In this document: positions 1-64,000 of the stretch, piece by piece
Layout of the letters: each line of letters opens with the position of its first letter
How positions within the stretch are numbered: position 1 is the stretch's first letter
IMG/VR virus record: IMGVR_UViG_3300029288_007060
Coordinates: 1-64,000 of that record
Source of the DNA: a virus
Lineage: Duplodnaviria; Caudoviricetes
Length of the DNA stretch: 64,000 nucleotides
Strand: one strand, 5' to 3'
The notes under the pieces: generated by a model
Told to the model about the DNA's origin: nothing
Database searches by the model: none
What the model saw: only the letters and a program-made list of their open reading frames with translations
Translations under genes and position numbers: made by a program

Positions 1-145
1 CATACGGCAAACCACGAGCCGGATACCAACGCAGGGTTTTGCTCTTCAGAACAGAAGGCATTGCCTCGTGTGCCAAGACCACAGAGTGCTCATCGCGGTA
101 CTCTTTCACCTGGTCGCAAAAATCCTTGAATGACTGTCGGTCCAT
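1..145 (-). CDS. hypothetical protein, runs off window edge (MDRQSFKDFCDQVKEYRDEH...)
   Basis: ATG at 145 preceded by AAGAAAGGAG RBS; frame open to base 1; absent from ORF track. Confidence 0.7.
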   Translation of the reverse strand, partial: MDRQSFKDFCDQVKEYRDEHSVVLAHEAMPSVLKSKTLRWYPARGLPY

Positions 146-167
146 GACTACTCCTTTCTTTGTTAAT

Positions 168-340
168 CCTTCTGCGTTTACACGGACTTAGGACCGTCAA
201 ACTGTGCTTGTAGGCGTGCGTCAACGCCTCGTTAGTTCGGGAGGGGAAGGCGGGAGATTGTTTCACTCCCGTCCTCCCATATTTACTCCCTAGTCGTAGT
301 TGATTTGCACTACGGCCTCTGCACATGTTTGGTCGCATTA
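168..340 (-). ncRNA. twister ribozyme Tw1 with ~135 nt multibranched P3 insertion
   Basis: Minus strand U^AA-UGCG-AC-[P3 CAAAC..GUUUG]-ACGG-UCCUAAGU-CCGU-GUAAA-CGCA-GAAGG; P2 UGCG/CGCA, P4 ACGG/CCGU, T1 CCU/AGG, T2 AC/GU all complementary. Confidence 0.85.
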
Positions 341-474
341 CGGACTGGCATTACCAGCCCTTTGTTCTATCTGTTTGGCCTTGTAGCTATACTCACGGCC
401 AAGTCATTAGTACCCGTCTTTCTGCACTTTGGCATCCGGTTATTAAGGCGTGTGATAGGTTTAAGTGTTTGATA

Positions 475-672
475 CTATTGACCTATTTCACCTCCTTGTT
501 GTAGTAGGACCACATCCTCACACCCACACCTGCATGTGAATATGAGTCTCTCAACCGTTTGTCCTGGCCTGTTAGGGTCAGGTATTCGCACAGGCCGCAT
601 GACGTACTTCGGGATAAAGTACAGGTATTTCGCCTCTATACCACAGCCTTGACAGCGGTATCTGTTTTCCAT
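475..672 (-). CDS. small Cys-rich (CxxC...CxCxC) putative Zn-binding protein
   Basis: ORF track; GGGAAAGG RBS. Confidence 0.7.
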   Translation of the reverse strand: MENRYRCQGCGIEAKYLYFIPKYVMRPVRIPDPNRPGQTVERLIFTCRCGCEDVVLLQQGGEIGQ

Positions 673-685
673 AGTGTACCTTTCC

Positions 686-1060
686 CTAGCTGAGATTCGC
701 TATTACAGAACGAATCCTATCCAGCTTGGCTTGCTCGACGACAGCCAAATCAGGCGTACACCCAGTTTGGTCTGCCGATTCCAGCAAATCATTGATGGCG
801 TTGAGCAGATTGCGACGGTCCTGGAACAGCATGTCCCAAGTACGGCACCATCGCTTATACACCCAAGTGTCCAGCCAGCCTATGGTCCAGCGGAAAACCC
901 AACGCTCACGGAAACTTAGGATTGGACGTCCCGGTGCCCATTCGCCCACTTGCGTTGCCTTATACCGCCAGACAGACTGCGGCCGCCAATAGTTTTTGTG
1001 ATATGGCGGCCCCGGCAACCATTGGAGCACATGTCGAATACGCTCTGCTACTCTTTTCAT
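686..1060 (-). CDS. hypothetical Trp-rich protein
   Basis: ORF track; AGAAAGG RBS directly after Tw2. Confidence 0.7.
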   Translation of the reverse strand: MKRVAERIRHVLQWLPGPPYHKNYWRPQSVWRYKATQVGEWAPGRPILSFRERWVFRWTIGWLDTWVYKRWCRTWDMLFQDRRNLLNAINDLLESADQTGCTPDLAVVEQAKLDRIRSVIANLS

Positions 1061-1074
1061 AGACTTACCTTTCT

Positions 1075-1135
1075 CCCTCTGTTTTTACCCTGGCTTGGGA
1101 CAGGCTAGCGACCTCTAGGTCGCCAGGCAACATTA
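1075..1135 (-). ncRNA. twister ribozyme Tw2
   Basis: U^AA-UGUU-GC-[CUGGCGACC UAGA GGUCGCUAG]-CCUG-UCCCAAGC-CAGG-GUAAA-AACA-GAGGG; matches twister core, T1 CCC/GGG. Confidence 0.92.
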
Positions 1136-1138
1136 CGT

Positions 1139-1285
1139 GTGTTTGGGCCGGTGTAGATACATCAAGGTTATCAGCCTCTCCCACTACTCCGTTTGACCTA
1201 CTCGTGTTGTACCTCCAGGTTGATGACCCTTCGGCATTTTCACTTCCGGCCGACGTTCCCGCTCGTCCTGCTCCTACCCAAACAC
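1139..1285 (-). ncRNA. unknown structured RNA between Tw3 and Tw2
   Basis: 9-bp closing stem GUGUUUGGG/CCCAAACAC, inner stems, no convincing ORF. Confidence 0.55.
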
Positions 1286-1297
1286 TAGAACTCTATG

Positions 1298-1358
1298 CCC
1301 TCTGTTTTTACCCTGGCTTGGGACAGGCTAGCGTCCATTGGCACGCCAGGCAACATTA
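1298..1358 (-). ncRNA. twister ribozyme Tw3
   Basis: Identical to Tw2 except the distal 10 nt of P3. Confidence 0.92.
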
Positions 1359-1439
1359 AGCTAGGCTTTACTTAATCTTTAGGTTATCGGCCAAGCCTAG
1401 AAAAAGCCGATAGAGCCTAACCCTACGGACAGCCGGACT

Positions 1440-1805
1440 TTATACCCGGCTATATTTCGATGCCGGTCCTCTGGACCCGTTCCACACCAACACCTTGCGA
1501 GTGCAAAGATAGTCAACCTCATGCTCAACCAAAGCACGGTCGTAGTCGGCGAGAGACTCGCAAATCTCGCCAATGTTCTTCGGCTCGCACAAGCACACAC
1601 GAATACCACGACGGACTTCTACCCGTTGTCCTTCGGTGTATCTGCTACGCCCTTGGTATGCGTCGGCAGATTGTGCTTCCAGTTCAGCTAACCGTCGTTT
1701 CTCGGCTTGGACCTGTTCGTGGGCGTGTGCCGCTATACGTTCAGCGTCTACAACCGCGATTTTTTGTTGCTTGATAGCTTCTAACAAACGCGGCAAATTT
1801 TCCAT
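1440..1805 (-). CDS. hypothetical protein, N-terminal coiled coil
   Basis: ORF track; GGAAAGGA RBS. Confidence 0.75.
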   Translation of the reverse strand: MENLPRLLEAIKQQKIAVVDAERIAAHAHEQVQAEKRRLAELEAQSADAYQGRSRYTEGQRVEVRRGIRVCLCEPKNIGEICESLADYDRALVEHEVDYLCTRKVLVWNGSRGPASKYSRV

Positions 1806-1820
1806 TGACCGTTCCTTTCC

Positions 1821-1972
1821 GGGGCAGTATAACCCCTTGATTGGTTTGGGTATTTTGTTCGCCGAGTGACGGTCTTTCGGTCGGCACGCGGATACCCAAC
1901 CGCGTTGATAGGCCAGGGTTTCGCTTTGAGCTATGGTAGCGTTATGCTACCTTTGCGTCCCATCCCTATCAA
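1821..1972 (-). ncRNA. unknown structured RNA with possible pseudoknot
   Basis: Stems UUGAUAGG/CCUAUCAA, GGUAGC/GCUACC, CGCGG/CCGCG (loop UUGGGUAU complementary to downstream AUACCCAA), UGCCGA/UCGGCG, GGGG/CCCC. Confidence 0.55.
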
Positions 1973-1982
1973 AAGCCTCTGG

Positions 1983-2186
1983 CTAATATCCTGTTCGACG
2001 CCCATAAACTTCATTGGCGTCGTTTGTTGCGCGACAATACTCCTGCTCACTGATGGCGTCCAAAAACCATGCCATCTCAATCATGCCTTTCAGTATGCGA
2101 TAATTCCCATATAAATCAGGTATCTCGCACACTTTAATCAGGCGGAGATATTCCTTGATTTTTCCCGTCGCTACTGACTTGGACAT
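1983..2186 (-). CDS. hypothetical protein, paralog of 3406-3627
   Basis: Start moved to ATG 2186 (GGAAAGGG RBS; longer ORF would run through Tw4). Confidence 0.75.
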   Translation of the reverse strand: MSKSVATGKIKEYLRLIKVCEIPDLYGNYRILKGMIEMAWFLDAISEQEYCRATNDANEVYGRRTGY

Positions 2187-2197
2187 GACTGTTCCCT

Positions 2198-2286
2198 TTC
2201 CCACTCTGCGTTGGCTCATCGGATTCGCCTTTGAGCTACCCAGGCTTGTGACTGGCTATGAGGAATCCCATAGGCCGCATTAGGAA
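2198..2286 (-). ncRNA. twister ribozyme Tw4 (P1, P3 and P5 present)
   Basis: UUCC-U^AA-UGCG-GC-[P3]-CCAG-UCACAAGC-CUGG-[P5 GCUCA..UGAGC]-CGCA-GAGUG-GGAA; T1 CAC/GUG. Confidence 0.93.
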
Positions 2287-2310
2287 TTGTTATTCTATCA
2301 TATCAAACAC

Positions 2311-2691
2311 TTAGAACGCCATACGGTAAGACACATATCCTGGTATCAGGGCGTTGTGTACCAGGTTGATAGTCTCAATCTCTACTGTCAAGCCCAGAAA
2401 CACCTTTCTCACTGGCGATGGCAATATCATGGCCAGCACTAAGGCTGCACCATTAGCCAGCACAAACGAACCCCATATCCTAGCCGCACCAGGATTGCGA
2501 CCTAAGAGCGGATTATTCTCGACGAACAACTGATCGGCTCTTATTCCCTCGTGCGGGTGTTTGAGCCTGTATCTCGTGCTCATGACATCATACACCGATT
2601 CCGCAACCAGAGTCGTCATCAAGGCTGTATCGTATCTATCCCAATCCGCTGGCATGACGGATACCGAAAGCATAGCTAGTGCGTAAAACAT
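2311..2691 (-). CDS. putative membrane protein with D..ST / ExNPL motif (DUF5658-like)
   Basis: Hydrophobic segments, signal-like N-terminus; start at ATG 2691 after GGAAAGGA RBS. Confidence 0.7.
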   Translation of the reverse strand: MFYALAMLSVSVMPADWDRYDTALMTTLVAESVYDVMSTRYRLKHPHEGIRADQLFVENNPLLGRNPGAARIWGSFVLANGAALVLAMILPSPVRKVFLGLTVEIETINLVHNALIPGYVSYRMAF

Positions 2692-2703
2692 GACTGTTTC
2701 CTT

Positions 2704-2764
2704 TCCCACTCTGCATTAGGGGCTTGTGACCCGCTAGTGGCAAATCCACTAGGCTGCATTAGGA
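2704..2764 (-). ncRNA. twister ribozyme Tw5
   Basis: UCC-U^AA-UGCA-GC-[CUAGUGG AUUUG CCACUAG]-CGGG-UCACAAGC-CCCU-AA-UGCA-GAGUG-GGA. Confidence 0.92.
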
Positions 2765-2808
2765 GGGCCATTATTTCAGGCCCTATGCTCTAATTGTTTG
2801 GCTCTAGC

Positions 2809-3072
2809 CTACTCTTTGACTTTGAGCGTGGCCACGTTTGCCGCGATGAAAGCCTTGATGTCGTCGCTGTGCGCCAACAAGGTATCCATTTGGCCCTTGT
2901 AGAGTGTGACCGGGAAGCGGCCCAAGCCGTAGATACTGACCGCGCCCTTGGGGCTGACCTTGAGCGTGAAGTGTTGGCGTGCCGCAGCCTTGGCCTTGAG
3001 AGCGTCGTTCTCGGTCTGGAAACGGGCGATTTCGGCTTTCAACTGTTCCGGGGTCATGTTGTTGATGTCCAT
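2809..3072 (-). CDS. conserved hypothetical protein (LKVSxKGAVSIYGLGRFPVTLY family)
   Basis: Motif recognised from a widespread small bacterial protein family; GAAAGGA RBS before ATG 3072. Confidence 0.8.
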   Translation of the reverse strand: MDINNMTPEQLKAEIARFQTENDALKAKAAARQHFTLKVSPKGAVSIYGLGRFPVTLYKGQMDTLLAHSDDIKAFIAANVATLKVKE

Positions 3073-3317
3073 GGTACCTAACAATCCTTTCACAAAGGCG
3101 GCGTAATTGCCGCAAAAAACCGCTTTCACTAAATGCGAAAAAAATCGACTTGACCAATCAGCGAGTAGGCAAACTTCACCATCCCCGCTTTTTGCAGTTG
3201 AATTTTTTTTCGCGTTTTCGCACAAAAACGCAAACGAAAACGACTTCACTTCCAACCGACTAGATACACTCACGCCTTGGCTTCCGCAAAATGCTCCTAA
3301 GGTATAATTGTACCTAA

Positions 3318-3380
3318 CCGTGTTCTGTGTTTACCAGGGCTTACAACCTGCTAACGGCTATCCATTAGGCCACATTGCGG
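3318..3380 (-). ncRNA. twister ribozyme Tw6
   Basis: CCG-C^AA-UGUG-GC-[CUAAUGG AUAG CCGUUAG]-CAGG-UUGUAAGC-CCUG-GUAAA-CACA-GAACA-CGG; T1 UGU/ACA. Confidence 0.9.
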
Positions 3381-3387
3381 CATATCC

Positions 3388-3781
3388 TATGTGTGTATGT
3401 GTGTGTTAGTGTCCTCGACGTGTTCTAACAACATCGTTCGCGGTCCACACATAGTCAAATTCTTCTTTTTCTGTTATCAAGTCACACTCTTGCGCCATGC
3501 CTATTAAACCGCCGGCATAGTGTAAAACATGGTCAAGGTCACATTCACAGCAACGTCCTAGATAATCAATTTGACGTTGTATTCTTTCCAATGCCTTAAA
3601 CCGACGAGCCGCAATGATTGGGTCCATTGTCTTGCCTTTCCGCGTCGCCTTTCGGTCGTCCGCGTTTTTTGCGCTCTCACTTTTAGCGCGTTTTTTTGAC
3701 TTCACCTAAAACCTACCAGACACACTCATCCCTTGGTGCCGGCCATGATACTTACCATGACCATATGTGTGTATGTGTGTG
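3388..3781. repeat. identical 18-mer TATGTGTGTATGTGTGTG at 3388-3405 and 3764-3781 (partial third copy 3900-3910)
   Basis: Direct comparison; CA-rich on the transcribed strand; adjacent to Tw6 and Tw7. Confidence 0.85.
3406..3627 (-). CDS. hypothetical protein, paralog of 1983-2186
   Basis: Start at ATG 3627 with GGAAAGG RBS. Confidence 0.75.
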   Translation of the reverse strand: MDPIIAARRFKALERIQRQIDYLGRCCECDLDHVLHYAGGLIGMAQECDLITEKEEFDYVWTANDVVRTRRGH

Positions 3782-3877
3782 CCTGTGACTCTGCGTTGGC
3801 TCATCGGACTCGCCTTTGAGCTACCAGGGCTTGTCACCTGCTAATGTCAGACAACAACATTAGGCCGCATTACCAGG
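3782..3877 (-). ncRNA. twister ribozyme Tw7 (P1, P3 and P5 present)
   Basis: CCUG-G-U^AA-UGCG-GC-[P3]-CAGG-UGACAAGC-CCUG-[P5 as in Tw4]-CGCA-GAGUC-A-CAGG; T1 GAC/GUC. Confidence 0.92.
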
Positions 3878-3916
3878 GCGCCCTAGTGGCGCCTATGTCT
3901 ATGTGTGTGTCTATGC

Positions 3917-4552
3917 CTATTTGACTATCGGACGACCCTTTGACGCATTGCGTCGTGCAATCTCGGCTAGTTGTTCCTGTGACAATGCGCCGACGGTTTC
4001 ACGAGGCGTGGCTTTGAGCTTGTCTAGTTGTGCTTTAAGACTGGCATACTTCTCGGCAATGGCCACGGATTCGGCGGACTCGATGTCGCGCTGCGTTACA
4101 GGTTTCGGCGTGCCAGACAATACCACGCGCTCGACCGACTTACCTGCGACAACCTTTCGTATGGTAATGACAGGCTTTCTTGCCGTTCTTACCAGGCGCT
4201 CATTTTCAGCCGTGAGCTTGTTGACTTGGCGCGTCATGGTAGCCTTGCGGGTTGACTCTAGCTTGTGAACATCAATGCCGTGAGCGACCAATTTTTGAGC
4301 AAAGGCAAACATCGCATCCTGTCCTTGCGCATTGGCGACCCATTCCAATGCCGCAACATGGTCTTTGGGCTTGGCATTGTGAGCTAAGGCTTGTTCTACG
4401 CTTGCCCTACCCGTGCGGTATAGGTCTAGCATGGTCGTTTTTTTGGGTGCGTGCCAGCCTTGGCAATGGCGAAAGTCGTGAGCCTCACCATTGACTCGCG
4501 CACGACTTAGCACGTCGCGATAATTCCTGTCTGTTCCGTCAACGATTGCCAT
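3917..4552 (-). CDS. hypothetical basic protein, first gene of the ribozyme operon
   Basis: Start at ATG 4552 with GGGAAAGGG RBS, downstream of the sigma54 motif. Confidence 0.75.
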   Translation of the reverse strand: MAIVDGTDRNYRDVLSRARVNGEAHDFRHCQGWHAPKKTTMLDLYRTGRASVEQALAHNAKPKDHVAALEWVANAQGQDAMFAFAQKLVAHGIDVHKLESTRKATMTRQVNKLTAENERLVRTARKPVITIRKVVAGKSVERVVLSGTPKPVTQRDIESAESVAIAEKYASLKAQLDKLKATPRETVGALSQEQLAEIARRNASKGRPIVK

Positions 4553-4604
4553 GATGTTTTCCCTTTCCCTTGTGGCGTAGCGTCCGCCGTTTGCATGAAT
4601 ACAA

Positions 4605-4620
4605 TGCAATCGTGGTGCCA
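4605..4620 (-). promoter_or_regulatory. sigma54 (RpoN) -24/-12 promoter
   Basis: TGGCACCACGATTGCA fits TGGCAC-N5-TTGCW consensus, ~50 nt upstream of first gene. Confidence 0.8.
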
Positions 4621-4824
4621 AAAAAATTCTTTAATGATTTCAGCTATGAATTTTTTGCGATGCGCAATCGTTTTTACACTTTTGAAAATTCCCTAATGAA
4701 ATCAGGCGCGATTTTTTTACGCACTAGGCAATTTTTTACACGTCGGAACGACGCGCTGCGTCATCGGGCGTCGTTCCTTATACGCGATTTAGCACGACTT
4801 TTTGGTCCTAGTCGCTCCAAAGCT

Positions 4825-4984
4825 CTATGCAAAGATTGCATAACGTGATCAAAAGGCGCGACATTGTTGTCATATCGTCAATAAACCACGCAATCTTTGC
4901 ATAGTTTGATCAAAAAGCGTATGACTCAAATGTCGCTATGGCGTGGGCGTCATAGTTTAGTTATACACTACGCAAAGATTGCGC
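4825..4984. promoter_or_regulatory. three GCAAAGATTGC quasi-palindromic sites, candidate enhancer (UAS) elements
   Basis: TATGCAA-AGA-TTGCATA 4826-4842; inverted 15-bp copy 4890-4904; third copy 4968-4984. Confidence 0.55.
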
Positions 4985-5659
4985 AGTAAGAAGCGAGAGA
5001 TAGGCAAGGAGCCCACCCATAAGACCATATTTGCACAATTTTATCAATGATTATGTTTCGACCAGCGCTCCTAGAGCGCCTATTAACACCTATCGATTTA
5101 GAGCGTATTAAATTTTTTTCCTACTCGTATGTCTACTGATTTTGAGACACATCAATTGTTTAATCTCTATAGCTTTACTAGAGTGACATCAACACCTATC
5201 ATTCCTGTCGGGCCCATTAGCACTCTCCACTCTGTCATACTTTATAGGCTCATTATAATTGTGAGCTCTCTCTCTCCTGACTCATTATATTATTTACCCT
5301 CCCTTAGTGAAATTTAAGGGTATAAATAATAAAAAAATATCCTTGTATTATCAAGGACTTAGAAATCGCATATTTTATATAGACTGATACGGATTATTGG
5401 GTATTCTTTAACACCGTATAGGTGAGCGGATTTTATAATAAAAAGATAATAAAATCATATATTTGGCATTGATTAATGGTATAGTGAGTTTAACGAGGCT
5501 TATTAATCACTTTTATACGGTCAGAAGAGGAAATTAATAGAGTAAGTTGCACATCTGGGTTGCATAATGTTAGGTAATGAACGTTGTCTTCTTGTTCTTC
5601 GTCTATCACATTATACCTTCCTGCTAGGATATAAGTATATAGAAATTTAAAATTTAGAT

Positions 5660-5854
5660 TCATTTAATTAACCACTGAGCTAAAAATTTCTTGACCGACA
5701 ACTCTACCAAATAGGCTTCTCCTACGTGTCCCTTTAACAATTTGATGGTCTTTTGTAATATAAAGTCCTGGCTCCAGCTTACAACCTTGCATAATCGCAC
5801 TGTGGGTTTGGGTAAAGCTGTAAGGTATAATACTTTAAATTTATTGTTCAACAT
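5660..5854 (-). CDS. hypothetical protein
   Basis: ORF track; AGGT RBS-like. Confidence 0.4.
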   Translation of the reverse strand: MLNNKFKVLYLTALPKPTVRLCKVVSWSQDFILQKTIKLLKGHVGEAYLVELSVKKFLAQWLIK

Positions 5855-6176
5855 AATACCTATCTACAAACTCAAGGGCGGCGTTGATAGTATCTGTAAT
5901 ATTCTCTGTTTTATATACTACGTGCAGCGCGCCCCAGAGTATCCCGCGTTGAATTTCCGCTAAACCTTGGGCTCTTAAGGCAGCATAGTATATTAGTTTA
6001 AACTTACCGTTCAATTTTATATTCCTCTAGGAAATCGCTTACTTCCTTATAAGTTGGTACTCCTACCTCGCCAACATAAAACATACATATAAAGTCTATC
6101 ATTTGTGTGATACTTGGTTTGGCCGGGAATCTCTTTTTTAATAGCAATGTTTTGTAAATGGCCTTAAATTTACCAT

Positions 6177-6368
6177 TCATATTACAAACTCCTTAACAAA
6201 AGTTATGATTTCGGACGAGGAACAATATCTGGTGTCGTAAGCTTTTAATATTTCGGCCGATATGGTATCTAATATAGTTCCTTCCGGGTCTATTATGTTA
6301 TTAATCTTTAGACCTGATCGTAGCGTAATTATATAAATTGATTTTATTCTATTATCCATGTATTGCAT
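6177..6368 (-). CDS. hypothetical protein
   Basis: ORF track; chain of overlapping minus-strand ORFs. Confidence 0.5.
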   Translation of the reverse strand: MQYMDNRIKSIYIITLRSGLKINNIIDPEGTILDTISAEILKAYDTRYCSSSEIITFVKEFVI

Positions 6369-6558
6369 ATTTTTTAATAAAATTTATTAATTCCTCTGGG
6401 ACATCATCCATTATATTATTTTTAACCTGGCCACAACAGTTTGCCCAAACCACCACTTCGAATTGCAACGATGATGCGAGCTTTATTTCTTCTAGAGCAG
6501 CAACGGTATATTGTCGCCTTCCATATAGATTATATAAACAAAATATTAGTGATTTCAT
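6352..6558 (-). CDS. hypothetical protein
   Basis: ATGA overlap with upstream gene. Confidence 0.55.
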   Translation of the reverse strand: MKSLIFCLYNLYGRRQYTVAALEEIKLASSLQFEVVVWANCCGQVKNNIMDDVPEELINFIKKYAIHG

Positions 6559-7043
6559 AATAATACGTACTTTTTTCTTCTAAAGGCAGTGAACCCAGGA
6601 ATGGTTTTCCTGTTAGTTTTTGCCTTACAAGATATGAATCTGTGGGTCTCGTCCGCATCAACAGAGTGATCTATATTAGCTTCTAATATCACTATAGTCC
6701 CGTACTTCTTTTTATTCTCTTCTGTGTTAATTGCCTTTTCCCAGGCGGCTATAAACGAATCTTTTCCATGTTCGGTGACCTCTTTCGCAATATCTTTAGA
6801 TGTTATATTGATATAAACAGGATACCATCCCTTTTCAAACCACATATCGTCAAATATATAAGCCCCATACATATCATACGAAATACCCTTGGTAAGTCTT
6901 AACTCCGGAGTTATTTTAAACTTTACTTCTAAATTGGTCCACGGGCCGGGAATGATTTTATTTTTCTTGGCCTTTATTTTGTTCTCTTCTTGAAACTGCA
7001 GTCTAAGCGCTTTAGTTACTCTGGTCTTTCGTTTTTTCTTCAT
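6555..7043 (-). CDS. hypothetical protein
   Basis: 162-aa ORF, GAAAGGA RBS. Confidence 0.75.
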   Translation of the reverse strand: MKKKRKTRVTKALRLQFQEENKIKAKKNKIIPGPWTNLEVKFKITPELRLTKGISYDMYGAYIFDDMWFEKGWYPVYINITSKDIAKEVTEHGKDSFIAAWEKAINTEENKKKYGTIVILEANIDHSVDADETHRFISCKAKTNRKTIPGFTAFRRKKYVLL

Positions 7044-7242
7044 CTAACTTCCTTTCACCCATACTATTATTATACCCCGTAATCAGAAATTTATCAATAA
7101 AATCTAGAATATCGCTACACGGTGTCGTGTTATTTCCCGATTGTATTATCCAACTACGATTCTTTTCTGCCCAGTCTTTTATATTTTCCTTTTGTTTAAA
7201 GGTGGTCCAATATAAGAAATAGATTGTGGGGTTGTAATTCAT
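7012..7242 (-). CDS. hypothetical protein
   Basis: ATGA overlap. Confidence 0.6.
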   Translation of the reverse strand: MNYNPTIYFLYWTTFKQKENIKDWAEKNRSWIIQSGNNTTPCSDILDFIDKFLITGYNNSMGERKLDEEKTKDQSN

Positions 7243-7736
7243 TTTATTATACTAATAAGTTTGGTTTTCAATTGCCTTTGTCCATCATTTGTATATTTAT
7301 AGTTATAAGTTGCGTTTGGATATTCTAATATGATTGTGTCGTGACTACTATCCCAGAATCCAAATAGTTTAGTCGTAAATATCAGGTGTTCTCCTGTATA
7401 AAAGCATTCCGCATTAGTTCCCAAAATCCCCAGGATGCGTTTTTTGCCGTCGACATATACTGATTTTGGTATTCTGTTCAACGGAAGCTTCATGACCCTA
7501 AATGAGTCAGAGTCGGTGAAGACGGTATAAGAGTTGTTGTTTAGTGTAGTGCCAGAGGCTCCTACAGTTACATAATAATATCCGTATCCGTCGGTTTGTC
7601 CGATGCACCCACCAACTTGTGTATTGCCATAGTAGGCTGTTGCGTGCCCACCAGTCCCGTTACTGTTAGTTGTTGTTTGCGTTAAAGGCCATTGCGAAAG
7701 TGCGGGCCAAGGATTAACTGTATTATTGTTTGTCAT
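7239..7736 (-). CDS. hypothetical protein, C-terminal domain similar to 10316-10636
   Basis: AAGGA RBS; visible similarity to paralog. Confidence 0.75.
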   Translation of the reverse strand: MTNNNTVNPWPALSQWPLTQTTTNSNGTGGHATAYYGNTQVGGCIGQTDGYGYYYVTVGASGTTLNNNSYTVFTDSDSFRVMKLPLNRIPKSVYVDGKKRILGILGTNAECFYTGEHLIFTTKLFGFWDSSHDTIILEYPNATYNYKYTNDGQRQLKTKLISIIK

Positions 7737-8004
7737 CTTGATTCCTTTTCTCCAAATAGTCTATCCACAAAGATTGCTCTAAAAAAGAAAGCTTAACCTT
7801 CAAGTCTTCTTTCCCTTCCTTGTGCCAAAAAATAACCAAAGTACTTGAATTTTCTGATAATTTTTCACATTTTATTATTTTCCATCCCAGCTTGGATAAA
7901 GCCACGCATTTCTTCCATTCTCTGAAATCATTGGGAGTTTTAGAACTGGACGGCGGTTTAGCCATCATAAGCCAGCCTTCAATTATATTAATGATATCGT
8001 GCAT
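7723..8004 (-). CDS. hypothetical protein
   Basis: ORF track; tight packing. Confidence 0.7.
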   Translation of the reverse strand: MHDIINIIEGWLMMAKPPSSSKTPNDFREWKKCVALSKLGWKIIKCEKLSENSSTLVIFWHKEGKEDLKVKLSFLEQSLWIDYLEKRNQDDKQ

Positions 8005-8008
8005 TATT

Positions 8009-8962
8009 TTAAACCTTCAGCAACTCCCCACTGGGTGATTTAGAGAACCATTTGATTTGAGGAAATCTTTCTAACAAATAATTCTCGTACGAGTCTAGAG
8101 TATCGAACATACTTAGTTTTGAGTTTTTGTATAGTCCTATTTTCATTCCATCTAGAATATCTAACTTGGTTACCACTATTTCATCCGGTTGTACTATAGA
8201 TATAGCATAATCTACATCGTCTTCGTTTAGCCAGGTACATTTCCTGGGCCTTCCGGTAGTTGCTCCAAATTCTTTGCCTCTTTCTCTCAATTCCGGAACA
8301 TCGGGAGTATAAGGTGGGCCATCCCCAACTCGAGTTACATATCCCTTCATAACCCCGATTGTTCGCCCAATCTTATGAGCCATACTGGGCATTACAGATG
8401 AGGAGGTAACATAAGGATAATTTCCGTAGTCGACGTCTAACATAATTCCTTGTGCGCCCTCATAAAGAGCTGATTCGGCCCCAAATGGAGGAAGTCCAGA
8501 ATAGACAGTGCACCCTAATTCTTTCTCCACATCAGCTTTGATATTTTCTATCCTGATACCTTTTCTTAATGCCCTATCCGCATACACATAAGCTATTCCT
8601 CTTTTTGTACTACCTATTCCACTACCATCACTATCTTGTTTCAGATGTTTGTCCTGGATAAGGTGTACATTTTTGGAAATATATAATTCTGCCGGATGCT
8701 TCAGCGTCTTTAATTCAACTTTCAGTTCTTCTAAATTGATAGCCATTCCGGCATCTAGTGCTATTTTCTTGCCAAATACTGCTCCAGCTGGCAAATGATG
8801 TAGCTTGTATTCTGTGCCCTCATTATCATAGACTGTGTGGCCAGCATTATTCGATCCGTTAAAACGAACCGACCATTGATAATTGTGTTTCTCACAAAAA
8901 TAGGCAGACACTCTTCCCTTGCCGGTATCGCCATAACTAAGATCGCATATTAACGTTTTCAT
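8009..8962 (-). CDS. purA: adenylosuccinate synthetase (short form)
   Basis: GDTGKG, RFNGSNNAGHT, IGSTKRGI, EGAQG, YPYVTSS, TRVGDGP, EFGATTGRPR, TKLD motifs. Confidence 0.95.
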   Translation of the reverse strand: MKTLICDLSYGDTGKGRVSAYFCEKHNYQWSVRFNGSNNAGHTVYDNEGTEYKLHHLPAGAVFGKKIALDAGMAINLEELKVELKTLKHPAELYISKNVHLIQDKHLKQDSDGSGIGSTKRGIAYVYADRALRKGIRIENIKADVEKELGCTVYSGLPPFGAESALYEGAQGIMLDVDYGNYPYVTSSSVMPSMAHKIGRTIGVMKGYVTRVGDGPPYTPDVPELRERGKEFGATTGRPRKCTWLNEDDVDYAISIVQPDEIVVTKLDILDGMKIGLYKNSKLSMFDTLDSYENYLLERFPQIKWFSKSPSGELLKV

Positions 8963-8975
8963 ATATCACTCATTT

Positions 8976-9287
8976 CTAAGATTTCGCACAATCTTCACAA
9001 TAATAATTATCTCCGTCCATTTTCCAACTGCTTAGTCTCCATTTGGTTACGGAGGTTCTGTCATTCATATCTATAGCGACCAACAAATATAAAGCCTTCT
9101 GGCACCCTAAGCATTTCACTTGCTCTATCGAATGAACAAAGTGCTCTCCTGGCTTTCCTGCATACATTGTGTTTAATTTACACAACCCTTGTATAATAGA
9201 ACTTATATGAGACAACCAATTTTCTTGCTCTTTGGCTGCTACGGGTATCTTCTTACCCTTTTTTAATATATCATCAAAACTAGCCAT
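8976..9287 (-). CDS. putative Zn-finger protein
   Basis: Two CxxC; GAGG RBS. Confidence 0.7.
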   Translation of the reverse strand: MASFDDILKKGKKIPVAAKEQENWLSHISSIIQGLCKLNTMYAGKPGEHFVHSIEQVKCLGCQKALYLLVAIDMNDRTSVTKWRLSSWKMDGDNYYCEDCAKS

Positions 9288-9300
9288 TATAAATATCCTC

Positions 9301-9630
9301 TTATGGTGTATTTCTTATAATCTGTCTAATGCCCTCTTCTCCATCTTTCCTATACGTATCTATTAGAACTATAGCAAAAGCCGCGCTAGTTATATATAGC
9401 CATGTTTTTTCATCGGTTACGTCGCCAAACTTATACATTTTAAACGAAAAGTCTTCATTCTTTTTGTTCTCATACTTGCATCCAATCCTCCACACCCAAT
9501 CTTTTCGTTTTTCCGCTCGTTCAATATCCGCAAAATAACATGGCTTCATATATAAATGATCCATATTTATTTTAGAATTAATGGTAGAGCTGTGGGTTAG
9601 TGTACCGGATTTAATATTAGCAACCTTCAT
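9301..9630 (-). CDS. hypothetical protein
   Basis: ATGA overlap, GAGGAGG upstream. Confidence 0.7.
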   Translation of the reverse strand: MKVANIKSGTLTHSSTINSKINMDHLYMKPCYFADIERAEKRKDWVWRIGCKYENKKNEDFSFKMYKFGDVTDEKTWLYITSAAFAIVLIDTYRKDGEEGIRQIIRNTP

Positions 9631-9824
9631 TCTTCTTCCTCCTCATCTTTGGCAAAAATTGATATGCAGCATTCGCACAACATCCATGTTTGCTTTTCGT
9701 TATCTATATACTCATAAATCAAATTGCGGGCATTGCAGTTTTCACAACGGCTCCATATTCCGCTCTTTTCTTTGGTAGCAAATATCTTTTTGCCTTTTTT
9801 TAAAATACTTCCAAATCCGCCCAT
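9627..9824 (-). CDS. small Zn-finger protein
   Basis: Two CxxC; GAGG RBS. Confidence 0.7.
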   Translation of the reverse strand: MGGFGSILKKGKKIFATKEKSGIWSRCENCNARNLIYEYIDNEKQTWMLCECCISIFAKDEEEEE

Positions 9825-9825
9825 A

Positions 9826-10050
9826 TTAGTCCTCTATAATTATTTCGTCCCAATCAATACTGATATCTATCGTTTCTTCGTTATCCAATATAACTATTAT
9901 GCCATCATCGGTATAATTAATGCTGTCTACTTCTCTTTCTGGTTCGTTGCTCTTCACTAAATCTTTTATCATATTTTCTAATTCATCTTTGTTTATGCTT
10001 CCTGGCTCAAAATCTGACAACAACGTTGTTATTGGTAATATTTGGTGCAT
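9826..10050 (-). CDS. acidic hypothetical protein
   Basis: GAGG RBS; tight packing. Confidence 0.7.
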   Translation of the reverse strand: MHQILPITTLLSDFEPGSINKDELENMIKDLVKSNEPEREVDSINYTDDGIIVILDNEETIDISIDWDEIIIED

Positions 10051-10314
10051 TTATTTTACCTCGGTATCAAATGTATTAAGCATATTAGATATCTCATTTT
10101 GCATGTCTTTTGCCTGTTGTCCTATATTGGCCATTGGTCTCAACTCTTCTATCATCAACAAAACTAATTGCTCTATACAAAAGATACGTCGTATGTCGCA
10201 ATTTCCTTTGTCATGTTCTCCCAATAACTTTAGCTCTTCTGCTATATGGGTGATTTCTTTCCATCGTTTTTCGCTTTCTTCTATTCTTTTATTTAAACTA
10301 TCAAAAAAATCCAT
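10051..10314 (-). CDS. hypothetical protein
   Basis: ORF track; tight packing. Confidence 0.7.
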   Translation of the reverse strand: MDFFDSLNKRIEESEKRWKEITHIAEELKLLGEHDKGNCDIRRIFCIEQLVLLMIEELRPMANIGQQAKDMQNEISNMLNTFDTEVK

Positions 10315-10315
10315 C

Positions 10316-10636
10316 TTATTTCCTTATTATAGATATTAGTTTCGCGTCAAAATCGTCATGGAATTTTGCGAATACATTATAAGTGTAAATGCTGGTCTTA
10401 AACTCCATGATAATTTGGTCTTTTTTAAGAAAACTTATGTGTCTGAGAATTAGTTTATTTCCCATAAAAATAACATTACAGTCACTGCCTGCTATCCCTA
10501 TTGATAATCTTGTTCCAGATATATAAAAAGCTACCAGGCCCTTTTCTGGCAAATCTACAACATAATTGCCAGGTGACAGGTATGGGTGTTTTGGTCCAGG
10601 AAATAATATGTTCTGGTCGACCTGCGTTATTTTCAT
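10316..10636 (-). CDS. hypothetical protein, paralog of 7239-7736 C-terminal domain
   Basis: GGGGAG RBS; TAATG overlap. Confidence 0.75.
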   Translation of the reverse strand: MKITQVDQNILFPGPKHPYLSPGNYVVDLPEKGLVAFYISGTRLSIGIAGSDCNVIFMGNKLILRHISFLKKDQIIMEFKTSIYTYNVFAKFHDDFDAKLISIIRK

Positions 10637-10944
10637 TACTCCCCTTCGGCTAACTTACCCAATATATCTTTTTCATTAAACACAAACACTTTGTGTTCCT
10701 TATATTGAATTATATATCCGTCGAATTCTTTGATAAATATACGGTCGCCAACTTTCAAAGTGGTGGGAATAAATTTGCCTGTTACCAAGTCCAGATACCC
10801 AGGCCCAATTGCTACTACCGTTCCGGTTTGAGTTCGTCCCTTGACAGTGTCCGGTAGATAAAACACATTGTCTTTGTCCATGGTGGCGTCATCTTTCTTA
10901 ACTAATACTTTGTCAAACAACGGTTGAATCGGAAAATCACTCAT
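10636..10944 (-). CDS. groES: co-chaperonin GroES
   Basis: PLFDKVLVK, GTVVAIGPG, LKVGDRI, EKDILG motifs. Confidence 0.9.
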   Translation of the reverse strand: MSDFPIQPLFDKVLVKKDDATMDKDNVFYLPDTVKGRTQTGTVVAIGPGYLDLVTGKFIPTTLKVGDRIFIKEFDGYIIQYKEHKVFVFNEKDILGKLAEGE

Positions 10945-10971
10945 TTCTTTCTCCTTTGTAAAAATAATTTT

Positions 10972-11220
10972 TCATTTTATATTTTTTCTATCGCACCATT
11001 CTATGGCCGCAACTGCTAATGCTGCCACTCGTATCATTTGCTTGCGGAATATAATCAAATCCCATTTGTTAGCGAATATCATGGCCTTGCCTAAATGTTT
11101 TACTAAAAATACCACCCATGTTTCTTCTGTGTGGTAATCATCATTATTCGCGCCGCCCCACTTATTGTCCTGATTTTTTCTTTCTTCACGTATTTCATTA
11201 TAAATACTTGATTGTTTCAT
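10972..11220 (-). CDS. MazG-like nucleotide pyrophosphohydrolase fold protein
   Basis: ERxxQDxKWG...RVAALAVAAIE pattern common in phages. Confidence 0.55.
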   Translation of the reverse strand: MKQSSIYNEIREERKNQDNKWGGANNDDYHTEETWVVFLVKHLGKAMIFANKWDLIIFRKQMIRVAALAVAAIEWCDRKNIK

Positions 11221-11473
11221 TGTTATTCCTTACTAGTTTTATTTTTTCTCTTCTGCTTAATCTTTTTATTTCTATTTCTCTTTTGCTGGCCGAACTTCTA
11301 TTTTCTGCACGCTCCGTGTATACCAAGATAAACGGACGCAAAGCTCTCACCAATTTGCTTCCATGACCACTTGCATGCATCTTTAGTCTGCGGGCCAGAT
11401 TGTTGGTGATTCCGGTATAATATATTCCATTGCTCAATTGCAAAATATACACTACCCACAAAGAATCAGACAT
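11198..11473 (-). CDS. GIY-YIG nuclease (YhbQ/UPF0213-like)
   Basis: VYIL..YYTGITNNLARRLKMH..SKREIEIK. Confidence 0.9.
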   Translation of the reverse strand: MSDSLWVVYILQLSNGIYYTGITNNLARRLKMHASGHGSKLVRALRPFILVYTERAENRSSASKREIEIKRLSRREKIKLVRNNNETIKYL

Positions 11474-11909
11474 CGAATAAGGCTTCCGGGGCATAATACC
11501 AGCCACACCTAATAAACCCAGGAATTATTTGGTCTATCTTTACTATGGCCGTCTTAATAGGGTCTAGTTGTGGAAGAGCGCACAACAAACTTTTGCCGTT
11601 AATAAAAGAATTTACTTTCTCCTTTATGAGACGGTCATTGCCAAGCACATTCATAATTTGTACAATCCTAAAGAGCTCTTCGTTATCGGAAGACGTTTCA
11701 TATGTCAGGGAAAAATTGGACAGGCCAGTTTTATAATCTGCTTTTTGCCCGTGTGCTATTAGCATATTGCCCAATCGTTCTATTGTTATTTTTCCTTCTT
11801 TGTGCATATCATCAATATGCGCCAAGCAATGTTTTGATGAAAATTTTCTAGTCCAATTCCTGGTTAATATATTATTTGATATTTCTATTCTAAATCCCAA
11901 ATAATTCAT
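11466..11909 (-). CDS. hypothetical protein
   Basis: ATGA overlap, AAGGA RBS. Confidence 0.75.
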   Translation of the reverse strand: MNYLGFRIEISNNILTRNWTRKFSSKHCLAHIDDMHKEGKITIERLGNMLIAHGQKADYKTGLSNFSLTYETSSDNEELFRIVQIMNVLGNDRLIKEKVNSFINGKSLLCALPQLDPIKTAIVKIDQIIPGFIRCGWYYAPEALFDV

Positions 11910-12091
11910 TTTTTGTCCTTTATGTGTTTGGCGAGATATTTACTAATTGTTCTGTAATCTGCGTAGCCGTCTGTCATTTCCATTGTTTTAGTGATATAAT
12001 CTATCCACACAGCCATATCTTTCACAATATGGGCAACGCAATTCTTGTTATCTAAGTTCAGGTAATATAAAGATTTAATGGTTTTGTTCAT
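11906..12091 (-). CDS. hypothetical protein, probably leaderless
   Basis: ATG 6 nt after GTGTATAAT. Confidence 0.55.
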   Translation of the reverse strand: MNKTIKSLYYLNLDNKNCVAHIVKDMAVWIDYITKTMEMTDGYADYRTISKYLAKHIKDKK

Positions 12092-12118
12092 AATTATATT
12101 ATACACTATTTGGAAGTT

Positions 12119-12376
12119 TTAATCGTCAATAAATGTTATTTTCCCATGCTTGCATTCAAAGACTAGTGTGTTACAACACGCATGGTCTATTGAAACTGCA
12201 TACGTACCGTCCTCCAAACTATATGAGCTGGCCCAGGCCGGGTCGCCACAACAGAGAATGTAATAATATATTAGTGCCCAATCGCTTTTAAAACGCATAG
12301 TATTTAATAGTCGAGGGTTTAATATGCCAATACCCACTACTTCTTTGTATATCCATCCTCTTTTCTTTTCGCTCAT
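12119..12376 (-). CDS. hypothetical protein
   Basis: ORF track. Confidence 0.6.
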   Translation of the reverse strand: MSEKKRGWIYKEVVGIGILNPRLLNTMRFKSDWALIYYYILCCGDPAWASSYSLEDGTYAVSIDHACCNTLVFECKHGKITFIDD

Positions 12377-12388
12377 TTTTTCTTTTTC

Positions 12389-12637
12389 CTAAGGTAGAAA
12401 TATTTTTTCTGCCTGTTTTTTGGGTCTTAATGTGTATAGTATGCGCGAGCCTGAAAAATTATCCTCTATTTTTATTTCATATACATTATTTAATTTATCA
12501 GTACTTATGTTTATTGTGCTGTTAACTTTTTTAGCATGTAATATCTGAAAATACAATTGTTTAATTGGGTTGTTGCTGTTGTTTAGACGATTCATTGTAT
12601 TTATATATTGCCATAACTGCTTACTAACGCTTTCCAT
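12389..12637 (-). CDS. hypothetical protein
   Basis: ORF track. Confidence 0.55.
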   Translation of the reverse strand: MESVSKQLWQYINTMNRLNNSNNPIKQLYFQILHAKKVNSTINISTDKLNNVYEIKIEDNFSGSRILYTLRPKKQAEKIFLP

Positions 12638-13724
12638 GCGGCGTTCCTTCTGTGACTCCAGCCGCCGTTACCCGGCGCCATACAGCTTTTTCTCGCAACT
12701 CGGCCAAATTACGCGCACCAGCATAACTCAACCCAACTTTAACCGACTGACACAAGCCTTCTACAACTCTGTATGCCGATCGCCCCGTGTATGGAACTTT
12801 AGTGCTTACACCTTCGCTGGGCAAGCCGGCTTTTGATTTATCGAACCATTTTTTTCGTCCTTCTACACTAGCCATACCATGATAATATTTAAAAAGCTGT
12901 CCATTTTCTTCCAACCATTCGCCTGGCGATTCTATGGTACCAGCCAACAGAGACCCAATCATTATGGCATCAGCTCCTATAGCTAAAGCCTTTACTATAT
13001 CTCCACTATATCTTATTCCGCCATCTGCTATCAAAGCTATATTGGGATATTCTTCCTTAATTCTCGCACAGTCCTCTATAGCTGATAACTGCGGAACTCC
13101 GTGACCAGTCACGAGTCTGGTAGTGCAGACAGCCCCAGGCCCTACACCAACGCGCAGAGAATTGGCTCCAGCCGCCGCTAAATCCCGGGCGCCCGCGAGT
13201 GTGCAAACATTTCCGGCCATAATATTAACCGTGGGCCAACGGGCTCGTAAAGCCCTAACCGTATTTATACACAAAGCGTTGTGTCCATTGGCCACATCTA
13301 TACAAATTCCATGGACCCCAGCTTCCATTAGCGCAGCAGCCCGGTCGGAAGAATCTCCTTGCGGCCCTTGAGCTCCCACCGCAGCATAGAACTTTTGTGT
13401 ACAATTAGGCCCCCATGATAAAACTGGGGTGTCGGAGACAGCGTCTGAAAGACGCGCCATAACATTTTTGCACATATTGTATTGATCTTCTATAGACATA
13501 TAGCGATGCAATACGCCAGTGGCGCCCATATCGCACATAGCCACCAACATATCTTCTTCACAAACAGTATTCATTGGTGCTGCCACTATTGGTAGCGGGA
13601 AATCAAAGTCTGGAAGACTAACATTAATTTCTGGGTCTTTTCTGGATTTTATTTCCGAGTGCATCGGCACCAACACAAAATCATCAAATGTATAGGCAGT
13701 TTCCGCATCTTGTAACTTGCTCAT
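12624..13724 (-). CDS. guaB: IMP dehydrogenase / GMP reductase family (no CBS domains)
   Basis: TFDD, PIVAAPM, DVANGH, GVGPGAVCTTR, IADGGI, GMAS, EGV motifs; GAAAGG RBS before ATG 13724. Confidence 0.85.
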   Translation of the reverse strand: MSKLQDAETAYTFDDFVLVPMHSEIKSRKDPEINVSLPDFDFPLPIVAAPMNTVCEEDMLVAMCDMGATGVLHRYMSIEDQYNMCKNVMARLSDAVSDTPVLSWGPNCTQKFYAAVGAQGPQGDSSDRAAALMEAGVHGICIDVANGHNALCINTVRALRARWPTVNIMAGNVCTLAGARDLAAAGANSLRVGVGPGAVCTTRLVTGHGVPQLSAIEDCARIKEEYPNIALIADGGIRYSGDIVKALAIGADAIMIGSLLAGTIESPGEWLEENGQLFKYYHGMASVEGRKKWFDKSKAGLPSEGVSTKVPYTGRSAYRVVEGLCQSVKVGLSYAGARNLAELREKAVWRRVTAAGVTEGTPHGKR

Positions 13725-13819
13725 TATTGTACCTTTCGTTTCGTTTTTACATGACAATGGGCAGACCAGACGCGGATGCGGATGGCTGCCCATTGAATTA
13801 GATATCGCAATTAGGTAGC

Positions 13820-14011
13820 TTAAACCTTGCGACCAAGAGCTCTAAGATACTTTTTGGTCTTAAACAACTTCATCTTCGCGGCCTTTCGTTCAACCGCCTT
13901 CGGTGTTCTATTTAACAACATAGCAATCTCGCTATTGGATTTTGAACCAAAAAGCTTTTTGAGAGCCCTTACATCTTCTTGTTGCCAACTTTTGTTCTTA
14001 CTATTAATCAT
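13820..14011 (-). CDS. small Myb/GcrA-like HTH protein
   Basis: WxxEDxxxL..EIAxLLNRTxxAVxxKA; AAGGAG RBS. Confidence 0.7.
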   Translation of the reverse strand: MINSKNKSWQQEDVRALKKLFGSKSNSEIAMLLNRTPKAVERKAAKMKLFKTKKYLRALGRKV

Positions 14012-14053
14012 TGTCTTTCTCCTTAAAAATACGACATCCATTTGTCGCTATCA

Positions 14054-14239
14054 TTATAGTACACTATTCTCTATAATTTTTCGAAAAAAATCAAAAATTT
14101 CTTTAGATTGCTCGTTTGTTAAATTGGCCGACGATATCGTGGTTTGATTTTTGTTTTTAATTCCACACAAAATAACCGAAACCCCATTGTCAGTTTTAAT
14201 CAATTCTAAATAACTTTTATCCGCGAACTCTATTTTCAT
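14054..14239 (-). CDS. hypothetical protein
   Basis: ORF track. Confidence 0.6.
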   Translation of the reverse strand: MKIEFADKSYLELIKTDNGVSVILCGIKNKNQTTISSANLTNEQSKEIFDFFRKIIENSVL

Positions 14240-14243
14240 TTAA

Positions 14244-14756
14244 TTAACTTCCTATATAATTTGCCCATTCGTCGGCCGCAGCATCAATATAATTTTTGTA
14301 CAAACTGAAAAACGATAGGGTTGCTGGTTTTTTGATAAGCCTCATTCCGGCCTCTTCTGGCGTTCTGTTTGCCTTTATACCATTACATTTCTTACAACAA
14401 ATCACACAATTTGAAAAATCTGTCGTGCCATTTCTTGACCTTGGTATTACATGATCAATTGTTGCTATATTTTTGCTTATTTTAATTCCGCAATATTGAC
14501 AGCGACAATCGTCTCTTAATAATAAGTTTTTTCTAGAGAAGGCAATTCTGGCCGAATGAGCTCTCCATGGTATCTTTGTCAATAAACGAATTATGGATGG
14601 CATGATAAACCACCCCTTGCCGTACAATATTTTGTCTGGATTGCTCGTTATATGAACCGGCTCTACTTTCTCATTGGTTAGAAGCTTTATTGCTTTTCTG
14701 CCTGGTATTATAGCCAGCGCCACATAGTTGTTATCTAATAACAAGACATAGTGCAT
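14244..14756 (-). CDS. HNH endonuclease (McrA-like)
   Basis: RDxxxCQYCG..TIDHVIPRSRNG..N..CCKKCNxxK. Confidence 0.92.
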   Translation of the reverse strand: MHYVLLLDNNYVALAIIPGRKAIKLLTNEKVEPVHITSNPDKILYGKGWFIMPSIIRLLTKIPWRAHSARIAFSRKNLLLRDDCRCQYCGIKISKNIATIDHVIPRSRNGTTDFSNCVICCKKCNGIKANRTPEEAGMRLIKKPATLSFFSLYKNYIDAAADEWANYIGS

Positions 14757-14771
14757 TGTCGCTCTCCTGCT

Positions 14772-15404
14772 TTAAATATCAGTAGTGCCTATATTGTCAT
14801 AAATTATTGGTATTAGGTTTCTGAATTCTTTGAGAAGCGGGCACATTAATTGCCGCATTTGTGGGTGGGCTGCTTTATCTGTCCTTTGTTCAAAAATATG
14901 CTTCCATTCTCTAACATTGGCTGTCACGACTATTTCTGTCTTAAGACATGTTGGGAGGACCGATCTAGCTATCTGCGGAGAAATTCCTTGGTCCAGCATA
15001 TACATATAGCTTTGTTCTGCCAGGGAACATGCTAACAACCAGGAATCGAATAATTCTGGTCTACTCTTTATTAGTGCTGGCAATATCACACTTATTTCGT
15101 TTCCAAATTTATCTTTGGAGTAGTTTGCGTACCGGGTTGACTCTTGACTAAAACTTGCTATACGATGCCTAACAAGCTCATGTGATATGCCACGATCACA
15201 AATAAACCTTACAGTAATTGATTCGTGTTCCAATACAGAATCGTGGTGAGAATCGATTATCCGTTTTATGATAGCCTTATAGGAATCTTCCGTTACAAGA
15301 TTTTCTGACTTGTAGCAATTCCTGGCCGCAGATTCCAATTTCTTTAGTATCTTTATTCCGTCTATCTCGTCTTCAATAACAAAACTTGGCTCTACTATTT
15401 TCAT
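14772..15404 (-). CDS. thyX: flavin-dependent thymidylate synthase
   Basis: HxSVLEH; RHRIASFSQESTRY signature. Confidence 0.95.
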   Translation of the reverse strand: MKIVEPSFVIEDEIDGIKILKKLESAARNCYKSENLVTEDSYKAIIKRIIDSHHDSVLEHESITVRFICDRGISHELVRHRIASFSQESTRYANYSKDKFGNEISVILPALIKSRPELFDSWLLACSLAEQSYMYMLDQGISPQIARSVLPTCLKTEIVVTANVREWKHIFEQRTDKAAHPQMRQLMCPLLKEFRNLIPIIYDNIGTTDI

Positions 15405-15625
15405 TATCTCTCTTTTCTTACAAGTTGTGCAAACTTATGCTCTTTCATTGCTACACAAATAGTCATGCCGCACGAAAGCCTAACAAATGTGACGTCTCCA
15501 TCTTCGCCTGCATTAAACAGGGTTATTTGGTCTGTATTTATCGTGATATCAAATTCTTTCGGCTCGACAAACCCCGGCGTACCCTCGATTCTTTCTCGTA
15601 TAGTAACTTGAATAAATCTGCTCAT
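15404..15625 (-). CDS. hypothetical protein
   Basis: AGGAG RBS; TAATG overlap. Confidence 0.75.
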   Translation of the reverse strand: MSRFIQVTIRERIEGTPGFVEPKEFDITINTDQITLFNAGEDGDVTFVRLSCGMTICVAMKEHKFAQLVRKER

Positions 15626-15657
15626 ATGGTACTCCTATAAAAATTTAGATTTTGTCT

Positions 15658-15882
15658 TTATTCTTTTGGTACCTCTTGTAACTGCTTAATCCTTCTTTCT
15701 ATATACCAAACTGCCTTTTTTAGGTCTTCTATAGTATTTTCTTTCTTGCCGGCACGAGATATGTATTTGATAGCATTGCCTAAACAAAAATCAAGGCCCC
15801 ATGCTTCTATAACCTTAATGGTTTCATAAATATCTTCTTCGCCACCATAATGAATGGGGTGATCTACCATTTCTTTTTCCAT
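15658..15882 (-). CDS. DUF3310 protein
   Basis: VDHPxHY..FCLGNAIKYISRAGKK..EDLKKAVWY. Confidence 0.9.
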   Translation of the reverse strand: MEKEMVDHPIHYGGEEDIYETIKVIEAWGLDFCLGNAIKYISRAGKKENTIEDLKKAVWYIERRIKQLQEVPKE

Positions 15883-15900
15883 TAATTTATTCCTTTCTAT

Positions 15901-16581
15901 TTATGCTTTCAATATTTCTAACGCCTTTTTTGTAAAGGCTTCGCGTGCTGCGAAACCTATAGTGCCGCCGTTGATTGCTTTCGTTATGCCCAGTATATCT
16001 AAAGAATCTGCCAGTGTGTTTAAATTATGGGTTGCCCAATACCACATGGCAATTCTAAAACCAACATTCTCACCAGCAGCAAAATCAGGATTGTTGTCTA
16101 AATCAATAGTTATAAATTGCCCTGCGGCCTTATAACTATTGCGTCCTGTAATTTGAATTGGTGAGCGTCCTCTGTACTTCCATCCGTCACCAGAGGCTTC
16201 GTTTCCGTTTCCCATTCTGTCACAATACACATGATTTGCAAGTTTTTCTGGCTGATATGCATATGGAGTTGCGGACTCTACGGTTGGAAATCTTTTGGGC
16301 CATGTTGACATCATTGCCTTTACAGAATAGTTTAAATTTTCGGTCCACTCTCGTAATTGATTTGACTCATGTGCAAGCTGTCCCAGAAAACAAGCAATAC
16401 GGTTGTTGGTATTAATCTGGCCCTCTTTCATTGCGTCTGAAAGACATTTTGCGTATGCTTGTACTTTATCACCAGGGCACTTTGGCATTATCTTTAATAA
16501 CTGCTCGCTAGTTATCATATCTTTTTCCTTATATCCCGGCAATTTGCCAGCAAATGTATTTTTTATAGTATTCCAAATCAT
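15901..16581 (-). CDS. glycoside hydrolase family 19 endolysin
   Basis: FLGQLAHES, ENLNYS, GDGWKYRGR, IQITGR, ITKAINGG; alternative start at 16518. Confidence 0.92.
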   Translation of the reverse strand: MIWNTIKNTFAGKLPGYKEKDMITSEQLLKIMPKCPGDKVQAYAKCLSDAMKEGQINTNNRIACFLGQLAHESNQLREWTENLNYSVKAMMSTWPKRFPTVESATPYAYQPEKLANHVYCDRMGNGNEASGDGWKYRGRSPIQITGRNSYKAAGQFITIDLDNNPDFAAGENVGFRIAMWYWATHNLNTLADSLDILGITKAINGGTIGFAAREAFTKKALEILKA

Positions 16582-16994
16582 TTGTTTTTGTCTGCCACAA
16601 TAAACCTAGAATTTTCTGTATTTTCTTCTTTAATGTCTTTGTTTGCAATAATAAAATTTGATTGTGGCTTTTGCTCTGTCTTTTCTTCACCATCGAATTT
16701 AACAATTGGTAATGACGCAAGTACTTGCTCTGGTAATTGGCCCTCTATCGTGGTTGTGGCACTTACAATCTTTTCTGCAACAAATGGATTTCGGCCATAT
16801 GCTCTACTATACAACTCCTCTTCAATCTCCTTCATCTTTGCTTCAATTACTTTTTCTGCGTTTTTCTTTCCTGCACCAAAGCCCCTATTCCAATTCGCGG
16901 ACACAAACATATACAAAGCGTATAGGTCTGCCATTGAAAGATTTTTTACACTAACATTATGGCCCTCTGCACCATCAACTTTCTTCTTAGGCAT
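16578..16994 (-). CDS. hypothetical protein
   Basis: AAGGAG RBS. Confidence 0.8.
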   Translation of the reverse strand: MPKKKVDGAEGHNVSVKNLSMADLYALYMFVSANWNRGFGAGKKNAEKVIEAKMKEIEEELYSRAYGRNPFVAEKIVSATTTIEGQLPEQVLASLPIVKFDGEEKTEQKPQSNFIIANKDIKEENTENSRFIVADKNK

Positions 16995-17006
16995 TTTCTT
17001 TCTCCT

Positions 17007-17711
17007 TTATATTAAATACTTCCTAACATACTTTTCTCTATGATATATGGTCTTTCCATATTTTTTAATCGCAGTCACTTGTTTCGGACAATAATATGAT
17101 TTGTTATTAACCCAGTTATAATCTGGGTGTGCCAACTTGGCCAACTCATCAATATGCTTATCTCTCTCTACTTTGGCCAAAATTGATGCTGCCGCGATAG
17201 AAATACATTTGCCATCACCTTTTACTATTGCTTCTTGAGGAGGCAATGTTATCTCTAATTCCTCTGCTAATTGCTGTATTACTTCTGGCTTATCAGCATA
17301 CCCAGCCCTAATCTTTTGCATCATTTGTTCTTTTGATGGTATTATTTTATTACCATCAATAATTATATACTCGGGCTTAACTGACATTTTTCGTATCGCT
17401 CTATAAACTGCCAAAAATCTGGCCCAGTAAATATTGATTCTGTCAATTTCTTCTACCGATGCTGTTGCAGTAGCATAAGAGAGAGCATACGAATGAACTC
17501 GCTGATATAGTATATCTCTTTCTTGTGCTGTTTTTTGTTTGGAATCATTTAGATCCGGGAGTAGAATTTTATAATCTACTCCCATCGAAAATGCAACTAT
17601 TCCAACCACAACATCGCCCGCAAAACAGCCCATGCCAGACTCGTCACAGCCTGCGACCACATGGAATCCCTGAAGATGCAATTCATTTTCTTTTTTATTA
17701 TCAGTTACCAT
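17007..17711 (-). CDS. rnhB: ribonuclease HII
   Basis: AGCDESGxG, LNDSK, IIDGN, VKGD..SIAAASILAKVERD. Confidence 0.93.
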   Translation of the reverse strand: MVTDNKKENELHLQGFHVVAGCDESGMGCFAGDVVVGIVAFSMGVDYKILLPDLNDSKQKTAQERDILYQRVHSYALSYATATASVEEIDRINIYWARFLAVYRAIRKMSVKPEYIIIDGNKIIPSKEQMMQKIRAGYADKPEVIQQLAEELEITLPPQEAIVKGDGKCISIAAASILAKVERDKHIDELAKLAHPDYNWVNNKSYYCPKQVTAIKKYGKTIYHREKYVRKYLI

Positions 17712-17743
17712 AATTATAATACTACACTTTCTTTGCTATAAAA

Positions 17744-19042
17744 TTACAGTATTTCGGACGCTAATGTTGCCAAAACAGAACGCTCGCCCTTTTTCAGTGT
17801 AACGTGTGCTGATATATTATATCCTTTAAATTTTTCAACAATACAAGATAAACCGTTATCGACACTGTCAATATAAGTATTGTCTATCTGAAATATATCG
17901 CCAGTTAATACAATCTTTGATCCTTCGCCGGCACGTGTAATAATTGTCTTGATTTCGTGTGAAGTGAGATTTTGGGCCTCATCAATGATAATAAATGACT
18001 TGGGAATTGACCGGCCTCTAATATAGGTTAATGCTTCAACTTCTATAAGTCCCGCCTCTCGCTGCATGTCTAAAAAATTAGCTCCCTTATCCGAAAATAG
18101 CAACTCCAGATTGTCCTGTAATGGTGCCATCCACGGTCGCATTTTTTCGTCGATATCTCCAGGAAGATATCCTAAATCTTTTCCCATAGGCTGTATTGGA
18201 CGAGTCATTATTAACTTTTTATAAGAGTGAGTGTCAAACAATTGGGCAATACCCGCCGCGGCTGCAAGCAATGTCTTTCCTGTGCCTGCTCTTCCAATAA
18301 GTGTCACTAATTTTATTTCCGGATTAAATAATGCGTCTAGCGCAAAAGCTTGTTCTTTGTTTCTTGAACAAATCCCCCAAATATCTCCTACTGTTTTGAC
18401 CTTTACTAAATTATTATCTTCGACTCTAGCCAACCCTGACTTCTTGGATATAGCTGATTTAATACAGATATATTGATTGGGAAAGAATCCATATGAATTA
18501 TTATCAAATGGCAAAAACCCATCTTTATGGAATTGATCTAATAATGTTTCATCGGCAATCTCTATGTCTTTAGTTCCATCATATATCATGTTGGGATTTT
18601 CAGCAACCGAGTCGGCATTGTAATCTTCTGACCTGACACCTAGCGCATCACACTTAACTCTAAGATTAATGTCCTTCGTGATCATTATAACTTTTCTGTC
18701 ATTATGATGCTCTTTTATTCCTAACGCGATGCCTATCAGTCTATTATCTGCTCTCGACGGATCTAGGCCCATAGGACATTTGTCATAATATCCCAACTCT
18801 ACTTTTAAAATGCCACCATTGGAAAGCTGGACACCCTCATGTATATTTCCTTTGGTTCTTAAGTCATCCAAAGTACGAATTACCATTCTGGCGTGTCTGG
18901 CTACTTCGTCGGAACCAACTTTTTTCTTATCTAGCTCGTCTAATACAACCAAAGGAAGTACTATTTCATTATCTCCGAATGCCGATAAAGCCTTCGGGTC
19001 ATGCAAAAGAACATTAGTATCGAGTATAAATATCTTAGTCAT
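17744..19042 (-). CDS. phoH: PIN domain-PhoH family ATPase
   Basis: ILDTNVLLHD PIN domain; GRAGTGKT; YIRGRS; IIDEAQN; GDxxQID. Confidence 0.93.
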   Translation of the reverse strand: MTKIFILDTNVLLHDPKALSAFGDNEIVLPLVVLDELDKKKVGSDEVARHARMVIRTLDDLRTKGNIHEGVQLSNGGILKVELGYYDKCPMGLDPSRADNRLIGIALGIKEHHNDRKVIMITKDINLRVKCDALGVRSEDYNADSVAENPNMIYDGTKDIEIADETLLDQFHKDGFLPFDNNSYGFFPNQYICIKSAISKKSGLARVEDNNLVKVKTVGDIWGICSRNKEQAFALDALFNPEIKLVTLIGRAGTGKTLLAAAAGIAQLFDTHSYKKLIMTRPIQPMGKDLGYLPGDIDEKMRPWMAPLQDNLELLFSDKGANFLDMQREAGLIEVEALTYIRGRSIPKSFIIIDEAQNLTSHEIKTIITRAGEGSKIVLTGDIFQIDNTYIDSVDNGLSCIVEKFKGYNISAHVTLKKGERSVLATLASEIL

Positions 19043-19084
19043 AAATTTGGGACTCCTGTTTTGTTTTTTATTTTCTTAATACTC

Positions 19085-19546
19085 TTAACTTCTACTTCCT
19101 CGTCTGTCTTTTCTAATCTGACATCTTTTTAGAATTTCTTGCACTTTTCTGTATTCTCCTACTTTTAATGGCGTTGGCACAACTGAGGTATTGTATTTTG
19201 ATTTAAGATTGTTGTACATTTTTCTTAAATATTCTTCTAACATCAATACATCTTGACCGCTTGTTATTTGCAGATAAATATTTTTTTTGTCCAGTTCTTC
19301 TTCTGGAAACAAATCAACATCTATTTGATAAGGCGTAATAACTATACTTATATTATCCAATCCCTTTAGAAAATCTGCTCTGCTGAAGCTGTCTGCCGTC
19401 TCATCCAGGTCAGATTCTGTGGCCGGATAAGCATCTGTTCCTACTCTAAGAACAATAAGATGTCCATTTAATTCTTTGCCAAGAATATGCTTTATTTCTA
19501 CTGGAACAAACTTACCTTGCTTATTTTTTATATAAAACTCTTCCAT
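19085..19546 (-). CDS. hypothetical protein
   Basis: TAATG overlap. Confidence 0.8.
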   Translation of the reverse strand: MEEFYIKNKQGKFVPVEIKHILGKELNGHLIVLRVGTDAYPATESDLDETADSFSRADFLKGLDNISIVITPYQIDVDLFPEEELDKKNIYLQITSGQDVLMLEEYLRKMYNNLKSKYNTSVVPTPLKVGEYRKVQEILKRCQIRKDRRGSRS

Positions 19547-19920
19547 TATTTTTTCCTAACAATAGACCATTCATTAAGATGAATCTCATAATATACATTA
19601 TTTCCTTCTATTTTTTTAATATATGAAGGCGTTTTCCACTGAGCTATTAAATTTTCTTTCTTTGCCGGAAGCCACCCTGATTGCTCTGGAGTTTTCCCAT
19701 TGTGCCAGGTTTTTTTATAAACATTTACATTGTTCGCGGTGTCTAGCTCTATCTCAATGCCTAACATTTCCATTTCATTACGAAACTCGTCAATATTTTT
19801 TAAATTCAGTATTTCGCGTGCAATTTTCAAATCTTCCAGTATATTGTTTATCCAGGCCAACCTCTCTTCATTGAGAACGCTGACACTGTCTGATAAATTG
19901 CACAAAATAATTTTCTGCAT
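19546..19920 (-). CDS. hypothetical protein, probably leaderless
   Basis: ATG 6 nt after GTGTAATAT. Confidence 0.75.
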   Translation of the reverse strand: MQKIILCNLSDSVSVLNEERLAWINNILEDLKIAREILNLKNIDEFRNEMEMLGIEIELDTANNVNVYKKTWHNGKTPEQSGWLPAKKENLIAQWKTPSYIKKIEGNNVYYEIHLNEWSIVRKK

Positions 19921-19959
19921 ATTATTATATTACACCAAAAGTCATGAAAAATCTTATAT

Positions 19960-22434
19960 TTAACCGCATTTACTGTAATTACAATCCAGACATTCATAGC
20001 ATCCATTTGAAAACTTGATATTAGTGCTGCCACAGTTTGAACACACTTTCTCTTTATTTTCTGTTACTATTGTTTCATCCTCAATATACTTATAAAGTAC
20101 TCTTAAAATGGCCTTGCTGAAATCCACCACAGTTCCATCAACCTTTGTTAATTGGTCCGTTATGAATGACATTGGGACTCCGTGCCTCAAACACGTAGAT
20201 ATTAGGCGTGTGATTATTCGATGTTCGTCACTTTGAATATATTTAGAAATATTCTTTATCTTAAAGTCGCACATATCAAGGTGATAGGCTCCGTCACCAT
20301 TTTTAACAATTGTGCCTTTCTTATATTTTGAGGATAATTCAAATGATTCTTGTGGCGCAGCAAAAACCTCATATGGTTTGCCATCGAGTAACCCCACCAA
20401 CACAGTCCATTTTTCTCCTCGAACAACTGTATTGTGGATGTCACATGGAAGTTCTGTTGGCCGTTTTGGAGATGATGCCATCATTATTCGCTCTGGCCTT
20501 TTGTCTTCTATCTTGCTTCCGTTCTCCAATATCTGTTGCTTGCACCCATCTCTATATACAGTGACACTCTTAATGCCCAATTTATATGTTTCTGTGTATG
20601 CATTTTTTACGTCTTCTACAGTAGCAGAATTGGGAAGGTTGATGGTTTTTGAAATACCTTGATCAATATATTTTGCAAACACTGCTTGCATTTTAATATG
20701 ATCCATCCATGATATCTCGTGAGATTCTTCAAAATATTCTGGAACACTTGTGTCCTTTTTCAACTCTTGTAGTGATAGTTTGTATTTTGAGTAGTCAATT
20801 TTATTCTTTTTTAACCACCTAGAAAATGCTGGCGACCCGTCAAAAAAAGAACCCACCCTTGAGTTTCTGGTAAAACACATTGAGTAATAGGGCTCACAAC
20901 CCTGTGAAAACCCCAGCATGGTTCCGGTAGTTCCAGTGGGCTGTTGAGTATTTAAATTAACATTGCGTATTCCATGTATCTTTATATTATTTTGTATTTC
21001 TTCTGGTAATGTCTTAAAAAATTCTGATTTAGAGAATCCTTCAAAATCAAATGCTGGAAAAGGCCCTCTTTCTTTGGCTAGTTCTATACTAGCCTCGTAT
21101 GATGTGTCCCTCAATACCTCAAGAATTTTTGCAGTGTACTCTCTTCCTTCTTCACTGGAATATTTTTTCTTTTCTAGTATTAGCAATTCTGCTATTCCAG
21201 TTGTGCCGAGCCCAATACGCCTTTCTCTTACGGTATTGGCATCTATATCTTCTTCGCCTATCTTGGTGATATCAATAATATTGTCCAGCCCTCTAATTGC
21301 TATTCTGATTGCTTCTTTAAAGTCCTCCCAATCAAATTTGCCATTTTTAAAGAAAGACGGCAAACAAATCGAACACAAGCAACACACACTATTTTTAGGA
21401 AGAAGAATTTCGCCACATGGGTTTGCTCCACAAATAGAATTGAAATACTCCCCGTTGTGAAACTTGCGGGCCACATCTATAAACATAATTCCGGGACATC
21501 CATCATCCCATGCGTTCCTACAAATGATGTCAAACCATTCTGACGCAGATACGTCATATGGACCTTTTACTAGCTTTAGATTTTGATTATTAAAATAAGG
21601 AATGGTGCAAGATGCTTTATAGAAAGCCATATTTTTATCTGGTGCTGTGACCTTAATGGTTTTGCCACATAAATCAAACTCCCACAAATGCCACTCTGAT
21701 CCGTCCCATTTCAAAATCCATGGTGTTTCGTCATTGTCAACGACTCTATTCATGAAATCATTAGAAAGCAACACACTTACATTGAACATCTGCCATTGAT
21801 GCGGATTATTCCACTGAAAGGATTCGAATTCTTTCTTGTCATTTATTGTAGCGAATTTTTTTATATTTTCCCAATTACTATTGCTTTTCTTCGTTATAAA
21901 TTCTAATAGGTCTGGGTGCCAATCTTCCAGCAATCCGAGATTTGCTCCGGAACGATTACCTCCTTGCTCAATATTAGAGCTTTGATAAGAGAAATCTCCG
22001 ATAAACCCTACTGCCCCTGAAGATCTGCTTTGATTTGTTTTACAAACACTGCCATGAGGCCGAAGTGTTGAAAAATTTAGGCCAGTGCCACCACCGTGAG
22101 CCTGAATATGAAAATGCTTGCGTTTTAGTTCAGAAATTGCCTCACGAGTATCGTCATCGAAACCGATCAAAAAGCAATTACACAAATTTTTAACATCTGT
22201 TCCTGCTTGCGCCAACATTCGGCCGGCAGGAACGATCTTCTTTTCGCGCCTATATTTTAATGCTTTTTGTCTATTTTCTTCTGTATCATTCTGAAATATA
22301 TGTTTGGTTTCTCTCTCGAACACGTCATCTATGTCATTTTCTATTAATTTTCCATCTTTATCTTTTAAAAAATAACGTGCCTTTGCTATTTCTAAATGTG
22401 CTGGGTTCAAAAAGTACTTTTTATTTAATCTCAT
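19960..22434 (-). CDS. nrdJ: class II (B12-dependent) ribonucleotide reductase
   Basis: PAGR, NCF, GGGTG, NPCGEI, RRIGLG, PTGT, ISKTIN, VYRDG, C-terminal Zn ribbon; no beta subunit nearby. Confidence 0.9.
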   Translation of the reverse strand: MRLNKKYFLNPAHLEIAKARYFLKDKDGKLIENDIDDVFERETKHIFQNDTEENRQKALKYRREKKIVPAGRMLAQAGTDVKNLCNCFLIGFDDDTREAISELKRKHFHIQAHGGGTGLNFSTLRPHGSVCKTNQSRSSGAVGFIGDFSYQSSNIEQGGNRSGANLGLLEDWHPDLLEFITKKSNSNWENIKKFATINDKKEFESFQWNNPHQWQMFNVSVLLSNDFMNRVVDNDETPWILKWDGSEWHLWEFDLCGKTIKVTAPDKNMAFYKASCTIPYFNNQNLKLVKGPYDVSASEWFDIICRNAWDDGCPGIMFIDVARKFHNGEYFNSICGANPCGEILLPKNSVCCLCSICLPSFFKNGKFDWEDFKEAIRIAIRGLDNIIDITKIGEEDIDANTVRERRIGLGTTGIAELLILEKKKYSSEEGREYTAKILEVLRDTSYEASIELAKERGPFPAFDFEGFSKSEFFKTLPEEIQNNIKIHGIRNVNLNTQQPTGTTGTMLGFSQGCEPYYSMCFTRNSRVGSFFDGSPAFSRWLKKNKIDYSKYKLSLQELKKDTSVPEYFEESHEISWMDHIKMQAVFAKYIDQGISKTINLPNSATVEDVKNAYTETYKLGIKSVTVYRDGCKQQILENGSKIEDKRPERIMMASSPKRPTELPCDIHNTVVRGEKWTVLVGLLDGKPYEVFAAPQESFELSSKYKKGTIVKNGDGAYHLDMCDFKIKNISKYIQSDEHRIITRLISTCLRHGVPMSFITDQLTKVDGTVVDFSKAILRVLYKYIEDETIVTENKEKVCSNCGSTNIKFSNGCYECLDCNYSKCG

Positions 22435-22492
22435 TAATAAATGTCTCCATTTCTAAGACAAAAATACTAACATACACCTATAATAAAATATA

Positions 22493-23113
22493 TTAGTATA
22501 AATCATCCATTATTTTATTCTTCTTAAGCTTTGATATTACTTGGTTTTTTATCTGTCTTACGCGCTCGTGGGTTAAATTACAACTATTTCCTACCGACCT
22601 TAATGTTTGTTGGTCTGATAGCCCAAAACCAAACATTTTTTCTATAATTTCCCTGTCTCTTTCGGGAAGTTCATTTAAAACATTGTTTATTTTTTGATAT
22701 GATTCTTTGGATATATAATCATCCTCAGGCGTGGTATTAATTACCTCTTCATTAAATTCTGATAATCCTGTATAAACAACTCTCTTTCTATTCGGGCAAT
22801 ATACTATATCAAATTTGCTTGCCGCACGCTTAACACTGTGCCTTATCCATCTTTCAGAATAAATAAAAAAATTAGGAAATAGTCTATAATCAAATTTTCT
22901 TACGGCCCTGATAAGCCCTATAAATCCTTCTTGTACCAAATCCTCATAATTTGTAAATTTCCTATATGGCTTGACAGTATTATAAACCAAAAATGACAGT
23001 TTGTTAACTATATTGTTCTGTAATTGTGTAACACTTTCCACATTAATATGTTTTTGAGAGTCTATCTGCTCAAATATTTTTATTATTTCTTTGTTTGTTA
23101 TAAATTTAGTCAT
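22493..23113 (-). CDS. sigma70-family RNA polymerase sigma factor
   Basis: EDLVQEGFIGLIRAVRKFD (region 2), LPERDREII..LTHERVRQI (region 4). Confidence 0.92.
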   Translation of the reverse strand: MTKFITNKEIIKIFEQIDSQKHINVESVTQLQNNIVNKLSFLVYNTVKPYRKFTNYEDLVQEGFIGLIRAVRKFDYRLFPNFFIYSERWIRHSVKRAASKFDIVYCPNRKRVVYTGLSEFNEEVINTTPEDDYISKESYQKINNVLNELPERDREIIEKMFGFGLSDQQTLRSVGNSCNLTHERVRQIKNQVISKLKKNKIMDDLY

Positions 23114-23202
23114 TTTTCCCGTCTATTTACAATAATACACCTATAGGTCATAAAATTATAAAAATCTAATATATGTTTTTGTGGGATTTTTGTGGTAGGA
23201 TT

Positions 23203-23706
23203 TTAGATATTTTTATTGGTTATTAACTTCAGGTCATTTAGTGCGTTGAGTGCCATTTTGTTTGTTTCAAGCGCATATTTGATTGCGTCGAAGGTTTTTC
23301 CTTGTTTTTTGCCATTCCAAAAATATATAATGAAGTTTGAATCTTGAATAAGTGGCCTATACGGCTGTTCGTCTTGTGGAGTTTTTTTAGAGTTACATAT
23401 GGTTATAGATCTGGCGTTATCACATCCCTTCTTCAGCAATTCTTTTTGCTCATCATACCAATCTTCTGATGTTATTTCTTGAGTAAAGGGTAAATATATA
23501 TGATATTTATGAGCGCCCTTTATATTAAGCACTTCTTCTACCGCCCAAAGACCAACCCCAATTTCTCCAATTATATTAAAAATTACATCCGTATTATATT
23601 GGCTTGCTAATAGACTAATAGTGTCATTAATCATATTTTTAACTGTTTCTTTTGAAGGAATAGAAAAATTTTCAGGGCTATGTCCAATTATGCCTATTTT
23701 ATACAT
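23203..23706 (-). CDS. SLOG family protein (YspA/DUF1273-like)
   Basis: IGIIGH, GVGLWA, YLPF, WNG..GKT..AIKYA. Confidence 0.7.
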   Translation of the reverse strand: MYKIGIIGHSPENFSIPSKETVKNMINDTISLLASQYNTDVIFNIIGEIGVGLWAVEEVLNIKGAHKYHIYLPFTQEITSEDWYDEQKELLKKGCDNARSITICNSKKTPQDEQPYRPLIQDSNFIIYFWNGKKQGKTFDAIKYALETNKMALNALNDLKLITNKNI

Positions 23707-23895
23707 CGTATTTCCTTTATCTTGTTCCGTCCACTATCTCGTCTAACATAGTGCGAATCGCTAATTTTATAACCTCGATGTCCTCTTCTTTGACTATAGA
23801 TTTTAATCTTTTCTGCAATTCGTGCAAGTCAACTGCTGGCGTTCCTTTAGCTGGAGAATTTCTGTCTACAATCAAGCTTCCCATTTTCTGCTCCT

Positions 23896-25299
23896 TTATG
23901 TTAAATCAAATCCACTTTCATCAAAATCATATGTAATATATTTTCCATTGCTCATGGTTTTTAATTCTATTGGCCCGCCCCAAACATTAAACAAATATTC
24001 CATAGTTTTTTCCATATATTTTTCGTCTAGTGTCTCGTTGTCTCTGTGCCTCAATATTAATGTATCTCCATCCACTTGGTCTATAGTAATCAAAGGAGCT
24101 CCATAATTATTGGTCGGTCGAATAATATTGTCGATAATTTTATTTAAATCTCTATCTTTTAATTCAATAATGCCATGCTCTTCGGTTAGTTGTTTGTCTT
24201 CTGGGTTTCGTTTAAGCCTGTATCCGTAATTAAACAATCCAATTTTTTCGGCCAACTCAACGGTAAGATAGTTTCTCAAGAAAGATGCGTCATCTTCTCC
24301 TGCCGCAACTTCTATTACCTTTTGTATTCCATTTATAGAAGATTTACCTTCTGAATGCAGTTTATCCCATCTTTCTCTAATATCTGTAAAAATTTTAAAC
24401 CCCAAATAATAAGGATTTATATTAAATGTATTTCCTGGGTTTATTACACCCGCGTGAGTTTTTGCAAAATCTAAATACTCTTGCTCGCTTAAGTTGGAAT
24501 ATTTATACATTAATTCTGCATGCCAGAATGATGCAAACCCCTCATTCATAATTTTTGTAACTACTATTGGATAAAAATAATATGATTCCTCTCTAATCAT
24601 AGAGAATATATCTCTTTCCCAGTTTTCTAATGGTGCGTAATTTATTAGGAACCACAAAATATCTTTTTCTGGATGTGGAGGAAGCTTATTTCCAATAACT
24701 CCCTTTTGTATGCTTCTGGTTTTTTTCTTGTTTATCAAATCATCAAATTCGCCTTTTTGACTTATTCGCTCTACTATTTGTTTTCCTGCATATTTTTCTC
24801 TAAAAAGGCCTTTGTGCCAATCAATATGGTTGTCTAACGCAAACCCTATATCCATAATGTGTTCTACTTTTTCTAATCCATATTTTTCTATATAATTATC
24901 GACTCGAGTTGCACGTTCGGCGGCCCTGTATATCATGCTTCTATCTGAACCTTTAAACATTACATTGTGTTTGAAAAAATGCACATGGCCAAAGACATGA
25001 GCTCCGACCATAATGTTTATAATATCTGGATTGGTATTTAAAAGAAAGGCATAGGATGGATCATTATTGAAAACAATTTCATAAACTTTGCTAAAACCCA
25101 TCTCTCCGTACAGCCGTTGGTGTTGATAGCTTCTTCCATAACTCCAATGTCGTGCGCGCACCGGAAGACCATATGAACACCCTTCTAGCATAATATTTTT
25201 GTCAACAAGTTCAAAAATTGTCGGAAAAAAATCTAAGCCCTCTTTTCTTGCCAATGTTTCGATTTCAGAAATAGCATTCATAACATATTCTTGGCCCAT
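23896..25299 (-). CDS. spoVR: SpoVR/YcgB family protein
   Basis: YGLPVRxxHWSYG, YEIVFN, AHVFGHVHFFK, TKIMNEGFASFWH, NPYYLG. Confidence 0.95.
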   Translation of the reverse strand: MGQEYVMNAISEIETLARKEGLDFFPTIFELVDKNIMLEGCSYGLPVRARHWSYGRSYQHQRLYGEMGFSKVYEIVFNNDPSYAFLLNTNPDIINIMVGAHVFGHVHFFKHNVMFKGSDRSMIYRAAERATRVDNYIEKYGLEKVEHIMDIGFALDNHIDWHKGLFREKYAGKQIVERISQKGEFDDLINKKKTRSIQKGVIGNKLPPHPEKDILWFLINYAPLENWERDIFSMIREESYYFYPIVVTKIMNEGFASFWHAELMYKYSNLSEQEYLDFAKTHAGVINPGNTFNINPYYLGFKIFTDIRERWDKLHSEGKSSINGIQKVIEVAAGEDDASFLRNYLTVELAEKIGLFNYGYRLKRNPEDKQLTEEHGIIELKDRDLNKIIDNIIRPTNNYGAPLITIDQVDGDTLILRHRDNETLDEKYMEKTMEYLFNVWGGPIELKTMSNGKYITYDFDESGFDLT

Positions 25300-25304
25300 A
25301 GTTT

Positions 25305-25763
25305 TTACCTCACGGTTCCTACCATAGTCACAGTTTTCCAATCAAAATTCAGCACACCCATCAAAACGTTATTGTCAATTAATTGATATTCGTCAATCAA
25401 GAGATGGCAACCGTTTGTGATTATTTTATTATAACCCATATAAAACATTAGTTCATTGGCATCACTACTAACAACACAAATTTTATTATTAGGAATTAAA
25501 AAATTGGTCGAGATGTTGTTTTTCATGTGTAAGTTGTGTGTTACTAATATATAATCTTCGCCCTTTAAAATAAAATCTTCTATCAGAAGAGACAGCATTG
25601 TTGTTTTTCCACTTTGTCTTGGTAAAGTGGAAACAAAGGCCCCGACTTGTGTCCAATACACAGGCTTAGTATAGTGAGAAGCAGCAATCTGTCTGGATTT
25701 TGCTTTCATATATATGTTGTGAAACCACCGCCATCGGTATAATTCTAAGTCTGTTAGTCTCAT
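25305..25763 (-). CDS. small P-loop protein resembling a terminase/helicase ATPase subdomain
   Basis: PRQSGKTT Walker A and LLIDE Walker B in 152 aa. Confidence 0.6.
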   Translation of the reverse strand: MRLTDLELYRWRWFHNIYMKAKSRQIAASHYTKPVYWTQVGAFVSTLPRQSGKTTMLSLLIEDFILKGEDYILVTHNLHMKNNISTNFLIPNNKICVVSSDANELMFYMGYNKIITNGCHLLIDEYQLIDNNVLMGVLNFDWKTVTMVGTVR

Positions 25764-26938
25764 GGCTGTTCCTTATTTTCTATCCCTAAAAATTGTCGCA
25801 GACACGAATAAATGTCTTCTTTCTTTTGTATCGCTGCTGTAATAAATCTCGGATGTTTGATGTGTTTTTTGAATTCTGTATGCAATGTGGACCATGAAAA
25901 AGAATTACCAGAGCTATTATAAAAACTGCTGGTGTCTATTTCTCCGTATCCAACAGCAGTGCACACATCTAAAAGCTCCGTTACTATATTTATACACTTT
26001 TCGTTATCAATACTCCAATTATCTCCATCACTAAATGCAAAAACATAATTATTCCATGCCGCAGGAGGATGGTTGGCCTGAATGTCCTCTAAAGCCAACT
26101 GATACGCAGAACTACACAAAGTTCCTCCGCTATTTGAGATTTTAAAAAAATCTTTTTCTGGGACTATGGCAGCTTCTGTATCATGGGCAACGAAAACAAG
26201 CTCGACATAACTATATTTGGTTTTGCAAAAATGAGCTAGCCAAAAAAAGAAGCTCTTGCATAAATATTTCTTATCGTCATCCATGCTGCCCGAACGATCC
26301 ATCAAAAAATAGACCGCGGCGTTTGAGTGGTATTCCTTTTCCACTTCCCAGGTTTTATATCTTAAGTCATCAGGATTGATTTTATGTATCCTAGGACTCC
26401 CCATCTTTGCATTACGCTTCATATTTTCATATACGGTCTTCTTCTTATCTACATTTGATAGCGGGCCCACATTGGATATATCAGTAAATTTTACATTTTC
26501 TGTCTCTACTTCTATGGCGCTGTCTTTTTGTTCCAACCAAGGAAGATTTAAATCTTCTAACATCATGTCTATGATTTCTGCTATAGTAATTTCTTCTTCG
26601 TATATTTCTTCGCCTTTATTGTCGCCAGCTTTATCCCCGTGACCTTGTTTTCCAGTGCCGTCATGCGCAATTGCGTCGCCTGGTTTATGCTTGTGGTCAC
26701 CTTGACCAACGCCTTCTTGATTCTTATTCTCGCCGTGCCTAAACCTATAGCTATCAAGATATCTAATTGGTATCTTGATTTTCTTATTGCCGTCAGAAGA
26801 TATGATGGAGGCATCGGTAACCAAATCTCTCAAGTTTTCTTTGATGGCCTTCTTAATTCTTTCAGCATGACGTTGGCCGTCTCTAGCACCACGACGTCTC
26901 ATTCTCCAGATATCCAATAAAGAATCAGACATTTTCAT
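25760..26938 (-). CDS. yeaH: YeaH/YhbH (DUF444) vWA-domain protein
   Basis: DLRYK, MDRSGSM, FVAHDTEA, SGGTxCSSAY, SDGDNW. Confidence 0.93.
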   Translation of the reverse strand: MKMSDSLLDIWRMRRRGARDGQRHAERIKKAIKENLRDLVTDASIISSDGNKKIKIPIRYLDSYRFRHGENKNQEGVGQGDHKHKPGDAIAHDGTGKQGHGDKAGDNKGEEIYEEEITIAEIIDMMLEDLNLPWLEQKDSAIEVETENVKFTDISNVGPLSNVDKKKTVYENMKRNAKMGSPRIHKINPDDLRYKTWEVEKEYHSNAAVYFLMDRSGSMDDDKKYLCKSFFFWLAHFCKTKYSYVELVFVAHDTEAAIVPEKDFFKISNSGGTLCSSAYQLALEDIQANHPPAAWNNYVFAFSDGDNWSIDNEKCINIVTELLDVCTAVGYGEIDTSSFYNSSGNSFSWSTLHTEFKKHIKHPRFITAAIQKKEDIYSCLRQFLGIENKEQP

Positions 26939-27887
26939 CTCCTATAGGAATATTATTATCAATTAATTTTTGTCTAATTGCGCCAATATCATAAATATCA
27001 TCCAGATACGAAAATCGTATAAAATACTTTATATCGTCATTGTGTTGTGATATTTTATCATCTTTAATGTCATCTAGCTTTTTTGTTTTTTCAAATATTT
27101 TCTCTGCGGTTTTGGCGCCACAGCCACCAAAATTAACTGGGTAAAAATGTCCTTGGCCATCGTATTCTATTGCAATTTTTAATCCAAATATAAATATATC
27201 TATCTCCTGTCTTCCGCCGTCATCTGTGTTTAACCAAACAAATCCACGATATTTTTGTTCAATAGAAAATCCAGTATAAAGTTTTTTAATATTTTCGGCC
27301 AATACATTTTGTGATTTGTCTCTACATCTGGGGCACCATTTGTTTTGATGTAATATAATACTTGCCACTGTTTTCCATCTGTGTCCATTTTTGCATTCTA
27401 ATTCTATGATGCTTTTGGCATTTTTATATTCTGTTGACAAGCATTTTCCGCCAAATTTTGATGCTGCTTTGCGACAATCTTCAATAGAAAGTCTTGTTTT
27501 ATCTAAAGCACATTCTGGGCACCATTGTAATTGATTTTTTATATTATCTAAACAAGCGCTCCAGCGATGCCCTTTATCACACTGCCATTCTAATTTGGTA
27601 TGCCAGTTGTCGTATTTTTCTGACAGACATTTTCCACCCCTTTCGGTAGCAATTTGTTTTGCAATTTCTATACCAAGTCTTAAACTTTCAATATGGCATT
27701 GCCAACACCATCTTCCGTCATACATGCCTTTCCATGGTGCTTCCCAAATATGTCCGTTTGAGCATTTCCATTTTATAGAAATTTTGGGGTTGATATACTC
27801 TTCTGACAAACAATATCCGTCATGACTTTTAGCATATTCTTTTAAAATCTCTATTGTTATTTTCCTGCTCACCCACAACACTCCCAA
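26925..27887 (-). CDS. putative homing endonuclease: tandem Zn-ribbon repeats plus PD-(D/E)XK/Vsr-like domain
   Basis: Three GxCLSxxY..CxxGHxW..WCxxC repeats; EIDIF..AIEYDGQGH. Confidence 0.8.
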   Translation of the reverse strand: MGVLWVSRKITIEILKEYAKSHDGYCLSEEYINPKISIKWKCSNGHIWEAPWKGMYDGRWCWQCHIESLRLGIEIAKQIATERGGKCLSEKYDNWHTKLEWQCDKGHRWSACLDNIKNQLQWCPECALDKTRLSIEDCRKAASKFGGKCLSTEYKNAKSIIELECKNGHRWKTVASIILHQNKWCPRCRDKSQNVLAENIKKLYTGFSIEQKYRGFVWLNTDDGGRQEIDIFIFGLKIAIEYDGQGHFYPVNFGGCGAKTAEKIFEKTKKLDDIKDDKISQHNDDIKYFIRFSYLDDIYDIGAIRQKLIDNNIPIGDENV

Positions 27888-27896
27888 TAAATGTGC

Positions 27897-28085
27897 TTAT
27901 GACTTACCAGAGGCATATTTGTTATTAATTCCTATTCTATAGACCGTAACACGAGATATACCAAATTTGCCAGCTATATCAGAAGGAGTAAATCCATCAT
28001 TATAGAGCTTCCAGATTTCTTTTTTTTGCTCCATAGTAAGCTTATAATTAGCCTTCTTTCTCATTTTCGTTTCACCTGTTACCAT
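27897..28085 (-). CDS. small helix-turn-helix protein
   Basis: IWKLYNDGFTPSDIAGKFGISRVTVYRI. Confidence 0.75.
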   Translation of the reverse strand: MVTGETKMRKKANYKLTMEQKKEIWKLYNDGFTPSDIAGKFGISRVTVYRIGINNKYASGKS

Positions 28086-28233
28086 CGTTTCAGCCTCATA
28101 CCATATACAAAATTATTGATAGATTTTTTTAAATTTATTTTATACTCTAATGTCTTGTTTTCGTTAGACTTTATGAAATTTCACCTGATAGATTTTTATT
28201 TTCCTGTATCAGGTGAAATTTAAAATATCCTAT

Positions 28234-30162
28234 TTATGTTGTCCTTGACATTAGAGATGATACGTACCGCAATAATTGATTAGCTGATTCAGGTGTATAT
28301 CCATGGAACTTGACCAGGGTATCAATAACGCTATTTAATTTTTGAAGGGCTTCCGGATCAGGATTTCGCGTAGACACGGTCAATCGAATTACATCCGACC
28401 TCTCGTCGAAAAGCTGCTTCTCTAATGCTTCCCGCAATTTAGCATGCGACTTATAGTCGAATTCTCCCTTCTCGTCTTTGGTCTTTATTACTTTTCGATA
28501 TACTTCTTGACGAAAACTATCCTTAGCGCTTTCACTTACCCCAACTTTTTCTTCTATATTTCGCATAAGATATTTGTCTGGCTCATGATGATCGCCAAAT
28601 TCGTCTTCGACGCTTGTATCATCCAAATAGGCCCCCACATTATCGATATAATTGTTTAAAAGATTTTTAATCTCTCCCTCAAAATTTAAGAAGAAAGCCT
28701 TTTGTACTTCTGATTTGGCCATCTTAGTATATTCTTCTACGACCACAGTAAGCAAGTCATCGTACTTAGCGATGTCTTCTTTGGTTAATTTAGCATTGCT
28801 TTCAAAATTTTCTTTAATTGAACGTAGTACATCGATGGGAGTAATGCAACGCAAATCATATTTGGTAAAACAATCTGCAATACAATTAAATATATATCTA
28901 GGAGATATGCCAATCATTCCTTCTCGCTCTGTCTCTTCCTTTATATCTTTAACGTCTTCGGCAGTAAAGCCCTCTACATCTTGTCCATTGTATAGTTGCA
29001 TTTTTTTCAGCAGTGTAAGATTCTGGTCCTTTCCTGCTTCCAATCGGCTTAGCACAGCAAACATAGACGCAACTTTCAAGGTCAATGGAGCAATATGAAT
29101 GCCGCCAAAGTCTGCCTCGGATACCAATTTGTCATAAATTTTAACTTCATCATTAAGAATCATATTATAGGGACACTTACAAACAATAATTCTGTCATGT
29201 AGCGCCTCTAATTTCTGGTCTGCCAGGAACCTGCGATATTCCGTTTCATTGGTGTGTGCAATAATAAACTCATCAGCATAAATAAGAGGAAACCTTTCTG
29301 TTTTTATTGTCTTCTCTTGGGCCAAGGTTAATAGCACATAAAGGAATTTTGGATCCACCTTTAACATCTCTATCATTTCCATAATTCCACGATTAGCGAC
29401 ATTTAGTTCACCATCAAACTTATAGGCCCGAGGATCTGATTCTACTCCAAAATCTCCCAGCTTACTAAAATCTACCGAGCCTACCAATTCTGTAATTGAT
29501 TGGTTTTTAGTATCTCCAGGAAGAAATGTTCCTATTCCCACTCTGCTAGATTCACTAACAAATATCCTCTTAACGGGCATGCTTAACCAATCGTTTTTAT
29601 ATTTGTCAGCGAGATTGAACTGGCATAATGGGCACAATCTGGCCAAAGGATCTATCTTAATCCCATAATCGTCTCTGAATTTTTTCCTCAAAGGATATGG
29701 CACCGCATTTAGAGGATTCTCATGAATTGGGCAATCAGAAATAGAATATAGGGCTCCATTTTCTGTACGAGAATATTCTTCTAATCCATTCTTTAATAAT
29801 GATGCCAATTGGCTCTTTCCCGAAGAAGTTGGTCCGTACAATAATAGAATTCTACGACCGACTTGTGAACCAGAGGCCGCTGCTTTCAAATATTTGACAA
29901 TTTTATGAAGAGCGTCATCCACGCCAAACAAGTCTTTTTTGAAAAAATTATATTTTGGGAATTGTTTATTCTTATCTTTTTCTTCAAACTCTACTCCCGC
30001 ACTCTCTATCATTTCCAACACACGAGCATGCGCCAGTTGCGACAATTTAGAATTCTGCTGAACCATAGGTATATATTCCTTTATAGTTCCGCTCCATTCG
30101 GTTGTATCTAATTTTTCCAAGTACTTTTCAATATCAGAGAAAATATTATTGGATTCGTTCAT
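28234..30162 (-). CDS. prkA: PrkA/YeaG AAA+ serine protein kinase
   Basis: LLYGPTSSGKS, CPIHENPL, ESDPRAY, GELNVANRG, AHTNETEY, ISPRY. Confidence 0.95.
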   Translation of the reverse strand: MNESNNIFSDIEKYLEKLDTTEWSGTIKEYIPMVQQNSKLSQLAHARVLEMIESAGVEFEEKDKNKQFPKYNFFKKDLFGVDDALHKIVKYLKAAASGSQVGRRILLLYGPTSSGKSQLASLLKNGLEEYSRTENGALYSISDCPIHENPLNAVPYPLRKKFRDDYGIKIDPLARLCPLCQFNLADKYKNDWLSMPVKRIFVSESSRVGIGTFLPGDTKNQSITELVGSVDFSKLGDFGVESDPRAYKFDGELNVANRGIMEMIEMLKVDPKFLYVLLTLAQEKTIKTERFPLIYADEFIIAHTNETEYRRFLADQKLEALHDRIIVCKCPYNMILNDEVKIYDKLVSEADFGGIHIAPLTLKVASMFAVLSRLEAGKDQNLTLLKKMQLYNGQDVEGFTAEDVKDIKEETEREGMIGISPRYIFNCIADCFTKYDLRCITPIDVLRSIKENFESNAKLTKEDIAKYDDLLTVVVEEYTKMAKSEVQKAFFLNFEGEIKNLLNNYIDNVGAYLDDTSVEDEFGDHHEPDKYLMRNIEEKVGVSESAKDSFRQEVYRKVIKTKDEKGEFDYKSHAKLREALEKQLFDERSDVIRLTVSTRNPDPEALQKLNSVIDTLVKFHGYTPESANQLLRYVSSLMSRTT

Positions 30163-30240
30163 TTAGGCCTCCGGTAGATTTTTAGAATTACAGAACTGCA
30201 TACTATTAATAATACACCCATTTATAATAAAAATATACAA

Positions 30241-30495
30241 TTATTCTCCACAAATGTCAAAAAACACATCGTCGTTTCCGCCTGCTATTTGGTCATTTAT
30301 CCTTTTTGCATCTGGTAAGATTTTCTCATTGTATAGAGTTTTCGCATCTAGACTAGTTCTGCCAAAACACACAGATATTTCTTTTTCACATTTTTCTCCA
30401 CACTCATCACACAAAATATCATGGTCCTTTCCGCTAGTTACTAATTTTTCAATTACACTAAGACACTTGGGGCATTTAAATAAAAAAAGTGGCAT
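30241..30495 (-). CDS. FmdB-family zinc ribbon protein
   Basis: MPxFxFKCxxC...CxxCG. Confidence 0.8.
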   Translation of the reverse strand: MPLFLFKCPKCLSVIEKLVTSGKDHDILCDECGEKCEKEISVCFGRTSLDAKTLYNEKILPDAKRINDQIAGGNDDVFFDICGE

Positions 30496-30498
30496 ATT

Positions 30499-30687
30499 TT
30501 AGACTCCGTATTTTGATGCTACTATCATAGCATCACTTCCTTTTATAGTTAAAAATTCTTTAAAATCTTCGTTGTGCAATATCTTGGATTTAAAGGCTGG
30601 GTCGGTAATATCTATCACAACCCTTACCTCTCCGCTGTCCTTGTTCCACTCTATTCTTATTAGTTCTCCGACCTTACATAAGTTCAT
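30499..30687 (-). CDS. hypothetical protein
   Basis: ORF track; start adjusted to reduce overlap. Confidence 0.65.
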   Translation of the reverse strand: MNLCKVGELIRIEWNKDSGEVRVVIDITDPAFKSKILHNEDFKEFLTIKGSDAMIVASKYGV

Positions 30688-32086
30688 TGTCACCACCGGT
30701 TTCTTCGGTAAAGGTCGCGTCAACCATATCCACGACACGCATTTTTGCAAAGTCTTTCATTAGCGTAAAAGAGCCTTTTTCTCCATCTCTCATTTTGGTT
30801 ATATAAATGGGCATATCTAATCTAGTATATTCGTCGTCTCCCCTGTTGCCTATTTGCAATATAATATTTGCATTTTGAGGTATCATATCACTTCTCGCAA
30901 CTCTGTCAGTAGAATATTGTTGCTTCGAGGGGTCTTTTGGTCTATTTACTTGCGTTGCTGTTATTACTGGAATTTGGTATACTCTGGCGAATTCATGCAA
31001 CTCTTCTGCTATATTCCCTAATGCTAGCCAGTCAGAAGTTTGCTCTGAGCTTGATTTCATAATACCTATATAATCGACAACAACAATGTCAAAATTAATA
31101 CCAGTTGACGCTTTCATTTCCAAGTATTTTAATTCTATTTCCCTTACCGTTATTCCACGGGGCATATCAATTATATGAAATTTTTTATTATATTTTGCCT
31201 GAAACCTCAATGCTTTAAAATATTTTTCCTTATCTTCGGAGCTTAATTTTCCGTCTCGTATTTCTCGATATAAAACTTGTGCTAGACACGAATCTATTCT
31301 TCTTTCCAGACCGTCTTTTGGCATTTCTAATGTAAAAAACAAAACATTGTGCCCTTTTACTAATTCATCTGGCGGCATTTCCATAGGATTCTGTTTTCCA
31401 AGATACGCGTTTATTGCCATATTCATCATAACCACAGATTTTCCGGAACTAGTGGCTCCACCAATTATAAGTAATTCTCCGGGATGCATCCCATTAGTTA
31501 TACGGTCTAATTCTGAAAATCCACTATAAATTCCTCTTGCCGTTTCTGGATTCGCCTCTATCTCCTTATATTTTTGAAGTCTGGTTCTAGCACTAGCATC
31601 TAATGACCCTTCTTGGTAAGTTTTTGACTTATTAATAGAGTCGATAGTTACAACTGCGTCTTTTATTATTTGATTTACTTTTTCTATTCTATTATCGTCA
31701 TTTTCTCCGTCTCTTATTAACTTTATAGCATTGGACACACATGATCTTTGGACCTGGTCGTTGAATCTTGTTTTTAACTTTTCCAAATACCATTTAAATT
31801 CCGACTCATTTGTTTCTAACGCAAGAATGTTTTCAAAGAGTTCTTTTCCGGCCTTTATAAAACTTTCCTGTGAATATTTTTTTTCTAAGTATTCCGAGAT
31901 TATAGATAATGTTGGCAATTCTTTAAATTTTGGATTATTAAAATAGTCCATTATTGCGATATACAGCCACTGTATGTCTATATGAAAATATTCATAATTT
32001 ACAGAATTGGATAAATCCATTGCGAATTGTTTGTTGTGCACCGCATACGATAATATAATTTTGTCTAGATTCAAACTTGTATGCAT
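30674..32086 (-). CDS. dnaB: DnaB-like replicative helicase
   Basis: SGFSELD, GATSSGKS, FTLEM, VVDYIG, ATQVNR, KMRDG. Confidence 0.92.
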   Translation of the reverse strand: MHTSLNLDKIILSYAVHNKQFAMDLSNSVNYEYFHIDIQWLYIAIMDYFNNPKFKELPTLSIISEYLEKKYSQESFIKAGKELFENILALETNESEFKWYLEKLKTRFNDQVQRSCVSNAIKLIRDGENDDNRIEKVNQIIKDAVVTIDSINKSKTYQEGSLDASARTRLQKYKEIEANPETARGIYSGFSELDRITNGMHPGELLIIGGATSSGKSVVMMNMAINAYLGKQNPMEMPPDELVKGHNVLFFTLEMPKDGLERRIDSCLAQVLYREIRDGKLSSEDKEKYFKALRFQAKYNKKFHIIDMPRGITVREIELKYLEMKASTGINFDIVVVDYIGIMKSSSEQTSDWLALGNIAEELHEFARVYQIPVITATQVNRPKDPSKQQYSTDRVARSDMIPQNANIILQIGNRGDDEYTRLDMPIYITKMRDGEKGSFTLMKDFAKMRVVDMVDATFTEETGGDNELM

Positions 32087-32090
32087 GTTG

Positions 32091-32753
32091 TTAGCCCTTG
32101 CTCTTTCTAAAGTCCGTACCGATAATCGGATATACTGTTAAGTATTGGTTATTTAATGATTCTATGCTCTGAATACATGGCCCATAAAACATGTTGGTGA
32201 GCCCGTCTGTTTCGTTGGAACAAATAATCGTAGGCAACATATTGTGTGATCTGTGTCTAAACACATTTTCATATATTCCGCTAAAAAGTTCTTTTACATG
32301 GTCACTTATAAAAAAACGCGAGTCTAGCTCGTCTATAACCAAAAAATCTACATTTTTTGATTTCTCTCTAATATCATATTTCGAATTCATTATTTCGTTA
32401 AACAAGTCTGCGGCGGTACAATATAACACAGAAAAATTATTTTTGATGGCCCTTTTTAAGATTATGATTGATGCCATAGTCTTGCCTGTTCCCTGCGTTC
32501 CTGCAAAACATATAGACTTGCCTTCGTAGTAATTCTTATTTAAATTATCAGCATAATCCTTAACCAAATCTTTGATGGTTGCCGTATTATGAAAATCTTT
32601 GAAGTTTAATAGCCAGTATCCAACCGGTATATTTGATGACTCCATAATATCTATATAGCTAAATTTTTTTGTACACTCAATGCATGGGCCAGTACACCCA
32701 TGCATTGTGCTAATCTTGCCCTTTATGTATTCTTTTTTCTTTTGATTAATCAT
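32091..32753 (-). CDS. DnaC/IstB-like ATPase (helicase loader)
   Basis: GTQGTGKT, LVIDEL, R..PTIICSN; adjacent to DnaB. Confidence 0.85.
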   Translation of the reverse strand: MINQKKKEYIKGKISTMHGCTGPCIECTKKFSYIDIMESSNIPVGYWLLNFKDFHNTATIKDLVKDYADNLNKNYYEGKSICFAGTQGTGKTMASIIILKRAIKNNFSVLYCTAADLFNEIMNSKYDIREKSKNVDFLVIDELDSRFFISDHVKELFSGIYENVFRHRSHNMLPTIICSNETDGLTNMFYGPCIQSIESLNNQYLTVYPIIGTDFRKSKG

Positions 32754-32756
32754 TCG

Positions 32757-33341
32757 CTATTCTTTCTTTTTAAAACCCTGAACCCTTGTTATTAGTTCGG
32801 ATGGAGACAGTTCTTTTGACATAAAATCATTCATAGAAAATGTATTTTGCGCAGTCTCCACAACTTCATCAGTATTTATATACACTTCTCCTGGATAATA
32901 ATCAATAGATTTTTGTGTTCTATTCGTCAATGCGTTCTTTACATCAATGTTGGAAGCCAGTATATTTGCTATAGTGTCATTCCATACAGAGATATCCAAT
33001 GAGGGCGGAAGAAATATAGAAGTTATCTTGTCATTATTTACAAAAATATTTAATATATTGTCATGAGAAAGTTGATTCTTTGGTGGTTGTGGGGTAGGCC
33101 CCAGTGGCTGTTTTTCTTGTCTATTTTCATGCTTGGATATGATTTTATTTTCTAAAGGCAATGATGATATTGTACAATATTTTACATTGTCCCTTGGAAT
33201 AACCCATATATATGTTGTTTCAGAGTTCTGTACGTATAATTCTCCTTCAGTTACTTCTATGAGAATTCCATAAATCGATGACTCGTCTTTATCAGATGAT
33301 TTTAAATGAACTTCTATCATATTACCTATTAGATTTTTCAT
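32757..33341 (-). CDS. hypothetical protein
   Basis: AGGAG RBS. Confidence 0.8.
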   Translation of the reverse strand: MKNLIGNMIEVHLKSSDKDESSIYGILIEVTEGELYVQNSETTYIWVIPRDNVKYCTISSLPLENKIISKHENRQEKQPLGPTPQPPKNQLSHDNILNIFVNNDKITSIFLPPSLDISVWNDTIANILASNIDVKNALTNRTQKSIDYYPGEVYINTDEVVETAQNTFSMNDFMSKELSPSELITRVQGFKKKE

Positions 33342-34067
33342 TTAATTTTCTCCTATATTTAATTTGCCATTTGTTATTAATCCCATTTGAGATGCGACAT
33401 CTAAGACTTTTCTTTCCAGGCCATCATCTTTGATATTTTTATCATAATATTTCACATGATTTAACAAGGCTCCCAAATCATTCATTGTTCCCAGCTCCAT
33501 GGATTTAAAAATGTCTGGAAAATTAGTTTCACAATGCTTTATAAAATTTTCTGGTAGTTTTGAGGCTCTAGTTAAGATATGCTTTTTTGCACAATATATT
33601 TTGTACTTTTGTATAAGCGCGGGAGTTAGAATGTATCCGAAATTAGTAATTGTTGTGCTCTTACTAATTCCTTTGCCAAATATCCAAATTATATATTTTC
33701 TTACATCGTGTATATTATTGTCAAATGCGGCAAGAAGAATCCAAGCATCCCTGCATTCTTTTATACTGTATGGATTTGGACTTTTTGGAATAAATGTATA
33801 GTCGATTTTATAAAATTCTTTATAACAAAAACAAAAAATTCCTAAGATACAACTAACTGTATTCTTAGGATTATTCCAATTTTCTTTTGTTTTATATAAT
33901 TCTAGATATTCCTCATAGAATTTTTTCCATGTTGTGTCTTTATGACCGCAAGTATCGCATATAAAAATTGGGATTATTCCGTCAAAAGACAGATTATATT
34001 TGCCGAGACATTTTGTCCCGAGAACTGTTTGCGCACAGGCACTTGGCTTTTTCCTGGTCTTTTTCAT
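33342..34067 (-). CDS. hypothetical protein in replication module
   Basis: GAGGAG RBS; N-terminal Cys cluster. Confidence 0.8.
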   Translation of the reverse strand: MKKTRKKPSACAQTVLGTKCLGKYNLSFDGIIPIFICDTCGHKDTTWKKFYEEYLELYKTKENWNNPKNTVSCILGIFCFCYKEFYKIDYTFIPKSPNPYSIKECRDAWILLAAFDNNIHDVRKYIIWIFGKGISKSTTITNFGYILTPALIQKYKIYCAKKHILTRASKLPENFIKHCETNFPDIFKSMELGTMNDLGALLNHVKYYDKNIKDDGLERKVLDVASQMGLITNGKLNIGEN

Positions 34068-34114
34068 CTTTGTCTCCTCAGTTTAAATATTACACTTTTG
34101 GGAGATAAAATTAC

Positions 34115-35653
34115 TTACCAAGAAGAACTGTCTGTTGCAATTTTTTTAGATTTAGTTGATTTCTTAGGAATTTCTTTTTCTTTGGGTCTCTCTGGGAGTT
34201 TTATCTTAAACCCAGATTCCGTTCTATATATCTTAATTCTTTCGGCCGTATGATTTAATAAATATTTAGCATTATCGATAAAATCTACTACGATTGCATC
34301 CTTCTTGTTTGGGAATGGTCTAATTACTCTCCCAAGACGCTGTAAGGCCCGACCTGACGATTTTCCTGACCCAGCCAATATCAATGCGTCCAGAATCGGC
34401 AAGTCGATTCCTTGGTCAAATATCACACTTGCTATGATTATTTGTATGTCGCCTTTTATAAAATCTTTACGAATCCTATTTCGTTCGGAAGACTCTACAT
34501 CTCCTTTGGCAAAATAAGTTACATACTTATCCTCCAATTGTTCTAATAATATATCGCCATGCTTTATATTTTTAACAAGAATTAATACTTTTCTTCCGGC
34601 ATCAACCAACTTAATAGCCGATTTAATAATTTTGTCGTTTCTAACTTCATTTTCTACTATGTATTCTTTATATATAGATTGGTATTGGTCTGAAATATTG
34701 TCTTTTTTAGGAACATCAACAAAATAAATTGTGGGTGCCACTAAATAATTGTCTTTTATAAGCTCTGATGCTGTTATTTCTATTATAGTTTTCCCACAAA
34801 CAGATTCTAATAATAAGTCGGCGTTATCATCTCTCCAGGGGGTGCCAGAAAACCCATATTTGTATCTGGCCGAGCAACTTGTATTGTTTATCAGTTGTAA
34901 TGTATCTGTGGCAAGCATATGACACTCATCAAATATTGCCAACTCTGCCTCTTTAATTGCCTTTACTATTCTGTTTTTATTAATAGACTTTACGTCTTCT
35001 TTTCTAGAATAATCCTCGTCGTCCATGGGAACATACTTTTTCCCCAATACGGCAGATGCTGTCCACACGGTGCATATATTGATTCGCTTCACATCTGCTT
35101 GCCCGTCACCAATAATTCCAATTTTCATTTTTAAAACTTTTTCAAACATCTCGTGCATTTGATACAGAAGATCTATACCAGTAACATAAATCATAGTTTT
35201 GACATTCATATTGGCTATAAGTTGGGCTATCATAACAGACTTCCCTGAGCCCGTGGCCGCTTGGATTATTCCACCTTTTTCACGAAGAGCAACTTCTAAA
35301 ACTCTTGTTTGATATTCTCTTATTTCGATATTTTGTATGACTATCGGGTCATTAAATAGAATCTGTTTCCTATTGTCTATTTCCTCAAAAGCCACGCCTT
35401 CATTTTTTAGAATAATTTTGACTTTATTTAATAGCCCTGTATGAAATTTTAATTTATCTGTAAGAAGATGGCGCTTGCCATCCCAACGATTCCATTTTCC
35501 TGCTTTGTTGTCCCACCACCCCTTACGAAATGCTTTAGTATATTCGTGACCCAACACCCAATAACTTAATATTGAGTCTAGGTGTTTAATGATATCGACA
35601 TTGTCAATATCAGCAATCTGACAAAAAACATTATCAATTATTATTTTAATCAT
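34115..35653 (-). CDS. superfamily 2 DNA helicase (UvsW/XPB-like)
   Basis: REYQ, ATGSGKS, DECH, SGTP, GIDLP, QRLGRVIR. Confidence 0.92.
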   Translation of the reverse strand: MIKIIIDNVFCQIADIDNVDIIKHLDSILSYWVLGHEYTKAFRKGWWDNKAGKWNRWDGKRHLLTDKLKFHTGLLNKVKIILKNEGVAFEEIDNRKQILFNDPIVIQNIEIREYQTRVLEVALREKGGIIQAATGSGKSVMIAQLIANMNVKTMIYVTGIDLLYQMHEMFEKVLKMKIGIIGDGQADVKRINICTVWTASAVLGKKYVPMDDEDYSRKEDVKSINKNRIVKAIKEAELAIFDECHMLATDTLQLINNTSCSARYKYGFSGTPWRDDNADLLLESVCGKTIIEITASELIKDNYLVAPTIYFVDVPKKDNISDQYQSIYKEYIVENEVRNDKIIKSAIKLVDAGRKVLILVKNIKHGDILLEQLEDKYVTYFAKGDVESSERNRIRKDFIKGDIQIIIASVIFDQGIDLPILDALILAGSGKSSGRALQRLGRVIRPFPNKKDAIVVDFIDNAKYLLNHTAERIKIYRTESGFKIKLPERPKEKEIPKKSTKSKKIATDSSSW

Positions 35654-35657
35654 ATAA

Positions 35658-35918
35658 TTATTTATTGAGTATATTTTTAAGCCTTGGTTTTCTCCTAACA
35701 TCACGGGGGCTTATTGGGTCCATTTCTACAAATTCATCTGCTTCGATATCATCTTCGCGGGTCCTATCTGTGTCTTTTCTATTTCCCCAAAGCGCTGATT
35801 CTAATTTATGTGCCAATTTTGTGATGCTGCTACCACACCCAAAACCATTTGCTCTCGCGTGAGATGTCTGATACGATAATATTTTAAACTTAATTGCACT
35901 AATGAATTTTTCTAGCAT
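35658..35918 (-). CDS. hypothetical protein
   Basis: GAGGAG RBS. Confidence 0.65.
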   Translation of the reverse strand: MLEKFISAIKFKILSYQTSHARANGFGCGSSITKLAHKLESALWGNRKDTDRTREDDIEADEFVEMDPISPRDVRRKPRLKNILNK

Positions 35919-35919
35919 A

Positions 35920-37284
35920 TTACTTTCTCCTCTTGTCTACAATTCGCTTTGTTAATTTTCCCATGGCCGAATTTTTACTAGTAATTTTCTTATACAATGC
36001 ATCAGTAGCACTAGTTGTTTGCGTCTTTCCCATGTCTATATTCATTGAGGTGGCACGACCATCTTCTTTGGTTTTTAATGCCTCCATATGTTTGTCTGAT
36101 TCTTCTTTTAACTCAGATATACGTGCTTCTGGCAGACCCAACCCACTGAAGAAACTATACACTCTCAACACATCATCATTCCCAGAAACCTCGTATACTC
36201 CTCTAAACACTCTAACAGAATCATTACACAATTTACTTATCATACTGAATCCGTATTCAATATTCGTTGCTGGAACCTTTTGTAATACCTTCTTTGTTCC
36301 CGTAACAATAACCCCTGCCGACCGCGTTTGTGATAAGTCAAAATCACCTGATAAGAGACCGCTTTCTAGCGTAGTAATCATTGCTTCCGCTATCGCAGAA
36401 TCTTCCATATAGTTTGTTAGTTCCATCATACCATAAAGAGCACAGTCTCCAGTTCCTATAAATAATTTCGAAAAATCCATAGGATCCAATGAGGTATATT
36501 GTGATGGATTAACGGAAAGTTGATTAAACAAGTGCAGTGGTTCTACTATAGATTTGTTGGCAACCTTCCAAAATTCGCTCATCGAGAGCCCGGAAAACAT
36601 AAGCTCTATCTTGGCGTTATCCACAACAATTAGCGAATTGATAACATCGTTCTTGGCTAATTGCGCCAACTTTGAAAGAGTTTGTATAGCATTATGCTTG
36701 GCTAACGCATCTTCACTGGCCATAGGAAGAACATATAAAACCGAAAGAGGCTTGCCCATTTGAGACATTAAATTTACCATAGTTTCTGCAGAACCACTAC
36801 CGGTGCCACCACCACCGGCAATCGCTAACATCAAGATTGTGCTATCTGAAAAATTATCATTCAGAACGCCTTCTATGGTTTTTGAATATTCTTCCGCTGC
36901 GGCCCTTCCAGTTTCCAAATCTTTCGCCGCGCCACCCAATGCATAATCTAAAAATAATTTTTGTTTTTCCGGTATATTTATACATTTTAAATCCTGCACA
37001 GCTGTATTAACGGCCAAAACATTATATCCTCTAGCATAAAACTCTTCAGCAATCTTGGACCCGCATTGTCCTACGCCAACAACCCCAATATTCACGCTTC
37101 TGTCTGCCTGTTCTACTAATTCAATCATCTCTTCCTCCATCTTGGATTTTTTAACCCTGATTTTCTTCTCCTTAAGTAATTTTTCGAATTCTTCGTTTTT
37201 CTTTGTGATTTCTTCGTTCGTATTTATATTTGTTGCGTCACCATTATTATCTATCACCACAACTTTGTTAGTATTTTCTTCCAT
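35920..37284 (-). CDS. tubulin/FtsZ-family GTPase (PhuZ/TubZ-like)
   Basis: GVGQCGSKIA, VNTAxxDL, GGAAKD, GGGTGSG signature, VVDN, LDPMD. Confidence 0.92.
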   Translation of the reverse strand: MEENTNKVVVIDNNGDATNINTNEEITKKNEEFEKLLKEKKIRVKKSKMEEEMIELVEQADRSVNIGVVGVGQCGSKIAEEFYARGYNVLAVNTAVQDLKCINIPEKQKLFLDYALGGAAKDLETGRAAAEEYSKTIEGVLNDNFSDSTILMLAIAGGGGTGSGSAETMVNLMSQMGKPLSVLYVLPMASEDALAKHNAIQTLSKLAQLAKNDVINSLIVVDNAKIELMFSGLSMSEFWKVANKSIVEPLHLFNQLSVNPSQYTSLDPMDFSKLFIGTGDCALYGMMELTNYMEDSAIAEAMITTLESGLLSGDFDLSQTRSAGVIVTGTKKVLQKVPATNIEYGFSMISKLCNDSVRVFRGVYEVSGNDDVLRVYSFFSGLGLPEARISELKEESDKHMEALKTKEDGRATSMNIDMGKTQTTSATDALYKKITSKNSAMGKLTKRIVDKRRK

Positions 37285-37285
37285 A

Positions 37286-38026
37286 TTATTCTCCATTATG
37301 TTTTTTAAAAAATGATTCAAATTTCTCTACATTCATTGATATATCGGATGGCAGTATGACATTTTTTATCTCATTTTTTGACATCGGCTGAACATTTTCG
37401 TTCCTACGCTTTGCCAGCTCAAAAATAGATTTTCGCTTTGTGCCTACATTATACACTCCAAAAGCATCATTTTTTATAAGAAAGCTTATTTTTCTTGCAA
37501 TAATATCAATATAATCTGCCGAAGTATATATATCTGAAAAAGCCTTTTGGTATTGCCAAACAGATGGCTTAAAACTTGTTCTAATAATCAAATCCTTTGT
37601 TCCAATGTATGCTTCCCCAGCAAGTTTCGTAAATGAATAAAAATTAACCGGACATGTAATATCTGTCTCTTTATAATTTCCCGCCTTTCCCTCATAAACG
37701 TAATCTGTGGAAATGTAAGTTATAGACGCACTACAGTCGCACATTTCGCTAATAATATTTTTAGTGCCAATAATATTGGTCTCTATTGCTTGTTTTTTAT
37801 TTATTTCTGCCCCGGCAACATTGGTGTAGGCCGCACAATGTATTATTTTTTGTATATCACGCAACTCATTTGCATGCTTACAACAATACTCAACTATAGA
37901 ATGAGTATCGCTTATATTACACTCAACCCTGCCAGCCATTGGAAAATACTCAATACCGAATTCTTCGCCAACTTTTTGGAGTTCTTTGCCTAAATTTCCA
38001 CTGGCTCCTGTTAACAAACACTTCAT
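37286..38026 (-). CDS. rmlD: dTDP-4-dehydrorhamnose reductase family
   Basis: TGASGNLG, HCAAYT, ISTDYVY, YxxTK. Confidence 0.85.
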   Translation of the reverse strand: MKCLLTGASGNLGKELQKVGEEFGIEYFPMAGRVECNISDTHSIVEYCCKHANELRDIQKIIHCAAYTNVAGAEINKKQAIETNIIGTKNIISEMCDCSASITYISTDYVYEGKAGNYKETDITCPVNFYSFTKLAGEAYIGTKDLIIRTSFKPSVWQYQKAFSDIYTSADYIDIIARKISFLIKNDAFGVYNVGTKRKSIFELAKRRNENVQPMSKNEIKNVILPSDISMNVEKFESFFKKHNGE

Positions 38027-38973
38027 TTTTTTATAAACCAACTGCCATTGGAACGATACCACATTATTGTATGAGCGATAGCATCTTCAAAACTATATTG
38101 CGGCTTCCAATCTAAATTTTTTAATTTTGTGCAATCAACCGAATATCTTGTGTCATGTCCTGGCCTATCTTTAACATATTCAATAAAACTTTCGTCGGCG
38201 TTCATTATAGTCAATATAGTCTTCAATACCTCTATGTTTTCTTTTTCTGCCCCCGAGCTAATATTATAGGCCTCCCCGGGTATTCCTTTTTCAATAATAG
38301 ATTGCAACGCCCTAAAATGGTCTTTTACATATATCCACTCTCTTTTATTCTTACCATCTCCATATAGCGGTATTTTTTCCCCTTTCATTATATTTGCGAT
38401 AGCTTTTGGAATGAATTTTTCTATATGTTGCCTTGGGCCATAATTATTACTACACCTTGTGGTTATAACTGGAAGACCATAGGTTGTGAAATATGACTGT
38501 CCTAACAAGTCTGCTGAAGCCTTAGTGCTTGAATAAGGACTTCTTGGCTTTATTTGATCATTTTCTTTGGAATGTCCTGCCTCAACACTTCCATATATCT
38601 CATCAGTACTAATGTTAATAAACTTCTGTGGCGTATGCGCTTTAAGTGCAGCCTCTAACATGCTATGCGTTCCGACAACATTGGTGTTTACAAAGACTTT
38701 TGATCCTAAGATAGAATTATCTACGTGGCTCTCTGCCGCTGCGTGTATAACTATATCTGGCTTTTCTATTTCGAATATTTTTTTAACCAAATCATAGTCA
38801 CACACATCTCCAATGTATAACTTATGTCTCTTAACCTGCGGAACATTCAATAATGACCCCGCATATGTCAATTTGTCGATACTCACTATTTCATCTGTAG
38901 TGTGTTGCAGAAAATACAACACAACATTTGAAAAAATAAATCCGCAAGAGCCGCTTATAAGAATTTTGCTCAT
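38023..38973 (-). CDS. rmlB: dTDP-glucose 4,6-dehydratase
   Basis: DKLTYAG, AAESHVDNSI, STDEIYG, SPYSSTK, RCSNNYGP, DRPGHD. Confidence 0.95.
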   Translation of the reverse strand: MSKILISGSCGFIFSNVVLYFLQHTTDEIVSIDKLTYAGSLLNVPQVKRHKLYIGDVCDYDLVKKIFEIEKPDIVIHAAAESHVDNSILGSKVFVNTNVVGTHSMLEAALKAHTPQKFINISTDEIYGSVEAGHSKENDQIKPRSPYSSTKASADLLGQSYFTTYGLPVITTRCSNNYGPRQHIEKFIPKAIANIMKGEKIPLYGDGKNKREWIYVKDHFRALQSIIEKGIPGEAYNISSGAEKENIEVLKTILTIMNADESFIEYVKDRPGHDTRYSVDCTKLKNLDWKPQYSFEDAIAHTIMWYRSNGSWFIKK

Positions 38974-39188
38974 GTCTTATCCCTTATAATGTATTTTTTA
39001 ACCCATTCAAGATATTTGGGCATTTTTAATGGCGGTAACTGCTCTTTTATATTTTCGGGCATATCTGTGCCATTCGCTAAATTTAGCAAATCATTATACT
39101 TATTATAATACACCATTATTTTACGAAGATTGATAAATTTCTTCTCTTTTAATAAAAGGAGGTATAAATATTTGGGCTCTCTACGCAT
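38970..39188 (-). CDS. hypothetical protein
   Basis: Overlaps both neighbours (TAATG, ATGA). Confidence 0.6.
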   Translation of the reverse strand: MRREPKYLYLLLLKEKKFINLRKIMVYYNKYNDLLNLANGTDMPENIKEQLPPLKMPKYLEWVKKYIIRDKT

Positions 39189-40162
39189 TATTTTTCGTCG
39201 AAAATTATCGAAACAAAATTTTCTATTTCATCTTTTGATACTTTGGCAATCTTTGCTCCATGCAGAGCTGCTTCACAATATCTCTGGATAGATGAGCCAC
39301 AATCTGCCCAATATCCCTCTACGCTCTTATTGATAAGAGAATTATTCTTTGCGTAATGGTTGTTAACTGCACTGATTTCCAATTCTCCTCTATCACTGGG
39401 TTTTATTTTATCTATTACACCAAATACATCGTTGGTATAAAGATATAGTCCCACCACGGCCATATCGCCTATGTGTTCTTTTGGTTTTTCTATTACTTCT
39501 GTGACTTTTCCATCTGAACTCATTACTGCTACGCCGTAATCTTCTGGGTTATTTACTTTTTTTGTAAAGATACAGGCTTTATTATCTCCCATATCTAAAC
39601 CCTTATCTATTTGCTCATAATCAAAGATGTTATCTCCGAGTATAGTAACTATTGTATCATCTGGGCGAACAAAATCCTTTGCTAAATATAGAGCCTCAGA
39701 AATTCCCCCACTTCCTTCCTGAATTTTATATGATATATCCAGCCCCCACTCTTTTCCACTACCCAGCATATTGATAATGTCTTTAGCCCCATCTCTATCA
39801 ACTATGGCCAGAACCCTATAAACTCCAAATGCGCGCAATGTTTTTAGTGGATAAAAAATCATTGGGACTATTCCAATCGGCAACTCATGTTTGTTGTGAA
39901 ATTTGGTCAACGGAAACAACCTTGTTGCGCGACCACCACACAACAAAACTCCTGCATTCTTATTGTGTATATTTTTCCTACTAATTTCAGATAATTCTGA
40001 ACAACGTCCACATGTTGTTATCAAATTAGACAAATTCCAGGCCAGGCGGCCCTTTCTTTTTGTTAATTGATGTACAAATAAATTTTGTGATGTTCCACAA
40101 TGCCTACATTTATTAGCGTCGCGCTCAATACATAATTTTTTTGCATCTTGAATATATCCCAT
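39188..40162 (-). CDS. rmlA: glucose-1-phosphate thymidylyltransferase with N-terminal HNH-like Zn domain
   Basis: GGRATRLFPLT, LGDN, YGVA, EKP, SDRGELEI; N-terminal RDxxxCxxC..H..NL..CxxC. Confidence 0.88.
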   Translation of the reverse strand: MGYIQDAKKLCIERDANKCRHCGTSQNLFVHQLTKRKGRLAWNLSNLITTCGRCSELSEISRKNIHNKNAGVLLCGGRATRLFPLTKFHNKHELPIGIVPMIFYPLKTLRAFGVYRVLAIVDRDGAKDIINMLGSGKEWGLDISYKIQEGSGGISEALYLAKDFVRPDDTIVTILGDNIFDYEQIDKGLDMGDNKACIFTKKVNNPEDYGVAVMSSDGKVTEVIEKPKEHIGDMAVVGLYLYTNDVFGVIDKIKPSDRGELEISAVNNHYAKNNSLINKSVEGYWADCGSSIQRYCEAALHGAKIAKVSKDEIENFVSIIFDEK

Positions 40163-40163
40163 T

Positions 40164-40481
40164 TTATTTCTCCACAATTATTATGTCGTCTTCTATCTTA
40201 GTTCCTACTTCCAATATGGTTACATCACCCTTAAGAGCTGTTAATCTATGCATAATTTTAGGAGCAATGTGATATTTGTCTCCCTCGTTTAGTGTCTTAT
40301 TCTTTCCTTCTACGGATATCATTAAAGTTCCTTGAAGCACAAATATCGTCTGATCCATAATTTTATGATACATGTATGGGGTTTTTTCATTCTCCATTAT
40401 CACTATCATATGTGCAGAATACTTAGACGTGCTGGCCCAGCACAACTCAAATCCGTATGATTTTTTAATATAGTCCGGCAT
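40164..40481 (-). CDS. cupin domain protein
   Basis: YH..FVLQG..GDxYHIAPxxMHRL..LEVGT. Confidence 0.8.
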   Translation of the reverse strand: MPDYIKKSYGFELCWASTSKYSAHMIVIMENEKTPYMYHKIMDQTIFVLQGTLMISVEGKNKTLNEGDKYHIAPKIMHRLTALKGDVTILEVGTKIEDDIIIVEK

Positions 40482-40490
40482 CTTTATCTC

Positions 40491-41063
40491 CTATATTCCT
40501 TGGCGCAACATGCTGGCCAATATAAAAGCGTGTCCTAAACTTCTTTCAGAACAATTTAACACATCAGAAAATGACATTCCTAATTTTTCATTATCGTAAG
40601 CGTCAAAATCCCACAAGTATATTACGTCTTCTTTATTGTATAACTCTTTTAATTTTTTGTAAGCCATTGAGCACTTAACCGCCTTGAAATACAATGGAAT
40701 ATATATTGTTTTTCGGGCATCAATATATCCTAACTTCTTTCCATCCCATAGAGAATATTCTGGTATTGATCCTTTGCCCATTGGATATCTTATAGCCTTA
40801 GGATTATTCCAACCTTTAATAGCCCAATCCCAATACGATTTTGTTGGCTCACCATTTATATCTGTATGACATTTGTAAACCTTACAATACTGATATGCAT
40901 TCTCTACTGTCTTGGAAACATATCCTTCGTATAATCTGCATGGCCCTAAAAAGAAAGGGCTTAGTCCTTTGCTCCACCCACTTGCTCTAGAAACAACATA
41001 TACAAGAAGAGCATTGTTTGGTAATTTATCTTTATCTTTCGGGCCTATGACTTTGACTTGCAT
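40491..41063 (-). CDS. DUF6939/NADAR-related protein
   Basis: LSPF..VENAYQYCKV..YIDARKTIYIPLY..GHAFIL pattern. Confidence 0.55.
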   Translation of the reverse strand: MQVKVIGPKDKDKLPNNALLVYVVSRASGWSKGLSPFFLGPCRLYEGYVSKTVENAYQYCKVYKCHTDINGEPTKSYWDWAIKGWNNPKAIRYPMGKGSIPEYSLWDGKKLGYIDARKTIYIPLYFKAVKCSMAYKKLKELYNKEDVIYLWDFDAYDNEKLGMSFSDVLNCSERSLGHAFILASMLRQGI

Positions 41064-41920
41064 TATTTAATCTTTTTTGATATAACGCCGGGGATTTTTT
41101 CCCAATCTTTTTCTGGACGCCCCTCAAGATTCTGTTTCCATGCCGCTTCAATAATCTTAGGGTCAATTTCGTGCCGTTTACTAAAATCAATTAAGGCATT
41201 GATATCTTTGGGAAAACATGATCCTGATACACAAAAGCCTCCGTCATGTCCTGGGACATCACAGTGGCTGCGCCCAATGCGGCCGTCGGCCAATACCATA
41301 TCTTTTACATCATCGTATTGTATTTCTAATTTTTGACACAATTCATAAATGAAATTAAAATAGTTGACTTTGACCGCAAAAAAACAATTGGCCGCGTATT
41401 TTGTTAATTCTGCGGACTTCCAATCGGTTTTATAAATTGGCATTGAGTTACCAAAACGATGCCTATATAACTCTTCAACCCTATCTACTGGTTCTTTCTC
41501 TCCCCCAAGAATATTACGGGCCGCGCAAATAAAATCCAATTTGTTATTTCTGGCCGTAAGGAATTCGGGATTAGATACAAATTTTAAATTTGGATATTTG
41601 TTTTGAAACATTTCGTTGGTTCCTGGCAACACCGTACTCTTAATTATAGCAATTTTGTTACCTTCCGCTGACACTTTGTCATGCACTTCTTTAACCGCAC
41701 CCTCTAATATTGTTAAATCTTGATTTCCGTCTTCTTCATACATAGGCGTCGGAAGACAAAAAAACAGGTACTCACTGCTATTTATAGTGTCTTCAAGCGT
41801 ATTAAATCCTTTCTTAAATTTATCATAAATCTTAATATTGGCATGCAGCCCAAACCCATGACAAACTGCCGACCCAAGAAAACCAAATCCAATTATACCT
41901 ATATTAAAATCATTTGCCAT
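41063..41920 (-). CDS. UDP-glucose/GDP-mannose dehydrogenase family (lacks C-terminal domain)
   Basis: GFGFLG, CLPTP, IKSTVLPGT, NPEFL, AELTKY, GSCFPKD. Confidence 0.9.
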   Translation of the reverse strand: MANDFNIGIIGFGFLGSAVCHGFGLHANIKIYDKFKKGFNTLEDTINSSEYLFFCLPTPMYEEDGNQDLTILEGAVKEVHDKVSAEGNKIAIIKSTVLPGTNEMFQNKYPNLKFVSNPEFLTARNNKLDFICAARNILGGEKEPVDRVEELYRHRFGNSMPIYKTDWKSAELTKYAANCFFAVKVNYFNFIYELCQKLEIQYDDVKDMVLADGRIGRSHCDVPGHDGGFCVSGSCFPKDINALIDFSKRHEIDPKIIEAAWKQNLEGRPEKDWEKIPGVISKKIK

Positions 41921-41929
41921 TTGTGCTCC

Positions 41930-42883
41930 CTATTTACACCCAGTTTCCCACCATTTATAAGTTTTTGCCATTCCTTCGGAAAACTTAACTGTTGGGTTGT
42001 ATCCCAAAATATTCTGTGCCTTAGATATATCTGCTAAGGACTTTAAAGGATCTCCCTATCTTCTTGGAGCATCCACTCTGTTTAATTGCTTTCCCGATAA
42101 CTTACAAACCTCATCATATGTATCCATCACAGAGTAGCACTCACCGCATGCTATATTAAAACACTCTCCGCCCAAAAAAGATTCGTGCTTGGCCGCAAGT
42201 ATATTGGCCTGGACAACATTATCAACATAACAAAAATCTCTTTCTGCTTTGCCCTCGCCATCTATTCTGCACACCCCATTGTTAACTGCAGCCTCTAAAA
42301 AGGCCGGAATAACTGTAGCATATGCTGATCCTGCTCTCTGGTTTACCCCAAACACGTTGAAGTAACGAAGACAAACAGTATCCAACCCGTGTATTTCGCC
42401 GTATACCCTACAATAATACTCTCCAGCGGCCTTGTGAACCGCGTAGGGCGATTTTGGACTCAGGTGTGCAGTTTCTTTGGTTGGAAACTCGGCAACGCCA
42501 CCATAGACCGATGAGGACGAACTAAATATTACTTTTTTAACGTGTGCTAGTCTGGCCGATTCAAGAACATTTAATAGGCCCGTAATATTGTTTTTATTAG
42601 TTTCTAACGGAAAATCTATAGAATATTGGACTCTTGGCAGAGCAGCTAAAAGAAATACAATATCGCCATCTTTAAATTCGGTATAAAGGTCTATGATATT
42701 TATATCCTTGCGTATAAATTCAAAATCCCCTTTTAACCCATCAAATCTGCTATTTTTAACATTTCCATAAAATCCTGTCGCCATATTGTCTATGCCAACT
42801 ACATCATAGCCTTGTTTTACTAGCTCGTATGTAATGTTAGAGCCTATAAAACCTGCGGCGCCGAGAACTATCATTCTAGACAT
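41930..42883 (-). CDS. NAD-dependent epimerase/dehydratase with an in-frame TAG at 42056-42058
   Basis: GAAGFIG, SSSSVYG, SPYxxxK, LRYFNVFG; conserved tail GDPLKSLADISKA..LGYNP continues in frame after the TAG. Confidence 0.85.
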
Positions 42884-43143
42884 TATTTAAGCACCTCTAT
42901 AGTATCTTTTATATCTTTTTCACTAACCAGCCCTACCAAACGATTCACTTCTAATCCATCTTTAATAAAAACCAAAGTAGGTATAGACATTATTTTAAAT
43001 TGGGTCGCTAGAGCTGGATTTTCGTCTACGTCTACTTCTTCGAAATCCGCATCTTTAATTTCAGATTTAATTTTGGTATAAATTGGTGCTAGACGCTTAC
43101 AAGGCCCGCACCAAACGGCGGTGAATTTAAGAACTTTCAACAT
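42883..43143 (-). CDS. trxA: thioredoxin
   Basis: WCGPC, SIPT. Confidence 0.93.
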   Translation of the reverse strand: MLKVLKFTAVWCGPCKRLAPIYTKIKSEIKDADFEEVDVDENPALATQFKIMSIPTLVFIKDGLEVNRLVGLVSEKDIKDTIEVLK

Positions 43144-43160
43144 TATATTCTCCTTTTTTT

Positions 43161-43748
43161 TTATTTAATAGCCTTTATGCAATATACAAATCTGTCTTCT
43201 TCGCCAGACCCACCAAACCCCTTTATATTGGAACTGGAGAACTGTTTTGTGAGTAGTTGCCACCCATCTCTGGTAATTCTCCAATAGTCTTTAACTGGAT
43301 TTTGTCTTTTGGGCAGGCCGGTGCCGTCACCAAAAAACCTATAGTTGTAGGGTGCATCTATCAATAAAATTCCGCCCGGTTTTAAAATCCTATACATTTC
43401 GTCCATGGCTTTAAATGGATTCTCATAACATTCTATGGCCTGATTATTTATAATGCAGTCCCATTTATCATTCCAGTCTTTCGGCATAGCGTGGACATCT
43501 CCAAAAATATTAACTTTATTTTTAGAATCTCCGTAGAGTGGCTTATCAAACGTTATATATGATTTAATCTTAGATTTGTTTAATAGACTGTATGGAACGT
43601 CCCACCCTCCAGCAGATATATTTATTATATCTCCACTGACTTTTGGAATTTCTTGTTCTAGCCACTGAATAAGATAGAATCTAGTTTCACTATACAGTTT
43701 ACCAGCATATTCTTTGTTTTTCTTTTTTGGAAACCCGTCCATAGCCAC
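43161..43748 (-). CDS. class I SAM-dependent methyltransferase
   Basis: GDVH..EMYRILKPGG..DYWR. Confidence 0.8.
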   Translation of the reverse strand: MAMDGFPKKKNKEYAGKLYSETRFYLIQWLEQEIPKVSGDIINISAGGWDVPYSLLNKSKIKSYITFDKPLYGDSKNKVNIFGDVHAMPKDWNDKWDCIINNQAIECYENPFKAMDEMYRILKPGGILLIDAPYNYRFFGDGTGLPKRQNPVKDYWRITRDGWQLLTKQFSSSNIKGFGGSGEEDRFVYCIKAIK

Positions 43749-43753
43749 TCTCC

Positions 43754-44404
43754 TTATAAATCTATAACCACCGGATTATGTATCACATTATAATTGTCAT
43801 CGCAAATAGAAACATTTGCGAATATCCTGTTCCTTACTTTTGCTATCTGATTGGATTGCTCATGTATATGGCCGAATAGATGACATTTGAGGTTGGCTAA
43901 CTTATTGGCCCTATCTAGCAAATCCCAGCACCCCACCCTGTCTCCGGAATATGATACTTCGTCTAATATTCCGTGTGGTGGGCCATGAGTTATTAGAACA
44001 TTTGTGTCATCTGGTATTTGGGCCCATTTATCATGAAGATGCTTTCCTCTAGGCAAATTAAACGCCCAGTGTCCAAACTCCGGACTATAAGGACTTCCAT
44101 AAAACTTTATGTTTTCTATAACAACCTCGTTATCCTGTAGATAAATTGCATTTGGAATAAATAATTTAACTACCGACACATCTTTTTGGATAGGAAAATC
44201 ATGATTACCGGCCACAATTATCTTATGCTTGTGTGGTAATGATTCTATAAATTGCCCAAATTTTAATGTCTCTTGTATTGACCCACGACCAGCACTATAG
44301 TCTCCAGCAAATATAAGCACATCTCCATCTGGAATACTTAAATTTGCGTGTCCATGTGAGTCACTAAAACACACCAATCTAACCATTGCTTTCCTCATTT
44401 TCAT
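43754..44404 (-). CDS. metallophosphoesterase
   Basis: SDSH, AGD, GNHD, THGPP, GHIHE. Confidence 0.92.
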   Translation of the reverse strand: MKMRKAMVRLVCFSDSHGHANLSIPDGDVLIFAGDYSAGRGSIQETLKFGQFIESLPHKHKIIVAGNHDFPIQKDVSVVKLFIPNAIYLQDNEVVIENIKFYGSPYSPEFGHWAFNLPRGKHLHDKWAQIPDDTNVLITHGPPHGILDEVSYSGDRVGCWDLLDRANKLANLKCHLFGHIHEQSNQIAKVRNRIFANVSICDDNYNVIHNPVVIDL

Positions 44405-44891
44405 TCACAGAAACACACAAATCCTCGTTTTGCATATCTGCTAGTTCTTTTCCTATTTTTTCTGCGTCTTCTGCTGACAACTCGCCGTCAAGCCTCAATT
44501 GTTCTATTTTATTTTTAGCGTCTTCAATTGAGGAACCAGCAGTATTTTGGTCTTGTTCTTCTGACCCTTCTTTACAAGAATCTATAATCTCCTGCTCCAT
44601 TTTGGATAAGTCAACATTATCGTGTGTTACTACGTCCAGGACATCTCCTTGGTGTGCATTTCTTATCATGTCTGCCAAATTTTTTGAGTATTGGGCTAGC
44701 CAACCATTTGTAAAAACTGTTTCTCCCTTACCCGGAGGATTAAAACTATCTCTAACCAAGCGCTCTACTTTTCCTATCGGAAGCTCATCTCTCATTAACA
44801 AATAGAAAAAATCAACCAGCGGATCGTCATAAGTTATATGCCCTGTAATATCTCTAAGTTCCTTAGTTCTGGCCTCGTCATCGATTTTCAT
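44379..44891 (-). CDS. hypothetical protein
   Basis: AAGGAG RBS; ATGA overlap. Confidence 0.8.
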   Translation of the reverse strand: MKIDDEARTKELRDITGHITYDDPLVDFFYLLMRDELPIGKVERLVRDSFNPPGKGETVFTNGWLAQYSKNLADMIRNAHQGDVLDVVTHDNVDLSKMEQEIIDSCKEGSEEQDQNTAGSSIEDAKNKIEQLRLDGELSAEDAEKIGKELADMQNEDLCVSVNENEESNG

Positions 44892-45571
44892 TTACCCAAC
44901 TCCTTTAAAAAAGAATATTCGAATTGTTCTTTTTCTAACACGGAACATATTTTATTATATCTTTCCTCGTTCATATAATTGTTGGTCCAATCGCTGGTAT
45001 GTCCGTAGGCCACCATGACTGTTTCATTTGGAGGATTCGATAATAAATCCCAATTTACGCTCACCCATTTTAAATTTTTAATTGTGCCTTTGTATTTATT
45101 ATAATACACCGAATTACCAGCAATAATAAATTTTTGTTCAGTCAAAAAGGCCACGGCGTCTTTAGAAATATACCACCCTGGTGGCCGGAAGACACTATTA
45201 TACATAATGCCGGCTTTATTAAACTCATTTTTTATTTTTAATATAATCTTCGATGTTTCTGTTTTGTTCAGAAACTCGAACTCGTTGTTGTTAGAAATTG
45301 GATACTTTGTGGTCGTTCTACGATGATGGAACCCATGAAGATTTATATTGTAATTGTGTGGTAGGTCTTTGACTTTCTTAATCCATTCCTGATATTGTGA
45401 AATATAATATGGGTTTTGGCCCAATCTGGCATATGCTGCCGGAACAAATAAATCTATTTTAATTTCAGGATATTTGATTATTAGTTTGTTGCACCAATCT
45501 ATTGATTCAAAATTAAGACCGGCGTGAGGGTGCGGAGACATATCATCTAGTGATAAATTAAACTTTCGCAT
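44888..45571 (-). CDS. polysaccharide deacetylase-like protein (DUF2334)
   Basis: LSLDD, LHGFHH, EF, FRPPGW. Confidence 0.8.
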   Translation of the reverse strand: MRKFNLSLDDMSPHPHAGLNFESIDWCNKLIIKYPEIKIDLFVPAAYARLGQNPYYISQYQEWIKKVKDLPHNYNINLHGFHHRRTTTKYPISNNNEFEFLNKTETSKIILKIKNEFNKAGIMYNSVFRPPGWYISKDAVAFLTEQKFIIAGNSVYYNKYKGTIKNLKWVSVNWDLLSNPPNETVMVAYGHTSDWTNNYMNEERYNKICSVLEKEQFEYSFLKELGK

Positions 45572-46415
45572 TTTTTAAACTTGACCATATCTCATCATGT
45601 TTTTTTACAAAGTTTTCCCAAGTTAGATTTTCTACTTGTTTTCGCATGGACAGCATGGTGTCATATTTTCTATATTCCATATATTCTTTGGTCGCCCAGA
45701 ACCGCTCTAGTCTTGCCATAAATGCGTCGGCGTCGCCAAACTTCACTTTAATTATCCCTTCATTAAATTCGTCCGCTAATCCCACGCTCTCAAAACATAT
45801 AATTGGTACGCCAACGGCAAGGCCCTCCACGATTGACATAGGGCCGCCCTCTATCTTTGAAGGAGAAACAACCGCATCCAATGAGGCATAGAATTTTGGC
45901 AAATCTTGTTCTTTTACGATTCCTCCGCTAATTCTTAAATCTACAAATGATTGTTGCGCGGCTATCCTTTCCAACAACCTAGGGTTTTTTCTATCTGACG
46001 AGGCATACTGTCTTCCAACATACCCAACTATCAATTTATTTTTCGAAGTTGGCCTCTCTGCTTGCCTAAGAGCAAATTTACCGCTATCAACCCCAGGAAT
46101 GGCCTGAACAACATTGGCTCCTGCACATGTTAAAATATCCGTATACTTTTTGCTCATTGTTATTGCAACGTCTGCTGTTTTAGAACAAGAAATAAACTTA
46201 TCAAATAAGTCTTTTCTCTGCTCCTGGTGAGACGAAAAAACAGTGCATGGGTGTGCGTTGTTGGTAGCTTTCTCAAAATATGGAAGGTAGTGAGCAACAT
46301 CGCATTGTTCGGAACTGTTTACGAATATTTGATGTTTGGAAAACTTGCGAAACATAGATATAAATTTTGTGTAGACCCATCCATTATCTGAGCACCGAAT
46401 ATTTATTTTAAGCAT
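45558..46415 (-). CDS. glycosyltransferase family 4
   Basis: PGVD, GYVGR, SKIEGGPMSIVEGLAVGVP. Confidence 0.85.
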   Translation of the reverse strand: MLKINIRCSDNGWVYTKFISMFRKFSKHQIFVNSSEQCDVAHYLPYFEKATNNAHPCTVFSSHQEQRKDLFDKFISCSKTADVAITMSKKYTDILTCAGANVVQAIPGVDSGKFALRQAERPTSKNKLIVGYVGRQYASSDRKNPRLLERIAAQQSFVDLRISGGIVKEQDLPKFYASLDAVVSPSKIEGGPMSIVEGLAVGVPIICFESVGLADEFNEGIIKVKFGDADAFMARLERFWATKEYMEYRKYDTMLSMRKQVENLTWENFVKKHDEIWSSLKNAKV

Positions 46416-46456
46416 AGCTGTCTCCTCACTGTATATGATACACTGAATATAAGGAA

Positions 46457-47227
46457 TTATTTTAACTTTAGGATTGTTTTTATAAGATTGTTATACTTTT
46501 CGGCTGTAATATTTATATCTATTTGATCTTTGGGCGGGATTTCCACATTTCCAAGATTGATTATTTCTTTTCCGTGCGCGACGGCTTCTATAATGGCATT
46601 AGACACACCGTGCGTTTTTGTCGGACAAATATACGAATTGCATCCTTTTATATATGCTGAGGCAACATCCACATCCACGAGTCCTGTCCAATTAACCCAC
46701 GGGTATCGCTTCTTTAGAATTCCATATGTGTCCTCTGCAACATGCTGTCGGGACCCCAGCACCGTAATATTTCTATTATTATATTTTGCATATTTTATTG
46801 CTAACTCCACCTCTTGGCCCAGCCCTATTCTGGCTGGGGCATATAATATATCTGAGAAAATTGGGGAAATTTTATTAATATATTCAATGTCTACCCCATT
46901 ATATATTAGATTTTTTTTCGAGTGCGTGGAGGCGTTCCATCCAGACAAAGAGCTACATATCACGGCACTTAGGTCATTCGGTTGCTTTAATTGATATGAT
47001 CTTGGACCAGTCATTCTTTGTATCACTGGTATATTTAATCTTTTGGCCTGGTCATAAAATTTATTAGAATTGGAATATATAACTAAATCAGCAGACTCAC
47101 TTACCTTATTTGTGAATAGCCATTTATAATTGTTTAGTTTGGTTGCGACTCTTTTGTATCCTATTTCGGCACCCCCAACAGCCCACACTTCAAGACATAT
47201 ATTTATGCATTTCATATTAGACCACAT
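46457..47227 (-). CDS. glycosyltransferase family 4-like
   Basis: GGAE, IYNGVD, SNAIIEAVAHG. Confidence 0.8.
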   Translation of the reverse strand: MWSNMKCINICLEVWAVGGAEIGYKRVATKLNNYKWLFTNKVSESADLVIYSNSNKFYDQAKRLNIPVIQRMTGPRSYQLKQPNDLSAVICSSLSGWNASTHSKKNLIYNGVDIEYINKISPIFSDILYAPARIGLGQEVELAIKYAKYNNRNITVLGSRQHVAEDTYGILKKRYPWVNWTGLVDVDVASAYIKGCNSYICPTKTHGVSNAIIEAVAHGKEIINLGNVEIPPKDQIDINITAEKYNNLIKTILKLK

Positions 47228-47260
47228 ATTATTACGAGTATTGAATACCTTTTATAAAAA

Positions 47261-48346
47261 TCACCGGGCTTCTTTTAAGATTTTAACAACAACATCTGCT
47301 ATTCTAACATATGATTTGCCATCTCCAGAAAAACAATACTTTGTAACATATTCTTTACATCCCTTAGAATTGGCAAAATAAGCATTGGCGTTTAAGACAC
47401 TGGCTAACTCACCCATATTAATATCTCTCATCGCATCTTTTGAATATGGCCAATTGGTTACATATTTTGTACGATTGATGTTCAAGAGAGGTTTCTCAAA
47501 CAATGGCGTCTCCATAGCTATACTGCTACGAACATTTAGAACCACATCACAGGCCTTAAAGGCCTTATATCCCTCGTCAGCTTTGACCACTACGGCATGC
47601 GGAGCAAATTTTTCCCAAGAATAAGCGCCCTTGTAGTATTCATGTTTGTGAATAATGCCAGGGCATACAGGCATTTTGGCTGTGTAGTCCATTGGATGCG
47701 CCTTAATCATTAGTTCGTAATCAGGGCACCTATCTTTAACTATTTTTGCTATTTGTGCGTATTCATTATCTACCCCTATCTGATGGTTTGCTTCTGCTGG
47801 ATTGGCCGGAGTAAGTAATGCTAGCTTTTTGTGTGAGTCCAAACCATATGATTTCATAAATTCTATTTTATCTACCTGAGTTGTGGCTGCAGCATCAAAA
47901 TGAATAGTGCCCGTAACAAAAATGTCCGCATAATGCCGAAATTTCTTCAGTATTTCATTTTTCATATACTGACTTTTTGCCGTGATATATTGTGCTGGAC
48001 ATTCTCGTACAGAAATATCAATGGCGGCGGGATCCAGCATAATAATTTTTCGTTTAGCGCTTCTGACACTACTTGCAATTTTGGCAGCAACGCCCTTGTA
48101 TGCAAACCTCGTCACCAATATATCTTCTTTATCTATAAGAGATAGTATTTCTGTCGTCTTTTTTATTATTTTTATATCTAGTGATTGATACACGACGGCG
48201 AGAGAAGGCTCAATCAACCGATAGTCTCCTTCCTGCAATACATACAAAGCTTGTAAATTTCTACTTTTTATCTCATTATATAATGGAATGTCCAAATAAG
48301 GAAATGTGGGAAGGAATTGATCACTAAACATTATCACCTTAGACAT
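47261..48346 (-). CDS. GT-B fold transferase (TagF/capsule-modification-like)
   Basis: VTG..FD, IKAHP, SSIAME..KP. Confidence 0.65.
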   Translation of the reverse strand: MSKVIMFSDQFLPTFPYLDIPLYNEIKSRNLQALYVLQEGDYRLIEPSLAVVYQSLDIKIIKKTTEILSLIDKEDILVTRFAYKGVAAKIASSVRSAKRKIIMLDPAAIDISVRECPAQYITAKSQYMKNEILKKFRHYADIFVTGTIHFDAAATTQVDKIEFMKSYGLDSHKKLALLTPANPAEANHQIGVDNEYAQIAKIVKDRCPDYELMIKAHPMDYTAKMPVCPGIIHKHEYYKGAYSWEKFAPHAVVVKADEGYKAFKACDVVLNVRSSIAMETPLFEKPLLNINRTKYVTNWPYSKDAMRDINMGELASVLNANAYFANSKGCKEYVTKYCFSGDGKSYVRIADVVVKILKEAR

Positions 48347-48396
48347 ATTGGCACTCCTTTTATAGTTTTAATAGACCGCCAAAAATAATCATATAT

Positions 48397-48996
48397 TTAT
48401 AAACTCTTGGTAAACGAGTCTTTGTGCTGCGTATATCTATATAGTGGAACTGGTATATTATAAATCTGTTTTCCGCTTTTTACAAAGCGTTGTCTAAAAT
48501 CAACATCTTCTCGCGGCAAATCAACATTGTACAGCCCCAATTCTACTACATGATCTAACTTATACATAACACCACAAGCTATTGGCCAAGTGGTACCATT
48601 CTTTCTGCATAATATTTTCTCATTTTCATCAACTTCTACATAATCTGAGCTTGTGGCGTCCATTTCGCCTTTGTTGCTCGATAGAAATAAATGATGCATC
48701 TTTAACCAATCCCGAGACACATAATCGTCTGCATCTAGTCTAATTATATAAGTGCCCATTGATAAGCGCAGGGCTTTGTTACAACTGGCTGCGACACCTA
48801 GATTCTTGTCGTTAAAAATTAATTTTGGCTGTGCCAAAAATGAGCAGAGAATAGACTTACTATTGTCCGTGCTATGATCGTCTATTATTATAATTTCATA
48901 TTCATCCTTATTAAATGATTGATTTATCACAGAACGAAATGCTCTTGCAATATATTTTTCATAATTATAATTAGTGATAATCACAGATATTTCCAT
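48397..48996 (-). CDS. glycosyltransferase family 2
   Basis: SVIITNYN, IDDHSTD, RLDADD, ED. Confidence 0.9.
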   Translation of the reverse strand: MEISVIITNYNYEKYIARAFRSVINQSFNKDEYEIIIIDDHSTDNSKSILCSFLAQPKLIFNDKNLGVAASCNKALRLSMGTYIIRLDADDYVSRDWLKMHHLFLSSNKGEMDATSSDYVEVDENEKILCRKNGTTWPIACGVMYKLDHVVELGLYNVDLPREDVDFRQRFVKSGKQIYNIPVPLYRYTQHKDSFTKSL

Positions 48997-49083
48997 TAAA
49001 CCGACCTCACAAAAAACCAACACTTTCAAAAATCTATGCGGGTATTCATCCACACAATTCTTAGAAAATATTAGTAGAAAATT

Positions 49084-49812
49084 CTATTGCCTAACAATTT
49101 TTCCGACATGTTTTGAAAATTGAACTAACTGACTGAGCTCATTTTTATTCAGCGAACAAATATGATCAAACCCTCCTGGTAAAGCCGACATTGCTTTGTC
49201 TAGTGTAAAATGAACCTCTATACATTTTGCCCCTCTAGATAAAGCAACCATGGCGGGATAAGGTGTCATGGCGTGAGACGAGAACCCATAATAAATAGAG
49301 TCCTTAAATGATTTTGGAAAATCAATATCGCAGTATTCCGTTGGATATTTTGCTATACAATAAAGATTGCGACAATTTGTATACTTAACATCAAATGGCT
49401 CTGCACCAAACCCAAGACTAACAAATGACTCTTTCCCAGATAATAGTATCTCCTCCGCCAGCTCTCTATTAAATTTCGAAACGCGTGATGCAACCTTATG
49501 CCTTTTAATCCCCATACTTTCTAGTTTAAGGAATCTTTCCCTATCAAATGCGGAACACCCAAATTCTATACCTTCTGTGTCGCACCACTTCATTAATTGT
49601 TCTATTTTATTTTCATTCAACTCAAACATCTTTACTTGTTCGTAAATTTCTTTATTATAAGTGTCTTTTGTTTCGTCTCCAAATAAATCAAAACAGCTAT
49701 ACCATTGAAATTTGGCAATATCAGCTCCGCATTCCGCGGCATCCGCTATAAGTTTTCTGGCAATATTCATATTTCCCATAAAATTAATGCCTATGTCTGC
49801 TATTATTAACAT
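49084..49812 (-). CDS. NeuB-family nonulosonic acid synthase (no SAF domain)
   Basis: IADIGIN..GAD..KFQ, KVAS, CIAKYP, GFSSH, IEVHFT. Confidence 0.88.
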   Translation of the reverse strand: MLIIADIGINFMGNMNIARKLIADAAECGADIAKFQWYSCFDLFGDETKDTYNKEIYEQVKMFELNENKIEQLMKWCDTEGIEFGCSAFDRERFLKLESMGIKRHKVASRVSKFNRELAEEILLSGKESFVSLGFGAEPFDVKYTNCRNLYCIAKYPTEYCDIDFPKSFKDSIYYGFSSHAMTPYPAMVALSRGAKCIEVHFTLDKAMSALPGGFDHICSLNKNELSQLVQFSKHVGKIVRQ

Positions 49813-49814
49813 TT

Positions 49815-51932
49815 TTATACTCCGTGGCAATCGTTGTCTATCATCTCTTTAACCAAATCTTCAAATTTATACTCGGGCTCCCACCCCAAAATTGATTTTG
49901 CTTTTGAGTAATCTCCAACCAAAACTTCTACCTCAGCTGGACGATAAAAATTTGGGTCTATTTCTGTGTAACACTCGTAATCTCCTAAACCGGCATACTC
50001 AAAGGCAGTTTTGCAAAAATGGCGAACCGTGTGAGTGATGCCTGTTGAAAGTATATAGTCATCTGGGTTATTGTGATTCATCATCATCCACATTCCTCTA
50101 ACCATATCTTTTGCATGCCCCCAGTCCCTCATAGCATCAAGGTTTCCCAGTCGTATTTTTTTAATCTTTCCCAATTTTATATCCCTGATTCCTAGTGTTA
50201 TTTTCCTTGTAACAAAATTGGGGCCTCTGCGAGGTGAGTTACCAACTATAATTGTTCCAACACCACCCATAAAATATCCAGACTCCGTACAGATGTCATA
50301 TACATAACCTAAATCTTTTTCTTGTAACTTCTTAATTTCTGTTCTATCTCTTAATAAATGATGTGATTGTTGAACCTGTTTGTTATTCTGCACTTTACGA
50401 ATAAATGTCCTAGAAATTCCTGTCTCTCGACAAATATATCTTTGTGAAAAACCTTTTTCGATAAGATTGCGTACTACCGATTCTTTGTTTGGGCCTTCGG
50501 GAGAGAGCAAATTAATAGAATAATAGTGCCCGTGTGGGCCATTCTCATACGTGATATTCCAATCTTGCCTAGTCACATTGCTAATTAACAGCAATAAACC
50601 TTGTGCTAGTTGGCCGCTATCAGTTTTGAAATTTTTATAAAGATAAGTGCATGGATTAGACTTTAATCCATCAGCCATATTGTATCCATTTAAAAAAGCT
50701 TCTTGTATTTCGATTGATGAGTTAAAGATTACTTCTGGCACTTTCTTTTGTCGTTCTGAATTATAAATATTATATCTTAAATCAGAAGCAATGGGCCAAT
50801 CTTTTACAGATAACAATCTGGTCTGTCTAGAATTACCATTATATCCAGAGTTATATATCTTTCCTAAAGTTACTCCCTTCCCAGTAATACAGTGCCATAA
50901 AAATTTGATACGTTTAATAATTGAAGGATTCATGTTCGATATATGAATTTGGGGAATTTCTCTCTCCGAAACCCAACCATCACCAACAATTAAACCAACC
51001 AGCTCAGCTTCTTCTTTTGTGAGAAAATACATTGGATTATCTTTTAGCTCTGGATATACTCCATGCTTTAACTTGGAACCCAACGTAAAGCTGTCAGCTC
51101 TAAGCCTTTCTCCATCTAAACTAAATAGCTTGTGATGTCTGGTGGTTTCCACTACACCGTGTCTTGTATTAGTAATCTGGCCATTAAAGTCAGGGTTATT
51201 GCCGTCTACTGGACGTACGGTGATGGCTTTTAATGCAACCCATTTTTCACCATCCCATATAGAGATGTTTTTTGTCTCAAAATTAACAGTGTTCTCATTA
51301 CCATTAAATTCTAGCAAATCTTTAACCCTCACTATATTTATCATATTAGAAGAGTCATTTTTAATCAATAAATTTGTGTGCTTATCCAAACATTCGTGAT
51401 TGAATAATATTCCATTACAAGCAAACATCTTGTAAGCTTCGCGATAATTAACTGTTGTCCAATATCCAAACAGTTTAGCTATTCCGTACGGAGATCTTGG
51501 ATGAAATGGAGAATTTTCTGTCATCTTTGATATTCCCGAAATTCCTCCAAATAGCTCTGATGTAGAGGCCTGATAAAATTTTGTATATATTCCAGAATTT
51601 CTAATAGCCTCTAAACAATTAAGAACGCCAATTCCTGTGCACTGTGCAGTATATATTGGCTGTTCAAACGACGAGCCTACATGACTTTGGGCCGCGAGAT
51701 TATAAAATTCATCCGGCCTAACTAATTTACACAGCTTATTAAGAGAGCTTGTATCTAAAATATCTCCTTCAACAATTTCAATAGAATTTTCCAAGTGTTT
51801 AGAACATCCTAGAGAGTTATCTGAGCTTCGGCGCCTAAGCCCGTATACTTTATAGTTTTTTTCCAGCAAAAGTTCCGACAAGTAGCTTCCGTCTTGTCCG
51901 GTAACACCTGTTATTATAGCATTTTTTTGCAT
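49815..51932 (-). CDS. gmd: GDP-mannose 4,6-dehydratase containing an intein
   Basis: [34 protein letters not shown]|intein|[15 protein letters not shown]. Confidence 0.93.
50238..51392 (-). mobile_element. intein (385 aa) with LAGLIDADG homing endonuclease
   Basis: Splits conserved NHE/SPRR; starts CL, block B Txx[10 protein letters not shown] and [10 protein letters not shown], ends VYDI...IVGN before Ser. Confidence 0.92.
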
Positions 51933-51933
51933 A

Positions 51934-52497
51934 TTAGTATCCTAACTGTTTCCATTCATTTTCAAGCAATGACATTACTATTGAATTTCCATATTTGCCA
52001 TTATGAAAAAAATTGTCTCTTAAAATACCCTCGTCTTTAAACCCCAACTTTCTATATAAATGAATTGAATCATTTCCCTCATAGACCTCGGCCCATATTT
52101 TGTGCAAATTTAACTCATTAAACCCATAATTATATAATAAAATTAGCGCGTCCTTGCCCTTGCCCTCTCCTATATCTTTTCCTAAAAACACTCCAAATTC
52201 TGCAGAACGAAGCCTCCAGTCTATATAATGTAGGCCAGTACACCCGATAAGATATCTTTCTTCGATTCTTAAATCTTCCGAAACAAAATCAAAATTTTTA
52301 CTCATAATTTGGAAATAAACATGGTCTTTGTTAGAGTTGTTGCCTCTTTCCTCGTACCACTTATCCTGCGTGTCTTTTGTGATATCTCTATATTCCCTAA
52401 ACCATTGGCGCTTTTTTGGGTCATTTCTCCACTGTCTCATTTGTTCGATATTTTTCTTATCTATTTCTTCTAAAACTACTTTATTTCCTACTAACAT
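51934..52497 (-). CDS. GNAT acetyltransferase (PseH/RimL-like)
   Basis: [27 protein letters not shown]. Confidence 0.85.
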
Positions 52498-52630
52498 TTA
52501 AATACTCCCTGTGCCAATATTTATCATTTTATAACTAACTTTTCATCAAATAAATTATACCATATGAACTCTGCTAACGCGCTTTCATATTTTCTTATAC
52601 TACAGAAATTGATAATACCAATTGCCATCA

Positions 52631-53251
52631 TTAAAGTTTTACAACCAATAGCTCTCTAGCTCCATTGGTTCTAACATCCGCTGGCAACTCAATTACCTCT
52701 GGTTCGTATCCAATCTTACGATAAACACCAACCAAATCCTGATTCCACTGTATTTGGTTGGACACCTTATAGCTTGGTTTTAGCTCTTTAGGCCCGGCGC
52801 AAACATCACCACTTCCTAATTGCTCCATATGCATTACGTATTTGTTTGCCTTATCAGCAATCTTACGAACAGCATTCTCTAATTCGTTTGGGGTTATATG
52901 AATCAACACACCACTTGTAAAAACCAGATCGGCTTTCTTGTTGAGTTGCGGCAAATTATGCAAATCAAGTTCCACCAAATCACACTCAGGCAGCTTATTA
53001 CGCGCAAATTCCACCGCGAGATGATTAACCTCAATGCCCGAAATACTAACTATCGGAAATACATCTTTAATATACTTTAGGTTGCGTCCAGATAAAAACC
53101 CAATCTCCATCACTGAGTCAAAATCATAATTTTTTAACACATCACAAAACCATAAACTACGCTTTGTTGCTGGTGGTGAAATCCAATACGCATTAATCGT
53201 ATCCATCTTAACCGTGGACCAAAATTTAGTCTGTAATTCGTTGCTAATCAT
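52631..53251 (-). CDS. SAM methyltransferase (pseudaminic-acid-cluster type)
   Basis: EIGxxxGRNL, GIEVN, DLVFTSGVLIHI. Confidence 0.82.
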   Translation of the reverse strand: MISNELQTKFWSTVKMDTINAYWISPPATKRSLWFCDVLKNYDFDSVMEIGFLSGRNLKYIKDVFPIVSISGIEVNHLAVEFARNKLPECDLVELDLHNLPQLNKKADLVFTSGVLIHITPNELENAVRKIADKANKYVMHMEQLGSGDVCAGPKELKPSYKVSNQIQWNQDLVGVYRKIGYEPEVIELPADVRTNGARELLVVKL

Positions 53252-53263
53252 CCTTTGCTCCTT

Positions 53264-54055
53264 TTATACAAATACATTACTTAAACGGCTCTTGATTGGC
53301 GCCTTCAGCAAACCATCCGAAAAATCAACCACCTTAATCGAACCAAAAATAGTAGGTATTAGCTTATCAATTAGCTCCGCAGATTCTTTAAAGTATTGCA
53401 ATGTTTTGACTCGTTTTCCGTTCAATTCTACTTCAATTATCTGGTGCGCATTTTTTGGTTTTACTTTAGCTGGCCTATTGCGATACACATCATCCTTGTA
53501 GAAATGATCAAACTCATCTTTGAAACACAAATCGGCACCTATAGTATACACTTCTTTGGCACCTAAAATGGTTGCTAAATGAATCGCGCACAACATTACC
53601 GTTCCAAGGCTAAAACCCTGTGTTCCTGGAGCGCCCTGAAGCAACCCCTCTTCGCTTCCGTTATTATATCTCCTTATGTCAACACCGCCAGTATTACAAA
53701 ATGACGCACGATTAGACTTGTGTGTGTTGTATTTTCTGTCATAATACTCAATGCCCTTCCAGTTCAAAATACGCACAACATCTGTTCTGTATTCGCCACA
53801 ATTTAACCACTTATATACTTCATTGGTAGAGGTCTTACTGGTTTTTTCTGTTACCAAATGAATGTCAGCCTGTTGGTCAAACTCCTTAAATGCGTAATTA
53901 CACGCTATTATTGCATCAAAATACTTCCTTATTAATTGTTTATAAGGTATTAGCTGATTTGTGCTTGGGCCACTACCAATAATAAGCACCTTCGATCCTG
54001 GAAATTTGCCTTCTATTGCGGCAGGTGTAGGATAATTCAAATCTTCATATGACAT
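53264..54055 (-). CDS. DUF115/Maf-like (sialyltransferase-type fold) protein
   Basis: IIGSGPS, IIACN, TV..AIHLA..LGA.EVY.IGADL..HFY. Confidence 0.75.
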   Translation of the reverse strand: MSYEDLNYPTPAAIEGKFPGSKVLIIGSGPSTNQLIPYKQLIRKYFDAIIACNYAFKEFDQQADIHLVTEKTSKTSTNEVYKWLNCGEYRTDVVRILNWKGIEYYDRKYNTHKSNRASFCNTGGVDIRRYNNGSEEGLLQGAPGTQGFSLGTVMLCAIHLATILGAKEVYTIGADLCFKDEFDHFYKDDVYRNRPAKVKPKNAHQIIEVELNGKRVKTLQYFKESAELIDKLIPTIFGSIKVVDFSDGLLKAPIKSRLSNVFV

Positions 54056-55227
54056 TATAACTCCAAAAGTCGTTGTTGAACTCTGCTGTATGCTTGCTTA
54101 TCATCCAATATTCCATGATACTCTTCAACAAACTTGCGTTTGTTTTCTATATCGCTATTATTCATTTGCTTTAGTATCGTGTCCTCTAATAATTCTGCAT
54201 TTCTTGTGTCTATCAATTCTGCGGCCTTACTATTAACTGTGTAAAATGGATCATATTCTGATGGAGATACCTGAGTTCGAACCAATACGAGGGGTTTTCT
54301 TAAAATACACGACTCAACCTCTACAGTCGATGTTCCATGCGTTACAATGGTATCGGCAAACAAATAACGGTATATATGCCAGGCCGAACTATTTATAGTA
54401 TACACGTTGTCACTTTTAATCGCCTTCATATAATCGCTATAATAACCAGCAAGCCATTCCCATTTTGAGGAGTAACCATCAAAAAACTTAATAGAAGCAT
54501 CAATCGGCGCTTTTACTTTTAGCATTATTAACCAGTTATGCTTTCTGGCTAATCTTTCAAGCTCTATAATAGTCCAATAATAGTCTTCATTATGCTTATG
54601 GAAATCAACCGAACCATATGGGCCAAACCCGAAGAACAATATCACTTTAGATGGATTTTTGATCCTTGTCTGTGATATAATCTTATCCTTATACTTATTG
54701 GTATAATCTGAAGTTAATAAATCTAGTTGTGGCATTGCGTTTAGTAGTATTTTTTTCTCATCAAACGTTCTGTCTGCAAATTTAAGCCAGGGTTTAAACA
54801 TGTTGCCAGCGCCACAATATAAATCACAGCCACTCCATGTTGCGTTAACCCTTGGCGTCATATTAGTTTCTTGAGTTATTTTAATGGCATCTGTTCCTAT
54901 CAACCCATGTGATACATATACTCTTTTGCATTTCACAAATGATGGCATATCTGGAACGGAAGAGGCTATTATGTGTGGATTAAACCATTTGACGATATTT
55001 TCTAATTCCTTCTCCCATTGTGCGCACTGTTTTCTGTTTTTATATGGAGTGATATGTTGTATATTTGTAATTCCAAACTCAGAATATGTTCCGGCTGTAT
55101 TTACTGCCTCTTCTGGCCGTGGGGCCAAAACCATCTCTTCTAAATCCGTATGCGGAACAAAGCTCTCGAACACTCTGCTTTGTATTGGCATGCGTATTTC
55201 GTACAATATCCGTTTAGACATACACAC
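54055..55227 (-). CDS. GT-B fold transferase (TagF-like), paralog of 55240-56337
   Basis: YVSHG, CDLYCGA, PQLD, HNEDY, STVEVE. Confidence 0.65.
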   Translation of the reverse strand: MCMSKRILYEIRMPIQSRVFESFVPHTDLEEMVLAPRPEEAVNTAGTYSEFGITNIQHITPYKNRKQCAQWEKELENIVKWFNPHIIASSVPDMPSFVKCKRVYVSHGLIGTDAIKITQETNMTPRVNATWSGCDLYCGAGNMFKPWLKFADRTFDEKKILLNAMPQLDLLTSDYTNKYKDKIISQTRIKNPSKVILFFGFGPYGSVDFHKHNEDYYWTIIELERLARKHNWLIMLKVKAPIDASIKFFDGYSSKWEWLAGYYSDYMKAIKSDNVYTINSSAWHIYRYLFADTIVTHGTSTVEVESCILRKPLVLVRTQVSPSEYDPFYTVNSKAAELIDTRNAELLEDTILKQMNNSDIENKRKFVEEYHGILDDKQAYSRVQQRLLEL

Positions 55228-55239
55228 CTTTTGTATATG

Positions 55240-56337
55240 TTATAGACTACAGATGCCGTCTATAACACGATTGTGCATTTCCCCATCAATAGTAAGCCCC
55301 ACCCTTGACAAAAATAACGCCTGGTTGTTAAGTTTATCTTGAGGATTTAACAACGCCTGATTAATACTACACTCCATGTCGTTAATATTCTTAACCCTAA
55401 AACAAGTATCGTCTATTTTATCTGTAAAAGCAAACTCGCCCAATGCGTCCTTTTTGGTGTTAACTATAATCAATTGCTTGCCCAACGCGTATGACTCGAC
55501 CTCAATAGTAGAACATCCATTTATTACCATCAAATCACTGGCAGCATAATAATTAGACAAACCGCATGATGTCTTGATGAATCTTACAAACGGACTACTC
55601 TGCAGCTTGGCATATGGCTCAATATACTGTTTTGTCCATCCGCCCCAATGCGCCTTGTGTGTTGTAAGAAATTCATGCATTTTTTTATATACCTGTCTCG
55701 GCTTAATTAATATAAGCCAACCATTTCTACTTGCTATTCGTTCAAGCTCGATACACGTCTTAAAATAATCTTCGTTGTGGTCATTAAAATCAACCCTGTC
55801 TCTGCAACAAAAACCACCAAAGAAAATCGTTGTTTTACCCTCACACCCTACAAGACTCTTAGTATTTAAACCTCTCAATTCAAATACACTATCTAATTGC
55901 GGTATTGCGTTCGTTAATACGTTAGAGCCTGGGCTTACAGAACCAATCCAATCTTTAAAAACATTTGTTGCGCCACAATACAAATCGCAGCCTCGCCAAA
56001 GATCCATATTCCACTTATCTTTGCGCACCATATCCTTAACATGCCTGCCAACCATTCCATGAGATATATAGATGCGCTTACACTTTGGCGTTAATTTAAT
56101 TCCTCTCGTTAAGTTGCTAAAATCTGCCTGAATAAAACAATCTGGTTCAAACTTATTAATTATTTTCTGAGCCTCTCCTGAGTTTTGATAGTAACATATA
56201 TTGCGTATTTTCATCCTTCCGTAGTGATTTTGTGGGCTGTCTGGTTTTGGCCCAACAATTAGGTTGTCATTATTATTATTAAATGATTCAAAAACGCGCT
56301 GATGTGCAATTGAAGACAGCATATAAATAAATTTCAC
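55240..56337 (-). CDS. GT-B fold transferase (TagF-like)
   Basis: YISHG, CDLYCGA, PQLD, HNEDY, STIEVE. Confidence 0.65.
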   Translation of the reverse strand: MKFIYMLSSIAHQRVFESFNNNNDNLIVGPKPDSPQNHYGRMKIRNICYYQNSGEAQKIINKFEPDCFIQADFSNLTRGIKLTPKCKRIYISHGMVGRHVKDMVRKDKWNMDLWRGCDLYCGATNVFKDWIGSVSPGSNVLTNAIPQLDSVFELRGLNTKSLVGCEGKTTIFFGGFCCRDRVDFNDHNEDYFKTCIELERIASRNGWLILIKPRQVYKKMHEFLTTHKAHWGGWTKQYIEPYAKLQSSPFVRFIKTSCGLSNYYAASDLMVINGCSTIEVESYALGKQLIIVNTKKDALGEFAFTDKIDDTCFRVKNINDMECSINQALLNPQDKLNNQALFLSRVGLTIDGEMHNRVIDGICSL

Positions 56338-57431
56338 TTTTCCATCCTTATTGAATCTGATAACAACACATTACTTTTTATTATCTCGCACACCCTCTTG
56401 CAAAAACCACCATCTACTGGTCCCATATACTTTGTAATTACGTCCGATGAATCTAGAATAGGAACATCGCCTTTTGCGAGTTCTACCAACTCTTGTATAT
56501 TATACACCGTTGGCACACTACTTTCAACATCATACTTATTGTACCCTACGTTTGTCCTTCCGGGTAAAAAATTTATCGTAGGCTTCTTTAATAGCAATGC
56601 CTCTAGTATGGTTGTGGAAACTCCACATGCCACAACTATATCGGCCAAGTACAACATTTCCTTTAGCGCAGAGCCATCGAACCTAGGCTGCTTAAGAACC
56701 ATTATACCATTCCTGTCCCTGAGCCAGTACTTTCTAAGCAAATCATCCGACCTTTTAAGCTTAACCGAGCTCTTTTTCACCTTGCTGTAATACCTATGCG
56801 AATAAGGGTGTGGCTTTATTACCACACAGGTATCTTTATCCTTAGCAATTTCCTCTAACGCCGGTATTACTTCATTTAATTCATCTGTTGCATCTATATA
56901 CTCGCCGCCATTCGTATCTGAAAACAGAAGCGGCCCAAACGCAGGAAAAAACACTACCCTCTTGCTACCATCCAGACTGTACTTTTTTCTAAGCCCCTCT
57001 TTTGATAATTTAGACAACGAAATATACTGTTCAAATCTTACATACCCTGTTATTTCACACTTTGTTCTATCTTTCCACAGATCTGCATATTTTTGTCCGG
57101 CAGCCAACACTACGTCTGGACAAAAATAATAATCTCCGTGCCTCCTTTTCATATCTTCATAGTAAAAAAAGGCATGCTTAGACGACTCTACGACGATAGG
57201 CTCTCTAGACGCCATGAAAATCTTAAGTCCTTTGTTCCTGTACTCTCTTAGCAGTTCTTGATTTTCCCAACAATCCCCAGTTAACACGAACTTGAAGTTA
57301 TCTATATTAGAACTGTGTGGACTGATAGACTCAACTAAATTAACTCCGAATTCTTTGGGATTCCACAAGGTGGTATCGCTATAGTCTGTTATGCGCGTCT
57401 TCTTATCTATGTGGAAAATGCCATTTATCAT
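56334..57431 (-). CDS. GT-B fold transferase (TagF/capsule-like)
   Basis: ITGYxRF, IKPHP, STTILEALLLKKP. Confidence 0.65.
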   Translation of the reverse strand: MINGIFHIDKKTRITDYSDTTLWNPKEFGVNLVESISPHSSNIDNFKFVLTGDCWENQELLREYRNKGLKIFMASREPIVVESSKHAFFYYEDMKRRHGDYYFCPDVVLAAGQKYADLWKDRTKCEITGYVRFEQYISLSKLSKEGLRKKYSLDGSKRVVFFPAFGPLLFSDTNGGEYIDATDELNEVIPALEEIAKDKDTCVVIKPHPYSHRYYSKVKKSSVKLKRSDDLLRKYWLRDRNGIMVLKQPRFDGSALKEMLYLADIVVACGVSTTILEALLLKKPTINFLPGRTNVGYNKYDVESSVPTVYNIQELVELAKGDVPILDSSDVITKYMGPVDGGFCKRVCEIIKSNVLLSDSIRMEK

Positions 57432-57439
57432 ACGCGCCT

Positions 57440-58189
57440 CTATACTCTGACCGGAATGTTATACTTACTCATCTCTATTTTACAATCTGTGGGTGTAATG
57501 CTCGTGAAATGGAATAAACTAGAAATCGCCACTGCATCAGCTCCCTTTTGGATGGCAGAAACACAATCATTAACGCCTGACGCGCCGCCACATAATACTA
57601 CTGGTACATTAAATCTACTCACTGCATCTATCAAGCTCAAATCAAACCCACACATCTTACCGTCTCTATCTACACTATTAATTATTATCTCTCCTGCCCC
57701 ACAAGCCTTAACGCTATCTAAATAAGGCTCCAGTTCTATACTAACACCTCTGCTATGTGAGTAGGCATAGAATTGGTTGCTGCACTTTACATCTATAGAC
57801 AACACTATACACTGGCTACCAAATACGTCCGCGGCCTCTTTTATAAACTCGCTGCCACCGAAGGCGGCGGAATTAATAACCACTCTATCTGCTCCTGCCA
57901 TCAACACATTTTCTATATCTTTGCATGACTTTATACCGCCGCCGACAGTGAGCGGCATAAAACACTCTTCGGCCATTTCACTTATTGTTGAGATATCTAT
58001 CGTTCTTCCCTCTTTTGATGCATCTATATCTAGAATCACTAGCTCGTCTACATCCCTGGAATTATACACTCTAACCAATGATATCGGATTACCCAGATTA
58101 CGTCTAACTCCAAACTCTATGGTCTTAACAACAGAGTAGTTACTATCTATCAAAATAACTGGTATAACCCTATGCTTTAACACCAGCAA
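57440..58189 (-). CDS. HisF-like cyclase subunit of glycan amidation module (WbuZ-like)
   Basis: RVIP, DEL..LDI, MPLTVGGGI, GAGEI..SVDRDG. Confidence 0.9.
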   Translation of the reverse strand: MLVLKHRVIPVILIDSNYSVVKTIEFGVRRNLGNPISLVRVYNSRDVDELVILDIDASKEGRTIDISTISEMAEECFMPLTVGGGIKSCKDIENVLMAGADRVVINSAAFGGSEFIKEAADVFGSQCIVLSIDVKCSNQFYAYSHSRGVSIELEPYLDSVKACGAGEIIINSVDRDGKMCGFDLSLIDAVSRFNVPVVLCGGASGVNDCVSAIQKGADAVAISSLFHFTSITPTDCKIEMSKYNIPVRV

Positions 58190-58772
58190 ACTCCTTTAAT
58201 ACAGCCATTCCAGCACCTCTACTCTTCTCCGGATGAAACTGCGTGCCACATATGTGCCCCTTCTGAAATGCCGACACAAAGCTCACTCCATATTCTGTGG
58301 TTGCGTATTTACAGTCTTCGGCCAACTCAACACAGTAGCTATGAACGAAATAGAAGCATGGTTTAACTACACCCTTTAATATGCCCACTTCGCCAACACT
58401 TACATCATTCCATCCGACATGCGGTAGCCTATACTTGTCGCCACACCCGAGTCTTTTAACCGTGCCTTTAATCAGTCCTAGCCCTGAAGACAAACCACCC
58501 TCTTCTCCATTATCCATAAGTATCTGCGCGCCCAAGCAAATGCCAAGTATGGGCTTGCCTTGCAACACCTCATTGATCAAACACTCTCGAAGCCCCGTCG
58601 CGGACAACTTCTTTGATGCGCTCTTAAAAGACCCTACGCCAGGAAGTATAATACGATCAAACTCATGCAAATCATCACCTTTAGTAACAATAGAATTATC
58701 TAAACCCAAACTATTTAATGCGTTCGCCACACTAACAACATTACTCATACCCAAATCAATTATGGCAATCAT
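58170..58772 (-). CDS. HisH-like glutamine amidotransferase (WbuY-like)
   Basis: LPGVG, GICLG, PHVGWN, YFVHSY, QFHPEKS. Confidence 0.92.
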   Translation of the reverse strand: MIAIIDLGMSNVVSVANALNSLGLDNSIVTKGDDLHEFDRIILPGVGSFKSASKKLSATGLRECLINEVLQGKPILGICLGAQILMDNGEEGGLSSGLGLIKGTVKRLGCGDKYRLPHVGWNDVSVGEVGILKGVVKPCFYFVHSYCVELAEDCKYATTEYGVSFVSAFQKGHICGTQFHPEKSRGAGMAVLKEFAGVKA

Positions 58773-59905
58773 ACTGGTTTGTACTTCCTTATTACATTAC
58801 CATCACCATCTTTAACTACTTTACGATTAATAGTATCAAATAGCTTCTTATTGGTAAACTTATCTAGGTTGTTAAAGAACTCTGTTTCAGTTATGTTGAG
58901 ATACCTTAAAAAGTCTGGTATATACTTCCATGGTATCTTGCCTTCACTAGTTTTCTCATACTCAATTAGTGCCTGCTGCCTAGTTATTTTTCCGGCCCGT
59001 ATTTCTATACACAGCTGGTCTGTTGCTCTTCCATACCCATACTTAAGGAACTTCATGTAGTCGTGAAGTCCCCCGACCCACTTACAGTCTAGATTCTCTA
59101 CGTCATTATAGGCGCCCTCTACTGGGCCGCCTGGATTTTTACTCCATCCTAACCTTGATACCATATTGGCGTTTTCTACTGAGTCCCATTTAACATAATG
59201 TCCAAGAAACAGGCCTGACACTCCAACTTCCCTTATTTCAGTATCATCTGGATAGTGAAAAGTCTTTATGTCGTTCAAGTTTATACCATCGTTCTTTAGG
59301 TCAGATATCCTATATCCCAACATTTGAAACTGCTCTAGCCAGTTCTTATCTAGATAGTTGTTGTCCTTTTTAGAAGCAGGACCGCCGTATTCGAACTGCG
59401 AGTTTTCTCCCCACACCAACAATGGTATTTTATACTGTACTGCCACTCTAACCGGGGCAGTAAAGATGCCAATGTGCTCTGGCCAGCAACAATCGCCTAG
59501 CTTAAAGAATCCTATGCGCACCATCTCCTTGTAGTTCTTTATATTGGCCGCTACATGGATAATATCAAATCCCAGCTCGCGCATAAATACTAGATTCTTC
59601 CACCCCGTATCAGTTAACTCACAAGGAACGTGGTTAACTACTAAAGGATTCATCTTAAACCTATCACGCATAGTAAGTGCCTGAAAACAACTATCTTTTC
59701 CACCACTACCAGGTATAATACAGTCATACTTTGAGCCATCACCGCGATATTTGGCCAGTATAGACTCAAACTCTGCATTTCTTTGTTCCCAGTCTATTTC
59801 ATGTTTCTTGACGGCCGAAACACATGCATCGCACATGCCATTCGCATCAAATACCTGCTCCGGCCGTGTATTAGGCATTATACAACACTTACAATAGTGC
59901 ATCAT
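58769..59905 (-). CDS. N-acetyl sugar amidotransferase (WbuX/PseA-like)
   Basis: CxxC.MP.TRP, SGGKDS PP-loop, WGEN, KYGYGRA. Confidence 0.9.
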   Translation of the reverse strand: MMHYCKCCIMPNTRPEQVFDANGMCDACVSAVKKHEIDWEQRNAEFESILAKYRGDGSKYDCIIPGSGGKDSCFQALTMRDRFKMNPLVVNHVPCELTDTGWKNLVFMRELGFDIIHVAANIKNYKEMVRIGFFKLGDCCWPEHIGIFTAPVRVAVQYKIPLLVWGENSQFEYGGPASKKDNNYLDKNWLEQFQMLGYRISDLKNDGINLNDIKTFHYPDDTEIREVGVSGLFLGHYVKWDSVENANMVSRLGWSKNPGGPVEGAYNDVENLDCKWVGGLHDYMKFLKYGYGRATDQLCIEIRAGKITRQQALIEYEKTSEGKIPWKYIPDFLRYLNITETEFFNNLDKFTNKKLFDTINRKVVKDGDGNVIRKYKPV

Positions 59906-60840
59906 TTTCTCTTTAACAATACCTGAAGCTTATATCCCAATTTGCTCTCCAGTATTTCATCTTTGTTGATTCCTAGAACTAACTTATCGTTTGTAAAGCT
60001 ACCTGTGTATGGGTCTTCGTAATTTAGATAATTGTTTATTACTGGTATTTCTGCAATAACAGTGGACAGATGCTTGATTTCCATTCCAACTAATTCGGCC
60101 AATGCTCCGATAGCCTTCTCGCCATACAAGTTAACGTGCTCAAGCCCATCAAACATATTGCACTTGCATTGCATTATTCTGGACGCTAAACTATATACGT
60201 TCGGTGTCTGTATGAAAACCACTCCACCTTCATTAAGCCTATTTAATAAGGATTTGATGAATGTCTTACCATCTTTGATATGTTCTAACACATCCCACAT
60301 AGTAATTGCATCAAAGCAACCATGCAATTCGTTTACATCATTAACCACATTAAAACACGCCGCTCGTGCTTGTTCTGCCTCTGTTTCGTTAAGCTCTATG
60401 CCAACCACATCATGCCCACGTTTGCTTGCGCACTTTAAAAACTGGCCAGAAGAGCAACCAATATCTAATACCCTTAACCCGACAGTATGTTTCTCTATTA
60501 TGTCAAGACCAGAATTATATAGGGTATCATAAAACACACTATCCTCTTCTACCACAACTGATTGCAGATTGTGATTAGACTCATAATACGCCTTTAACTC
60601 ATCATCTTTAAAAACTGGGTTAGTAAAAATAAGACTGCAACCAGGACACTTTACGTAATATCCGCCAGACTTGTATAATAAAAAATCTGCATCACTGCTA
60701 CCACAAATAGGACAGTTGCGTGATTCTGTAAACTTAGCATCAAATACCTGCTTTCCAACATCCATATACCTGATGTGATTAGCCATAGAGGCGCGCCACA
60801 TCTTGATTCGGTTTAGATGCGTTTCCTTAATTTTATTCAT
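59902..60840 (-). CDS. SAM methyltransferase with N-terminal Zn ribbon
   Basis: CPIC..CPGC, LDIGCSSG, WDVLEH, TPN. Confidence 0.87.
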   Translation of the reverse strand: MNKIKETHLNRIKMWRASMANHIRYMDVGKQVFDAKFTESRNCPICGSSDADFLLYKSGGYYVKCPGCSLIFTNPVFKDDELKAYYESNHNLQSVVVEEDSVFYDTLYNSGLDIIEKHTVGLRVLDIGCSSGQFLKCASKRGHDVVGIELNETEAEQARAACFNVVNDVNELHGCFDAITMWDVLEHIKDGKTFIKSLLNRLNEGGVVFIQTPNVYSLASRIMQCKCNMFDGLEHVNLYGEKAIGALAELVGMEIKHLSTVIAEIPVINNYLNYEDPYTGSFTNDKLVLGINKDEILESKLGYKLQVLLKRK

Positions 60841-60938
60841 CGCTTAAACACCTATAATAGCCTTGTGCCATTCAAATATTTTTCTATATTGTCTTTAATA
60901 ATTTCTTTTGACATTGTCATTAAGCTTTCATCTTTTTT

Positions 60939-61138
60939 TCAAAAATACCTAATTGCCCAATTAACACCTATAATAGTATCAAACTTATCTCTCAGTTTTT
61001 ATTTATGTTTTATTAAATCTCCGGCAGAATATCCATTTCCAATAATTAATATTTTGGAATCTGGGAATTTATTTTTAACGTCTTGCGGTGTTTTGTGTTT
61101 TAAATTATAATAATCGTCTGATGCTCTTAATATAACAT
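60939..61138 (-). pseudogene. decayed 5' fragment of a DUF115/Maf-like paralog
   Basis: Translates KFPDSKILIIGNGYS..K*KLRDKFDTIIGVNWA, matching KFPGSKVLIIGSGPS..KQLIRKYFDAIIACNYA of 53264-54055; TAA 60999-61001, start out of frame. Confidence 0.8.
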
Positions 61139-62404
61139 TTATCTCCTATTGAATATTTGTATGGCGTGCTGGCCCTCGAAATACCTGTCAATATTGTGCT
61201 CTCCCACTGCATGAGCCAATACTTCTAGACTTTCGTTAGTTGCATTTATTATCTTGTCTATATGTTTTGCTTTAGTCGCCCACGTTATATAAAATTGTGA
61301 GCCTACTAATATTTTTCGTTTCAACATCTCCTGAAAAAACAAATCTTTAAGTTCTGTTCCGCCATCATAAAACCTAATATTCATTCTTGGAGCCATGCCT
61401 ATCATGGCTGCGCAGATCCCGAGATTTTTACATTTTGCATTAAAATTATCCTTCACTCTGTTTCCCTGATACCACACATGCTTGTAAATCTCGTCTTTGT
61501 TTCTTTTTAATTCTTTCAGTGTAGCTATTCCGGCAGCAAGACTAAGAGTTTCTCCACTAAATGTTGAGGAAAAAAATATATTCTCGAATTCTAACATTAG
61601 GTTCTTTTTACCCGCAATAAAGGCTAATGGCATACCTGTTCCTATTGCTTTTCCCATGGTCGTGATATCTGGAGTTACCTGAAAGTATTCTTGCGCTCCT
61701 CCGAGAGACCATCTAAAGCATGTAATCATTTCGTCAAATATAAGTATTGTGTTATATTTCGTACACAATTCTCTTACCTTTTTCAAATACCCTGCTTTAG
61801 GCTCTTCCAACGACACAGGCTCCATGATAACTGCTGCATACTTATTCGTCTTTAATTTATTTTCAATATCTTCAATGTTATTATATTCAAAAGTATCTAT
61901 AAATTCCTTCAGTACGGCAGGGACACCAAAATATCTTTCGGCCACTGAACAAAAATTATCTCCCCAGCCATGATACCCACCCTTTGCCATTAAGATGTTA
62001 TCCTTGCCCGAATAGGACCTTGCCACACGAATTGCTGCGGTAGTAGCATCTGATCCATTTTTACAAAATCTAACCATTTCAGCACATGGAACGGTGTCAC
62101 ATATCATCTGGGCCAATTCCAGCTCAAGAGTTGATGGTAAACTAAAATTAATTCCTTTCTTTAGCTGTTTTTTAATAGCCTTGTTTACTATATTTTGAGA
62201 CACGAAATTTGGTCCTAATGCGGCCACGGTATCGATAAACTTTTCTCCGTCCACAGAAGTAACAATGCACCCATCTTGTGATTCTGCAAAAATAGGAAAA
62301 TAATCTCCCATGGGCCACATTAGATAGCATTTACTCATTGTTTGGGTGGCACGAGGTATTTTTTCTAGTGCTAATTTTAAGATATCCATTGCTTTTTTGT
62401 TCAT
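61139..62404 (-). CDS. class III PLP aminotransferase (GSA-aminomutase-like, glycan-cluster type)
   Basis: KNGSDAT, YHGW, IFDEMIT, GKAIG, SSTF.GE. Confidence 0.9.
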   Translation of the reverse strand: MNKKAMDILKLALEKIPRATQTMSKCYLMWPMGDYFPIFAESQDGCIVTSVDGEKFIDTVAALGPNFVSQNIVNKAIKKQLKKGINFSLPSTLELELAQMICDTVPCAEMVRFCKNGSDATTAAIRVARSYSGKDNILMAKGGYHGWGDNFCSVAERYFGVPAVLKEFIDTFEYNNIEDIENKLKTNKYAAVIMEPVSLEEPKAGYLKKVRELCTKYNTILIFDEMITCFRWSLGGAQEYFQVTPDITTMGKAIGTGMPLAFIAGKKNLMLEFENIFFSSTFSGETLSLAAGIATLKELKRNKDEIYKHVWYQGNRVKDNFNAKCKNLGICAAMIGMAPRMNIRFYDGGTELKDLFFQEMLKRKILVGSQFYITWATKAKHIDKIINATNESLEVLAHAVGEHNIDRYFEGQHAIQIFNRR

Positions 62405-62415
62405 ATAACAATCCC

Positions 62416-62868
62416 TTACCATCTGGTCAATTTTTTTATAATCGAATTAACCACGCTGTCAATCAATTCGCTTGAGCTTTGTATTTTGTCTCCGCCCAGA
62501 CCCCATATCATTTCGGTTCCGAGCTCCTCACATGTGGCAACCTCTGGCGTATTGCTAATCGTTCGATCTCCGCCGTTTCCAAAAAAATCTGGCTTAAGTG
62601 TCCGGAGCGCACAACAAACAGTTCCTCCATTTAAATCGTCGGCAGGAATTACATCTTCTACATATTTGAGGGCTTTTAAAATTTCAGCCCTGTCTTCCCA
62701 ATCCATAAGATGATAGCCTTTTTTGCGTTCTAGCCACAAATCAGAATTTAGAATAATGATAACTTTGCCATAAACCGCCGCATCTTTAATCATATCTAGA
62801 TGTCCGCGGTGCAGCGGATCAAAGCCACCGGATAACGCTATTATTTTTCGTTCATTAGCTTCTGTCAT
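62416..62868 (-). CDS. HxGH cytidylyl/adenylyltransferase (TagD/RfaE-like)
   Basis: GGFDPLHRGH, NSD..L..KKG, NGGDR, SSS. Confidence 0.88.
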   Translation of the reverse strand: MTEANERKIIALSGGFDPLHRGHLDMIKDAAVYGKVIIILNSDLWLERKKGYHLMDWEDRAEILKALKYVEDVIPADDLNGGTVCCALRTLKPDFFGNGGDRTISNTPEVATCEELGTEMIWGLGGDKIQSSSELIDSVVNSIIKKLTRW

Positions 62869-63605
62869 TTTATTTCCTCGTATGTTAATTCCAAAGATTT
62901 ATTTAAATCCTGGCAAATATCATAATTTTTTGTCAGTTTCAGTAATAATTTATAGTCTTCTTCTGTATCCATTGTAAATTTTGGTATAGACGTGCTCACT
63001 AAATTTTTTCTGTATTCATTTCTAAATTCCAGTCCACCAAATCGCAAAGTCGGTTTATAAAAGGATGGCGCACAATGCTCAAGATTATACTTATCGTGAA
63101 TATTTAATTTGGCCCAACACAACATTCTGTAATTAAATATTTCTACATCTACGCCGTGCGGATATGGGTTGGCTTTGCATATCGCATCATTGTTTCCCAA
63201 AAACCCCTTCTTGTCATTTAGCAAATAATATTCTATCATCTCATCTATTCCATCAGAAAATCCTTCATACATGGGGTTGTCACACGTAAGTCTCACTATT
63301 ACTTCTGCGTGGTATAGACGAGCCGCACGATAAAATCTATCTACTAGGTCGTTTTGTTCTCCTGGGCCAATAAAAAGAGAAAATCTATCATCGATAAAAT
63401 TGTCCATCTCCCCTTTCGCAATTCTGCTTTCAATTTCAATTTTGTCTTCTGCAGGCATCGCTAAAATAATTTTGTTCGGATATATTGTTTTTTTGCATCC
63501 ACTCAAAATTCTCTGAATACTATATTTGCCATTCAAATCGGCATAAATTTTTCTTGGAAATCTTGTTGATTGGCTTCTGGCTTGTAATATTATTACTATT
63601 GACAT
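62865..63605 (-). CDS. SpsF/PseF-like acylneuraminate cytidylyltransferase
   Basis: QARxxSTRFPxK, VRLTCDNP, P.G.DVE, EH, TMDTEED. Confidence 0.88.
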   Translation of the reverse strand: MSIVIILQARSQSTRFPRKIYADLNGKYSIQRILSGCKKTIYPNKIILAMPAEDKIEIESRIAKGEMDNFIDDRFSLFIGPGEQNDLVDRFYRAARLYHAEVIVRLTCDNPMYEGFSDGIDEMIEYYLLNDKKGFLGNNDAICKANPYPHGVDVEIFNYRMLCWAKLNIHDKYNLEHCAPSFYKPTLRFGGLEFRNEYRKNLVSTSIPKFTMDTEEDYKLLLKLTKNYDICQDLNKSLELTYEEIK

Positions 63606-63618
63606 ATTGTTCCTGTAC

Positions 63619-64000
63619 TTATTTATCAAAACATTTTAGCTCTTCTGGCGTAAATTGTTCGACCTTATTGGACGAATAATCAAATGCTTTAATTTTGCTT
63701 TCTTCTGGATAATTAAAATCCCAGCCACAGTCTATATCTGACACCCCGGGAGGAACTATTTTATAATATTGCCCACAATCGACAATATATTCCATTTCTG
63801 TTTCAGATATTAGTCGTTCATGCAGCTTCTCAAATCCCCTTATTCCTATAAATTCTACTGGAATATTTGGATAGAAAGTCTCTGCGAATGACACTATTGT
63901 TGCGGCCTTCAGCTTTGGAATAAATATCTCTCCTCCGATGGCATTATTAAGAGCATACAGATTTAAACTAACCGCCTCATCAATTGACATAAAAAATCGA
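63619..64000 (-). CDS. C-terminus of PseB/FlaA1-like UDP-GlcNAc 4,6-dehydratase (partial)
   Basis: RFF, GGEIFIPK, GIRGFEKLHE, FDYSSN; frame open to window end. Confidence 0.82.
   Translation of the reverse strand, partial: RFFMSIDEAVSLNLYALNNAIGGEIFIPKLKAATIVSFAETFYPNIPVEFIGIRGFEKLHERLISETEMEYIVDCGQYYKIVPPGVSDIDCGWDFNYPEESKIKAFDYSSNKVEQFTPEELKCFDK

Follow-up and report, generated by a model that had tools for sequence, protein, structure and literature searches.

The window analyzed here (64,000 nucleotides) corresponds to the left-hand end of a record that IMG/VR classed as a "provirus" and trimmed out of a landfill-metagenome contig of 246,754 bp. On its minus strand, an upstream control region is followed by a first gene, a series of small ORFs and, among them, seven elements which are type-P1 twister ribozymes and for which self-cleavage is predicted from the sequence (Table 1). 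No homologue of the protein encoded by the first gene was found, nor was there any family match for the eight small ORFs 3′ of it, and a consensus scan found no terminator-like sites on the minus strand within the array part of the window.

Table 1. Features of the twister-bearing part of the window, listed in the direction of the minus strand
Feature	Position	Strand	Remarks
Upstream control region	4553..5358	-	
Terminator-like hairpin	5358-5339	-	within the upstream control region
Two sigma-70-like promoters	5354-5326 and 5311-5284	-	consensus scan
Leader	4825-4983		three CTAYGCAAAGATTGC copies, orientation alternating
First gene of unit, 211 aa	3917..4552	-	
GC hairpin GGCGCC-ACUAG-GGCGCC	3877..3893	-	end 4 nt before twister F cut
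Twister F	3782..3877	-	predicted cut U3872/A3871; P2 UGCG/CGCA, T1 GAC/GUC, P4 CAGG/CCUG, P1 CCUG/CAGG; 29-nt P5 hairpin insert
Next small ORFs	3406-3627, 2809-3072, 2311-2691, 1983-2186	-	
Twister E	3317..3381	-	predicted cut C3377/A3376; P1 GCCG/CGGU, P2 UGUG/CACA, T1 UGU/ACA
Hairpin AGGGCC/GGCCCU	2764..2784	-	end 3 nt before twister C cut; -11.1 kcal/mol, z -2.1
Twister C	2703..2765	-	predicted cut U2761/A2760; P2 UGCA/UGCA, T1 CAC/GUG; 45.8 bits
Twister D	2198..2286	-	predicted cut U2282/A2281; P1 UUCC/GGAA, P2 UGCG/CGCA, T1 CAC/GUG
Last small ORFs	1440-1805, 686-1060, 475-672, 2-145	-	last one runs past window edge
Twister B	1294..1362	-	predicted cut U1358/A1357; without P1; P2 UGUU/AACA, T1 CCC/GGG; 51.6 bits
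ORF-free segment, 154 nt	1140..1293	-	between twisters B and A
Twister A	1071..1139	-	predicted cut U1135/A1134; without P1; 55.1 bits, E 1.2e-10
8-bp hairpin	342..360	-	end 1 nt before twister G N-1; -12.8 kcal/mol, z -3.0
Twister G	168..340	-	predicted cut U340/A339; P2 UGCG/CGCA, T2 AC/GU, T1 CCU/AGG, P4 ACGG/CCGU; branched P3 insert of 133 nt

The seven elements were compared with Rfam by cmscan in two modes, at the gathering threshold (67.2 bits for twister-P1) and by E-value. The gathering threshold gave no match in the window, the best copy reaching 55.1 versus 67.2 bits; the E-value mode gave exactly seven matches to twister-P1 (RF03160), every one of them on the minus strand and below the gathering score (24.8-55.1 bits; E 1.2e-10 to 0.06), and no further match in the 158-kb record. 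An initial annotation had recognized these same minus-strand elements as twisters, and it is confirmed by the Rfam matches at the positions it gave (E 1e-10 to 0.06), by the compensatory pairs it listed in T1, T2 and P2, all of which are present, and by the predicted cut sites, which it placed correctly between N-1 and the invariant A in 7/7 copies. The two lowest scores, those of twisters F and G, are due to large insertions that the Rfam model cannot bridge. The match to twister F (3809-3876, 29.6 bits) is misaligned across P5, the true 3′ half lying beyond the 29-nt P5 hairpin, and the match to twister G covers the 3′ part only (164-238, 24.8 bits, E 0.06). The parse of 168-340 in the initial annotation is right, with a branched P3 of 133 nt, and the minimum-energy fold of twister G contains P2, P3, and P4 (z = -5.0). 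Moreover, a covariance model built from four copies recovers the other three independently (45.3, 37.6, and 17.9 bits). Twister D scores 44.7 bits with Rfam and 45.3 bits with an array-built model that did not include it in training, and for twister E the Rfam and array-built models give 41.1 and 75.8 bits, respectively. All seven window copies have the A 3′ of the predicted scissile bond, the G of the GA step and the AAG of the L4 loop, while P1 measures 3-4 bp in C, D, E, and F and is absent from A, B, and G.

The initial annotation took the array to consist of seven copies and proposed a search for others; when the parent contig was walked leftward past the window, the array was found to continue beyond the left edge and to number about 30: 28 twisters, all of the same orientation, were counted over 28.3 kb and 30 over 53 kb. 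Neither the opposite strand nor the 36%-GC arm contained any. A strict descriptor, for which 201 kb were scanned in total, matched 22 times on the array strand inside the array and never on the opposite strand of the 201 kb, and its three matches outside the array were AT-rich junk; these strand and location counts exclude a chance origin. Every array copy is intergenic and co-oriented with the genes, and the earlier placement of the elements between genes of phage DNA is borne out by the map of ORFs and twisters and by the gene content. In nine copies an ATG lies 14-15 nt past T1′; within the window, the start codons at 2691 and 2186 are 15 nt past T1′ of twisters C and D, the one at 1060 is 14 nt past that of twister A, and the start codon after twister G is at 145. 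About 12 copies are preceded by a hairpin whose end abuts the predicted cut, and the 46 nt preceding the twister F cut fold at -12.5 kcal/mol (RNAfold). The initial annotation proposed that the transcript is diced into gene-sized pieces, but not all predicted pieces are of that size: the block contains twister-free stretches of 8-15 genes, so that pieces do not regularly hold a single gene, and others consist of a tRNA or are free of ORFs. The twister following tRNA-Lys, just left of the window (L003 4955-5064), has its predicted cut one base past CCA. This element has no HDV-like match in Rfam and is a twister; only one of two tRNAs has a twister at its 3′ side, and a pattern search of IMG/VR found no second tRNA-twister case.

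The fold is conserved across the array. In a hand parse that demanded A+1, the general acid, and the GA-step G, the catalytic guanine (PMC5408937), both are present in 28/28 array copies. Paired cells amounted to 110/112 in P2 (9 combinations), 55/56 in T2 (GC/GC, AC/GU, GG/CC, and one mismatched CC/GC), 84/84 in T1 (11 different triplet pairs) and 109/112 in P4 (20 combinations), but only 56/112 in P1, a stem missing from many copies. P1 is dispensable for twister cleavage (PMC5408937), and therefore its lack is no argument against activity. In 2000 shuffles of the partners, the observed pairing was never reached. A model-made alignment has 87.8% of cells paired versus 63% when shuffled, with changes on both sides at 24/25 pairs; for P3 on this alignment the values are 92.7% and 9/9 pairs. 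The covariation score was 0.506 versus 0.03-0.07 when the 3′ partners were slid by 1-3 columns. Helices and both pseudoknots are thus maintained by compensatory change. The median pairwise identity of 57% among copies indicates that they are old and preserved in shape rather than recent duplicates. Outside the window, the AAG of L4 is CAG in one copy and AAC in another, the AAC being offset by a T2 change. In the array as a whole, N-1 is C in one copy and A in another. Three copies outside the window have defects and may be inactive, namely those at contig positions 71268 (P2 and T2 mismatches), 58867 (3-bp P2), and 57176 (A to C in the loop).

It could be argued that the array is not a phage operon, the block being either misassembled host or other DNA or host DNA that was rightly trimmed by IMG/VR. 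A sharp rise in GC content, from 36% to about 50%, occurs at 4.7-5.1 kb of the window, the array block having 45-51% GC against 36% in the remaining phage DNA; the record belongs to the IMG/VR provirus class and its cut point falls within the twister array, as seen in the contig walk; twisters A and B separate Logan contigs of different depth (28.9 vs. 18.4); and the DNA was traced to one landfill sample only. However, the ENA assembly and Logan, the second assembler, join the two sides of the GC step with 0 differences, a 103-kb Logan contig bridges the junction, gene strand and gene density are constant across it, and farther left along the contig the GC content declines gradually to about 40%. 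The 57 kb left of the window contain small same-strand ORFs plus a few annotated genes (ClpP, NT5C, NADAR, a DksA-type zinc finger, a radical-SAM protein, and an HNH gene) and no cellular housekeeping genes. The parent contig carries DnaB, ribonucleotide reductase, PhoH, ThyX, and ClpP, and the genome size expected by CheckV, about 400 kb, makes a jumbo lytic phage more likely than a prophage. A nonphage origin of the block seems very improbable to us, and we assign the array to an uncultivated giant phage, where it lies within a single long run of small same-strand genes that have no assigned function. The depth difference at twisters A and B within a single landfill sample may reflect strain mixtures or recombinant variants; the search for holders of this DNA returned that one sample and no RNA run.

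It is probable that the twisters in the window are functional and belong, as its promoter-proximal section, to an array of about 30 copies by which a long phage transcript processes itself cotranscriptionally. RNA polymerase would start at the promoter region at about 5.3 kb of the window and read through the array, and each twister, once folded, would self-cleave at the bond joining N-1 to the invariant A, a processing that would need neither host RNase E nor RNase III. Besides mRNAs of one or a few cistrons, the products would comprise at least one tRNA and several noncoding pieces; cuts at twisters B and A, for instance, would free the segment between them as a discrete RNA with twister B at its 5′ end. 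The 5′-hydroxyl of each downstream piece would be buried in the compact double-pseudoknot fold, which in the nine copies mentioned above would stand at a fixed distance from the start codon and be followed directly, on its 3′ side, by the ribosome-binding site. [quoted passage not shown] The likely gain is defined, nuclease-resistant ends and translation starts insulated from adjacent sequence. The analysis shows the fold with its covariation, the positions of the copies, and their phage setting, and from there we infer cleavage in vivo, a single long transcript, and effects on stability and translation; the putative single transcription unit is deduced from gene orientation and from consensus scans, which may miss the phage's own promoters.

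Twister products have end chemistry that suits RtcB substrates, and the initial annotation raised the idea that an RtcB-type ligase links the 5′-hydroxyl and 2′,3′-cyclic-phosphate ends of released segments to give circular mRNAs or, by extension, noncoding RNAs. Some segments are indeed short and ORF-free, such as 1140-1293, and many bacteria encode RtcB, which was present in 10/14 control genomes. Nevertheless, the search of the 158-kb record lent the idea no support, as RtcB, a DRB0094-type RNA ligase and a CCA-adding enzyme were all absent from it. Moreover, P1 being dispensable, circularization would restore an intact twister core, and the circle would hence cut itself anew, and circular or spliced products, which Perreault et al. 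sought for clustered hammerheads, were not found (PMC3088659). Circularization is extremely unlikely in our opinion.

The twisters might also serve mainly at the DNA level. The twister plus ribosome-binding-site module would then be a portable gene boundary, a short shared sequence for recombination, through which phages could acquire, lose, and rearrange ORFan genes much as integron cassettes are delimited by attC sites, with RNA cleavage secondary and making each arriving gene expressible anywhere. The genes in the block are all ORFans and its composition is foreign to the remaining phage; twisters A and B are break points of the assembly graphs, and depth also differs there; and an AT-rich HNH endonuclease gene lies on the opposite strand between two twisters. 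Subfamilies of copies share sequence beyond the core (86% identity for the cores of twisters A and B, 83% for 68720/66113, and a common P5 arm with almost identical hairpins in D and F). The 3′ module GAGGGAGAAAGGCAAAG-N2-AUG is found at three twisters, and a near-copy, GAGGGAGAAAGGCAUAG, precedes one start codon without a twister. However, the search for related phages brought up none in which the cassettes are ordered differently, and hence no instance of a gene gained or lost at a twister boundary, and no recombinase is associated with the block. In addition, homologous recombination between copies would be inefficient at so low a median identity, and the strong covariation points to the RNA fold being under selection, something that a role at the DNA level would not require. 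We regard this explanation as quite doubtful. A broader possibility, which we consider unlikely as well though a little less so, is that the whole 28-53 kb block is organized into ribozyme-delimited cassettes, with modules that are both expression adaptors and exchange joints between phages. If this were true, a captured ORF, tRNA, or small RNA would become an independent, end-protected RNA without host RNases, and phage self-cleaving ribozymes would gain a general role, including twister-mediated tRNA 3′ maturation.

Compared with known systems, the self-processing array that we favor is built from familiar parts. The elements share with twister-P1 of RF03160 (the class of Roth et al., 2014; PMC5408937) the element order, both pseudoknots, A+1 and the catalytic G, the common layout being P1, N^AA, P2, T2 GC, an optional P3, and P4 with U-NNN-AAGC, followed by an optional P5, P2′, GA, and NNN (T1), with the RNA ends lying at P1. 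They differ from it in their sub-gathering scores, in that many array copies are P1-less, and in the unusually large P3 (up to 133 nt) or P5 inserts of several copies. Although the initial annotation knew of no description of such an arrangement, it has precedents. Clustered hammerheads flank single genes or short gene blocks in prophages, and the same RNA processing was proposed for them (Perreault, 2011; PMC3088659); the transcript-processing proposal was also made for twisters (PMC6765202). As in the prophages, co-oriented self-cleaving ribozymes lie among small variable phage genes and are proposed to cut a long transcript to gene- or operon-length mRNAs (PMC3088659). In contrast, the array consists of twisters in 30 copies, whereas prophage hammerhead clusters have two or three (PMC3088659). 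In the array, unlike in those clusters, the predicted cut lies at the 5′ edge of the ribozyme, and thus the downstream mRNA would keep the entire fold. Hammerhead cleavage was demonstrated in vitro (PMC3088659), while that of the array is predicted from sequence. The one copy adjoining the 3′ end of a phage tRNA resembles theta ribozymes, which also cut at their 5′ edge, and could likewise release tRNA-Lys from its trailer without host RNases (PMC10879173). However, the theta fold is minimal HDV-like (PMC10879173) and the tRNA-Lys element, a twister, is outside that family; unlike the theta case, the array tRNA encodes CCA and the predicted cut would leave one extra U with a cyclic phosphate. 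Synthetic ribozyme insulators and the polycistronic coexpression system pRAP also place a twister between cistrons to give each its own message and a free ribosome-binding site, but these are engineered (PMC9872166) and the phage array is natural. The array is an extreme case of the ribozyme-punctuated phage operon, a kind already known, and the largest example we could find of an arrangement described in phages since 2011.

The first 6 kb of the window carry seven twister ribozymes, all on the minus strand, at the places where the initial annotation had put them (see the table). The whole 64-kb window gave zero Rfam matches at the gathering threshold. In E-value mode, RF03160 (twister-P1) returned exactly seven matches in those 6 kb, from 55.1 bits (E 1.2e-10) down to 24.8 bits (E 0.06), and none in the rest of the 158-kb record. 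The elements were retained despite the null result at the gathering score because the E-value matches and the covariation described below are decisive. Moreover, R1, a covariance model built from four window copies (alignment A1), recovers the three copies outside its training set at 45.3, 37.6 and 17.9 bits and matches nothing else in the window. The weak Rfam scores of twisters F and G are explained, respectively, by a P5 hairpin of 29 nt between P4 and P2' and by a branched P3 insert of 133 nt. For G, the Rfam local alignment (164-238) was dropped for the parse over 168-340 (P2 UGCG/CGCA, T2 AC/GU, T1 CCU/AGG, P4 ACGG/CCGU); its minimum-energy fold recovers P2, P3 and P4 (z = -5.0). The predicted cut falls between N-1, the base before the cut, and the invariant A in 7/7 elements, as first annotated. 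Searches of the array for hammerhead, pistol, hatchet, twister-sister and HDV-like ribozymes found none at E up to 0.1-1. The ORFs at 90-338 and 3706-3837 and the long GTG-started forms at 2809-3273 and 3406-3705, which overlap ribozymes, were taken as artefacts or unlikely starts.

That the helices and pseudoknots are kept by compensatory change, another point of the initial annotation, is borne out by a hand parse of 28 array copies. P2 was paired in 110/112 cells (9 sequence combinations), pseudoknot T2 in 55/56 (4 combinations: GC/GC, AC/GU, GG/CC and one mismatched CC/GC), pseudoknot T1 in 84/84 (11 combinations) and P4 in 109/112 (20 combinations); when partners were shuffled among copies, the observed pairing of these four was reached 0 times in 2000 tries. 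P1 was paired in 56/112 cells (27 combinations), a value reached once in 2000 shuffles. In A3, a model-made alignment of the array copies in which a few insert-bearing rows are misaligned, 87.8% of cells were paired vs 63% after shuffling, 24/25 pairs had changed on both sides, and the covariation score was 0.506 vs 0.03-0.07 with the 3' partners slid by 1-3 columns. With a median pairwise identity of 57% (closest pairs: A/B 86%, then 83% and 79%), the copies are old and kept in shape rather than recent duplicates. The general acid, A+1, and the catalytic guanine, the G of the GA step (PMC5408937), are kept in 28/28 copies, the parse having required both. P1 is missing from many copies; twisters lacking P1 cut at almost the wild-type rate (PMC5408937). 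Three copies outside the window seem impaired.

The initial annotation had advised looking for further copies, and the array does extend well beyond the window. Gene 1 of the unit (211 aa) was located on an ENA landfill-metagenome contig of 246,754 bp, of which the IMG/VR record is positions 75,812-233,818, its left boundary lying inside the twister array. We walked leftward by gene look-ups through stretches of this contig (L002, L003, L005, L007, L009 and L074) and scanned with R1 and Rfam, the survey running from 22 kb inside the left end to 13 kb short of the right end. Contig positions 79,687-51,353 hold 28 twisters in one orientation over 28.3 kb, and two more lie further left, for a total of 30. 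There were none on the opposite strand of the stretches scanned and none in the right arm of 36% GC. A strict hand-written descriptor matched 22 times in the array and three times outside it, in AT-rich junk; over 201 kb of the opposite strand it matched 0 times. All 30 copies are missed at the Rfam gathering score, and about 23 of them lie in DNA that IMG/VR trimmed off as host. We read this block as phage DNA, trimmed because viral marker genes are missing there. The phage looks jumbo and lytic, and "provirus" is probably a misnomer for it; the 158-kb record has a CheckV completeness of 39%. Since the copies score below the Rfam gathering score and trimming discarded most of the array, twister arrays are probably under-counted in phage catalogues. 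The same twister subtype occurs on 63 other IMG/VR contigs, mostly as one copy per fetched stretch, with a maximum of 8 in the five whole records checked.

Coordinates of features in and around the twister array (window, positions in the 64-kb window; contig, positions on the 246,754-bp contig; L003 and L074, stretches of that contig reached on the leftward walk)
Feature	Frame	Position	Strand
Twister A	window	1071-1139	minus
Twister B	window	1294-1362	minus
Twister C	window	2703-2765	minus
Twister D	window	2198-2286	minus
Twister E	window	3317-3381	minus
Twister F	window	3782-3877	minus
Twister G	window	168-340	minus
Outlying twisters	contig	41,439; 26,776	
Seemingly impaired twisters	contig	71268; 58867; 57176	
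Pre-cut GC hairpin	window	3893-3877	minus
Pre-cut GC hairpin	window	2784-2764	minus
Pre-cut GC hairpin	window	360-342	minus
E/F leader block	window	3698-3736; 3242-3280	
CA-rich motif (two copies, one variant)	window	3764-3780; 3388-3404; 3894-3907	
Long gap without twister	window	1806-1982	
Segment without ORF	window	1140-1293	
Logan contig break	window	1075-1327	
Leader with repeats	window	4825-4983	
Adenylosuccinate-synthetase homologue	window	8009-8962	
IMPDH-family gene	window	12624-13793	
tRNA-Lys(UUU) and its twister	L003 (contig)	4882-5064 (75486-75304)	
tRNA-Leu(UAA)	L003	5735-5819	
HNH endonuclease gene	L003	11662-12288	opposite to locus
EIDGKKYKL ORFs (L003, L005)	contig	69535-69215; 53877-53509	
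P-loop kinase (143 aa)	L074	13904-14335	

The array copies are all intergenic. In nine copies, including A, C and D of the window, the next ATG lies 14-15 nt past the last T1 base, with a GGAAAGG- or GAAAGG-type ribosome-binding site directly 3' of the fold; for G the spacing is 22 nt. A GC hairpin ends 1-5 nt ahead of the cut in about 12 copies. From the fixed start-codon spacing, and likewise from the hairpins ahead of the cuts, one would expect specific effects on mRNA ends and translation that can be measured. Some gene boundaries have no twister, runs of 8-15 genes being free of them, and several twister-bounded segments contain no ORF. Twisters E and F are followed by leaders of 150-240 nt. 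These have in common a block of about 40 nt, CCAAGG..UGAGUGU.UCU.GU ... GUGAAGUC, found at no other place in the contig. The block may be an RNA element of the leaders, or N-terminal extensions initiated at GTG may begin there.

Several other features accompany the array. A CA-rich motif, ACACACAUACACACAUA, present in two copies and one variant, is confined to these three places in 211 kb, lying either between a stop codon and the twister that follows or immediately after twister F. The sole long gap without a twister (177 nt) contains UAGCUCAAAGCGAA, similar to the P5 arm of twisters D and F, and has no Rfam match. The nine window ORFs gave nothing credible against Pfam and PHROGs. Two array ORFs share the C-terminal motif EIDGKKYKL, and downstream of one of them stands a near-copy of the twister 3'/ribosome-binding-site module lacking a twister, so the block contains paralogues and possible dead copies. 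An HNH endonuclease gene of 34% GC, wedged between two twisters, resembles an inserted homing endonuclease.

The data best support a model in which one long transcript processes itself co-transcriptionally; we infer the cleavage, the single transcript and their consequences. After each cut the downstream RNA would start with a 5'-OH and a complete twister fold, and the upstream RNA would end in a hairpin and a cyclic phosphate. The outcome would be defined, nuclease-resistant ends and ribosome-binding sites independent of upstream sequence. The initial annotation went on to suggest RtcB-made circular mRNAs, an extension that finds no support: searches of the 158-kb record found no RtcB, DRB0094 RNA ligase or CCA-adding enzyme, and a circularised RNA would restore an active twister core and cut itself again. 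More speculatively, a polynucleotide kinase could phosphorylate the twister-made 5'-OH ends. Among NCBIfam models, the 143-aa P-loop kinase further left matches the 5'-kinase domain of bacterial Pnkp best, although its E-value of 8.6e-8 falls far short of the family cut-off.

The right arm is that of a large phage, with genes for DnaB, helicase, ribonucleotide reductase, PhoH, ThyX, RNase HII and a PurZ-like adenylosuccinate synthetase; its nearest cultured relative, Bacillus phage G, is remote (DnaB identity 26%). The adenylosuccinate-synthetase homologue has phrog_1211 ('2-aminooxy adenylosuccinate synthetase') as best PHROG, which we read as the PurZ family, and an IMPDH-family gene and ThyX are close by; the phage DNA may carry modified bases (2-aminoadenine). 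Further left there are only small same-strand ORFs together with ClpP, NT5C, NADAR, a radical-SAM protein and the kinase. The array block has 45-51% GC vs 36% elsewhere, and both its ribozymes and its ORFs are GC-rich. The step at window 4.7-5.1 kb is sharp, from about 36% to about 50%; from there GC slides back along the transcribed direction, reaching about 40% over about 50 kb. At the step lie a terminator-like hairpin, two promoter-like sites and the leader of the array's first gene, which holds three copies of CTAYGCAAAGATTGC in alternating orientation, 65-78 bp apart, that look like operators. A 103-kb Logan contig across the step shows no difference from this assembly; the sole places where Logan contigs break are twisters A and B, which are nearly identical. 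The breaks and the change in mean depth there (28.9 left of A/B, 37.6 between and 18.4 right) hint that variants coexist and diverge from one another at the boundary of a twister. The DNA was matched in a single landfill run, probably the source, and in no RNA runs.

About 320 bp beyond the left edge of the window lies a tRNA-Lys(UUU) whose 7-bp acceptor stem is perfect and whose CCA is encoded. It runs straight into U^AAUGCGGCC, which belongs to a twister without P1, so that the predicted cut falls one base past the CCA. Cleavage would yield tRNA-CCA-U ending in a cyclic phosphate. A second tRNA, Leu(UAA), has neither CCA nor twister. With a narrow pattern for tRNA-CCA followed by a twister, 46 IMG/VR stretches matched; about half of the matches were at real tRNAs, and R1 found a twister in none.

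What self-cleaving ribozymes do for bacteria and phages is still largely an open question (PMC6765202). For studying it, the locus offers an unusually rich natural setting: thirty copies that have diverged yet are all transcribed the same way, eleven T1 variants, forms with and without P1, and large P3 or P5 inserts. No relatives of the locus were found by blastn against GenBank phages, with two array ORFs against IMG/VR, with two exact twister sub-patterns or in the ESM Atlas, and the 211-aa ORF matched only itself among 5.8 billion proteins.

The initial annotation knew of no description of so dense an array in a protein operon, a novelty it could not verify; the arrangement does have precedents. 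Perreault et al. (2011; PMC3088659) reported prophage hammerhead clusters flanking single genes, proposed single-gene mRNA processing, demonstrated cleavage in vitro and sought circles without success. A 2019 review records the same processing proposal for twisters and notes their phage-gene neighbourhood (PMC6765202), and twisters have been placed between cistrons in synthetic biology (PMC9872166). At phage tRNA 3' ends the precedent is the theta ribozymes (PMC10879173), and cutting by the tRNA-Lys twister would be a counterpart of trailer removal by theta ribozymes. The arrangement is therefore known already and this locus is an extreme case of it, distinguished by its 30 copies, their diversity, the fixed twister-to-start-codon module and a twister abutting the CCA end of a tRNA.

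Follow-up and report, generated by a model that had tools for sequence, protein, structure and literature searches.

What a large folded RNA domain is doing inside a phage ribozyme is the question raised by Tw1, one of seven twisters in the 64,000-nt stretch of viral DNA analysed here (the window; positions 1 to 64,000 of IMG/VR record IMGVR_UViG_3300029288_007060). Its core is interrupted by 134 nt in P3, and a sequence-only reading of the window had taken this insert for either a passenger RNA or a natural allosteric module (aptazyme) gating cleavage. What twisters do for bacteria and phages is not yet understood (PMC6765202). The answer we favour, with a probability of roughly 0.55, is that Tw1 is a constitutive twister whose P3 carries an independently folding expansion, retained on the 5' end of the mRNA of an 81-aa downstream gene.

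Tw1, at window 340-164 on the minus strand, is a type-P1 twister in two pieces, with core halves at 340-331 and 197-168 comprising the following elements:

331-340, minus strand: 5' half of the twister, UAAUGCGACC, an identical 10-mer being present in the contiguous twisters of contigs L036-L038; P2, T1 and T2 all paired
Between U340 and A339, minus strand: cleavage site of Tw1, predicted from sequence
182-197, minus strand: P4 hairpin ACGG-UCCUAAGU-CCGU, whose loop holds the T1 partner CCU (192-190) and the T2 partners G187-U186
168-181, minus strand: GUAAA linker, 3' strand of P2 (CGCA, 176-173) and GAAGG with the T1 partner AGG (170-168)

The U-A cleavage dinucleotide lies in a UAA loop (U340-A339-A338) directly 5' of P2, which joins UGCG (337-334) to CGCA through four of four Watson-Crick pairs, while P4 closes an 8-nt loop with the conserved AAG and is followed by GUAAA and GA. 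Both pseudoknots are present in compensated form: T1 pairs CCU with AGG (3 bp) where the consensus has CCC/GGG, and T2 pairs A333-C332 with G187-U186 (2 bp) where the consensus has GC/GC. Similarly, the seven window twisters use four different P2 sequences, every one complementary, and eight different T1 triplets occur across the twisters of this phage, each with its matching complement. Because the Rfam model encodes neither T1 nor T2, these pairings provide an independent check. The architecture of the twister class was reportedly set out by Roth et al. in 2014. Tw1 shares with type-P1 twisters (RF03160) the UAA cleavage loop, the 4-bp P2, the P4 with its 8-nt AAG loop, T1 and T2, the position of P3 between T2 and P4, and an intergenic location near phage genes, but departs from the RF03160 model in its CCU/AGG and AC/GU pseudoknots, in having no P1 pairing between its immediate flanks, and in a branched P3 of 134 nt as against about 20 nt. 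By its architecture Tw1 belongs to the twister class, with self-cleavage itself predicted; it is a variant of a known ribozyme class and is unique so far.

At the Rfam gathering score, zero matches were obtained in the window and none of the twister copies was found. In E-value mode, six minus-strand twister-P1 matches appeared there (55 to 30 bits), and for Tw1 the 3' half only was recognised and was matched with an incorrect 5' half taken from the insert (24.8 bits). This alternative 5' half (CUAACGAGGC, 238-226) was rejected, with just two of four P2 pairs formed. The RF03160 gathering cut-off of 67.2 bits, which is an operational threshold and not a structural feature, was not reached by Tw1, and the best match found in this phage scored 55.1. 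A rule-based scan requiring all of the P2, P4, T1 and T2 pairings recovered Tw1 with a 134-nt P3 gap, and gave zero matches in the reversed genome and zero in 40 shuffles. The suspicion that covariance searches might miss Tw1 was thus borne out, and standard searches of this kind miss twisters bearing a large P3 domain, as Tw1 shows. Discontinuous hammerheads, which were reportedly described in mammalian 3' UTRs by Martick et al. in 2008 with their halves split by a long insertion in a peripheral stem, escape standard motif searches in the same way, though there the insertion runs to hundreds of nucleotides with no defined compact fold, in another ribozyme class and host.

The insert is predicted to form a compact domain, built of the following parts:

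198-331, minus strand: P3 domain, 134 nt, from MFE folds, with C331 shared with the 5' half
321-331 and 198-207, minus strand: closing stem of P3 in the MFE fold, 5+5 bp, pairing CAAAC (331-327) with GUUUG (202-198) and UGUGC (325-321) with GCACA (207-203), with a bulged A326
295-314, minus strand: hairpin H1, 6 bp, CGUAGU/ACUACG, with an 8-nt loop
239-290, minus strand: long arm H2, 5+6+6 bp, with a 7-nt bulge, a 1x1 mismatch and a 9-nt loop
212-229, minus strand: hairpin H3, 6 bp, AGGCGU/ACGCCU, with a 6-nt loop

All 10 closing pairs have a pairing probability of at least 0.96 in a ligand-free prediction, and beyond them the three hairpins form a four-way junction, which is the same in the MFE fold of the 134 nt alone and in that of the 191-nt ribozyme. 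Every P3 pairing listed in the sequence-only reading is present in these folds, and the junction is exactly the one it drew. The domain is also exceptionally stable, at -54.8 kcal/mol (z = -5.6), with none of 200 shuffles folding as well and none of 3,158 other 134-nt windows sampled in the 158-kb record being as stable; GC-matched 134-nt windows have a mean of -37.6 (sd 5.3). The H2 arm sets three GGGAG words opposite CUCCC-type words, and the insert holds several GGGAG-type words despite the record-wide depletion of GGGAG and CTCCC (34 and 87 found versus 154 expected in 158 kb). The longer word GGGAGG is likewise depleted on both strands of the record (6 and 7 versus 39 expected). The extreme stability and clean four-way junction make the domain look like more than a neutral expansion and favour some specific function, a point against the reading preferred here. 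The next most stable 134-nt segments, near 144,157 (-54.7 kcal/mol) and 126,707 (-53.8 kcal/mol) of G000 and at about 13,124-13,257 of the window on the minus strand (-52.5 kcal/mol), may be further structured RNAs.

With the patterns used, no homologue of the domain was detected in GenBank phages, IMG/VR, GTDB genomes or the metagenome collection. The insert was found in GenBank phages by neither megablast nor blastn, has no second copy in the 158-kb record or its 20-kb extension, and a 21-mer of the Tw1 subfamily gave zero matches in genome contigs and viral contigs. Two pattern matches among viral contigs were discarded as chance, one to the split core (L035, coding-like sequence) and one to H2 (L041, a GC-rich hairpin in another phage). 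An Rfam covariance search of the insert (251-nt query, E <= 10) identified no riboswitch or other family, returning chance miRNA-hairpin matches and the mis-joined twister match. The genes around Tw1 were equally isolated: no relatives were found for the 65-aa, partial 48-aa, 81-aa, 124-aa and 317-aa neighbour proteins, and an exhaustive HMMER search with the 81-aa protein returned itself and two unrelated long repeat proteins only. As the flanking genes are orphans, no orthologous site was located. Four contigs (L042-L045, from a 246,754-bp ENA contig and a Logan contig) carry identical 124-aa and 137-aa neighbour proteins; L042 and L043 match the window at 100% over 4,000 and 1,104 nt, and so offer no variation to compare. 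Other origins of the insert were considered and set aside: no promoter or terminator was predicted across window 1-1500, the H1, H2 and H3 dyads are each unique in 158 kb and are not repeated DNA operators, and a MITE-like insertion is at odds with a single copy that has merely 5 bp of stem beyond a minimal P3.

The core of Tw1 does have close counterparts, which supply the strongest evidence that it is a twister. In metagenome contigs L036-L038, a contiguous twister carries a P3 consisting of a 4-bp stem with a GAAA loop (12 nt), and scores 49.5 bits (E 1.5e-8) against RF03160. The 10-nt 5' half of Tw1 is letter-identical in these contigs and its 37-nt 3' half (199-163) is 100% identical, while the base of P3 differs by two compensatory pairs (ACGC/GCGU versus AAAC/GUUU in Tw1). 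The contiguous twister shares the T1/T2 variant of Tw1 and, as there, is followed by a second twister after about 300 nt, but the flanking sequence and genes are unrelated to those of this phage. With both halves identical around a short P3, the ribozyme core does not need the 134-nt domain, and Tw1 and L038 make up a natural pair with and without it. A further member of the Tw1 subfamily, in L039, has a P3 of at least 60 nt that runs off the contig end and adjoins a hammerhead type III match (221-276, minus strand, 37 bits).

This pair bears directly on the allosteric half of the earlier proposal, in which ligand binding to the domain would control assembly of the core and cutting. Multi-helix junctions are typical of aptamers, and Tw1 is an outlier among about 21 copies in this phage; moreover, variable domains on natural twisters have been proposed as regulatory, and engineered twisters become ligand-dependent through aptamers grafted on their stems (PMC5052635). 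Tw1 resembles these devices in having a folded extra domain on a peripheral stem and in its 5' UTR position next to a ribosome-binding site (RBS). However, the engineered versions use known aptamers and short selected communication modules on P1 or P5 of a type-P3 scaffold (PMC5052635), whereas Tw1 has a 10-bp connector and its domain matches no known aptamer family (Rfam, E <= 10), so that a ligand response appears unsupported. The connector is predicted to form unaided (p >= 0.96), in contrast to the short, weak communication modules of working aptazymes, no alternative pairing between domain and core is predicted, no conserved junction nucleotides are demonstrable, and other contigs have the identical core as a unit whose P3 is just 12 nt long. 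The allosteric gate thus found no support and is considered very unlikely. Given the strong connector and the lack of predicted domain-core pairing, Tw1 is instead read as constitutive.

How such a ribozyme would act can be outlined from its surroundings. On the minus strand, the order from 360 to 143 is hairpin, G341, 5' half, insert, 3' half, 9-nt spacer, RBS and AUG, with the flanking elements located as follows:

342-360, minus strand: hairpin of 8 bp, with one nucleotide (G341) between it and the cleavage-site U, predicted in the 256-nt fold and all prefix folds
143-158, minus strand: translation start region of the downstream gene, with the ribosome-binding site GAAAGGAG at 158-151 and the AUG at 145-143
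2-145, minus strand: partial 81-aa downstream gene (codons 1-48), truncated by the record start; full length in L043 960-1205

In prefix folds, the three hairpins of the domain appear in turn, and P2, P3 and P4 become the MFE structure once the 3' half has been added. In the course of transcription, 340-331 would emerge first and the three hairpins would then fold locally; on emerging, the 3' strand of the closing stem (207-198) would clamp the domain and bring 197-168 beside the 5' half, after which P4, P2 and the T1/T2 pseudoknots would form and the chain would be cut between U340 and A339. The 342-360 hairpin would become the 3' end of the upstream cleavage product, while the whole ribozyme, including the domain, would remain on the 3' product, which would serve as the 5'-hydroxyl leader of the 81-aa gene's mRNA, about 10 nt ahead of its RBS. 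In published structures, P1-T1-P2-T2-P3 form a coaxial stack with P4 angled off and P3 optional (PMC6154101); judging from this stacking, the tip of P3 should face outward, leaving room for added sequence without steric conflict. For 3' fragments of twisters, the 5' end is reported to lie buried within the fold (PMC8782182). The domain itself would most likely provide this mRNA with a 5' end that is bulky and nuclease-resistant, and might also act as a protein platform. Cleavage activity, constitutive behaviour and any stabilising role are predictions from these models, and we infer that the P3 domain is a lineage-specific expansion at a permissive site and not a gate.

A recent insertion into or expansion of P3 might alternatively have crippled Tw1, leaving a disabled relic whose core has yet to decay. 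Tw1 is a unique outlier, has no relatives showing persistence, and cannot form P1, its flanks CCG (343-341) and AUU (167-165) being unable to pair; the MFE alternative to P1, AGUCC/GGAUU, would consume T1 nucleotides. However, the window copies Tw2 and Tw3 are likewise without P1, which is reportedly dispensable in mini-twisters, and in Tw1 the 342-360 hairpin may substitute for it. A second sign of impairment is the prediction that part of the core pairs instead with the first codons of the downstream gene. In a fold of 256 nt including the coding region, CGGUCC (196-191) pairing with GGACCG (143-138), the latter running from the start-codon G into codons 2-3, is favoured over P4 plus P2 in a nested-only model. 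As this pairing competes with P4 and P2, constitutive cleavage would depend on fast co-transcriptional folding and on the pseudoknots; the complementarity could be chance or could have a post-cleavage translational effect. Against decay, the 10-bp stem closing the domain restores the geometry of P3, all core pairings and both pseudoknots are intact and identical to those of an independent lineage, and large P3 domains accompany intact cores in several other phages. We regard a relic as unlikely.

The RNA structure could also be incidental to a protein. An 82-codon frame (338-90), starting at the AUG within UAAUG, is open through the entire insert and would encode a small basic protein, and since Tw1 and the L038 version differ in length by a multiple of three, the latter keeps this frame open for 54 codons. 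However, the frame has no ribosome-binding site, its AUG lies within P2, it shares 56 nt, in a different frame, with the start of the genuine downstream gene, and its product has no Pfam match. In other twisters the same AUG frames stop after 1-33 codons, and the sole peptide in common is the one encoded by the conserved RNA core. A coding role is accordingly barely credible.

The remaining alternative to a simple expansion is the passenger half of the earlier proposal, in which P3 would act as a docking bay and the ribozyme would trim and present a functional RNA module, such as a protein site or decoy, a mimic of tRNA shape, or a long arm processed by an RNase III-type enzyme. The comparison of P3 sizes among twisters from viral and metagenome contigs provides a precedent for this. 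Most P3 gaps were 5-23 nt, but larger ones were found at 47 nt (L022), 52-53 nt (L040 and the second twister in L036) and 89 nt (L020), and in nine viral contigs (L013-L015, L018, L021, L024, L025, L028 and L032) a gap of 83-97 nt holds a cloverleaf at the same P3 position. ARAGORN called this insert as tRNA-Ile(GAU) in seven of the nine, the inserts of L013 and L015 being degenerate:

L014 305-451, minus strand: twister with predicted nested tRNA-Ile(GAU)
L018 2267-2414: twister with predicted nested tRNA-Ile(GAU)
L021 7356-7502: twister with predicted nested tRNA-Ile(GAU)
L024, L025, L028 and L032: further twisters with predicted nested tRNA-Ile(GAU)

The L014 insert has an Rfam tRNA score of 42 bits, and the predicted nested tRNAs show compensatory changes in the acceptor stem and, for L013 (which has no ARAGORN call), in the anticodon stem as well. 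No description of a tRNA nested in the P3 of a twister was found in the literature searched. The contigs concerned are phage sequences of 100-120 kb in which these twisters fall within tRNA arrays, and ROOL and drum RNAs occur in some of them as well. The L020 twister (9430-9575 of a 177-kb viral contig) has a P3 predicted to form a three-way junction. In layout it follows this phage, with a GC hairpin before the cut site and an RBS right after the core, and its sequence and genes are unrelated. With P3 domains of 47-97 nt, some of them branched, in several phages, large P3 domains are a recurring feature of phage twisters; they are not rare, with sizes between 47 and 134 nt and a predicted tRNA among them, and the Tw1 domain is the largest twister P3 seen in this analysis. 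Twister-like elements in L009 (2740-2830, minus strand) and L010 (4430-4520), with a CCU/AAGU loop, were rejected as relatives of Tw1, being without P3; in these, the sole AGG able to pair with the loop lies within the downstream ribosome-binding site.

Tw1 and the tRNA-bearing twisters are alike in carrying a four-way-junction domain (about 96 nt in the latter) at the P3 tip of an otherwise canonical phage twister, and the Tw1 domain has cloverleaf topology, with its three hairpins set on a closing stem, exceeds all other sampled segments of the record in stability, and concentrates the GGGAG/CUCCC words that the genome otherwise avoids. The branched P3 domains of L020 and of a 58-nt copy in this phage point in the same direction. 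However, whereas the nested tRNAs are recognisable, recurrent and covarying, the Tw1 insert is unique and is not tRNA-like in sequence: its linkers are 4-9 nt and its middle arm 52 nt, its loops (GCAAAUCA, UGAAACAAU and UGACGC) are without T-loop or D-loop motifs, ARAGORN found no tRNA gene in window 1-1738, and neither a tRNA nor any other Rfam family was matched at E <= 10. The domain is also a single copy in the 158-kb record and 20-kb extension, its dyads are unrepeated and it has no homologue found, and only one of about 21 twisters has such a domain, in a sample dominated by this phage's own array. The passenger half of the proposal is thus compatible with the data and has a precedent in the predicted nested tRNA-Ile, and we hold it possible but tentative. 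The broader version, that the P3 tip of phage twisters is a general docking bay and the Tw1 domain a new functional ncRNA (a protein platform or decoy, or a sensor), is doubtful. Decorated copies without a function beyond cleavage would be a measure of what a compact ribozyme tolerates at P3; if they do act beyond cleavage, they would be natural counterparts of the ribozyme-plus-module devices of synthetic biology.

The array to which Tw1 belongs extends well past the window. The IMG/VR 'provirus' record begins partway through the ribozyme array and truncates a gene, and in L044 (ENA ERZ27247363 k141_2996160, in which window base 1 is position 8602) the array continues for at least 12 kb beyond the window, making it about three times larger than the window shows. 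The rule-based scan counted about 21 twisters in 16 kb (L044 4700-20200), all co-oriented with small orphan genes; cmscan confirmed 14 of the scan's twisters beyond the window and added two more. Of the P3 gaps in this phage, 19 measure 12-26 nt, one measures 58 nt and that of Tw1 measures 134 nt, such that one phage combines about twenty plain twisters with two decorated ones. The sequence-only reading had described the other six copies as having a simple P3 of 17-23 nt and Tw1 as the only one with an AC/GU T2 pair. Both statements hold within the window, where those six P3s measure 16-21 nt, but neither extends to the whole phage: beyond window base 1, one further twister has the AC/GU pair, and the copy next but one from Tw1 (L042 4386-4562, = L044 8928-9105, region) has the 58-nt P3, in which two hairpins form a three-way junction. 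This copy was not detected by cmscan.

Directly upstream of the 58-nt-P3 twister, a tRNA-Lys(UUU) with an encoded CCA precedes U|AAUGCGGCC, the start of the ribozyme. As the CCA abuts this U, the predicted twister cut would fall one nucleotide after the CCA end, a layout that recalls the theta (HDV-like) ribozymes said to adjoin phage tRNAs. In addition, eight of the roughly 21 twisters of this phage have an insertion of 22-49 nt at the P5 position, P5 being reported in only about 1% of annotated twisters (PMC6154101):

Window 2198-2286 and 3782-3877: twisters with a P5-position insertion
L044 11857, 14340, 14815, 17220, 17463 and 19612: twisters with a P5-position insertion

Follow-up and report, generated by a model that had tools for sequence, protein, structure and literature searches.

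The stretch of phage DNA analysed here, called the window, is 64,000 nucleotides long. It covers positions 1 to 64,000 of an IMG/VR "provirus" record of 158 kb, which in turn is part of a 246,754-base ENA contig. The window opens with genes on the minus strand. Among them are two small ORFs, and between these ORFs two twister ribozyme motifs, Tw3 upstream and Tw2 downstream in the direction of the minus strand, bracket a spacer that holds a conserved structured RNA element (Table 1).

Table 1. Features between the two cassette ORFs at the start of the window, in the order of the minus strand.
Feature	Position	Strand	Basis
Upstream cassette ORF, 121 aa	1440..1805	minus	ORF list
Upstream twister (Tw3), type P1 with P3	1294..1362	minus	Rfam RF03160, 51.6 bits, E 1.3e-8; match to array-specific nhmmer profile
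Short linker, including last bases of the twister match, CAUAGAGUUCU	1287..1293	minus	read from sequence
Conserved structured RNA element, copy 1, 149 nt	1138..1286	minus	covariance models R1 (167.9 bits) and R2 (122.7 bits)
P1 5' strand GUGUUUGGGU, pairs with 1148-1139	1276..1285	minus	7/10 P1 pairs compensatory; recovered by MAFFT and RNAalifold
Junction block GGUAGGAGCAGG	1267..1278	minus	AGGAGCAG identical in 19/19 members; flanking bases vary slightly
P2 hairpin GACG/CGUC, 8-nt loop AGCGGGAA	1252..1267	minus	4/4 pairs covary, 98.6% paired
Variable central domain, closed by P3 (GGCC 1251-1248 / GGUC 1198-1195)	1195..1251	minus	MFE folds of both copies
P4 arm with AACGGAG (1193-1187) and P4a (1191-1182/1159-1149)	1149..1193	minus	P4a 98.8% paired
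P4b with 7-nt loop CUGAUAA (1174-1168)	1178-1175/1167-1164	minus	4/4 pairs covary
P4-arm end block CACCGGCC	1153-1146	minus	invariant in family model
Downstream twister (Tw2)	1071..1139	minus	Rfam RF03160, 55.1 bits, E 1.2e-9
Downstream cassette ORF, 124 aa, orphan, headed by Tw2	686..1060	minus	ORF list

The flanking twister ribozymes

Both twisters share with the type-P1 family (RF03160) all upper-case consensus positions of the conserved core (UAA...GCC...GUCCCAAGCC...GGUAAA...GAGGG), the paired helices P2, P3 and P4 in the cmscan alignments, and a U-A step at the cleavage site. The nucleotides involved in the twister pseudoknots T1 and T2 are conserved; the Rfam model carries no pseudoknot annotation. 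The two motifs differ from the family in that the closing stem P1 is not formed, its positions being flagged as non-pairs in both alignments, and in their arrangement, as they belong to an array of 29 co-oriented twister-like elements. In the place of twister P1, the bases 5' of the cut are the tail of the closing stem of the preceding RNA. Because P1 is unpaired, the scores (51.6-55.1 bits) fall below the RF03160 gathering score of 67.2, which is why a default Rfam scan is silent: at gathering threshold the whole window gave no match, and the twisters appear only when E-value thresholds are applied. According to a review, P1 is dispensable for cleavage in twisters (PMC6154101), and its absence therefore leaves activity possible. 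Judged from their sequences, both motifs are real type-P1 twisters, and self-cleavage is predicted between U1358 and A1357 in Tw3 and between U1135 and A1134 in Tw2. The latter site is located 4 nt past P1 of the element, and the 3' end of Tw2 enters the RBS of the 124-aa ORF.

The stretches 1075-1135 and 1298-1358 are identical at 55 of 61 bases. All differences fall in distal P3, and one of them swaps A-U for U-A without loss of pairing. An initial annotation of this DNA had correctly recognised two near-identical twisters flanking the spacer and had placed their differences in distal P3; both lie on the minus strand, and its count of 51 identical bases needs to be corrected. The Rfam scan that it proposed matched the twisters, below the gathering score, but assigned the element to no family. 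Viral and metagenome contigs contained no match to an exact pattern of the twister core. Logan contigs of the source run (SRR8542065) end inside Tw3 and Tw2, where a 36-nt exact repeat breaks them, and hence offer no independent copy of the spacer.

A twister array with exchangeable cassettes

An array-specific nhmmer profile (E ≤ 0.01) detected 29 twister-like elements on one strand of the parent contig (L009, 7187-35441), spanning 28 kb. Most of them head a small orphan ORF, and genes for tRNA-Lys and tRNA-Leu are interspersed. In the literature, no ribozyme cluster as large as this array was found described. Bases 1 to ~4900 of the window have a GC content of ~50%, versus ~35% in the remainder, and this block of ~45-50% GC extends over at least 29 kb of the parent contig beyond the beginning of the window (L009, L013, L156). 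As the GC block and the array both continue past the start of the window, the boundary drawn by IMG/VR cuts through the array.

The small cassettes, each headed by a twister, would sit on one minus-strand transcript, and the transcript of the 121-aa ORF would end at the Tw3 cut. The 121-aa ORF has one homologue, 61% identical, on a 2.3-kb JGI contig that also contains a twister. The 124-aa ORF has no Pfam or PHROG match and found only itself among 5.8 billion proteins. Three other twister-to-twister units in the array are short as well (134, 166 and 191 nt).

A variant of the array was found in a JGI contig (L027) that is 99.98-100% identical to the parent but lacks exactly 634 nt, comprising one twister and a 162-aa ORF. 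The alignment blocks overlap by 23 nt, which lie in the common 3' end and RBS of two adjacent twisters. Thus, cassettes are deleted by recombination between twisters and, by symmetry, could be added in this way. The other twisters of the array are much more diverged from each other than Tw2 and Tw3 are, and such recombination is the simplest account of the near-identity of this pair.

The element and its homologues

Outside the window, past its start and ~10 kb downstream on the transcript, there is a second copy of the element (L009, 19741-19892). It is ~60% identical to copy 1 and likewise bracketed by twisters, with 249 nt between the twister starts. The two copies fold alike, and pairing in the closing stem is kept through a change from U-A to A-U. 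A covariance model, R1, was built from these two copies, and a second model, R2, served as the working definition of the family. Further members were sought by exact-pattern scans of IMG/VR and metagenome contigs and were then scored with the models. This yielded 17 further loci and, together with the two copies described above, 19 distinct members; the loci L099, L109 and L108 have the same scores as L097, L103 and L095, respectively, and each such pair was counted once. With R1, the 17 outside members reach 44-81.6 bits, and with R2, 74-119 bits (E 1e-12 to 1e-25 over both models), whereas sequences matching only the pattern stay below 30 bits. Copy 1 has the best R2 score among all members (E 2.6e-24). 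Since all members were found through exact-match patterns derived from the family itself, the spread and diversity of the family are under-sampled.

Not all patterns were discriminating. The pattern GGTAGGAGCAGG-N(2-6)-AGCGGGA gave 5, 46 and 22 matches in three collections, of which only four loci were true members according to the model; the 22 matches in 596 Gb of genomes compare with ~22 expected, and none of them scored with R1. Similarly, GGTAGGAGCAGG-N(65-95)-AACGGAG matched 48 loci, mostly on contigs of 4-8 kb with an identical 85-nt span, and none was a member.

Over the element, Rfam 15 gave no match at E ≤ 1 in the window or at E ≤ 10 in a 1.3-kb locus (L029), and the element was unmatched in 16 other member loci scanned with Rfam at the gathering score, E ≤ 1 or E ≤ 0.1. 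A DNA similarity search with the block and one family member against 50,697 phage records gave no match. ARAGORN and RF00005 detected the neighbouring tRNAs and never called the element a tRNA.

As the initial annotation had noted, a credible ORF is missing from the spacer. Within the element, no closed ORF exceeds 19 aa; a 39-aa ORF on the minus strand extends into the downstream twister, and a 17-aa ORF of copy 1 is not kept in copy 2. No reading frame is conserved across the 19 homologues, and in most members every one of the three frames contains stops. By these comparisons, the spacer is a conserved, covarying non-coding RNA gene of a previously uncatalogued family that occurs in many unrelated phages.

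Fold of the element

The working definition of the family is a P1-P2-P3-P4 junction with the block AGGAGCAG, a GYGGGA loop, AACGGAG and CACCGGCC, all of which are found at 1286-1138. In the R2 alignment, 93.4% of the cells are in standard pairs, versus 73.3% in column shuffles and 33-45% when partners were slid. Of the 27 modelled pairs, 18 changed on both sides (100 cells), which is the covariation among homologues that had been proposed as a check. The covariation score was 0.519 versus 0.161 and was reached by none of 500 shuffles. These counts come from an alignment that was fitted to the model, and the analysis was therefore repeated independently with MAFFT and RNAalifold. P1, P2, P4a and P4b came out again, together with a further helix, P3, around the variable centre.

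The P2 stem (1267-1264/1255-1252) occurs in the variants GUCU/GGAC, CCGU/GCGG, CCCC/GGGG, CCUU/GAGG and GUCC/GGAC, around a conserved loop core G(C/U)GGGA. For the central domain, RNAalifold predicts a closing helix (P3) with compensatory changes at columns 41-45/126-130, where its register is ambiguous for copy 1. In the R2 alignment, P4a is nearly invariant. Between these helices lie near-invariant unpaired blocks, i.e., G(U/C)AGGAGCAG, the P2 loop G(C/U)GGGA, AAACGGAGUGG and UCCACACCGGCC, also written (G)UGUCCACACCGGCC. Thus, comparison of the members indicates that the element is built of four helices, P1, P2, P3 and P4, around a junction with invariant unpaired blocks. The folding energy of the spacer on the transcribed strand is unremarkable (z = -1.3 to -2.0 versus dinucleotide shuffles), so that the support for this structure is comparative, not thermodynamic.

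To the eye, P2 resembles the D-arm of a tRNA, with its 4-bp stem and an 8-nt loop of the form A-G-Y-G-G-G-A-N.

The central domain contains a hairpin, GGGU-CAUCA-ACCU, at 1229-1217, and its loop (usually ..AUCA..) is complementary to the P4b loop (usually CUGAUAA). At this fixed site the two loops change together, as UGAU/AUCA, UGAC/GUCA, UGACAA/UUGUCA, UAGU/ACUA, UGUGC/GCACG and GUGAUG/CAUCAC, and in one member (L105) nine loop-loop pairs can be drawn. The length of the complementarity between the loop and the centre, 4.9 versus 4.1 with a shuffled centre, is not significant. The case for kissing therefore relies on the compensatory variants, which make it probable that the loops of P3 and P4 pair (AUCA with UGAU) to form a pseudoknot.

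The family comparison agrees in part with the structure that had been drawn for this single sequence. Covariation backs the 9-bp closing stem (1285-1277/1147-1139) as well as the GACG/CGUC hairpin. The proposed GGCCGG/CCGGCC arm is not conserved: CCGGCC (1151-1146) lies within CACCGGCC and pairs with AACGG in P4a and with P1, while GGCC pairs with GGUC instead to form P3. Likewise, the segments 1164-1177 and 1217-1231, drawn there as an imperfect rod, more plausibly form two separate hairpins with the probably kissing loops CUGAUAA and CAUCA.

Genomic context in other phages

The profile of the array's twisters found no twister in the 17 other member loci, and around the members that were scanned with Rfam, no ribozyme appeared. 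Each of four CheckV-complete genomes (76-210 kb) contains exactly one copy of the element and no twister. In several members, the element adjoins tRNA genes. It lies within a run of ~18 tRNA genes in L106, with the next tRNA 5-10 nt downstream, begins 10-14 nt after a tRNA-Leu in L098, ends 6-8 nt before a tRNA in L019, and follows a tRNA-Thr by ~110 nt in L054. Such members make up only about a quarter to a third of the family; two complete member genomes do not contain any tRNA, and a third has its tRNA array 45 kb away. In two members (L103 and L106), a sigma-70-like promoter finishes 4 nt before the element, and L095 also has a promoter just upstream.

No recurrent neighbouring protein was found beyond a family-A DNA polymerase, which is nearby in 5 of 18 loci. 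There is thus no recurrent partner protein that would give a handle on the proposed function in trans. What appears constant in the sequences is P1, which joins both ends of the element, combined with a device that sets the ends near P1. On the 5' side this device is a promoter or an upstream tRNA, and on the 3' side a downstream tRNA, i.e., an RNase P site, or a twister cut.

Predicted release of the element

Self-cleavage at the two predicted sites would free an RNA of 223 nt, from A1357 to U1135, the length already given in the initial annotation. Its order from the 5' end would be a 5'-OH, the 3' product of the upstream twister, an 11-nt linker, the element, and a 4-nt tail with a 2',3'-cyclic phosphate. 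Since both twisters cut at their own 5' side, the released RNA would retain Tw3 at its 5' end. The linker between the Tw3 core and the element is not conserved between the two copies. Both copies finish 4-5 nt before a twister cleavage site, with ACGU and ACGGU immediately preceding the cut, and the twisters are therefore read as processing signals that free the RNA. A 3' end just beyond P1 would be similar to the RNase P endpoint expected in the two phages with a tRNA 5-10 nt downstream. The twisters would then replace tRNA processing or a dedicated promoter in setting the ends of a stable RNA. The 5'-OH, buried in the compact ribozyme fold, and the stem-adjacent 3' end would slow exonucleases, and the freed RNA would act in trans.

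Altogether, the sequences indicate that in this phage the twisters probably release the element from a long cassette transcript. We consider it likely that the window at 1286-1138 contains the gene for a ~150-nt structured non-coding RNA that is freed by twisters and belongs to a family absent from Rfam 15. Cleavage itself, the stability of the RNA and its action in trans are predicted steps of this proposal. Given the conserved unpaired core, the most likely functions are binding of a protein or RNA partner or catalysis by the element itself.

Alternative explanations

The element might instead act in cis, as a 5' leader of the orphan riboswitch type, a translational element or a 5' structure that stabilises the mRNA. 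About half of the members have a good Shine-Dalgarno sequence and a start codon 2-40 nt downstream (L104, L107, L103, L098, L102, L095, L092 and L054), and in these phages the RNA may stay joined to the mRNA as its leader instead of being set free. In L103 and L095, a promoter upstream and an ORF downstream would make the element the 5' end of an mRNA, and the conserved unpaired core with its pseudoknot resembles ligand-binding aptamers. However, the small ORFs downstream are unrelated to one another, the best pair reaching an E value of 0.015 over 19 residues. Riboswitch classes normally govern coherent sets of genes. Besides, in both copies in this phage the predicted twister cut separates the element from the downstream gene, and in L106 and L019 a tRNA rather than an ORF follows. 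In an unsystematic look, neither a terminator nor an alternative fold sequestering the Shine-Dalgarno sequence was noticed. A function as cis-acting leader thus seems rather unlikely, whilst a freed RNA remains the preferred reading.

A broader reading combines the element and the array. The element would represent a new functional RNA class, either a catalytic RNA or the RNA core of an effector that many phage lineages direct against a host process, e.g., translation or a tRNA-targeting defence. The array would be a ribozyme-punctuated cassette system, in which each twister serves as a processing site at the RNA level, for mRNA, tRNA and small RNA, and as an exchange repeat at the DNA level, comparable to attC of integrons. 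This joint reading is offered tentatively, as one that is unlikely to hold in full.

The element could also belong to a new ribozyme class, with self-cleavage, ligation or another activity. Its many invariant nucleotides in the junction and loops, its compact multi-helix fold and the pseudoknot would be in line with this, and new self-cleaving classes have historically been discovered beside twisters and hammerheads (PMC6765202). Yet the association with ribozymes is restricted to this one phage, as the 17 other loci and the four complete genomes are devoid of twisters, and the sequence of the element gives no pointer to a cleavage site. Hence, we regard this possibility as improbable.

The initial annotation had gone further by suggesting that the excised RNA may be circularised, like retrozymes or Tornado RNAs, and could act as a decoy, e.g., 6S-like or anti-defence; an RtcB-type ligase would then close a stable circle. 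Its core proposal of a structured non-coding RNA to be excised by flanking ribozymes is strongly supported by the comparative data; the extensions to circularisation and decoy function are unsupported. The ends generated by twisters, a 5'-OH and a 2',3'-cyclic phosphate, are indeed those joined by RtcB, but the product would begin with the 5' end of the twister itself, which is considered to lie buried within the ribozyme fold (PMC8782182). In sequence, ~80 nt separate this 5' end from the stem holding the 3' end. RtcB was not found in the 158-kb record, which is incomplete, and is present in only one of five other member genomes. Since the other members are without ribozymes, circularity cannot be a trait of the family. 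Tornado designs place an RNA between two self-cleaving ribozymes, giving it defined ends with any polymerase, and both ribozymes are removed, whereas here the upstream twister is predicted to be kept. The combination expected for a circular RNA, i.e., removal of both ribozymes, ends in one stem and a ligase, is not found here. Perreault et al. searched for circular products of clustered phage hammerheads without finding any (PMC3088659). A circular decoy is therefore highly improbable, and the 6S-like role is speculation, as the element matched neither 6S nor any other family in Rfam.

Finally, the spacer might be junk, an emptied cassette or a deletion scar between duplicated twisters, in keeping with the gain and loss of cassettes through twister recombination and with the other very short units in the array, but the diverged second copy and 17 homologues with compensatory changes in unrelated phages refute this.

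Comparison with known systems

A precedent for the array is provided by the hammerhead clusters of prophages, which flank single genes and for which processing of long transcripts was proposed (Perreault et al. 2011; PMC3088659). In both systems, several ribozymes punctuate a phage transcript and flank single, varied genes. The prophage clusters comprise up to three hammerheads (PMC3088659), versus 29 twister-like elements here. In addition, the cargo here includes, twice, a conserved structured non-coding RNA, and a natural cassette-deletion variant was seen.

The nearest case of a self-cleaving phage ribozyme setting the end of a non-coding RNA is that of the Theta ribozymes, minimal HDV-like ribozymes adjoining tRNAs in gut phages (Kienbeck et al. 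2024; PMC10879173). There, a single ribozyme of another class is combined with a tRNA cargo, whereas here two twisters flank an RNA other than a tRNA.

Among phage RNAs, ROOL and GOLLD are structured RNAs of phages and prophages that have no assigned function and no known protein partner, are often found near tRNA islands and contain pseudoknots (PMC12286853). They differ by their size, 500-800 nt or more versus ~150 nt here, and neither was matched in the Rfam scans. The RNAs rnaC and rnaD of phage T4 (species 1 and 2), stable RNAs of 139 and 119 nt at the end of the T4 tRNA cluster according to the T4 annotation, are also small and function-orphan, co-transcribed with tRNAs and released by processing. 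Homology to these RNAs was rejected, as the best R1 score over T4 70.0-73.0 kb with filters off was 4.5 bits. A relation to bacterial or phage Y RNAs of the YrlA type was rejected as well: TROVE/Ro60/Rsr proteins are absent from the 158-kb record and from five member phage genomes, the family alignment contains no T-loop of the GUUCGAAUC type, and no Rfam match was obtained over the element.

Implications

Four points are new: the RNA family, its position between two ribozymes in both copies, the extent of the twister array, and the direct observation of cassette loss at twisters. The family adds a compact, covarying RNA of ~150 nt, with an invariant core and a probable pseudoknot, to the few function-orphan RNAs of phages, and its size fits structure determination and biochemical screening. 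Deletion of a cassette between twisters suggests how such arrays grow and shrink. The role of self-cleaving ribozymes in bacteria is still called largely elusive (PMC6765202). In the present case, the ribozymes flank a recognisable conserved RNA, and in other phages tRNA processing or a promoter sets its ends. This makes the idea of ribozymes as end-defining processing signals directly testable.

A co-oriented twister array across the record boundary

Twenty-nine twister-like elements, all in the same orientation, are spread over 28 kb, i.e., positions 1-4900 of the window and, outward from its start, the adjoining stretch of the parent contig (L009), from L009 7187 to merged coordinate 35441. 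Most of them head a small orphan ORF, and the DNA of the array has a GC content of ~45-50%, as compared with ~35% for the surrounding phage record. Since the start of the IMG/VR 'provirus' (window position 1, parent contig 75,812) is located within this array, the boundary looks arbitrary. The HNH endonuclease gene is the only called gene in the array with a reverse orientation.

The sole homologue of the 121-aa ORF (window 1440-1805, minus strand), with 61% identity, is found on a 2.3-kb JGI contig (L008), where a twister is present nearby as well: L008 1269-1333 matches Twister-P5 (RF02684) with 44.6 bits, above the gathering score of that family.

Features in and around the twister array and near family members in other phages. 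Merged coordinates carry L009 numbering further outward; L019, L054, L089 and L105 are contigs with family members.
Feature	Location	Strand	Remarks
tRNA-Lys(UUU) gene	L009 11386-11462	same as array	embedded in array
tRNA-Leu(UAA) gene	L009 12239-12323	same as array	embedded in array
HNH endonuclease gene	L009 18166-18792	opposite	weak Pfam HNH/HNH_5
Short twister-to-twister unit	L009 11522-11656		134 nt
Short twister-to-twister unit	L009 15416-15607		191 nt
Short twister-to-twister unit	merged 29533-29699		166 nt
Twister with extra hairpin	window 2286-2198	minus
Twister with extra hairpin	window 3876-~3783	minus
Repeated CA-rich linkers	window 3405-3388, 3781-3764, ~3915-3895	minus	ACACACACAUACACACAUAG-like
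T-arm-like sequence	L019 ~6640-6690
T-arm-like sequence	L054 ~3885-3990	minus
T-arm-like sequence	L089 downstream of 2992	minus
int-alpA RNA (RF02996)	L105 246-311, 3423-3490	minus	two matches above gathering score

Variants, linkers and short units

In both twisters with an extra hairpin, this hairpin (GCUCA...UGAGC) is an optional P5-like stem placed between P4 and the 3' strand of P2; the second was mis-aligned by Rfam (reported as 3876-3809), its real extent being longer. The CA-rich linkers are situated between stop codons and the twister that follows.

The three short units are too small for a normal ORF. The spacer of the 134-nt unit includes CGACGGAGCAGUCCACACG and has a terminal stem, GUGGACUG/CAGUCCAC, after which the sequence continues as ACGU|AAUG, features that recall the AACGGAG...UCCACACC of the element, the ~150-nt structured RNA between two twisters. 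The second covariance model of the element's family, R2, did not match this spacer, which may be a deletion remnant.

RNAs near family members in other phages

Sequences resembling a tRNA T-arm (GGUUCGAUUCC-type) flank the element in L019, L054 and L089, one being followed by CCA. ARAGORN called no tRNA at these sequences, which may represent degenerate or unusual tRNA genes. The int-alpA RNA matches in L105 are located 2-5 kb away from the element.

Cassette loss between twisters

In L027, a JGI contig with 99.98-100% identity to the parent contig, exactly one cassette is missing: 634 nt, consisting of one twister and a 162-aa ORF (L027 5838-5860 versus L009 14376-15009). The deletion junction lies within 23 nt that two neighbouring twisters have in common at their 3' ends and RBS. 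The difference is a cassette lost through recombination between ribozyme genes.
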